Of a stretch of DNA of 23,550 nt, positions 1-23,550 are shown piece after piece. The stretch lies in the IMG/VR virus record IMGVR_UViG_3300049893_002526, one strand, 5' to 3'. Every line of letters begins with the position of its first letter. Position 1 is the first letter of the stretch. The notes beneath the pieces were generated by a model. It saw only the letters and a list, made by a program, of their open reading frames with translations, had not been told where the DNA came from and made no database searches. This stretch comes from an uncultured virus (IMG/VR IMGVR_UViG_3300049893_002526). Its lineage: Duplodnaviria; Heunggongvirae; Uroviricota; Caudoviricetes. The position numbers were made by a program, and so were the translations under genes.

Positions 1-443
1 ATCTTGGCACCGTCAGCACCGGTCATGGGATCCCGCTCGTTAAAGGAGCGAGTCTCGAACTTAGTGGTCGTAACCACAGTTCCTACGTTGATCCTGTTGT
101 TGTACAGGTTCTGGAAGTAGGAGATGAAGTTCTTCTGCGAGGACTTGCCGCTGATGATGCTGGTCGTGACGCAGCGTGGAGGCAAGAGGCGATGCTTCGG
201 AGAGACGCCGATATACGCAATGCGGAGAAACTCTTCGCCTTGGCGCATCCCAAGATTTCCGTAGAAGGGGCTGAAGCCCAACAGGATGAACTCGATGGGG
301 ATGCCGTTGTCGTTTCGGTCGACGATTGCGGAGTCGGGGTCGACGTCGGATTTCCAACGACGAGCTTGAAGATCAATACGGAGTGTGTGCGGAGGTATGT
401 TGCACAGGATTTCCGATTCGGAAAATTCGCCAGCGATGTACAT
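1..443 (-). CDS. Hypothetical phage protein, 3'-truncated at the window edge (MYIAGEFSESEILCNIPPHTLRIDLQARRWKS...)
   Basis: Manually translated: ATG at 443, open to position 1 (147+ codons). Absent from the ORF track because it has no stop. Collinear with the SSB gene. Confidence 0.85.
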   Translation of the reverse strand, partial: MYIAGEFSESEILCNIPPHTLRIDLQARRWKSDVDPDSAIVDRNDNGIPIEFILLGFSPFYGNLGMRQGEEFLRIAYIGVSPKHRLLPPRCVTTSIISGKSSQKNFISYFQNLYNNRINVGTVVTTTKFETRSFNERDPMTGADGAK

Positions 444-463
444 CAGTTAGTAAGCGGAGGAGA

Positions 464-1108
464 TCAGAGCGAGAAATCAATAGATCCAAGGGCTGCGGCA
501 GCGACCTTACCCTTCTCAGGATCGGCAGCCTTGGTGGGCGCCTTACGGGTCGACTTCGGAAGATAGAGAACTTTGTCCAGGTTGTAGTTCAGATAGTTCT
601 TGTCGTCTTTTTCTGAGGTTGACACACGACCAACCGCGATGGTTGGTGTGCCCGGTGCAAGTTCAGAAAGTTGCTTGCTCAGCTCGTTCCACGCTGTGAT
701 TTTGAACCACTGAGTTTCGCTATCTTCGGCTTGCCATGCCAGAGACCGATTGGTGACGGTCGAATCTCCGAGCTCCACCTCATCGGCTTTAGGACCTAAA
801 CCACCCGTGGCGACGAAGAGATTGATCGCGAGCAGATCGCTGAAGTTCTCTTGTGTTACCACAAGCATGGGCTGCATCTGAAGCACGCCGTCGACGGTCG
901 CCCGTGTGGGACCCAGAGCCAGAACGGTCTGATCCTTTTCGAGTTTGCCCAGAAGCTTGCCTACGTAATGGTCTGACTTTTGGAGGAGTTGGACTTTGGT
1001 TGCAACTCGTTTGTCGTTGGAGGGCAGTGCTTCGGCGAGTACGTTGGTAGTGCCTTCGTCTGTCTGCGCCTCAGAGGTGACGCGCAATCCCAGAATGAAA
1101 ACGTTCAT
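464..1108 (-). CDS. ssb: Single-stranded DNA-binding protein, probably two tandem OB folds
   Basis: The C-half has the SSB pattern ETQWFKITAWNELSKQLSELAPGTPTIAVGRVST. The N-half has a parallel pattern (KLEKDQTVLALGP). A flexible K/A/P tail ends in DFSL. Replication-gene context. Confidence 0.75.
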   Translation of the reverse strand: MNVFILGLRVTSEAQTDEGTTNVLAEALPSNDKRVATKVQLLQKSDHYVGKLLGKLEKDQTVLALGPTRATVDGVLQMQPMLVVTQENFSDLLAINLFVATGGLGPKADEVELGDSTVTNRSLAWQAEDSETQWFKITAWNELSKQLSELAPGTPTIAVGRVSTSEKDDKNYLNYNLDKVLYLPKSTRKAPTKAADPEKGKVAAAALGSIDFSL

Positions 1109-1631
1109 CCTTGAGCTTCCTGTAAATCGTTGAGCGGTTGACGTTGAGTGCCTTGGCGATCTGACAAGCAGAAGCGCCTTGGCTATGGAAGGCTAACAGC
1201 ATTTGTATGTCGCCGCTACTGAGTTTCGCGTTTTTCTCACCGTGATACTCAAAGTGATACGGGTTTATACAGAGAGGGTTTCCGCAGCGTGGCTTGGGCA
1301 CCGCCCCGTCTCTAGGGATATCTAGATATTTAAGTATTGCTGTTCTTACGTAATATCTTTTACTTAATGCGTAGAAACATGGACTGCCGTTAGTTACCGA
1401 ACCGTCCCACAGATCGCAGTCATTATGATTGAACTCGTTTAGAGCTAGACGTTCGAAAAGATTTGAAACGAGAGTCGACTTGGACTTGGTGTACGTTATC
1501 TGATACCTGTCGCAATCTAAAGCCCTGCTTATGTCGAGCGCCTGACCCTGAGCGTGGGCCGTGTCGGCCGCAACGATAGGCAGGGCTAAAGATTTATTTC
1601 TGTGTTCAAATAATATGTTGTGATGCTCCAA
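1071..1631 (-). CDS. HNH-like (His-Cys zinc loop) domain plus C-terminal helix-turn-helix; nuclease site looks degenerate
   Basis: CDLWDG...RCGNPLCINPYHF resembles the phage HNH pattern CW.W.G...H.C.N..C.NP.HL. SACQIAKALNVNRSTIYRKL is a typical HTH. Confidence 0.7.
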   Translation of the reverse strand: MEHHNILFEHRNKSLALPIVAADTAHAQGQALDISRALDCDRYQITYTKSKSTLVSNLFERLALNEFNHNDCDLWDGSVTNGSPCFYALSKRYYVRTAILKYLDIPRDGAVPKPRCGNPLCINPYHFEYHGEKNAKLSSGDIQMLLAFHSQGASACQIAKALNVNRSTIYRKLKDERFHSGIARHL

Positions 1632-1632
1632 G

Positions 1633-2574
1633 TTATTTCTTCTTGTTTCCTGAAGCTGCTTGTTCGAGAGCTTGACGAGCTTGGTTTGAAAGCTCTATAT
1701 TACCTTTCTCCGCTTGGTTGAGCGCTCGCTGGGCAGCTTCGCGGTTATTACCGGGCGCAGCGATTAATGCCGCAGCTTCGTTGCGGTTTAAAGTTTCCCC
1801 CCGACCGCCGGCTGCCGCCAGGACGCCAATGTTCCCGGTGCTTTCCTGACGTTCTACGACGCGTTCGTACGCAGCTTGTGCGCCTGCGGGCGCAGATGCG
1901 CTGCTAGGAGATACGTAAGAACCGCGGTCCGTTGTGGATGCTACTTGACCTCCACCAGCTTGGCTAATCGTTGTCGGCCTCTGCGCTTTCGTTGTGGCCC
2001 AGGCAGGCATAAACCCGCCTTGAGTTTGAGTCGCCGTGGCCGGAGAAGAAGGAGCCTGTTCTTGAGTAGGAGTCTGCTGCGGGAATTCTTGAGGATAGTT
2101 GTAAGTGTAGTAGGTGTTATAAGTTTGTGTGTAAGACCGAGACGCTTCACCGCCGCCCGCGCTAGGAGCAGAAGCAGGAGCAGGTGTCTGCACTTGGGCA
2201 CCCGGAATCATGCTTGCCGTGGTGTAGTTACCCTCGCCTAAGCGGCCGCCACGAACACCTTTGTAATCTGTCGTCACCAGTTCGCGAACACCGCCAGGCA
2301 GCCCGGCCATGTAATCCCCAAACAGGGACGCCGTGGTCTCTTCCTTTTTTGTTTCGCCCGTGACGTCAGCAACAGGAGTAGGAGTCGGGGTAGTTTCGGT
2401 AGGTTTATCTACTTCTTCTAATCCTGTATCTGTTGTCTCGAACTTAAGAGCAGGGAACCGCTCTTTCAGGACATCCTGAATAGCCTTGATGTCTCCGGCT
2501 TGAACTGCCTGCGACATCGGACCGGCTTGAGTGTTGCCACTGATCCGAAATCCGTAGGAGGGAGTCGCGGTCAC
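1633..2574 (-). CDS. Hypothetical low-complexity T/A/Q/P-rich protein (313 aa)
   Basis: Long ORF with GTG start that tiles with its neighbours; no recognisable domain. Confidence 0.7.
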   Translation of the reverse strand: MTATPSYGFRISGNTQAGPMSQAVQAGDIKAIQDVLKERFPALKFETTDTGLEEVDKPTETTPTPTPVADVTGETKKEETTASLFGDYMAGLPGGVRELVTTDYKGVRGGRLGEGNYTTASMIPGAQVQTPAPASAPSAGGGEASRSYTQTYNTYYTYNYPQEFPQQTPTQEQAPSSPATATQTQGGFMPAWATTKAQRPTTISQAGGGQVASTTDRGSYVSPSSASAPAGAQAAYERVVERQESTGNIGVLAAAGGRGETLNRNEAAALIAAPGNNREAAQRALNQAEKGNIELSNQARQALEQAASGNKKK

Positions 2575-2610
2575 TAATCTGAACTCAATCTTAGTTACAG
2601 GATAGCAAAA

Positions 2611-3111
2611 TTACTCTGCTCTTTCAAAGTACCGCCGGAGTTGGTGTCCTTTTTTAACCACCATATCCAGCGTGTTTGATGTAAATAGAGCGTCTTCGTA
2701 CGTTTTAAATACTTGCGCGTTTCCTCGTTCACCACTATATTTCACTAAGGTCTTGTTAGCGATAGACTCGACCACGAACTTACCATCTGGGTTCATGATT
2801 ACCCAGACCTCGCGGTAACGTAAGTGAGTCTGAGTCGCCACCTCGGCTTCAGTAAAGAGCTTCTTTTTCTTTGGTACTTTAGAACGGATCTTGGGCGCTT
2901 CTAACTTTTTTAAGGTGTTAGCTGCGCTACCAATCTTATTCTGACGCTTAAGCGACCGAGCGTGGTTAGCCGCCTTTAATGGCGAATCGAATTCAGTCAG
3001 ACATACGAAGAAGTTATCTTCTCCTTCGATTACACCAAAGTATTTCCCGTTGTTTTTTAAAGTAAATACGTCTTTGACGTTGCCCTTGGGCACAGCAAGC
3101 AGCTCAGACAT
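2611..3111 (-). CDS. Hypothetical basic protein (166 aa)
   Basis: Fills the gap between the polymerase and the next gene; Lys-rich. Confidence 0.75.
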   Translation of the reverse strand: MSELLAVPKGNVKDVFTLKNNGKYFGVIEGEDNFFVCLTEFDSPLKAANHARSLKRQNKIGSAANTLKKLEAPKIRSKVPKKKKLFTEAEVATQTHLRYREVWVIMNPDGKFVVESIANKTLVKYSGERGNAQVFKTYEDALFTSNTLDMVVKKGHQLRRYFERAE

Positions 3112-3170
3112 AGAGTATTTTTGAAGTTTATCTAGGTTAGCAATTTAGCACACTTATGCTGAGTGTGAGC

Positions 3171-5069
3171 TTACTTAGCGCTCCAATCGTCTCCGATTCC
3201 AGCCTCAGCGACAAGTCGAGTCTTATTGAAGACGCTGTCACCCGCATCCACCATTATCTTCGACAGCTTGTGTTGCCACTCATCAGCCAGATCTTCACGA
3301 ACTTCTAAGACGATTTCGTCGTGTACTACGGCGACCAATCGTACATCTTCTCCGATTGAGGGGTTGAGCTCACCCAGAGCGACCTTTAAGATGTCTGCCC
3401 CGGAACCTTGAATCAAAGTGTTGGCGGCAATAGTCATTTTTGCGTCATCGTAACTGAGCAAACGACGCCTTCCCATTGCGGTTCTTGTGTAACACCAACC
3501 GTCTTGAACTAAGGCGCCACGCTCACGGTGCCACTGCCGCAGGCGTGGGTACGACGCGTGAAACTTTGCGTGCGTCACCTTGCTTTCCGACAAAGTCAAC
3601 ATCAATCCAAAAGATGCTGCTGCGTATGTTTTGAACTTAGAGTACCCAATTCCATAGATCATCCCGAAGTTTGCTCCTTTAGCCATCTGTCTCTGTTGCT
3701 TTGTAACTTCCGATATATCACAGTCGTTCATACGACTCGCCGTTAGTGTGTGTAGATCGATGTCTTGGTTATACGCCTCCTGCATTTCCGGTATATCTGC
3801 TAGCTCGGCAAGCAGCCGAAGCTCCATCTGCGAGTAGTCACAGATAACCAACTTGAATCCAGGGCTTGCAACAAAGCATTCCCTGAAATTTTTGGAGCGA
3901 GGGATCTGCTGGAGGTTGACCGCGTAGGTCTGTTTTCCAGATTTTTTCGTTGTTCTCTTTGCTCCGGTGCAGGTAAAGCGCCCGCTGTTAGCACCGAACT
4001 GATTGTAAAAGCTATGAATTCTGTTAGTAACAGGGTTGATGTTGTCAATCAGTTTGGTTATGTGCTCTAGCTTTGTTTCTGTTTTAACGCGTTGACGGAA
4101 CAAAGCTAGCGTGGGGTCGTCGCTGTTGAACTCGGACAGCGAGATTTGGCTGAGAGTCTGCTTTTTGGTTTCTAGGTCAAACGGCAGCTCAATTCCACAT
4201 GCGTTAAAAGCCTTACAACATTGGGCGCAGCTTGAGGGGTTGAACTCCTTCTTCGGTTTTTTACCGACGGCAATGTTGCCGTCTGCATCACGAGGGAGTT
4301 TGGCTTCTTCAGGCAAACGAGAATCCAACTCTTCGACAAACTCCTTAGTTTTAGCTTCCAGCTCCTTCCGTATTTCGCTTTCGAGATTCTTCAGCTTGGC
4401 TACATCCACGGCGAATCCCCTGTAGCACATCCACGCCACGGGGCGCACGGCTTTTGACTCCATGCTGTAAACGCCCATGAGGTCTTCCTCTTTGAGCTCT
4501 TCGATCTGTAGTGCTGCGACTTTGGGCAGCAGGTCTACATCGCGAGCTGCATATTCGATTTGTTCCAGGTCGAGCTCTGGTGCTCCCCAGTCAGAGACTT
4601 GCAGTTCCTTATCTATTTTCAGTTCCAATCGTCGTTCGAGAACGGCTTTTAAAGAACAAGAGACATCGGCGAAATAAGGCTTGTTCGCCTGCGGAGAGAT
4701 TCGTTTCTCCTTGAAACCCGCCCTGAGTACTCGTTCAGCAAGGTACGTATCGAAGACTTTCCCTTTGTAGTCGATACCTAAGCTGAATAGAAATTGAAAG
4801 TCAAAATTAGCATTATGAATCACCAGCAGTTCTCTTGTTTCTACGTACTGCCTCAGCTCATCATCGACCGGAACCTTGAACAGGTCGAAGACGTAAACAG
4901 TGCGATCCTCTAGGATTGGCGATGCGTCACAGAGCTGCAGCAAGCGACAACGAGCCAAAGAAGCCTGAAGCCCCGTGGTTTCTGTATCTAAACACAACTT
5001 GTTTATGCTTTTGAGTTCTTTCAGAGCTTGCTTGTACTGATCTGTTGTCTGAATGAATTTAACTTGCAT
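3171..5069 (-). CDS. polA: Family A DNA polymerase with 3'-5' exonuclease and no 5'-3' exonuclease
   Basis: ExoI LDTETTGL, ExoII HNANFDFQFL, ExoIII YAARDV; motif A CDYSQMELRLLA, motif B RQMAKGANFGMIYG, motif C VHDEIV. Confidence 0.97.
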   Translation of the reverse strand: MQVKFIQTTDQYKQALKELKSINKLCLDTETTGLQASLARCRLLQLCDASPILEDRTVYVFDLFKVPVDDELRQYVETRELLVIHNANFDFQFLFSLGIDYKGKVFDTYLAERVLRAGFKEKRISPQANKPYFADVSCSLKAVLERRLELKIDKELQVSDWGAPELDLEQIEYAARDVDLLPKVAALQIEELKEEDLMGVYSMESKAVRPVAWMCYRGFAVDVAKLKNLESEIRKELEAKTKEFVEELDSRLPEEAKLPRDADGNIAVGKKPKKEFNPSSCAQCCKAFNACGIELPFDLETKKQTLSQISLSEFNSDDPTLALFRQRVKTETKLEHITKLIDNINPVTNRIHSFYNQFGANSGRFTCTGAKRTTKKSGKQTYAVNLQQIPRSKNFRECFVASPGFKLVICDYSQMELRLLAELADIPEMQEAYNQDIDLHTLTASRMNDCDISEVTKQQRQMAKGANFGMIYGIGYSKFKTYAAASFGLMLTLSESKVTHAKFHASYPRLRQWHRERGALVQDGWCYTRTAMGRRRLLSYDDAKMTIAANTLIQGSGADILKVALGELNPSIGEDVRLVAVVHDEIVLEVREDLADEWQHKLSKIMVDAGDSVFNKTRLVAEAGIGDDWSAK

Positions 5070-5095
5070 AAAAGAAAGCCCCGCTTTCGCGAGGC
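5070..5095 (-). terminator. Rho-independent terminator immediately upstream of the polymerase ATG
   Basis: Minus strand GCCTCGC-GAAA-GCGGGGC (7 bp with one G-U, GNRA loop), then TTTCTTTT, then ATG. Confidence 0.75.
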
Positions 5096-5126
5096 TGAGC
5101 GGCGTTTGAGGAGTCTACCTGAGCTG

Positions 5127-5873
5127 TCAGCGCAGGCGTGTTTTGAAAGAATTCAAAATGAATTGATCTGCATCGCCCCAAAGCTCGATCATTTCCTTGC
5201 CCCGCTCGTTCAGTTGCATACTGTAGAAGGGGCGCAGCATGGCTTTCACTTGAGGGGTCTGATTCGCATCCCGGCTGCCGTGCGAGATGTTGCTACGACG
5301 CTCGACAAGGTCGTTCTTCAGAAGCCACTGGAGAGCATCACGTAGCGCGATGTACACGGGAGAGACGTGGAAAGTTTCGCGACGGTTAACGCCTGCTCGG
5401 AAATCCTTAGGCTCCCATGCTCCGTTTACGAGCTCGAACCCTTGGAACAGGATCGACTTGGGGCTCACCTCCAGGTTGTTTACCCAGTAGGTTGCGATCT
5501 GCCGGAGGGTCCACCAGGATCCGTTGCTCGTGGCGCTCAGAATCATCGCAGCGCCTACTGCCCACAGGCCGTTCGACTTGTGCAGGCTTTCCAGCAGTTG
5601 GTCTGCGGGGCGTTGGATAGACAGCACCTCGATCTGCTTGGCGGTTGCGATGGGTGCTTCTTGAGCATCGCTGACGGAGATTTTCCAAGCCAGGTTTGCC
5701 AGCTCAGGCGACTTCTTCTCTACAGAAAGCTTGAAAAGCTTGGCGCTGTCTACCTTGCGGAGGTTGAGAACTGATGCCAGTTCGATCTTGATGGGGGAGT
5801 TGGAGGTTGCTTCAGCAAGTGCTACAGCCTCGTCTTTGGTCAGATCCTTTCCTTTGAGTGTGTAGGTGAACAT
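5127..5873 (-). CDS. Hypothetical protein (248 aa), possibly with a winged-helix-like C-terminal half
   Basis: ORF track call; ATG at 5873 preferred over the upstream TTG. The wHTH guess rests on WWTLRQIA...LRDALQWLLKNDLVERR...MQLNERGKE. Confidence 0.7.
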   Translation of the reverse strand: MFTYTLKGKDLTKDEAVALAEATSNSPIKIELASVLNLRKVDSAKLFKLSVEKKSPELANLAWKISVSDAQEAPIATAKQIEVLSIQRPADQLLESLHKSNGLWAVGAAMILSATSNGSWWTLRQIATYWVNNLEVSPKSILFQGFELVNGAWEPKDFRAGVNRRETFHVSPVYIALRDALQWLLKNDLVERRSNISHGSRDANQTPQVKAMLRPFYSMQLNERGKEMIELWGDADQFILNSFKTRLR

Positions 5874-5898
5874 GAAAACCAAGGGGTTTGACAGGTAG

Positions 5899-5927
5899 AT
5901 AGTAGTGTCTTTTCACTGACTCTGCAA
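5899..5927 (-). promoter_or_regulatory. Sigma70-like promoter
   Basis: TTGCAG-17 bp-TACTAT in the intergenic gap upstream of 5873. Confidence 0.6.
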
Positions 5928-5946
5928 CCGTCCGTCTAAAGACTTT

Positions 5947-6177
5947 CTAAACCCACAACTCTGGCGGATCGTTATCCCGCTTCCTCGGCGCCTCCAATGG
6001 TAGCCAGGTGATGGTCTTGCCATCCGGACCTAAAGCCGAGATGTACAGCGTGTTGTTGTTCATCCAAAACTGTCCAAGGTCATGCGGCGTGGGACTCTCC
6101 GCGTGCTCTCTGACTCTCTGTGCAGTTTCATACTCAGCTATCAGGTCCTTGAAGATCTCCCCGGCGTCTGTCATCAT
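5947..6177 (-). CDS. Hypothetical protein (76 aa)
   Basis: ATGA overlap with the VWA gene stop codon. Confidence 0.7.
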   Translation of the reverse strand: MMTDAGEIFKDLIAEYETAQRVREHAESPTPHDLGQFWMNNNTLYISALGPDGKTITWLPLEAPRKRDNDPPELWV

Positions 6178-7721
6178 CGGATAGCTTTTTGAATAGCATC
6201 GACGACATTATTATCGTCCGAGGTATCTACGGTGTAGCTCTCGTCACTAAATGTCGCAACCACAGGGGGGAGATGCTTGGCTATGCAGAACGTCGTCCAC
6301 TGAGTTCCTGTAGATTCTTTGAACGCATTCAAGCGCTTGATGAACGCGTCGCTTACGGCTGATTCGCCGTCAGTGATCATCAGGACATCGCTGTTCTTAG
6401 TCAGCTCATCATTCTTCAGCGCGTGGTCGATCACGCTGTTGAAGCTCGTGCCTCCCCGCAGGAACCAGTCGCCCACAAAGTCAAGCAGTTTTGATGCGCT
6501 GGTTTTGTCCGGTTCGATCGTGACACTGTTCTGAATGAAGGTGTCAAACAGATTGATTTGAATCTTGCGGCGCTGCTTGAGGGCCTCTTCAGCGATGACG
6601 AAAGCAATCGCTTTAGACCAGATTTCGCTGTTGCCTGTCATTGACCCGGATACGTCGATGTACATCACGATCGGACCTTTGCCGAGATCTTTACGGTTGG
6701 CGGTGTAGTCTTTGGTAAGTAGTGTACGTTCAGAGTATTTGAGAGCAAATAATGCGCGGCCTTGCGGCGTAGCCGCTAGTGCAATCTCGCTCGGGAATGC
6801 CTGCGTTACGTTGTTGTCGAACTTAGCGCCGGTGATGTTCTCGTAGTTGCTCTTGGCTTTGCGGGCACGTTTGCGCTCAGCCCAGATCCGCCTGAGGGAT
6901 CCCAGCCGCGTGGCGATCTTCCGCAATGTCTGGTTACGGTTCAGTCGCTTGGCCAGAGCCTTCTTCTCTGCCAGTGTGCCTGACGATGCGCCCTGCCCTG
7001 CTGTATCTCCGAACATATTGTTCATCTGTTCCTGCAGCTCGTCGTTAGCTTTGTTCACGCTGTCGACGATCTTGCTGGCTTCAGCTCCTACCTGTTCTTT
7101 GGCATCCTGAATCGCATCATTGATCTTGTTAACAAGTTCCTTGGCCTGCTGTCGGATCTGTGCAGCTTTCTCGGTGTTTCCCTTGGCTGATTCCTTTTGG
7201 AATTGATCTCGTAGGTCCTGGAGCTCCTGTCCGCTCTTCGTCAGTAGCGCCACGTCGAACGTTTGCTCGGCGATAGCCTGCTCGATCGTTTCTGCGAGCT
7301 CGTTCAGCAGCATCACGGCGTTGTTACCTGATGCGAACTGATCGCCCACGCAGCGGTGGAGCAGCAGCGGCCAGCCTGCGGCGTTCGTCAGCTCATCCAT
7401 GATCGCGAACCAGATACCGTTCTCCGGCCTGTAGTTCTCGGGGAGTTTTGCTGGCAGCCCGTCGCATACCGAACGAAAGTAATCTTCAACGTCTTGTTCG
7501 CTGACAAGCCATTTGACTTGATCTTCGTTGTAGAGACGCTCGAAGATCTCTTTACCGAAGCGGCTGAGCTGAACAATTTCGTAGTTGTTGATCAGGTAGT
7601 TAACGCTGGGCTTTTGCTCGCGTACGAAGTCGTCCCACAGGAAATCAGCCAGTGCGCTGCAATAAAGGGTGAGTGGTTGGTTCTCAATGAGGCGAAGAAA
7701 TTCGCGGCGTGTCTGTGTCAC
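6174..7721 (-). CDS. VWA-domain protein, ViaA-like
   Basis: MIDAS motif KGPIVMYIDVSGSM...GGTSF...LMITDGE, central coiled coil, coupled to the AAA+ gene. Confidence 0.9.
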   Translation of the reverse strand: MTQTRREFLRLIENQPLTLYCSALADFLWDDFVREQKPSVNYLINNYEIVQLSRFGKEIFERLYNEDQVKWLVSEQDVEDYFRSVCDGLPAKLPENYRPENGIWFAIMDELTNAAGWPLLLHRCVGDQFASGNNAVMLLNELAETIEQAIAEQTFDVALLTKSGQELQDLRDQFQKESAKGNTEKAAQIRQQAKELVNKINDAIQDAKEQVGAEASKIVDSVNKANDELQEQMNNMFGDTAGQGASSGTLAEKKALAKRLNRNQTLRKIATRLGSLRRIWAERKRARKAKSNYENITGAKFDNNVTQAFPSEIALAATPQGRALFALKYSERTLLTKDYTANRKDLGKGPIVMYIDVSGSMTGNSEIWSKAIAFVIAEEALKQRRKIQINLFDTFIQNSVTIEPDKTSASKLLDFVGDWFLRGGTSFNSVIDHALKNDELTKNSDVLMITDGESAVSDAFIKRLNAFKESTGTQWTTFCIAKHLPPVVATFSDESYTVDTSDDNNVVDAIQKAIR

Positions 7722-8905
7722 TGTGCAATCTCCGAGATTTCGCGGGCGATAGAGTCTTGATTGTTCTGAAGCTGTTGAGTCAGTTTAACCCCACTCATGC
7801 GCTCGGATGCGCTCATCTTGATACGGTCGCTTGTTAGTAGCTCATCTACTTTGCTTTTGATTGTGTTGATGTCCTTGTGATACTTACGTAGCATCGCTAC
7901 ATACTCGTTTAATCCTTCCAAATTATTTGCACGGCTGCGGTGCACAGTGGATTGGAACTCAGCCATTACGCTGGCGCCTGCTCGTTTTGCATCGGCAAAC
8001 AGTTTTGCTGCCGTGGGAATCTCCTGCTCCAGCACCTCGCAAATAACCTGCTGATCGTCTGCGTTGGTGTAAACGATGTGCACGATGCTGTTGTGCATGT
8101 GTTCTGGGTGCAGAGTGTCGTCGCCCTGCACGACTGCCCAGGCGCGGAGGAATTTAAGGATCTGTACGCGACGACGGTCGCTGATCAAAACACCCCGCTG
8201 AGCCAACAGTTCCCACACACTGTTGAACTTATCTAAGAACTCGCCGGAGATTTTTACCTTCGCTGCTTCGTCTTGAAGAGCGCTCAGATCCTTCAGTGTG
8301 ATGTGCTCACCTACCTCCGGACGCTGCTCGATACCCAGAGCCCACTGATCCAGGATGCGCCTTGAGGTCGGTTTCTTGAGCGTGTGCACCGTCGGGCGGA
8401 ACAGGAAGCGGTCACTGAACGCCTGGAGTGATTCCTCTTCGGGCCAGCTGTTCGTGGCGGCGACGATGCTTTGCAGAGGAGTGATGATAGTTGTTTTGCC
8501 GTTGTTGAATGTCCGTTCGTTCAACAGGGTGAGCAGAGAGTTGAGGATGGCCGAGGAGCCACGGAACAGCTCATCGAGAAAGCCGACGTGTGCCGAAGGG
8601 AGATACCCGTCGACGTCGCGCTGATACTCATCCTGCAGCAGCTTAGTTACGGCTACAGGACCGAAAACTTCCGATGGATCGGTGGTCGGTGTCAGTAAAT
8701 AACCGAAGTAATTAACGCCGGTAATACCCTTACAGATGTTCCGAACAAGATCGGATTTACCTGTGCCAGGGGCACCCAACAGGAAGGCGTTTTGCTTAGC
8801 CAGGAGGCAGCTAAGCAGCCCGTCGATAACGTCAGTTCGTTCGAGCGTGGCAGCATTCAGAGCGCTACGAAAGTTTTGAAGCTTGGCAAAAAGAGTGTTG
8901 TTCAT
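7718..8905 (-). CDS. MoxR-family AAA+ ATPase, RavA-like
   Basis: Walker A GAPGTGKS, Walker B FLDELFRGSSAILNSLLTLLNER, AATN, FSDRF, ISDRR. Confidence 0.92.
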   Translation of the reverse strand: MNNTLFAKLQNFRSALNAATLERTDVIDGLLSCLLAKQNAFLLGAPGTGKSDLVRNICKGITGVNYFGYLLTPTTDPSEVFGPVAVTKLLQDEYQRDVDGYLPSAHVGFLDELFRGSSAILNSLLTLLNERTFNNGKTTIITPLQSIVAATNSWPEEESLQAFSDRFLFRPTVHTLKKPTSRRILDQWALGIEQRPEVGEHITLKDLSALQDEAAKVKISGEFLDKFNSVWELLAQRGVLISDRRRVQILKFLRAWAVVQGDDTLHPEHMHNSIVHIVYTNADDQQVICEVLEQEIPTAAKLFADAKRAGASVMAEFQSTVHRSRANNLEGLNEYVAMLRKYHKDINTIKSKVDELLTSDRIKMSASERMSGVKLTQQLQNNQDSIAREISEIAQ

Positions 8906-9102
8906 TTGATTGGTTTGGGGAATTGAACCTGGATAGGGCAGATGCTTAAGTCTTTAGCAAGTCGAGAGAAGGCGCGGCGAACACGCTCTGCCGCTGCGTC
9001 TAGATCTACGAATGAGATTGCTTGGAGGGGATCTGTTGTGAAGAAACCATCAGCCGTTAGATAACCCTGTGCTGTTTTGATTACGTAGAGAGTGCGAGTC
9101 AT
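8902..9102 (-). CDS. Hypothetical protein (66 aa)
   Basis: Overlapping start/stop codons with both neighbours. Confidence 0.7.
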   Translation of the reverse strand: MTRTLYVIKTAQGYLTADGFFTTDPLQAISFVDLDAAAERVRRAFSRLAKDLSICPIQVQFPKPIK

Positions 9103-10298
9103 TAGAAGTCACAGACGATCGATTCAGGATTTGGTTGATTGATGTCGGTAATAAGCTCGTCGAGCTTCTCGTTAGCTGCTGAGATAAGTTCCTTACGTCG
9201 TTCAATGAGGCGACGAAGATTCTTAGCTCGCTGTTCGTAGACGTCGATTTCTACGTTTGCTTCGGAGACAAGGAGATTTAAGTGCGAGCTGTTTTCTGCT
9301 CCCTTGATGCGCTCACAAAGTGTTTTGTACTTAGAAGACAACGCCAGGGATTGTTTGAGCTTCTCCAGCCCTTTGGATTCATCTCTGCTGTTGCAGATAG
9401 ATTCGAGCTCCTCCCGAATAGCTGTTTGAATGACTTGAAACTCCTGCTGCGCCTGTCGGTACGTTGACTTATCCGGCGAAGTAAGAAGCTTCCCGCATTC
9501 CAGCAACCGCGTGGCCAACACCGAAAGCTGATCGAATCCGGGAACGGAGTCGCTGATGAGCTTGAGTTTGTTAGCTGTGATCTCCCAGCTACCACGTTTC
9601 TTATCGGAACCCGTTTGTTGTTTTCCTATCTTGGTGATGGTGCGGGCATCTAGATCGTCAAGAAGCTCAGCACTAATAGTCAGTGCTCTGTCGGCTGCAG
9701 AAGCCTTTGCCGCCTCAAGAACCTGAGCTGTGTTGATGTTGTTCTCGTATGCGAGCAACGATTTAATGTCGCCGGTAACTGGTTCGTCCGCCACCTCCAG
9801 CATTACTGGAAGAGGACCGACGACAGATACGCGAATCGGAGCGTGGTAAGCCGCCTTCGTAGGGAATACTTTCATGTATGCCTGGAAGGCAAGATCGTAT
9901 TCCTGTTCATCTTCGAACAGAGGACGCAAGATGTTCTCCGCCGTTTCCTGCCACGCTGCGTATTCTTGATCCCAGAGATCACGCAGTTCTTCGTTTGCTT
10001 TCTCGGCGGAGTACTTGATGTCCTTGATGTACTCGTGTGCTTTGTAAAAGTAGGCTTCGGTTACAAAATGTGAGTCCCCGAAGTGAATCGTGCACTCGTC
10101 GTACAGCTCACGTTGTAATGCTCGAAGTTCGTCCAATTTGCTTTTGAGGGCATTGGACAGCGAAGGGCGGATCGAAACAGTGTTCTTCTCCCGCAGGGTC
10201 TTGATTGTTTGATCAGGCAGCTTTAAGTCATCGAACGCAATCTGTACGCTCTGACGAACAGTGCCGGAAATGGAACAGGCGAGAAAATAGTGATTCAT
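9102..10298 (-). CDS. Helical/coiled-coil protein (398 aa), possibly DUF3150-like
   Basis: Long ORF. The family guess rests on size, helical character and position upstream of an AAA+/VWA pair. Confidence 0.6.
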   Translation of the reverse strand: MNHYFLACSISGTVRQSVQIAFDDLKLPDQTIKTLREKNTVSIRPSLSNALKSKLDELRALQRELYDECTIHFGDSHFVTEAYFYKAHEYIKDIKYSAEKANEELRDLWDQEYAAWQETAENILRPLFEDEQEYDLAFQAYMKVFPTKAAYHAPIRVSVVGPLPVMLEVADEPVTGDIKSLLAYENNINTAQVLEAAKASAADRALTISAELLDDLDARTITKIGKQQTGSDKKRGSWEITANKLKLISDSVPGFDQLSVLATRLLECGKLLTSPDKSTYRQAQQEFQVIQTAIREELESICNSRDESKGLEKLKQSLALSSKYKTLCERIKGAENSSHLNLLVSEANVEIDVYEQRAKNLRRLIERRKELISAANEKLDELITDINQPNPESIVCDF

Positions 10299-10441
10299 CG
10301 TTTTGTCTCTTCGTAAGATTTGTCAGTGTGCTGATGATGCGCAGTGAAAGTTGGCTCGGTGCCGACTGCACCTAGGAAAGCGAAAGCCATCCCAACCGAA
10401 GCGATCAGAAAGGCTATCGCGTTAGTAACTTTAAGGCTCAT
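10295..10441 (-). CDS. Small membrane protein (48 aa, MSLKVTNAIAFLIASVGMAFAFLGAVG...)
   Basis: Manually translated; ATGA overlaps at both ends; one hydrophobic segment. Confidence 0.7.
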   Translation of the reverse strand: MSLKVTNAIAFLIASVGMAFAFLGAVGTEPTFTAHHQHTDKSYEETKR

Positions 10442-10860
10442 TTGAGACGAGTAAAAGCGAGCGAGATTTTGTCGGTGACTTGATCACATTCTCCTGTCTG
10501 AACAAGAAGCTCAGCCTGCTGCTTGAGTTTCAGCTTGGCTACTTTTAGCTGCTGTTCAAGATCCGCCACCTTGTCAGCAAGTTTCTGCAATTTGTCGTGC
10601 GGCGTGGGCTTACGCGAGATACGCACAACAATGTTCGTTTTGTACTGAGGGAACTTAAATTTGCTATCGGCTCCGCTGAACAAGCCAAGGTCAAAGCCTT
10701 CGTTGTCGGCTTGTGTCACGTCCGCCAACAAGTTGTCGCGGGCAGCTTCGAACGGTGTGCCAAATGCTTCGTTCACTTGAACTAGAGCCAGATCACACTC
10801 GCTCCACGCGTTAGCCGCTGTGTCTGCCAGCTTGAGGATTGAGGGTAGTTTGATGGTCAT
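10438..10860 (-). CDS. Hypothetical coiled-coil protein (140 aa)
   Basis: ORF track call; ATG at 10860 preferred; lies downstream of the promoter at 10915-10943. Confidence 0.75.
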   Translation of the reverse strand: MTIKLPSILKLADTAANAWSECDLALVQVNEAFGTPFEAARDNLLADVTQADNEGFDLGLFSGADSKFKFPQYKTNIVVRISRKPTPHDKLQKLADKVADLEQQLKVAKLKLKQQAELLVQTGECDQVTDKISLAFTRLK

Positions 10861-10914
10861 TTGATTAGATGGAAGAAATGGGTGCACCACGTTCGGGGCC
10901 GGTGCCGCCCGTCA

Positions 10915-10943
10915 ATCATAGCGCTCTGAGCTGATCCTGTAAA
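10915..10943 (-). promoter_or_regulatory. Sigma70-like promoter for the AAA+/VWA operon
   Basis: TTTACA-17 bp-TATGAT. Confidence 0.7.
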
Positions 10944-10953
10944 TAGGTGCGCT

Positions 10954-11124
10954 TCATTTAGTTGGGTAAACGCACAGGTTGTTCCAGTTGCCGATGCGGT
11001 GTTCGCGCATGGCGAGCTCTTTAGCTTGGTCTCGCGTGTATGCTTCTACTGCACACAGAAACTTCCAGGCTCCTGTTTTACGACTAAACACATCGAAGCT
11101 TTGAAGTTCTTTAGGAGGTTGCAT
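10954..11124 (-). CDS. Hypothetical protein (56 aa, MQPPKELQSFDVFSRKTGAWKFLCAVEAY...)
   Basis: Manually translated; below the ORF track cutoff. Confidence 0.65.
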   Translation of the reverse strand: MQPPKELQSFDVFSRKTGAWKFLCAVEAYTRDQAKELAMREHRIGNWNNLCVYPTK

Positions 11125-11277
11125 GGCTTAGCTAAAACCGTAGCTACGGTAGCATAAAGTACACAATGATTTACCTCTCTTAATTACTTCCTACGCTTTG
11201 GTATGTTTTAATCGCTTATAAATAAACATTTTCTGAAAGCTCTCAACTTAACGTGTTTTGCTACCCAAGCTGCTTAG

Positions 11278-11634
11278 TTAGCTAGCCGTCTCGTAGAAAA
11301 TGCAGTCGCTTGCCTCCGGTGTGTTGTACTCCGGAAAGTCATAACTACAGCCGTTTCGAGTCTTGTGTACGCAGGCGTCGCATCCTACGTGCTGCTTGGT
11401 GTCTTTGAAGATCTTAAGCAAGTTCTGTACTTGAGACAGCATCTCTTTAGCTTGGTTGTAAAAGACATCGTCTATTTCGTAAGTTGTCGCCCTGTGGCGA
11501 CAGGCTCTGCACTCTTTTCTGCGTCTCGTATGACCTTCTTTCGTTCTCCTTGATTCAATCGTTATCTGTTGTTTCTCATTGCATCTGGGGCAGATTCCGA
11601 AGAACTTCGGATTTATAAAGGCTGGTTCGTTCAT
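11278..11634 (-). CDS. NrdR-like N-terminal zinc-ribbon protein without ATP-cone, with a second Cys cluster
   Basis: CPRC...IESRRTKEGHTRRRKECRACRHRATTYE matches the NrdR N-terminus. The C-terminus has CDACVH...C...C. Start moved to ATG 11634 because the longer ORF overlaps the tRNA. Confidence 0.75.
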   Translation of the reverse strand: MNEPAFINPKFFGICPRCNEKQQITIESRRTKEGHTRRRKECRACRHRATTYEIDDVFYNQAKEMLSQVQNLLKIFKDTKQHVGCDACVHKTRNGCSYDFPEYNTPEASDCIFYETAS

Positions 11635-11645
11635 TGTGTGTTTAA

Positions 11646-11718
11646 TAGGGGCCATGGGGATCGAACCCATCTTCGGCGTGTTATGAGCACGCTGCAGTCA
11701 CCAGATTGCTAGACCCCC
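11646..11718 (-). tRNA. tRNA with CAT anticodon (elongator Met or lysidine-modified Ile2), no encoded CCA
   Basis: Acceptor GGGGGTC/GGCCCCT with discriminator A; D arm GCA..TGC; anticodon arm GCGTG-CTCATAA-CACGC; T arm ATGGG-TTCGATC-CCCAT; 73 nt. Confidence 0.92.
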
Positions 11719-11723
11719 GACAG

Positions 11724-11978
11724 TTAGTAGTTGTAGGAGACTTTCACATCTACTACATCACACGGTAACATACCGTAAGGTCTAGCATCGTGATGCTTAC
11801 TGAAGTAAGACGATTGTCCTACCGATAAGATTGTACCTCCCTCGATAAAGTTGGATACGAATTTATTGAACGCGCTGCGCTCTTGAGGTTTCTGTCGGAA
11901 AACGGTGTAATCCTCCTTGGTTAAAGCGTTTATCCAATGTGCTGGAATCTGATAAAAGATGTGCTCGTTTGTTGTCAT
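11724..11978 (-). CDS. Hypothetical protein (84 aa)
   Basis: ORF track call; tiles in the minus-strand array. Confidence 0.7.
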   Translation of the reverse strand: MTTNEHIFYQIPAHWINALTKEDYTVFRQKPQERSAFNKFVSNFIEGGTILSVGQSSYFSKHHDARPYGMLPCDVVDVKVSYNY

Positions 11979-12032
11979 TGATAAAGGTAGGCACGCCGCT
12001 CAGACTAGCCGAGCGGCTCCAGCGCGTGCAAC

Positions 12033-12140
12033 TTATTTTGGTCTAAATACCATAATTGCAATGCCTAAGATCATTAACACAGGAGCCCTGAGAGCAACTC
12101 CCACACCAAATAGAAAGCTTCCAGCAATGATTGAGGGCAT
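12033..12140 (-). CDS. Small hydrophobic protein (35 aa, MPSIIAGSFLFGVGVALRAPVLMILGIAIMVFRPK)
   Basis: Manually translated; starts just after the upstream stop. Confidence 0.55.
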   Translation of the reverse strand: MPSIIAGSFLFGVGVALRAPVLMILGIAIMVFRPK

Positions 12141-12145
12141 TGTTC

Positions 12146-12373
12146 TCACTGATTAAATACAGGATGATCCAGGTTAGGCCGTACGGACCACATCTCGTAC
12201 GCTCTGTCGATGTAGATAATGTCCCGCTTCTCCAACGAGCTTGCGATTCTGCGGGAGGAGTAGTCGCTGTGGATGTGGAAAGCGTGCGAAATAGCAGGAC
12301 CGTAGAGGCTTATGCTCTTACGCATGAACGAAACCATTTGTCGCTGAAGATAACCCAGACGTGTGTTAGTCAT
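12146..12373 (-). CDS. Hypothetical protein (75 aa, MTNTRLG...)
   Basis: ORF track call; internal ATG preferred to limit overlap with the upstream gene. Confidence 0.65.
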   Translation of the reverse strand: MTNTRLGYLQRQMVSFMRKSISLYGPAISHAFHIHSDYSSRRIASSLEKRDIIYIDRAYEMWSVRPNLDHPVFNQ

Positions 12374-12608
12374 CTGATTCGATGGAGAGACGTTTGCGTA
12401 GTTGGTTTGCAACTCTGACGAGTGCACTGTTACCGTAGTTAGGACCGTACACCATGTCGATGTAGTTACACAGTTCTGCAGCGGCTTTGATGTGTTCCTG
12501 CTCCCAATCCAGTTCAGGACTTTCTTCGAGCTGATGTTCTACAAGTTGCTGCAAAAGTGCGGGAGGCATTAGGTCTAGTAAAGCCTCTGAGTTGGAGGGG
12601 ACTATCAT
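12366..12608 (-). CDS. Hypothetical protein (80 aa)
   Basis: ORF track call; ATG at 12608. Confidence 0.65.
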   Translation of the reverse strand: MIVPSNSEALLDLMPPALLQQLVEHQLEESPELDWEQEHIKAAAELCNYIDMVYGPNYGNSALVRVANQLRKRLSIESDD

Positions 12609-12644
12609 CAATCGTGAGCGAAAGAGTTAAGGGTTGGCCTGGTT

Positions 12645-12962
12645 TTAGTAGCTGATCTGTACCCTCCGTATGTCGTTAAGGGGCACGCCTAACCGATACG
12701 CTGCGCCCGCTGAAAGATCAATCGAGTTGCAATCGCACCGATCAGTGATCGGAACAGTTAGTGATCTGCCTGCGTGAGTTACTCGAACCTTCGTACCGCA
12801 AGGCAACCAAGGATGTGCAGCAGATACGCCCCAGTGCTGATAAGTTTGACCGCAATACGTAGTGCGATTGTGATACCACTCATCGTACACAGTTGCAGTA
12901 ACCGTACGAGCCTGCAGAGGAGACAAGACAACAAAAGGAATAAACGCGATCAGACGTTTCAT
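12645..12962 (-). CDS. RlpA-like double-psi beta-barrel protein (lytic transglycosylase family) with signal peptide
   Basis: ATVY...TYCGQTY...SAAHPWLPCGTKVRVT...VPITDR...IDLSAGAAYRLG; N-terminal MKRLIAFIPFVVLSPLQA. Confidence 0.88.
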   Translation of the reverse strand: MKRLIAFIPFVVLSPLQARTVTATVYDEWYHNRTTYCGQTYQHWGVSAAHPWLPCGTKVRVTHAGRSLTVPITDRCDCNSIDLSAGAAYRLGVPLNDIRRVQISY

Positions 12963-12997
12963 GATTGTTGTGATTGTGGAGTTAAACTATGCGGCGG

Positions 12998-13012
12998 CCC
13001 CGCGAAGCGGGA
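12998..13012 (-). repeat. Intergenic hairpin TCCCGC-TTC-GCGGGG, copy 1 of 3
   Basis: Same stem as 14023-14037 and 15549-15564. Confidence 0.8.
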
Positions 13013-13018
13013 TAGGCA

Positions 13019-13186
13019 CTAACTCTCTAACCAAGCTTTACAGGGCTTCTTCGCTACATAATGAAGGGCCGTGGGGTCCGCAAGGTTATACTCACGAGCC
13101 ACACGATAAGCTTCCTTTGAGTCTGTAATCTCGTCGATTGTTTCGACGGTGTTAGTGTTGTCTCGGCGTTGGATGTAGTAAGGCAT
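13019..13186 (-). CDS. Hypothetical protein (55 aa, MPYYIQRRDNTNTVETIDE...), paralog of 16442-16606
   Basis: Manually translated; shares YY-x2-R..ET[IV]DE..EA.R..EY..YV..W with its paralog. Confidence 0.75.
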   Translation of the reverse strand: MPYYIQRRDNTNTVETIDEITDSKEAYRVAREYNLADPTALHYVAKKPCKAWLES

Positions 13187-13216
13187 TGTTAGACTTAGGC
13201 AAAGGTTCAGGTTGAA

Positions 13217-13426
13217 GTGGAACAGTTAGCCGCTCAGTTTTTAAGTAAGTACATCGACGAGAACATCGGACCGTTTGGTTTAGTTGGGCGGATGCCTTTA
13301 GGTCTCGCCGGTTCACTTGCTGGTGTGCCAGGTATCGGACCCGGCGGAGAATCCTCGCCTGGCATTAACCGGCCGGAACTGTTAGGTGGGTTGGCTGGGT
13401 TAGGTATCAGCTCCGTGTTTGGTTAG
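13217..13426 (+). CDS. Possible Gly-rich small protein (69 aa), opposite orientation to its neighbours
   Basis: Fills an otherwise empty gap; GTG start. Confidence 0.45.
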   Translation: MEQLAAQFLSKYIDENIGPFGLVGRMPLGLAGSLAGVPGIGPGGESSPGINRPELLGGLAGLGISSVFG

Positions 13427-13770
13427 GCTCTAACAAATACGTGGCGTGAGTTCTTCTCAATCAGCCATTCCGGTTCTTCGATTGCGTAGCCGTACCACTT
13501 CTTAGCCTTCTGGTACACACCAGCGCCACACAAGTTACGCAGCAAAGCGTTGAGCCTACTCTTTGTTGTAGGTGTCTGCCAGCCGCAATCGGATACGGTA
13601 ACCGTGTCTGGTGTAACTACTGCAATCGGGTGCCCGTGTAGGTAAATAGTTACGCGGTCGATTGGTTTCTTCGCGTGGGTAAATACTGTTGCCGCTACTT
13701 CTGTGTTGCCACACTTCCAGTTGCGACGTGCATGGATCGCTTCCAACATTTGCTGTTCGATCTTACGCAT
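13423..13770 (-). CDS. Conserved phage hypothetical protein (MRKIEQQM... type, recalled from cyanophages)
   Basis: MRKIE..M...NW..GNTEV...LHG..IA...GWQTPTTKSRLNALL pattern. Confidence 0.8.
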   Translation of the reverse strand: MRKIEQQMLEAIHARRNWKCGNTEVAATVFTHAKKPIDRVTIYLHGHPIAVVTPDTVTVSDCGWQTPTTKSRLNALLRNLCGAGVYQKAKKWYGYAIEEPEWLIEKNSRHVFVRA

Positions 13771-13804
13771 GATGTGAGTCCTGTTGTGTTTGGTTAGTTA
13801 AAGT

Positions 13805-13984
13805 TCAGAGAGGTTCGTGCACTAAAAGGATTGCTTCAAGTGCAGGGATGATCTCATCTTCAATACGGGCAAGTACGTCGAAAGGTAATACCTCATCGCG
13901 TAGGATCTGTTTGTACCTGGCGAGCGCGTGGTAAGACAAAGAGTAGCTGTCCAACTTGTAGAGATCGTAAGGAAAGTGATTCAC
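13805..13984 (-). CDS. Hypothetical protein (59 aa)
   Basis: Manually translated from GTG at 13984. Confidence 0.6.
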   Translation of the reverse strand: MNHFPYDLYKLDSYSLSYHALARYKQILRDEVLPFDVLARIEDEIIPALEAILLVHEPL

Positions 13985-14022
13985 TGTGCTTTAAGTGAGA
14001 GGCTAGGTGTTGTGTGCGGGCG

Positions 14023-14037
14023 CCCCGCGTAGCGGGA
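14023..14037 (-). repeat. Intergenic hairpin TCCCGC-TAC-GCGGGG, copy 2 of 3
   Basis: Direct sequence comparison. Confidence 0.8.
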
Positions 14038-14042
14038 CAGGT

Positions 14043-14318
14043 TCAAGCATCAGGCCATTCGTATCCGTCGGGCACTTCCCACAGATCGCCATCCTGATGC
14101 AGTCGCCAGGTTACACCATCGCTAACGATGCTGGCGTTATCTAAGATGCTTTGCCATGCTTCCCAATACCATTCATGCTCTGGGCCAGCCTGACAGATCT
14201 GCACGTCTTTGTAATCAACACCGACACAATTAGCCCAGTGTTCGTCAGTACCGTCGCAGTACAGCTGGGGGATGTAGATGCCGTGGGCATCACATAAGAC
14301 TAGGTTGGGTTCGTACAT
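14043..14318 (-). CDS. Acidic Trp-rich hypothetical protein (91 aa, MYEPNL...)
   Basis: ORF track call; start set at ATG 14318 after the TGATC junction. Confidence 0.75.
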   Translation of the reverse strand: MYEPNLVLCDAHGIYIPQLYCDGTDEHWANCVGVDYKDVQICQAGPEHEWYWEAWQSILDNASIVSDGVTWRLHQDGDLWEVPDGYEWPDA

Positions 14319-14320
14319 GA

Positions 14321-14518
14321 TCAAGCTTTGGTGTGAATAACTTCGTAAAGGTGACAACCGCTGGAAGGAAAGTCTTCGTTTATCTCGGGCAAGATGAAGT
14401 TGTAGAATCCTTCTTCTGTAGGTTCAATGTCATTCTCTTGGCAATACTCTAGGTAGTCATCGGGTTGGTAATAGTAAGTGTGCGTTACAGAGATTTCTGC
14501 GATGTTGAAGTTAGTCAT
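14321..14518 (-). CDS. Acidic hypothetical protein (65 aa)
   Basis: ORF track call. Confidence 0.7.
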   Translation of the reverse strand: MTNFNIAEISVTHTYYYQPDDYLEYCQENDIEPTEEGFYNFILPEINEDFPSSGCHLYEVIHTKA

Positions 14519-14678
14519 TGTTGGACTGTGTTTGTGAATAAGTTACGCCGATGCGTGCTATCAAGTCTTCATAAAATGCGATCGAGTCATCTTCCGTTTC
14601 GTACTGTTTGTGCTCGTCTAGAAAGTTAGCTAGCCATTTTAGATCTGATTTAGTTAGACCTTGGTGCGTATCAAGCAT
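14511..14678 (-). CDS. Hypothetical protein (55 aa, MLDTHQGLTKSDLKWL...)
   Basis: Manually translated; tiles with its neighbours. Confidence 0.6.
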   Translation of the reverse strand: MLDTHQGLTKSDLKWLANFLDEHKQYETEDDSIAFYEDLIARIGVTYSQTQSNND

Positions 14679-14829
14679 GATCGGGGCGGATAAGTTTACG
14701 TTGTTTAAGGAGAATCATGTGATCGAGTGCGTCACCTAAAGTGGAGCGAACATACTCATCTTTAAGTGCTGCGAACTCATACGCTTCGTAGATAGCTTTA
14801 TAAAGTTTGTCGAACTGTGCTTGTGTCAC
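14671..14829 (-). CDS. Hypothetical protein (52 aa, MTQAQFDKLYKAIYEAYEF...)
   Basis: Manually translated from GTG at 14829. Confidence 0.6.
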   Translation of the reverse strand: MTQAQFDKLYKAIYEAYEFAALKDEYVRSTLGDALDHMILLKQRKLIRPDHA

Positions 14830-14831
14830 GA

Positions 14832-15038
14832 TCAATCCTCCCATTCAGTAGTTGTAGGGCGCTCGATAACTTTGTCGCCTGTGTCTTCTACCTGAGAAGT
14901 AATCACGACACGGCCACACAAAGCGTTGTAAGCAGCCGGACACTCACGCATTAAATGCCGGCGAAGTTCTTGCGACATGTAATTGTTAACTGCGTGAAGA
15001 ATCTGGTCTTTATGAAAGACACGAATGTGGTTGTACAT
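14832..15038 (-). CDS. Hypothetical protein (68 aa)
   Basis: ORF track call. Confidence 0.7.
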   Translation of the reverse strand: MYNHIRVFHKDQILHAVNNYMSQELRRHLMRECPAAYNALCGRVVITSQVEDTGDKVIERPTTTEWED

Positions 15039-15040
15039 GA

Positions 15041-15235
15041 TCAGAATGTGATGGATTGTTTAAGCGGGGAGAATGTTTGTTGGCGCAGTAGTTCGAGCAT
15101 CTGCAGATGTTCTTGCGCCCAATCGCTACCGGGATGATTAGGCGTTTCATTAACTAGCTGCAACAGATCTTGTTCGTATGCACGAATCATGCGACGCATT
15201 AAGTCACGATCGAGTGCAATCTCAGTGTCGTACAT
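15041..15235 (-). CDS. Hypothetical protein (64 aa)
   Basis: ORF track call. Confidence 0.7.
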   Translation of the reverse strand: MYDTEIALDRDLMRRMIRAYEQDLLQLVNETPNHPGSDWAQEHLQMLELLRQQTFSPLKQSITF

Positions 15236-15237
15236 GA

Positions 15238-15519
15238 TTAGTTAACAAGTGAACGGAGGTGTGAGTAACCTGGCACATCGTGTGCGTAGTCAGGTGATGG
15301 AAGTGTGCGCAGCAGTTGCTTATACTTTGCGATTGAGCAGTCGATTCTTTCAGCGTGGTAGGCATCTCTACGCCACACACCAGGCACAGCGTCACTTCCA
15401 TAGTATTGTTCATCCCACGCAGCAATAGGATTGCCATCGTCGGGATCAATCAGTACATAGCAACGTTGAGGGTTGCCGTTGACGTCATTCTTTGCGCAGT
15501 AGTGAAGAAACTGTGCCAT
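15238..15519 (-). CDS. Hypothetical protein (93 aa)
   Basis: ORF track call; A/C-rich leader. Confidence 0.75.
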   Translation of the reverse strand: MAQFLHYCAKNDVNGNPQRCYVLIDPDDGNPIAAWDEQYYGSDAVPGVWRRDAYHAERIDCSIAKYKQLLRTLPSPDYAHDVPGYSHLRSLVN

Positions 15520-15548
15520 GGTGATGTTGGTGTGATTGTGTGAGTTGG

Positions 15549-15564
15549 CCCCGCGAGAGCGGGA
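15549..15564 (-). repeat. Intergenic hairpin TCCCGC-TCTC-GCGGGG, copy 3 of 3
   Basis: Direct sequence comparison. Confidence 0.8.
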
Positions 15565-15570
15565 TGATAG

Positions 15571-15903
15571 TCATTTGATTCCTGTGATCTCCTTGGCAAT
15601 GGAGTCTACAAAGGTCCACACCATATGATTAACCATGCCGCGCACACTTGTGCTATGCTTGGCAAACTTATCTAGCCAAGTGTCGCCATACTTATCGTAG
15701 AAAAAGTCTTCAACCTCATCCTCAAACTGCAGGAAGAAGTCCCACGTCTCGTGATAATACGCCAGCTTATTCGGTGCCATTCGTGCACAACCACGAAGTG
15801 CAATGTCCTGCAAGTCTTCGTAGGTAAACAGGCCAGACTCTTCGCCTGACAAATACTCAACAGCGCGTGGCGCAATGATCTCAGTGTTGCGGGTCAAAGT
15901 CAT
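15571..15903 (-). CDS. Acidic/aromatic phage protein (110 aa; DI...GC...LAYYHET..FF pattern)
   Basis: ORF track call. ATG 15903 is preferred because GTGAATGTT belongs to the repeated leader motif. Confidence 0.75.
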   Translation of the reverse strand: MTLTRNTEIIAPRAVEYLSGEESGLFTYEDLQDIALRGCARMAPNKLAYYHETWDFFLQFEDEVEDFFYDKYGDTWLDKFAKHSTSVRGMVNHMVWTFVDSIAKEITGIK

Positions 15904-16008
15904 AACATTCACACGCTACATGGCGTGCAGCTAACACAATGAGGGAGAGTCCCTCATGTAACTAAGCCGAACTGATTAACAGCTCGGCGATAGCTACAGG
16001 AGAGAATC
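15901..16008 (-). ncRNA. Structured leader RNA motif, copy A
   Basis: GATTCTCTCC-[hairpin]-TGAGGGA-loop-TCCCTC-..TGTTAGCTG-[hairpin]-TGAATGTTATG, shared with 16946-17031; G-U pairs favour the minus strand. Confidence 0.75.
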
Positions 16009-16204
16009 AACGATCAACGTAGACAGCTTCTCGCTGTTTCCAGTAACCCCAAGTCACATAATCATCAAGTTTGCCGTTTAACAATGGACGCCAATCTGCA
16101 GTCTTAGAGGAACGTTTGCGCCCCCAATTACAACGTTCCGGTGTGAATCCTCCCCACCAGAATTCTTCACCGACTCTTACATCGGCAAAACTTACACGTT
16201 TCAT
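16007..16204 (-). CDS. Trp-rich hypothetical protein (65 aa)
   Basis: ORF track call. Confidence 0.7.
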   Translation of the reverse strand: MKRVSFADVRVGEEFWWGGFTPERCNWGRKRSSKTADWRPLLNGKLDDYVTWGYWKQREAVYVDR

Positions 16205-16206
16205 GA

Positions 16207-16413
16207 TCAGTCAGGACGGATAAGCTTGAACTCTTGAATGTCGTAGTAAGCAACAGTGTCTGCGCTGTAACTACGCAGTCGCTTAATCTCATTCTGTGCG
16301 CCACGGTCAGACTTGAACCATTGGTGATTCCAACGGCCGCGAGTCTTAACAGCCACACAGTGTGTAGCGTTCTTCTCTACTTTGCGCCCCGTGGGAAGAG
16401 TAAACGTGTTCAT
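16207..16413 (-). CDS. Hypothetical protein (68 aa)
   Basis: ORF track call. Confidence 0.7.
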   Translation of the reverse strand: MNTFTLPTGRKVEKNATHCVAVKTRGRWNHQWFKSDRGAQNEIKRLRSYSADTVAYYDIQEFKLIRPD

Positions 16414-16441
16414 GGTTAGATTGCGTGTCGGTCAGTTAGTT

Positions 16442-16606
16442 TCAAACAGCCCAGTTAGGACGTGCTACACGAGAGACGTAGAAGTAAGCTCTACCGTGTT
16501 CGCCGAACTGATACTCTTTGCACATACGATCCGCCTCAGAACGTGAGTCAAACTCATCAACTGTTTCGTGATAACGACCAGCCTGGCGGTTGACGTAGTA
16601 AGTCAT
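16442..16606 (-). CDS. Hypothetical protein (54 aa, MTYYVNRQAGRYHETVDEF...), paralog of 13019-13186
   Basis: Manually translated. Confidence 0.75.
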   Translation of the reverse strand: MTYYVNRQAGRYHETVDEFDSRSEADRMCKEYQFGEHGRAYFYVSRVARPNWAV

Positions 16607-16636
16607 AACTAGATTGCGATGGGTTAGTTAAAGAAC

Positions 16637-16948
16637 TCAGGAGCAATAGCGGCCGAGGATAACGTCGCCGTCGTCGCACAACTTGATAAGAACTCCACTG
16701 AAGTAAGAGTCAGCAGCTACACCGTGCCAATCGCACATTGGGCTATCAGGTGAAGCGTTGACTCGCATGAAGTCGGACAAAGCGTAAGTGAAACCTTTGT
16801 AAGTTACAAAGGACTCATCTTCAAACTCAGTGTCAGTTAGGTAGTCAAACTGCTTGCGGATCTTGGCAGCTTGCTTGTCACCTACAAAGAGTTCAAGTGT
16901 CAGCCCTGACATAGGCTGACGGGGCTGATTGTTGGTCGTGATGTTCAT
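16637..16948 (-). CDS. Hypothetical protein (103 aa), first gene of the small-gene array
   Basis: ORF track call; ATG 16948 preferred. Confidence 0.75.
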   Translation of the reverse strand: MNITTNNQPRQPMSGLTLELFVGDKQAAKIRKQFDYLTDTEFEDESFVTYKGFTYALSDFMRVNASPDSPMCDWHGVAADSYFSGVLIKLCDDGDVILGRYCS

Positions 16949-17031
16949 AACATTCACCAGCGATCGAGCTGGCAGCTAACAACAAAGAGGGAAGAATCCC
17001 TCACCGAACCGCGTGGCTCGGGGAGAGAATC
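16946..17031 (-). ncRNA. Structured leader RNA motif, copy B
   Basis: Same conserved linkers as 15901-16008 with different but still paired stems. Confidence 0.75.
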
Positions 17032-17790
17032 TAGTCTGTGATCAAGAATGATCCTATCGGATCAAACTTAATACTTAACCTGGACAAAGCTAGTAGTTAA
17101 CAGGCTCCGCCCTAATACAGTTAGGAACTGTTGCTCCAAACTAAAATAGGCGCATTGTGTTAGTTACAGAGTACAGATTGCCACCTATTGCACGGATTGA
17201 ACCGCCATCGCCGGGATACGACCGGGTGAGGTTCGCTCACAACTCTGTCCAGCGTACCTGCATCAAAGACAGTTACGCTGGACAAAGCCTGCAGGCGGAC
17301 AAGTTGTACTCTGTAACTAGCACTTGCCACGGTGACGAGTACCGTTGCGTCGCTAGTTGTAGGGCACGACCCTACTGATCAGTTCTAGTTACGTTGCTGT
17401 TGTAGTTGTACTAGGGCTTCATAACTCGCTAGTGGGGGATCTCCTACCCTTACTCCCACGCTGTGACCTTAAAGGTCTGGCACTTAGTTCGAACCGTAGC
17501 CGGAGTCTGGTTAACTAAGCTGTGTCTTCCTAGCGTTCCCTTGCGGTACTAGCTGACAACTACAACAGCAACCTTAGTTGTCACTAACTGCGCACCTAGT
17601 TAAAGGTGCCAGCTGACAACGTACAGGCTGACAAGTTCGGCATCGTGCACACTTAACCGGTCGGGTTGCAACCGTAGTGTGCTCGGGGGATCGCTCGCGC
17701 CCCTAGTTCCATCTTGTGACGATGCCTGCTATGAAGAACAGTTAGCTATGCCTTAGGCTTTCCGTGCAAACTATCTCAGCACAGCTAACT

Positions 17791-17809
17791 TATTCAGTTG
17801 TCGAGGTTC
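17791..17809 (-). promoter_or_regulatory. boxA-like antitermination element (GAACCTCGACAACTGAATA)
   Basis: Close to the cyanobacterial rrn boxA region GAACCTTGA(A/C)AACTG. Confidence 0.6.
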
Positions 17810-17945
17810 TTTCACCTAGTTACCTACTACAACTCCCGCCGCTCACGTTCCGGCACACCATGCCTGCCCTTGCCTACACTTCGGGGATGTTCTCCCTACC
17901 ATCAGCGGCAGACGCGCGGGGCCAGTTCGGCCGTCGCGGGAATCG

Positions 17946-17963
17946 ATTCGGTTGTCTAGGTGC
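17946..17963 (-). promoter_or_regulatory. boxA-like element (GCACCTAGACAACCGAAT) preceded by a GNRA-capped boxB-like hairpin
   Basis: Second copy of ACCTnGACAACnGAAT. Upstream CTGG...GGC-GAGA-GCC...CCAG hairpin at about 17966-17997. Confidence 0.55.
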
Positions 17964-18003
17964 CCTGGCGGCGTGGCTCTCGCCCCGTTCCTCCAGTGAC
18001 CTA

Positions 18004-18033
18004 AAGGTAAGGGCCAGCGGTGCACTAGGTCAA
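18004..18033 (-). promoter_or_regulatory. Sigma70-like promoter at the head of the structured RNA
   Basis: TTGACC-18 bp-TACCTT, directly upstream of the boxB/boxA-like leader. Confidence 0.55.
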
Positions 18034-18444
18034 CCCCTTCCAGCCGGTTGTCACATTGGCACACAGAGCCCAGTCACCTAGCTAGCTAATGGAAGGCGCG
18101 CAGGCGCACGCGCTAGCACCACGCGCACCCATTGGTCAAGCGGGTTCACACTCTGAATTGTGTTTAGTTAAAGGGGGCACCCTCCCCCGCTCAGTGAAAA
18201 GAATAGAACAAGAGTTTGAGTTTGTAATACATAGCGATCGTTGATTGATTCGTTATACAAACTCAGCTCACCCGTACGCGCGCGCCTGCACGCAATGTGC
18301 CCCTTTTTTTTAAATGTACGCGTTTGACGTCGCCGCCGGCGAGAACCCTTTGTGAATCTTGCTGGAAAAACGGGGTCAAAAGGTTTGGTGTCAGCATACG
18401 GACAGGCCCTGGACAAAAAAAATTCGCCCGCGTGGGGCGATGAC

Positions 18445-18636
18445 TCAAACTTTTTCGGACTCTACAAGGAGATCTTTCAGGAATTTAACGTAACTTCGTA
18501 ATAATTCAGCGGCAATTAGGTGTTTATGATCCTTTGTTTGGAAATAAAATGCGTTGTGTCGATCAACAGCGTCTAATGCTGTTTTGATTACCCCGTTCCA
18601 CGGCTCACGAGTAGGGGTATTCCACTCCCGTGCCAC
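18445..18636 (-). CDS. Conserved small phage protein (MAREWNTP.RE.WN type, recalled from cyanophages)
   Basis: ORF track call; recognisable N-terminal pattern. Confidence 0.75.
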   Translation of the reverse strand: MAREWNTPTREPWNGVIKTALDAVDRHNAFYFQTKDHKHLIAAELLRSYVKFLKDLLVESEKV

Positions 18637-18682
18637 GGAGGGGAGGTCAGAGTACTTATATATGCTAAGACCGGCAGGTTAA

Positions 18683-19027
18683 CTACAGTTTTTCAAGGCG
18701 GAAATAAATTTTCTCAGGAAAGCGGTCGAAAAACGCCAGTGTTGCAGGGCATAGCCACCCTTCCTGTTTATTCCACTCGTACCAAGCACCGTTAAACTCG
18801 TCATCAATTCTCGTCAGCGCCCCGTGGCATTGTGGGAACTCCTGCTCGGCGAACAAGATTCGATAGTTTTTGTCTTCTTCGTACAGATTGTTTTCTTTTA
18901 ATACTGTGTCTATTATTTCCGGGATACCAAGGACAAAAGGCTCGTGTACCAGCTCACGTTGGAGATCCGTAAAGCACCAAGTCCCGTAGAATCTATAAAT
19001 TTCGATGCAGAGCATTGCGTTTGCCAT
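18683..19027 (-). CDS. DUF6717-like protein
   Basis: GTWCFTD...EPFVLGIPEIID...GAWY...EGWLCPA...FF...PEKIY pattern. Confidence 0.75.
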   Translation of the reverse strand: MANAMLCIEIYRFYGTWCFTDLQRELVHEPFVLGIPEIIDTVLKENNLYEEDKNYRILFAEQEFPQCHGALTRIDDEFNGAWYEWNKQEGWLCPATLAFFDRFPEKIYFRLEKL

Positions 19028-19099
19028 GTGAATTTGATGTGATGCAGTGCTATGGTAGCACGCCTGCTGACCTGTAGCAGTCGAATATTTATAGAATTT

Positions 19100-19109
19100 T
19101 GGTATGATG
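19100..19109 (+). promoter_or_regulatory. Possible extended -10 promoter (TGgTATGAT) for the plus-strand block
   Basis: TGnTATGAT about 25 nt upstream of GTG 19133, in a divergent AT-rich gap. Confidence 0.45.
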
Positions 19110-19132
19110 GTTAGAGATTAGCGCTTGGCGCC

Positions 19133-22093
19133 GTGACTTCTTCGGGTTTTGAACGGCTGCCTGACCGTACAACAATCGAGCGCTTACCCGAACTGGCTCG
19201 TAAGCTGCGTACAACGTACAACGTTGATCAAGGTATTCTTAGAGATTTTTTATTTCAAAGCGCGTTAAATGAAGGCGAGCTTGATTACGAACTTTCGCAG
19301 ATATACCCTGACTTAGATGCAGACGAAGCGGCTCAAATGGCTTCTTCTGCCGACTTTCCTAACTACTTACCTTTTGAAGGCTTCGATATTGATCCGGACA
19401 ACGAGACGCTAAACGCTTATCGTCTTGCTGCGGAGAATCCTAAAGCTAGGGAATTCGTTGAACAGAACAACGATTTAGGTAGTTTGCTCCCCGGCGGCAG
19501 CGTGGAGACTGCCCGTAACGCGTATTTGCAAGCTGTTAACTCAGGCGCACTGACTCCTGCGGAGCGCGAGATTCTCCGCTATGCAGGCGAATCTAGATTT
19601 TTATCCGACGCAAACTACAACGCAGACTCTGGCGAAGCTTTAAATAATTTACTACAAAGCTATACTGATAGGTTTGATACAGACTACTCTGCTAATTTAG
19701 AAAATGTCGCTGATATTTTAGAACAAGTAGATGAAGTCATACGCCCTGTCGAAGCTGATTTAGGGTCTAGAAACGTATCTTTAAGGTACGCTGAGAGCGA
19801 TACTACACGTCGTGATCCGTACGCAACTCGGATCGACAACCAAACTGTCCAGCCTGGGTTGCCTTTTGGCGGAGATAATCAAGACATTCGTCAACGTCTT
19901 GAAGTCTTAAGCAGCACAACTCCGCAGACGCTGGAGGAGCTTCGCGCTCAGGTTAATGAGATTCGAGGGCTGCGGCAGGAAGCTGCCACGCAACGTACAG
20001 CAGAAACCTTCCCGATCGAAGGCTCTGTCTTGCTGCCTCAAGTACGAGAGGCCATAGTTGCCAATCCAAATACCAGCCCATCTCGTGCTGGGTATCTTTT
20101 AGGCAGAGCTGAAAACGAAGCAAGAAACCCCAATCGAAACTCTCTGTATCAACTGCAGCGTGATCTGAGTCAACAGGAACCTCAAGGACTTGGAGCGGCA
20201 GAGACGCTGCGGACAGTCAATATGAGTCCCGCAGAACTAAACCCGTGGTTTGACCCAGTTGCAGCCGGGGAGTATGTCCAGAATCCGTTGGTTGGACTTT
20301 CGCTTCAGCTTGCGGATACCAGAGATGCGGCGATCCAGGAAGCTGTAGCTAAACAAGCTGAGGAACTGAACAAGTTTGTTGAAAAGTATCCGGAGGTTGG
20401 TCCGTACCTCCAGGGTGCACTGCAAAACCCGACTCCGAAGATCGAACGAAACATCGAAAAACTCGCTCCCTACCTTGATTTAGAGCAGGAGATTTCTAAA
20501 CCTGAAGCACGTCAGAGTATTTACAATCGTGCGATGAAGGAGCTGGGCGTACAGCCTTCTTATCTGTCGCAGATTGAACTGGACTACACCAGCGGCGAGA
20601 CAAGCAAGCAGAAAGAAGCTGTTGATCGTCTGATTCAGATGGGTTACGGTCCCGAGTTGCAGGCTGGTTCAGCATCTGCAGTTTCCCGCCGTATGCCTGT
20701 TGTCGGCGGCGGTGGTTATGCAACGGGGCAGGAATTACGCGATGCCCTTTCTTCTATTCGTGAGCGTGCGGCTGAATTTGAAAAACTAGCCAAGATACCT
20801 GCGACTACTTCGCTAGGTCCTAGCTCCGGTCCCTTGGGAATTCGGAATCCGAACCTGAACAAAGTCCCCTCGCTTGCTTCGTTCTCTTACGACCCGGATA
20901 CAAATACAGCTCGCCCTGATCCTGCCGGTGACTACAGCATTCGAGTCAATACGAACACCGATCCGGTACGTATTCGGTTAGGTGAAGATTTAGGTGGAGC
21001 TTCCGAGGTGTCTAGGAACGTCCTTAAGTTTTTACAGGACAACCCTGTGACTCAGAGGTCGAGCGTTTCTTTTGAAACGAGCACTCCGACTTCCGGGTTC
21101 GACTACAGCGCTAAGGATATTCCGGCGCCTGTGTTCGAACAAATGAATAAGTTTATTACAGAGAACGTCCTGCGTAACATGCGCCCAGGGATGATCCTAG
21201 AGAACTCTCCACTGGGTTCGGCTGATCTGGCTCGGTTACGGGAAGATCAAGGCAAGTCTCTGAGTGAGAGTTCTATCCTGCGCCGCCAAGAGGAATTCCA
21301 AGGGCAACAACCCAATCGCCGTGGCGCAGCATATCGTTCTGTCGGGTTTGGTCCTCTGACTGCTGAGGGGAACCAAATGCTGTATATGAACAGCGAGGGC
21401 AACATTGTTCCTCTTCAAGCCACCCGTCCTGCAGCTTCGTTGGCGGGAGGGGTCGTTATCCAAGATCGCCCTCTGCGTGCCGAAGTACTACAGTCCCGTG
21501 AACCCTTAACGGCGAAAGCGTATTACTCTGTAGATCCTGTGTCTGCTGCCGCGCAGGGTGCGGGTGAATACGTTCGGGCTCTGCGGCGCACGCCTGCTGC
21601 ACTGTTGCCTGGTGCTGCAGATTTGATTCCTAGCCCTGAGGCTATTCAAACCGGGTACCGCGAAGGGCTCGGACCTATGGCTCAGCAGATGGGTCGGGAG
21701 TTTGTACAGAGTTTGCCCACGGCAGCAGCAGCTTCCTCTGTCCTGGCGTTACCTGCAGTAGCTCCTTTGGCACCTGGCATTGGTGCTGGTATGGTCGGCA
21801 CTGCCGGAGCTCGGGCATTGAACGAGGTGGTGCGCCAGGAAACCGGAGAGGGCATCGTGCCTAAGTTGCGCCAGGCTCTTGGCACCGCTCCTCGAACCGG
21901 CGTGGCTAGTCCCGCACGTACAGGTCCACAGCCGTTAACTGCGCAGATTCGCCCTCTTACGCAAGCACAACGAACCGAACAGCAACGTCAGCAAAATCGC
22001 TCTGAGGTTGAGCGTCGTCTGGATTTAGCTCGGGAACGGTTCAACCCACGCCGAGGTGAGTTTGGTTTGTCTGAGCTGTTATTTGGACGCTAG
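19133..22093 (+). CDS. Large hypothetical protein (986 aa), possibly virion-associated
   Basis: Long ORF; acidic N-terminus, Ala/Pro/Gly-rich hydrophobic C-terminal region; no family recognised with confidence. Confidence 0.85.
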   Translation: MTSSGFERLPDRTTIERLPELARKLRTTYNVDQGILRDFLFQSALNEGELDYELSQIYPDLDADEAAQMASSADFPNYLPFEGFDIDPDNETLNAYRLAAENPKAREFVEQNNDLGSLLPGGSVETARNAYLQAVNSGALTPAEREILRYAGESRFLSDANYNADSGEALNNLLQSYTDRFDTDYSANLENVADILEQVDEVIRPVEADLGSRNVSLRYAESDTTRRDPYATRIDNQTVQPGLPFGGDNQDIRQRLEVLSSTTPQTLEELRAQVNEIRGLRQEAATQRTAETFPIEGSVLLPQVREAIVANPNTSPSRAGYLLGRAENEARNPNRNSLYQLQRDLSQQEPQGLGAAETLRTVNMSPAELNPWFDPVAAGEYVQNPLVGLSLQLADTRDAAIQEAVAKQAEELNKFVEKYPEVGPYLQGALQNPTPKIERNIEKLAPYLDLEQEISKPEARQSIYNRAMKELGVQPSYLSQIELDYTSGETSKQKEAVDRLIQMGYGPELQAGSASAVSRRMPVVGGGGYATGQELRDALSSIRERAAEFEKLAKIPATTSLGPSSGPLGIRNPNLNKVPSLASFSYDPDTNTARPDPAGDYSIRVNTNTDPVRIRLGEDLGGASEVSRNVLKFLQDNPVTQRSSVSFETSTPTSGFDYSAKDIPAPVFEQMNKFITENVLRNMRPGMILENSPLGSADLARLREDQGKSLSESSILRRQEEFQGQQPNRRGAAYRSVGFGPLTAEGNQMLYMNSEGNIVPLQATRPAASLAGGVVIQDRPLRAEVLQSREPLTAKAYYSVDPVSAAAQGAGEYVRALRRTPAALLPGAADLIPSPEAIQTGYREGLGPMAQQMGREFVQSLPTAAAASSVLALPAVAPLAPGIGAGMVGTAGARALNEVVRQETGEGIVPKLRQALGTAPRTGVASPARTGPQPLTAQIRPLTQAQRTEQQRQQNRSEVERRLDLARERFNPRRGEFGLSELLFGR

Positions 22094-22118
22094 ACTTAAT
22101 CTAGGTTTTTAGCCCGCT

Positions 22119-22658
22119 GTGAATCAGGACCCTAACGAGTACACCGTCACAGCGGCCGGCAACGTCTATTCGCGTCCTAAGAGCTCCCGTCCTATGGTCG
22201 GGATGCCAGACGATCCCAGCACCTGGCGCACTGCGTATCCCCAAATGAATTCACCCGCTGTCGACCCTCGCGGTTTTATGGAGCTCGCTGTTGCTGAGCT
22301 CATTGCGGGTTCTCCCAGTTTTGATATCGGGGGTGATCGCGGCGATGCTCGTCGTTCGCGCAAAGGTCTCTCGCCTACCGACGTTCAGCGGCTGATCGAA
22401 GCTAACCCTGATTTTGCGGACGACATTCGCAAGATGTATCTTCCTGGTCCTGCTCTTCCTGGTGTTCGCAAGGCGGAGTTAGGCGGCGGTGACATGATCG
22501 CTCAAGGCAATATCCCCGTGGGCGAGGATCCGCGCCTGCCTATGTCCCAGGAAGCCTATCAGCAGTTGATGCGGGAAAAAATGCAACGTCCCGCGTTAGG
22601 CGCTCCTCAAGCTCCTTACGGTAATCCTCTTCTTGATTATTTAATGCGTCAAGCTTGA
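22119..22658 (+). CDS. Hypothetical Pro/Met-rich protein (179 aa)
   Basis: ORF track call; follows the 986-aa gene. Confidence 0.7.
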   Translation: MNQDPNEYTVTAAGNVYSRPKSSRPMVGMPDDPSTWRTAYPQMNSPAVDPRGFMELAVAELIAGSPSFDIGGDRGDARRSRKGLSPTDVQRLIEANPDFADDIRKMYLPGPALPGVRKAELGGGDMIAQGNIPVGEDPRLPMSQEAYQQLMREKMQRPALGAPQAPYGNPLLDYLMRQA

Positions 22659-22750
22659 TCTTTAATAATAAAGTTTTAAGAGTTAGTGTTACATAGTAAA
22701 CCGTAGCGGTTGTAACAGTTCTTTAGCGTATATTTAGTTGCTAAAGAGCT

Positions 22751-22912
22751 ATGACTTCTATTGTGTATCGCGGTGTTACATACGACCGAGAGCAGCATCA
22801 GGCGGCTCATTTGGCTTGGTGGGGCCTCGTTCACCGTGCAACGCTGTGGTTGTGCTATCGAGGCATCAAGTATCGCCCTTGTTTAAATAATTCAGGACCT
22901 TCGGTGTTCTGA
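22751..22912 (+). CDS. DUF4278-like small protein (53 aa) with two YRG motifs
   Basis: Manually translated: MTSIVYRGVTYD...LCYRGIKYRP; YRG(V/I)xY is the DUF4278 hallmark. Confidence 0.75.
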   Translation: MTSIVYRGVTYDREQHQAAHLAWWGLVHRATLWLCYRGIKYRPCLNNSGPSVF

Positions 22913-22952
22913 CGGTTAAGGGTTTAAATTTAGACAGCTCAAAAAGCCCTTC

Positions 22953-23132
22953 GTGTCTTTGCAGTTTGATGTGCCGGAGGGCGTACCGATCGTTGCTGAA
23001 TTGGCTAAATTGATCAAGTTGAGTGGGCGTAACGGACCTACGACTGTCGCTAAGTTTCAATCAGATACTGATCGGCAACAGTTAAGCGTCTACATGAGCT
23101 GGGATGCTAATGGAGAGCTCGAAATCAAGTGA
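22953..23132 (+). CDS. Hypothetical protein (59 aa, MSLQFDVPEGVPIVAELAKLIKL...)
   Basis: Manually translated from GTG. Confidence 0.6.
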   Translation: MSLQFDVPEGVPIVAELAKLIKLSGRNGPTTVAKFQSDTDRQQLSVYMSWDANGELEIK

Positions 23133-23280
23133 AATAGACCCTTTCGAGCGGTTGTACACGGCAAAATGGAACGTACCTAGGGCTGCTAAGCACCTTGGAG
23201 TCACAAATGACGAGTGCAAGGCGCTGTTTTCAGAGTTTTGCAAGAAAAAATGGGCTACTGATGCGGTAAATGCGGAGTAA
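23104..23280 (+). CDS. Small HTH-like phage protein (58 aa, ...WNVPRAAKHLGVTNDECKALFSEF...)
   Basis: Manually translated; AAKHLGVT is HTH-like; exact start uncertain. Confidence 0.65.
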   Translation: MLMESSKSSEIDPFERLYTAKWNVPRAAKHLGVTNDECKALFSEFCKKKWATDAVNAE

Positions 23281-23449
23281 ACACCGTTCTCGCTGGAAGC
23301 GTTTGTGGTTCAAGGCTCTTGGCGAGCGTGCATCCGAATGCGATAGGGAATCCGACGCCGTTGCGTGGATACGTACCGGCATATTTGTTAGCTACTTTCT
23401 GACAAACTTATTTATTTGTGCGGGTGTAGTCCGTCACTGGAATAATTGA
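23270..23449 (+). CDS. Small membrane protein (59 aa, ...KALGERASECDRESDAVAWIRT...AGVVRHWN type, recalled from cyanophages)
   Basis: Manually translated; one hydrophobic helix. Confidence 0.75.
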   Translation: MRSKHRSRWKRLWFKALGERASECDRESDAVAWIRTGIFVSYFLTNLFICAGVVRHWNN

Positions 23450-23550
23450 GCGGTATATTTTTCAAAGCCAGGGTCTTCTTGCCCTTTTGACACGGCGACG
23501 GCCCGCTTATAAAAGTGTGACTCAGTCTTACCAGCAGCTTCCAGGGCCGT

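Follow-up and report, generated by a model that had tools for sequence, protein, structure and literature searches.

A recurrent RNA element with two mutually exclusive folds ahead of early genes in aquatic phages, and its possible role in RNase III processing

The minus strand of the window (the whole 23,550-nucleotide stretch analysed here) carries two copies of an RNA element that is real and uncatalogued, and of which we found 158 distinct copies in aquatic phage contigs. One of its strands can pair with either of two partners, and both of these mutually exclusive pairings are conserved. Judging from sequence comparison, the element is probably a host RNase III site like those of phage T7, set in a polycistronic early mRNA and able to refold after cleavage into a blunt 5' hairpin. 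Among the roles offered by a first-pass annotation of this DNA, that of a processing element thus gives the best reading.

Both copies are on the window's minus strand, the strand that encodes an extended series of small genes. They occupy 15901-16008 (copy A) and 16946-17031 (copy B), where the first-pass annotation had placed them, with the layout that it described and with each 3' end falling on an ATG. Their features are as follows.

16007..16009, minus strand: stop codon (UGA) closing the upstream 65-aa ORF (16007-16204) and coinciding in part with the start of copy A
16000..16008, minus strand: copy A arm A, the 5' strand of stem P1
15957..15998, minus strand: copy A variable hairpin P2 in a long form (8 + 9 bp), with the conserved G at 15994
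15947..15956, minus strand: copy A invariant U (15956) and arm B
15956/15955 and 15998/15997, minus strand: predicted RNase III cuts of copy A
15941..15946, minus strand: copy A strand C, which with arm B makes P3, the predicted 5'-terminal hairpin
15904..15935, minus strand: copy A clade-specific linker with hairpin P4 (15927-15912)
15571..15903, minus strand: gene 3' of copy A, 110 aa, DUF7222 (PF23864, E 1.7e-7)
17023..17031, minus strand: copy B arm A, the 5' strand of P1, with no upstream ORF ending here
17004..17021, minus strand: copy B variable hairpin P2, 7 bp, with the conserved G at 17017
16994..17003, minus strand: copy B invariant U (17003) and arm B
17003/17002 and 17021/17020, minus strand: predicted RNase III cuts of copy B
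16987..16992, minus strand: copy B strand C (P3), flagged as terminator-like together with the U-rich run that comes after it
16949..16980, minus strand: copy B clade-specific linker with hairpin P4 (16972-16957)
16637..16948, minus strand: gene 3' of copy B, 103 aa, phrog_1845 (function unassigned, E 1.3e-4)

The 3' linker pattern occurs twice in the window, against 0.01 occurrences expected by chance. Minus-strand folds are more stable than those of shuffled sequences (z = -5.7 for copy A and -4.0 for copy B), and the plus strand gives z = -4.1 and -2.1, respectively. A covariance model scan of the window returned no third copy, and a promoter scan lists no promoter at either copy. The gene content of the window resembles that of a cyanophage contig, with genes for DNA polymerase A, for MoxR/vWA, Kyano_Gp96, RlpA-like and DUF7222 proteins and for a tRNA-Met.

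Copy B stands in front of the first gene to follow some 1.2 kb of non-coding leader DNA, and this leader has features of its own. No convincing ORF was seen across 17040-18250 (about 1.2 kb), which includes long inverted repeats (17157-17180/17300-17323 and 17393-17409/17556-17572); the tile 17040-17279 has a fold z of -4.6, and the other leader tiles range from -2.4 to +0.9. Related contigs skip 17386-17586 or 17284-17637, which suggests that the leader contains modular hairpins. Just 5' of copy B, a run of GATC motifs (17035-17070) is kept in many clade relatives and possibly represents methylation or protein-binding sites. At 17650-17740 on the minus strand lies another conserved leader motif, made up of several hairpins, the last stem of which shows compensatory changes. 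It has no Rfam match and occurs in nine related loci and in Synechococcus phages S-CBP1 and DSL-LC07; the S-CBP1 copy (46351-46429) lies near promoter-like sequence at the genome end, and the motif could be an early-leader RNA, for example an antiterminator. A candidate sigma-70-type early promoter was picked out by eye at 18004-18033 on the minus strand (-35 at 18033-18028), under the threshold of the promoter scan. Elsewhere in the window, a tRNA-Met(CAU) gene (11646-11718, minus strand) lies inside the early/middle gene run, a MoxR AAA+ ATPase and vWA gene pair (6174-10298, minus strand) is preceded by a 398-aa protein without a family match, and a 986-aa ORF on the plus strand (19133-22093) has no Pfam or PHROG match.

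Pattern searches revealed that the core of the family is the 5' half of the element, namely arm A (GAYUCUCUC), a C, the variable hairpin P2, a U, arm B (GAGGGAYUC) and strand C (CCCUC), with 0-4 nt between arm B and strand C and a variable linker leading to the ATG. A pattern built on the 3' half returned members in 15 of 46 viral loci, and one built on the 5' half returned 96 loci, nearly all of them family members. Two covariance models and further scans, followed by a descriptor run over all loci, yielded 188 hits; 158 were kept on fixed features that excluded strand C and the P2 G, and 30 were set aside as chance. These 158 copies are distinct sequences, not independent lineages. Building a covariance model and searching phage metagenomes, as the first-pass annotation had proposed, has brought to light a large covarying family. 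The layout that it gave holds for both window copies, while family-wide only the order A-P2-B-C is retained, since the UGUUAGCUG-hairpin-UGAAUGUUAUG part is found in 21/158 copies. P1 and P2 stack into one long stem broken by a C-U mismatch and often also by a C-C (103/158), so that the central break is a 1x1 or 2x2 pyrimidine loop. P2 and the loops vary freely, and the little that is conserved outside pairs consists of single pyrimidine mismatches. A Shine-Dalgarno-like word is present in just 52/142 copies. In GC-rich carriers (loci L176, L199, L243, L244 and others) strand C and the ATG are joined by a structure-free (ACC/CAC)n run that lacks a Shine-Dalgarno sequence. One copy (L133:3589-3631) has intact P1 and P2 and no strand C, which makes it a naturally occurring case for judging what P3 does.

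The strongest evidence for two folds comes from the joint variation of three strands. By the first five bases of arm B, the 158 copies sort into ten classes: GAGGG (100), GCUGG (23), GAAGG (11), GCAGG (8) and GCUGC (7), with GUGGG (3), GAGUG (3), GAUAC (1), GAUGC (1) and GAGAG (1) as the rarer ones. Arm A, arm B and strand C change together over these classes, which argues that both pairings, A:B and B:C, are under selection. Two-sided changes were observed at all eight variable pairs in 49 aligned copies, in which 93.9% of cells were paired versus 75% in shuffles and 31-60% in slid controls (the eight P1 pairs were fixed by the search pattern in this set). P3 has five of five Watson-Crick pairs in 136/158 copies and in 52/58 outside the main class, and strand C tails swapped in from another class almost never fit arm B. 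We also ran a blind metagenome scan in which the relevant positions were left free, which gave at least 124 loci. Among the matches listed (102 distinct), both pairings were present in 34 of 42 with a folding P2, compared with one of seven with an intermediate and one of 53 with a non-folding P2. Single mismatches in P1 occur in 21/158 copies, mainly of the CCCAUC and GACAGC types; the CCCAUC/GCUGG class combines a U-C mismatch in P1 with a perfect P3 (11/158), and the same mismatch recurs in three of six GCUGG copies among the matches listed from the blind scan. P1 dominates the uncut RNA in 123/158 copies and P3 in 27/158, and different arm B classes stand side by side in 20 loci. The proposal that GAGGGA has two alternative, mutually exclusive partners is thus upheld, both pairings being present and conserved, and with it the suggestion of a covarying, cis-acting structured RNA. 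The G-U pairs that had been said to work only on the minus strand likewise recur in homologues on that strand, with the pair at column 18 being G-C in 94/158 copies and G-U in 57/158.

Hairpin P4 is an addition seen in close relatives of the window (21/158 copies). Its stems comprise CCAGC/GCUGG, CACGC/GCGUG, CUCAC/GUGAG and a fourth form; both versions that the first-pass annotation had cited as a stem changing with its pairing kept (CACGC/GCGUG and CCAGC/GCUGG) are therefore found among them. The UAGC/GUUA pairing that it had drawn over the start codon fared less evenly, being present in most P4 copies and broken (CAGC) in 5/21. In copy B the 3' strand of P4 overlaps a putative Shine-Dalgarno stretch, GGUGA (16958-16954), and by this overlap P4 probably damps or tunes translation of the next gene within the window's clade. 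P2 and P4 modules and downstream genes recombine among related phages, and this shuffling around the element suggests that it is probably also a homologous crossover point.

The observed distribution places the element in early regions of diverse phages. Of 48 records searched, chosen mostly for carrying a copy, 47 hold one to five copies, with the strong copies grouped on a single strand in a stretch of a few kb. The strand is always the coding one; the element follows directly on a stop codon or a non-coding leader, and its distance to the ATG, counted from the start of arm B, is mostly 35-55 nt. The downstream genes are unrelated small early genes with no shared pathway. A T7-type RNA polymerase gene was detected in 15/25 carriers tested, and in 15/15 of these the elements are upstream of it and co-oriented; eight of the ten carriers without a polymerase are 66-87 kb phages, as in the window's clade, which lacks a T7-type RNA polymerase. 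The family is common to T7-like phages and unrelated larger phages (70-87 kb).

The available evidence points to picocyanobacteria as hosts. One carrier's polymerase shares 63% identity with its counterpart in Prochlorococcus phage P-SCSP1, and the cultured Synechococcus phage S-CRES3, reached via a blastn match, carries a degenerate copy (31055-31108 of its record). A high-light-inducible gene, taken as a host marker, was found in 2/25 carriers, under the cut-off. When two core sequences were compared with cultured phages by blastn, all matches were short and at chance level, and no copy was found in S-CBP1, in Vibrio phage 1.070.O, in the first 4.5 kb of P-SCSP1h or in the first 7.2 kb of T7. 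The GAGGG-class pattern had six matches in 185,579 prokaryote genomes, none cyanobacterial and none with the family's tight P2. None of five near-complete carrier genomes (0/5) encodes an RNase III. Contigs from RNA runs (n = 5) had word shares of 0.07-0.11; one contig from run X1 stops, with adapter, inside arm A of copy B and another from run X3 spans it, both being assembled contigs, which cannot show ends and so count neither for nor against a cut.

Having established the folds, we assessed whether the long stem carries the marks of an RNase III substrate. The fourth P2 pair outward from the loop contains a G, on the outgoing strand, in 151/158 copies, many as G-U, with neighbouring pairs varying freely; this G stood at 107/111 before any search pattern fixed it. 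Its counterpart, the fourth P1 pair outward from the loop, contains a G, again on the outgoing strand, in 153/158 copies, many likewise as G-U, and has lost it in 5/158. Bacterial RNase III is described as acting as a homodimer, with recognition of a G at +3 and products bearing 2-nt 3' overhangs (PMC9291653); with +3 assumed to be counted from R0, the first base after the cut, the symmetric Gs would place the two cuts so that they flank the pyrimidine loop. At the third P2 pair, A-U or U-A is found in 132/158 copies, versus 20-61/158 at four other P2 pairs, a preference that matches the pb2 rule given for the proximal box of E. coli RNase III (G-C preferred at pb1, A-U/U-A at pb2; PMC1540722). 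We further scored the weak consensus published in PMC5141509 in all registers on each arm. It was best at shift 0 on each arm separately, with a sum of 16.1/32 versus at most 12.9 elsewhere, which falls to 12.1/28 when four positions fixed or filtered by the descriptor are removed. This register, the one that gives 2-nt 3' overhangs, was the best in about 105/158 copies, and the 30 chance hits showed no peak. T7 sites scored as a positive control reached 14, 14, 8, 13 and 11 of 16; the family's score is modest at about 8/16 per arm, roughly half of T7's. The window copies are not decisive for the register, copy A tying between shifts 0 and +4 and copy B scoring best at -1.

Substrates of the E. 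coli enzyme span close to two helical turns of double-stranded RNA at the cut; here the stem comprises 9-10 positions of P1, the loop and 6-9 contiguous bp of P2 (143/158), about 17-20 positions in total, copy A being longer. Other features depart from the rules described for this enzyme. E. coli RNase III is reported to need a helix of at least 11 bp between cut and loop on the side that specifies cleavage (PMC1540722), but a contiguous P2 of at least 11 bp occurs in only 12/158 copies and P2 is shorter in 146/158. C-G beside the cut and at pb2 inhibits the E. coli enzyme according to the same source (PMC1540722); on the P1 side, C-G is beside the cut in 158/158 copies (a position fixed by the family filter) and at pb2 in 107/158, and on the P2 side G-C or C-G is beside the cut (pb4) in 95/158. 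The loss of the P1-side G in 5/158 copies and the mismatched P1 of the CCCAUC/GCUGG class, in which P3 stays perfect, also speak against cleavage. Cyanobacterial RNase IIIs are described as often cutting E. coli substrates at shifted positions (PMC5829567), so rules drawn from E. coli may fail to carry over, be it for or against a cut. Given these departures, we liken the element to a T7 RNase III signal rather than class it among canonical E. coli-type substrates. Nor does the B. subtilis Mini-III motif apply, which has a paired ACC^U/AGGU centre (PMC4357697); in the family, the centre has either CC facing CU or a single C facing U.

From the folds, their conservation and their position, all of which are observed, we infer an enzyme, a cut, an order of events and a protective effect. 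Covariation supports both the long P1-loop-P2 stem and the alternative pairing of arm B with strand C in P3. RNase III would bind the long stem and cut around the pyrimidine loop, on the 3' arm (U/G) at least and possibly on the 5' arm. Strand C would then displace arm A and so release the downstream message, which would begin with the blunt hairpin P3 at its first base, shielding the 5'-monophosphate from RNase J and RNase E. Were only the 3' arm nicked, the upstream message would retain P2 as a protective 3' hairpin and strand C would then release the nicked duplex; internal loops can restrict RNase III to such a single nick, with a protective 3' hairpin left behind (PMC1540722). In 155/158 copies the first base of the predicted product is paired, versus 86/158 for a cut one base earlier; later product starts are also often paired, so pairing bounds only the 5' side of the cut. 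The partner of the U before the predicted cut is not conserved (A in 75/136). Together, the paired first base and the unconserved partner of the preceding U indicate that P3 starts at the predicted cut. The host machinery would be in place: genes for RNase III and RNase J are reported from all sequenced cyanobacteria (PMC10989914), the cyanobacterial RNase E is able to sense 5' monophosphates (PMC10939160), monophosphate ends are attacked in cyanobacteria by both RNase J and this RNase E (PMC10989914, PMC10939160), and 5' stem-loops protect mRNA (PMC7509114). There is also a small chance that the element works as a protein-gated, two-state switch, in which the three strands build the substrate, release the products and cap the 5' end, and a terminating ribosome flips uncut RNA into the nuclease-blind P3. 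If so, the early operon would be cut only where the upstream gene is untranslated, and translation load would be coupled to mRNA segmentation.

RNase III processing of T7 early mRNA is textbook knowledge, and the T7 sites (R0.3, R0.5, R1, R1.1 and R1.3) are the closest comparison. Like the family, they recur in the early region, both between genes and ahead of the first one, and an ATG follows after a few tens of bases (cut to ATG is 27-35 nt at 4/5 T7 sites). They share a long stem with an internal loop and a consensus peaking in the same register, and the predicted 3'-arm cut is U/GA as in R0.3, R0.5 and R1.1. They differ in that the T7 loop is asymmetric, whereas the family has a symmetric 1x1 or 2x2 pyrimidine loop, an upper hairpin usually 2-3 bp shorter with C-G beside the cut, and a conserved third strand that would give the blunt 5' hairpin; among T7 products only that of R1.1 folds a comparable hairpin, starting at base 2. 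No sequence match was found between the family and the first 7.2 kb of T7. The PeSL promoter/stem-loop cassettes of T4-type phages are likewise repeated regulatory units before small, shuffled early genes, but no promoter is predicted inside either window copy of the present element, in which conservation falls on an RNA duplex that can also fold another way. At the early RNase III sites of Bacillus phages SP82/SPO1, cleavage 5' of an early gene is generally understood to stabilise the downstream mRNA, as is predicted here. The stabiliser there is a ribosome-binding polypurine stretch, in contrast to the predicted strand-exchange hairpin of our family. Mutations in the ribosome-binding site shorten the half-life of SP82 mRNA (PMC7509114). 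The ompA leader of E. coli protects its mRNA by means of a hairpin at the very 5' end (PMC7509114), as P3 would; such stabilisers form on primary transcripts, whereas P3 would form only after the cut, from a strand that had built the substrate.

Other functions must be weighed against RNase III processing. A ribosome at the upstream stop might strip arm A off arm B so that P3 forms and the fate of the downstream message changes, through a hidden RNase III site or altered reinitiation. The upstream stop does overlap the foot of P1 in 100/158 copies (100/124 with an upstream ORF ending nearby), a G-to-A change there still leaves a stop (UAA) and is accompanied by a compensating change (four A-U pairs), and the fold energies are close, P3 winning in 27/158. 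However, gene packing explains the overlap, the stop-like triplet is kept in 43 copies in which it ends no ATG-started ORF of at least 35 codons (a few end GTG-started ORFs), many first-in-operon copies, including copy B, have no upstream ORF, and strand C shows no pairing to the initiation region (10/142 versus 11.9 in shuffles); we therefore think such coupling unlikely. The conserved symmetric helix positions and mismatches would also suit a double-stranded RNA-binding protein of host or phage that does not cut, either RNase III binding alone or a put-like RNA acting on RNA polymerase. G-C or C-G at the scissile bond keeps E. coli RNase III from cutting and not from binding, and P1 has such a pair in 158/158 copies. 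This account is quite improbable to us, as it leaves unexplained both the three-way conservation of P3 and its start exactly at the predicted cut, and the five near-complete phage genomes encode no RNase III. Copy B, with its terminator-like P3 and U-rich tail, suggests an attenuator in which P3 is an intrinsic terminator and P1 the antiterminator, and this fits the window's copies; at least five U in 8 nt follow in 39/100 GAGGG-class and 6/11 GAAGG-class copies. Across the family, though, a U tail is present in only 47/158 copies, and in two of the 47 copies that make up the remaining eight classes; P3 has low stability (median -7.5 kcal/mol), and a terminator scan of the region found 9 sites versus 8.3 in shuffles, no excess, all of which makes attenuation very doubtful.

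Phages are known to place ribozymes at gene junctions, a precedent that, together with two conserved exclusive folds, would suit a self-cleaving ribozyme or a ligand-sensing riboswitch. The chance of either is very slight: there is almost no conserved unpaired sequence to form a ligand pocket or catalytic core, and no Rfam riboswitch or ribozyme matched. The label 'riboswitch-like' in the first-pass annotation also sits poorly with the lack of an expression platform (U-tract in 47/158, anti-Shine-Dalgarno pairing at chance) and with downstream genes that are unrelated and share no pathway, and the element is unlikely to be a riboswitch. Finally, related phages differ in genes and in P2/P4 modules around the element, so that it could be a DNA-level cassette junction whose three-way changes arose by template switching at quasi-palindromes and not by selection on RNA. 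We regard this as extremely improbable, because G-U pairs are frequent and strand-specific, pyrimidine mismatches persist though template switching would perfect them, the classes coexisting in 20 loci lower the identity between copies, and the element keeps to the coding strand. We also tried and rejected strand C as an anti-Shine-Dalgarno sequence, on the 10/142 versus 11.9 count; a triple helix, by the reasoning that strand C is antiparallel to arm B and contains purines in several classes; and ribosome hopping between two GAYUC repeats (the Y matches in 90/111), given 21 mismatches and a stop before the first repeat.

The first-pass annotation recognised no known family, and Rfam 15 indeed gives no match on the element in the window, nor did Rfam scans of 16, 8 and 19 homologous loci. 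A literature search on cyanophage RNase III sites or such a motif found no description within the collection searched. A term search of PMC12873609 returned no relevant motif, and the searchable tables of PMC10690425 (8,495 phage candidate RNAs) gave no match; the alignments of the latter lay outside the search, so the motif may be among its unnamed candidates. Three-way covariation of two exclusive helices is rare, and constitutes direct evidence of a conserved RNA refolding step. Target lists for cyanobacterial RNase III are described as lacking (PMC5829567), and the specificity of this enzyme could be read from the 158 natural variants. If the element is indeed cut and capped as proposed, it would provide a portable part of 50 nt with which to split and stabilise polycistronic mRNAs in cyanobacteria.

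What the first reader, a model, noticed from the sequence alone, without database searches (positions are those of the whole stretch)
17040..17998. Candidate ~950-nt ornate non-coding RNA heading the early transcription unit
Seen: about 1 kb without a credible CDS in an otherwise gene-dense phage, built from consecutive closed domains. (1) A perfect 15-bp helix 17161-17175/17305-17319 encloses a perfect 11-bp helix 17246-17256/17274-17284 and hairpins GTGAG/CTCAC and CCGG/CCGG. (2) A perfect 17-bp helix 17393-17409/17556-17572 encloses GTGGG/CCCAC, GACCT/AGGTC and CTTAGTT/AACTAAG. (3) A 7-bp helix 17577-17583/17614-17620 surrounds GCACCT/AGGTGC. (4) An 8-bp helix 17639-17646/17719-17726 surrounds GCACAC/GTGTGC. 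(5) A 12-bp helix 17740-17751/17779-17790. (6) A 9-bp helix 17831-17839/17936-17944. Helices 5 and 6 need G-U pairs that form only on the minus strand, matching the promoter at 18004-18033. Known: phages carry large structured RNAs of unclear function (GOLLD, ROOL) and RNA antiterminators (HK022 put). Inference: one of the first transcripts made, acting as a scaffold, a decoy for host proteins or defence systems, or a processive antiterminator. I cannot assign it to a known class by eye.
Basis: partly seen in the sequence, partly recalled or inferred. Interest (0 to 1): 0.88.

Follow-up and report, generated by a model that had tools for sequence, protein, structure and literature searches.

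The report
Cyanophage early leader with rRNA boxA mimic
The gene-free kilobase is a real, transcribed chain of folded RNA modules at the head of a cyanophage's early genes, and its conserved core copies the host's ribosomal-RNA anti-termination signal, so the phage probably borrows the machinery that lets RNA polymerase ignore stop signals.

Summary
All six helices exist as described. The stretch folds far better than shuffles (z -7.2 minus strand, -5.7 plus) and is non-coding. It matches no Rfam family.

It is not one fixed 950-nt RNA. Only the first ~210 nt (block A, 17795-18003) is universal: 23 of 64 pairs covary. The downstream domains come and go as modules. Element B (17637-17728) is a three-way junction shared with T7-like Synechococcus podoviruses (11 of 17 pairs covary).

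Block A ends in GAACCTCGACAACTGAATAA. That is 17 of 20 identical to the antitermination box A of picocyanobacterial rRNA operons (published primer site); 11 of 25 relatives carry the exact 12-mer. The leader ends in an invariant intrinsic terminator about 30 nt before the first early gene.

Best reading (about 0.55): this is a host-RNAP early leader that uses an rRNA-type box A to load Nus factors and read through its own terminators. The modules' roles are unknown. Two metatranscriptomes hold contigs of it, which is only a weak sign of transcription.

Verdict: a new variant of a known kind, containing two new RNA families.

The parts
18004..18033 (-). Sigma-70-type early promoter PA: -35 TTGACC 18033-18028, 18-nt spacer, -10 TACCTT 18009-18004. 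Predicted start near 17997.
   Evidence: TTGAC is present in 25 of 25 distinct relatives. The spacer sequence varies freely. The hexamer reads NANNNT directly before the RNA model start in 23 of 25 rows; the other 2 have CATGCT a few nt away. A homologous promoter, TTGACN-N16-18-TAnnnT, occurs in 30 of 39 distinct T7-like leaders. The consensus scan did not list it.
17795..18003 (-). Block A, the universal ~209-nt structured RNA: a 5' hairpin capped by a tetraloop, then a long irregular arm closed by CACCUAG/CUAGGUG.
   Evidence: Model R1 matches all 25 distinct sequences with E <= 1.9e-31; 9 of them built the model; 64 pairs, 93.6% of cells paired, 23 pairs changed on both sides, 0 of 500 shuffles reach this, slid controls give 4-11 pairs. 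The hairpin loop swaps between GAGA, GCAA, GCGA, GAAA and CACG. Six pairs are predominantly G-U and are valid only on this strand.
17880..17905 (-). Invariant apex of block A (CTGATGGTAGGGAG-N4-TCCCCGAA).
   Evidence: Invariant in all relatives, including the divergent L102 group. It was used as the search pattern.
17950..17962 (-). Box A-like copy 1 (CACCTAGACAACC). It is the counterpart of the box A of the T7-like leaders, and its 5' half pairs in the closing helix of the long arm.
   Evidence: helix 4 columns 73-79/224-230, 2 pairs compensatory; T7-like CCAGCACCT[T/A]GACAA.
17790..17809 (-). Box A mimic, copy 2: GAACCTCGACAACTGAATAA.
   Evidence: 17 of 20 identical to the reverse complement of primer Picocya-boxA-R, which targets the antitermination box A of picocyanobacterial ITS (passage of PMC9769826). 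Box A is given as GAACCTTGAAAA and D4 as CTGCATA in cyanobacterial ITS (passage of PMC8461337). The exact 12-mer GAACCTTGACAA is in 11 of 25 relatives; GAACCTTGAAAA is in 1.
17740..17790 (-). Hairpin 5, an optional module.
   Evidence: I10. U-A to C-G compensation in L104. Replaced by a different long hairpin in L103 and L105.
17637..17728 (-). Element B, a three-way-junction RNA. P1 is 17639-17646/17719-17726, P2 is a short hairpin, and P3 (GCACAC/GUGUGC) carries the invariant loop GGUUGCAACCCGACC.
   Evidence: About 80% identical to non-coding DNA of Synechococcus phages S-CBP1 and DSL-LC07. The extended motif is in 69 loci; 54 distinct sequences, 17 pairs, 91.2% paired, 11 pairs changed on both sides, covariation score 0.429 against 0.133 in shuffles (0 of 500 reach it).
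17577..17620 (-). Block C hairpin: GCACCU/AGGUGC inside the 7-bp helix.
   Evidence: The inner hairpin and the 5' arm are conserved. The 3' arm (17577-17583) lies inside the domain-2 indel and is missing where domain 2 is missing.
17393..17572 (-). Domain 2, an optional module closed by the 17-bp helix. The indel in relatives spans about 17387-17592.
   Evidence: present in the window, L104 and L105, and cleanly absent in L099, L103, L106 and L058. Also found in L109 and L124; 5 sequences, 55 predicted pairs, 5 compensatory, plus a G-U valid only on this strand. An RNA-library contig of run X18 skips 17386-17586.
17157..17323 (-). Domain 1, a multi-branch module closed by the 15-bp helix. Its inner hairpin, 17246-17292, is also found in T7-like phages.
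   Evidence: 9 sequences, 61 predicted pairs, 13 compensatory. The inner hairpin is matched in 23 T7-like loci.
17049..17064 (-). Hairpin T1 (terminator-like), followed by UUCUUGAUCA.
   Evidence: C-G to A-U compensation. An RNA-library contig carrying adapter sequence ends at about 17028-17033.
16976..17030 (-). End of the leader: the invariant GAUUCUCUCCCC, a small hairpin, then intrinsic terminator T2 (stem 17002-16987 plus UUUGUUGUU). An alternative pairing, UCUCUCCCC with GGUGAGGGA, would disrupt T2.
   Evidence: the T2 stem is invariant in 10 of 10 sequences. L106 carries a C-to-U change matched by a G-to-A change in the alternative pairing. The switch itself is inferred.
16637..16957 (-). 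First early gene (106 aa, unknown function). It starts about 30 nt after T2.
   Evidence: Not homologous to the first gene of DSL-LC07.

Best explanation
The interval is the untranslated, roughly 1-kb leader of the phage's early operon, transcribed on the minus strand by host RNA polymerase from promoter PA (18033-18004).

The nascent RNA first folds into block A. Block A presents a mimic of the host's rRNA-operon box A (17809-17790), with a second, half-paired copy at 17962-17950.

Inferred step: box A recruits the host NusB-S10 pair, and with it the rRNA-type antitermination complex. This makes the polymerase resistant to the strong hairpins and intrinsic terminators (T1, T2) that lie between the promoter and the first early gene.

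The remaining domains (hairpin 5, element B, domains 1 and 2) are independently folding, exchangeable RNA cassettes. Their own roles are unknown; protein-binding sites are the likeliest.

The promoter-hairpin-box A-element B cassette is shared with unrelated T7-like cyanopodoviruses, so it moves between phages that infect the same kind of host.

Shown here: the structure, the strand, promoter conservation, the box A match, the position of the terminators, and modularity. Inferred: Nus-factor binding, antitermination, and that a single transcript spans everything.
For: RNA structure. Block A has 23 of 64 pairs compensatory, with 0 of 500 shuffles as high. Element B has 11 of 17, domain 1 has 13 of 61, domain 2 has 5 of 55 and the leader end has 10 of 55. 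Hairpin loops swap between stable tetraloop types. G-U pairs are valid only on the minus strand.

Promoter. TTGAC is present in 25 of 25 relatives, with a variable spacer and an NANNNT hexamer. A homologous TTGACN-N16-18-TAnnnT occurs in 30 of 39 T7-like leaders.

Box A. The window is 17 of 20 identical to the published picocyanobacterial box A primer site, and 11 of 25 relatives carry the exact 12-mer. The exact 20-mer is found in 9 further viral contigs with no rRNA or tRNA gene within 700 nt. Box A is not a -35 box: 0 of 25 and 0 of 46 sequences have TAnnnT 16-18 nt after it. It is not repeated through the genomes.

Terminators. T1 and T2 lie on the minus strand. T2 is invariant, about 30 nt before the start codon.

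Polymerase. No T7-type RNA polymerase domain was found in a 97%-complete relative.

RNA libraries. In run X17, the contigs 97-99% identical to the window (records 3-5) cover 17033-17790. The flanking genes are covered only by contigs about 88% identical.

Established knowledge. Box elements in nascent pre-rRNA nucleate the antitermination complex, and NusB:NusE binds single-stranded BoxA (abstracts of PMC10250234 and PMC2800207, seen in the listing).
Against: No binding or antitermination was tested.

Position 7 of the box A 12-mer varies (T, C, A or G), and 13 of 25 relatives differ from the host form at 1-2 positions.

Copy 1 is half base-paired.

The host box A sequence comes from two papers, not from a host genome examined here.

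The RNA-library evidence is contigs only. It gives no strand, ends or levels, DNA carry-over is possible, and higher conservation of the leader could inflate its coverage.

The consensus scan listed no promoter.

Internal promoters cannot be excluded.

The control for rang in no genome, so absence of a phage RNA polymerase is not shown.

The model does not explain why about 800 nt of further structured modules are carried.
Confidence: 0.55

Rival explanations
1. A free-standing non-coding RNA, or several. Transcription from PA ends at T1 or T2, giving an abundant ~1-kb RNA or processed pieces. These act in trans as a sponge for NusB-S10 or other host proteins, shutting down host rRNA synthesis, or as decoys for host defences.
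For: T2 is a strong, invariant intrinsic terminator. A molecule end lies near 17028-17033 in an RNA library. Coverage by contigs 97-99% identical to the window is confined to the leader. Block A has invariant loops suited to protein binding.
Against: No room for a promoter is seen between T2 and the first gene (about 30 nt), so at least some read-through is needed for early expression. The modules are dispensable in relatives. Contigs cannot show ends or levels reliably.
Confidence: 0.2
2. A regulated attenuator or riboswitch-like leader. One of the conserved domains (element B or block A) senses a metabolite or protein and chooses between the alternative pairing and terminator T2. This would gate early gene expression independently of Nus factors.
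For: Mutually exclusive pairings sit at 17030-16976, with one compensatory change. Element B is a three-way junction with invariant junction and loops. In T7-like phages it lies 60-75 nt before the first start codon.
Against: Element B is about 700 nt from T2 in the window and is absent in relatives that keep T2. No known riboswitch class matches. No ligand is suggested by the gene context.
Confidence: 0.12
3. A DNA-level element, such as a replication origin, a packaging site or a cluster of protein-binding sites. On this reading the inverted repeats act as DNA hairpins or operators.
For: Inverted repeats fold on both strands (plus-strand z -5.65). The invariant loop of element B contains a perfect 10-bp palindrome. 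In the S-CBP1 record, element B lies about 120-200 nt from the record end. GATC sites cluster at 17040-17065.
Against: G-U pairs are valid on one strand only. Hairpin loops swap between RNA tetraloop types. A conserved promoter sits directly upstream. The region is present in RNA libraries. Helix sequences drift freely while pairing is kept, which protein-binding DNA repeats would not do.
Confidence: 0.05

Closest known systems
rRNA-operon antitermination signal (boxB hairpin - boxA - downstream box) of the cyanobacterial host, in the rrn leader and the 16S-23S spacer
   Same: The 12-20 nt box A sequence itself. The order is hairpin first, then box A. It sits in nascent RNA shortly after a strong sigma-70-type promoter.
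   Different: It lies in a phage, ahead of protein-coding early genes. The preceding structure is a 190-nt covarying domain rather than a small boxB hairpin. Two box A-like copies are present. Function is untested.
Lambda nut sites (boxA + boxB, N protein and Nus factors)
   Same: A phage early leader that carries a copy of the host's box A to make polymerase termination-resistant. NusB:NusE-BoxA dependence is stated in the abstract of PMC2800207 (listing).
   Different: The order of elements differs: here the structured RNA precedes box A, and element B follows it in the T7-like phages. No N-like protein was identified or searched for. The host is a cyanobacterium.
HK022 put RNA
   Same: A cis-acting structured RNA at the start of phage early transcripts that would confer read-through.
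   Different: As recalled, put acts without Nus factors and has no box A. No sequence or model of put was available to compare, so membership was not tested.
Large ornate RNAs of phages and bacteria (GOLLD, ROOL, OLE and the like, as held in Rfam)
   Same: Size, many closed domains and variable inserted domains.
   Different: No Rfam family matches at gathering score over the window, and none matches credibly at E <= 10 over 16900-19200. The architecture is not conserved as a whole; only about 210 nt are.
Mobile promoter-plus-stem-loop cassettes of T4-type phages (recalled from the literature, not checked by any search)
   Same: An early promoter with adjoining RNA hairpins is shared as a cassette between otherwise unrelated phage genomes.
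   Different: Different phages, sequences and content (box A, three-way junction). A role in recombination is not shown.

Membership tests
rRNA-type / nut-type box A antitermination signal | Sequence matches the host's rrn box A | tested here: met
   Window 17809-17790 is 17 of 20 identical to the published picocyanobacterial box A primer site. Of 25 relatives, 11 carry the exact 12-mer GAACCTTGACAA and 1 carries GAACCTTGAAAA. The host sequence was taken from papers, not from a genome examined here.
rRNA-type / nut-type box A antitermination signal | Lies in the nascent transcript, downstream of a promoter and upstream of terminators | tested here: met
   The conserved promoter is about 190 nt upstream. 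T1 and T2 lie downstream on the same strand. That transcription runs through is inferred.
rRNA-type / nut-type box A antitermination signal | Box A is single-stranded in the RNA | tested here: inconclusive
   For copy 2, only the 4-bp helix 1 touches it, and that helix has 0 compensatory pairs and may lie upstream of the start. Copy 1 has its 5' half in a covarying helix.
rRNA-type / nut-type box A antitermination signal | Binds NusB-S10 and confers terminator read-through | not testable with these tools
   Needs binding and reporter assays.
Lambda nut site | A boxB hairpin bound by a phage N-type protein | not tested
   No N-like protein was searched for. Element B follows box A by 8-15 nt in T7-like phages, but it is optional in the window's family.
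Known Rfam families (GOLLD, ROOL, OLE, 6S, riboswitches, ribozymes, group I/II introns, tmRNA, RNase P) | Match to the family covariance model at its gathering score | tested here: not met
   There were 0 matches over the window. At E <= 10 there were only four sub-threshold hits: MIR6146 30.5 bits against 59, HOTAIR_2, StyR-143 and group-II-D1D4-6 13.1 against 49. ARAGORN finds only tRNA-Met at 11646-11718.
Protein-coding gene | Open frame conserved in relatives | tested here: not met
   Frames break in relatives. There are 1-2-nt indels and no Pfam hits.

The most novel reading that the evidence does not exclude
At least two unrelated cyanophage lineages share a mobile early-expression cassette that imitates the start of the host's pre-rRNA: a strong promoter, a hairpin, then box A. 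One lineage is a ~78-kb freshwater family; the other is the T7-like podoviruses. The cassette would capture the rRNA antitermination complex for phage early genes and at the same time starve host rRNA synthesis of it. On this reading, block A and element B are new protein-binding RNAs. They would act as loading platforms for that complex or for a phage-encoded antiterminator, and the optional modules would be exchangeable decoys for host factors or defences.
Probability: 0.3. Interest if true: 0.8.

Novelty: new variant of a known kind. Interest (0 to 1): 0.66.

Why it matters
Box A-based hijacking of host antitermination is textbook for lambdoid coliphages. In the searchable library, no listed paper's title or abstract describes it for cyanophages (listings only). 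Cyanophages shape picocyanobacterial populations in lakes, estuaries and oceans.

The locus gives two well-supported new structured-RNA families. Block A has 25 distinct sequences and element B has 54. There is also a concrete, testable link between them and the host transcription machinery.

The locus shows that a long 'ornate' phage RNA can be a string of exchangeable cassettes rather than one molecule with one fold. That changes how such regions should be searched for and modelled.

Tried and rejected
Known RNA families: none fit.

Coding: rejected.

Box A as a -35 box: rejected, with 0 of 25 and 0 of 46 sequences having a -10-like hexamer at the right spacing.

Box A as a phage-polymerase promoter repeated through the genome: rejected. 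There are 2-5 copies of CCTNGACAA per genome, similar to the reversed-pattern control. The three extra copies in G002 and one in G003 that I fetched lack the GAAC prefix, and three of the four lie in open frames. PF00940 was not found, but its control rang nowhere.

Host copy of the RNAs. Element B pattern: 0 hits in genome contigs. Block A core: 1 hit (L147, in a MAG), which matches only 21 nt of model R1 at 13.5 bits, so it is not block A. Block A is absent from 5 T7-like loci and from 8 other box A-bearing loci.

Hairpin 5 as the terminator of a short sRNA: its apparent U-tract is largely paired into the stem, so this was not adopted.

Similarity of the block A apex to a hammerhead-like core or to a -10 box: looked at by eye and not pursued, with no model hit.

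First genes behind element B in the two lineages: not homologous.

Catalogue of 10,006 viral candidate RNAs (PMC10690425): four motif strings were not found in the 6 supplementary files that could be searched. Three files could not be searched, so prior listing as an unnamed candidate is not excluded.

RNA libraries: X19 and X20 are probably DNA. All runs were contigs, so parts without cover, depth differences and the adapter-flanked end near 17030 are hints only.

A whole genome for the window and earlier scan notes were not available. A search of cyanobacterial genomes for box A could not be set up for lack of a genome handle.

Full report
**Context.** The window is part of a poorly characterised phage. 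Its family-A DNA polymerase is at most about 28% identical to any phage record. It carries cyanophage-type domains (Kyano_Gp96, DUF7222) and a tRNA-Met. Genes run on the minus strand from 16957 down to 1, and on the plus strand from 19133. Between 16958 and 18682 there is no credible gene. A relative's contig of 78,105 nt is rated 97% complete, so the genome is about 78 kb. Near-identical DNA occurs in freshwater and freshwater-sediment metagenomes of several studies.

- All six helices are present at the stated coordinates.
- The 959 nt fold with z -7.17 on the minus strand and -5.65 on the plus strand. None of 20 shuffles folded as well on either strand.
- The ORFs inside have no Pfam hit (3 tested) and are not kept open in relatives.
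- Relatives have 1- and 2-nt indels in the best conserved part.
- No Rfam family reaches its gathering score anywhere in the window. At E <= 10 only four sub-threshold hits appear.

**Relatives and modularity.**
- The neighbouring 986-aa protein retrieved 9 related loci.
- A pattern from the invariant RNA core retrieved 12 viral and 28 metagenome loci. After removing identical copies, and dropping 2 truncated loci (L135, L140), 25 distinct sequences remain including the window.
- Whole domains are present or absent with clean edges. The domain closed by the 17-bp helix is in the window, L104 and L105, and later also in L109 and L124. It is missing in L099, L103, L106 and L058.
- Element B is replaced by other sequence in L103 and L105. 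L105 has large inserts.
- Eight divergent relatives share none of the window's downstream modules at blastn-short sensitivity. That screen is conservative: it missed domain 1 in L104 and L106, which the ordinary alignment finds at about 72% identity.
- The only part common to all 25 is the first ~209 nt, block A (17795-18003), and the motif that ends it.

**Structure is selected, and it is RNA of the minus strand.**
- Block A: a covariance model built from 9 sequences aligns all 25. On that alignment, 93.6% of cells pair and 23 of 64 pairs change on both sides. No measure is reached by any of 500 shuffles, and sliding the partners by 1-3 columns leaves 4-11 such pairs. The alignment is fitted to the model, which favours it.
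- Element B: on a plain MAFFT alignment of 54 distinct sequences, with a structure I drew from one sequence, 11 of 17 pairs change on both sides and 91.2% of cells pair. The covariation score is 0.429 against 0.133 (0 of 500). The count of pairs with a change on both sides is reached by 3 of 500 shuffles. The count of further pair types is not above shuffles (475 of 500).
- Other domains: domain 1 has 13 of 61 predicted pairs compensatory (9 sequences). Domain 2 has 5 of 55 (5 sequences). The leader end has 10 of 55 (10 sequences).
- Strand: six pairs of block A are predominantly G-U, so they would be A-C on the other strand.
- RNA rather than DNA: the 5' hairpin loop switches among GAGA, GCAA, GCGA, GAAA and CACG. 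That behaviour is typical of RNA tetraloops, not of DNA sites.

**Promoter.**
- Directly upstream of block A, all 25 sequences have TTGAC, then a spacer that varies freely, then a hexamer NANNNT (TACCTT, GATCTT, CATATT and others). The hexamer is in register in 23 of 25 rows and displaced by a few nt in 2.
- A terminator-like hairpin with a U8 run at 18440-18415 closes the upstream minus-strand gene.
- No T7-type RNA polymerase domain was found in three relatives' contigs, but the control rang nowhere, so this is weak.

**Link to T7-like cyanopodoviruses.**
- Window 17659-17736 is about 80% identical to non-coding DNA of Synechococcus phages S-CBP1 and DSL-LC07. There it lies between the last genes of the genome and the first early gene, on the strand of the genes.
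- The extended motif is in 69 loci of those fetched.
- In DSL-LC07, element B ends 61 nt before the annotated start codon of the first early gene.
- Upstream, these phages have TTGACN-N16-18-TAnnnT (30 of 39 distinct sequences; the other 9 have a variant -35). This is followed by AGGT(T)CATCGG, a hairpin, and CCAGCACCT[T/A]GACAA.
- The same order, partly in the same letters, opens block A of the window. The long arm of block A therefore looks like an insertion into a simpler shared cassette.
- The inner hairpin of domain 1 also recurs in 23 T7-like loci.
- The first genes behind the cassette are unrelated in the two lineages. The cassette goes with the position 'start of early transcription', not with a particular gene.

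**Box A.**
- Block A ends with GAACCTCGACAACTGAATAA (17809-17790).
- A passage of PMC8461337 gives the conserved box A of cyanobacterial 16S-23S spacers as GAACCTTGAAAA, followed by D4, CTGCATA.
[quoted passage not shown] It gives a primer whose reverse complement is GAACCTTGACAACTGCATAG.
- The window matches 17 of 20 positions and L099 matches 18 of 20. Of the 25 relatives, 11 have the exact 12-mer GAACCTTGACAA, one has GAACCTTGAAAA, and the other 13 differ at 1-2 positions, mostly position 7.
- The exact 20-mer occurs in 9 further viral contigs with no rRNA or tRNA gene within 700 nt. In most of them it follows a hairpin and precedes a structured leader and a start codon.
- The motif is not a -35 box and is not repeated through the genomes.
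- I first recalled that this motif is a cyanobacterial box A from memory; the two passages confirm it.

**End of the leader.**
- On the minus strand, hairpin T1 (17064-17049) comes first.
- It is followed by an invariant GAUUCUCUCCCC, a small hairpin, and a canonical intrinsic terminator T2. T2 has its stem at 17002-16987 followed by UUUGUUGUU, and is invariant in 10 of 10 sequences.
- After about 30 nt comes the first early gene.
- UCUCUCCCC can pair with GGUGAGGGA, which would break T2. L106 changes both partners of one such pair. That the two folds act as a switch is inference.

**Expression.**
- Two RNA libraries from different studies hold contigs of this region.
- In X17 the contigs 97-99% identical to the window (records 3-5) cover 17033-17790. 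The flanking genes are covered only by contigs about 88% identical.
- One contig ends at about 17028-17033 against adapter sequence.
- In X18 a 1,260-nt contig spans 16902-18339 without domain 2.
- Contigs give no strand, ends or levels, and DNA carry-over is possible. This is a hint of transcription, not proof.

**Reading.**
- The best-supported account is a host-polymerase early leader whose universal core presents an rRNA-type box A. This would render the polymerase termination-resistant, so that it crosses a kilobase of strong hairpins and two terminators into the early genes.
- It rests on established knowledge that box elements in nascent pre-rRNA nucleate the antitermination complex, and that NusB:NusE binds single-stranded BoxA in both rrn and lambda nut (abstracts of PMC10250234 and PMC2800207 in the listing).
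- Rivals are a trans-acting sponge or decoy RNA ended at T2, a ligand- or protein-controlled attenuator, and a DNA-level element. The last is disfavoured by strand-specific pairs, tetraloop swaps and the promoter.

**Novelty.**
- The principle, a phage leader copying the host's box A, is known from lambdoid phages.
- New here are its occurrence in cyanophages, in rRNA-operon order and across two unrelated lineages; two new covarying RNA families; and the cassette-like make-up of a kilobase leader.
- Searches of the paper library for cyanophage with antitermination (20 papers) and with boxA (5 papers) listed no title or abstract that describes it (listings only).
- A catalogue of viral candidate RNAs could be searched only in part.

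Noticed in passing
window 18040-18420: A further 380 nt of conserved non-coding sequence (about 80-88% identical among relatives) lies upstream of the promoter. It contains an A+T-rich inverted repeat at 18217-18265, GC-rich inverted repeats at 18096-18112/18277-18293, and a plus-strand terminator-like hairpin with a T run at 18288-18310, although no plus-strand gene precedes it. Function is unknown.
   Followed up: partly
L150, L151, L153, L154, L156 (viral contigs); also L148, L149, L152, L155: Other viral contigs carry the exact 20-nt host box A. In L150, L151, L153, L154 and L156 it follows a long hairpin (GATCTCGACTCTCCC...GGGAGGAGAGTCTCGATC) and precedes a leader. That leader ends, like those of the S-CBP1 group, in a hairpin followed by CTCATGG; its loop is GAGCCACA in L150, L151, L154 and L156 but differs in L153. 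L149 also has a pemK RNA (RF02913) match 175 nt after box A.
   Followed up: partly
L001-L097, T7-like loci, about 20 nt before the first start codon: A conserved small hairpin with the invariant loop GAGCCACA and covarying stems (GCGCA/UGCGC, GUGCA/UGCAC, ACACA/UGUGU) sits just upstream of the first early gene.
   Followed up: no
window 6174-8905 (-): Adjacent genes encode a MoxR-type AAA+ ATPase (bpMoxR, E 2e-56) and a 515-aa protein with a C-terminal von Willebrand A domain. This pairing is seen in many phages; its role here is unknown.
   Followed up: no
window 11278-11718 (-): A tRNA-Met gene (11646-11718) overlaps the 5' end of the listed ORF for a 130-aa protein (11278-11670) that has an NrdR-type zinc ribbon.
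   Followed up: no
window 17040-17065, 16962-16970, 17690-17697, 18226-18234: GATC sites occur here, with CGATCG-containing strings at 16962-16970 and 18226-18234. They recall methylation sites and the iterated palindrome of cyanobacterial genomes (recalled), and they cluster in the leader. Three GATC lie within 27 nt at hairpin T1.
   Followed up: no
L147 (genome contigs, MAG labelled Pseudomonadota): This was the only prokaryote-genome hit to the block A core pattern. It matches just 21 nt of the model (13.5 bits), so it is not a copy of block A.
   Followed up: yes
window 17798-17806, 17952-17960 (minus); 17079-17087, 17277-17285, 18408-18416 (plus): The 9-mer CCTNGACAA and its near copy GCTGGACAA occur in both orientations in the gap: 4 of the window's 5 exact copies are here. 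The plus-strand copies cannot be box A in the leader RNA and are unexplained.
   Followed up: partly
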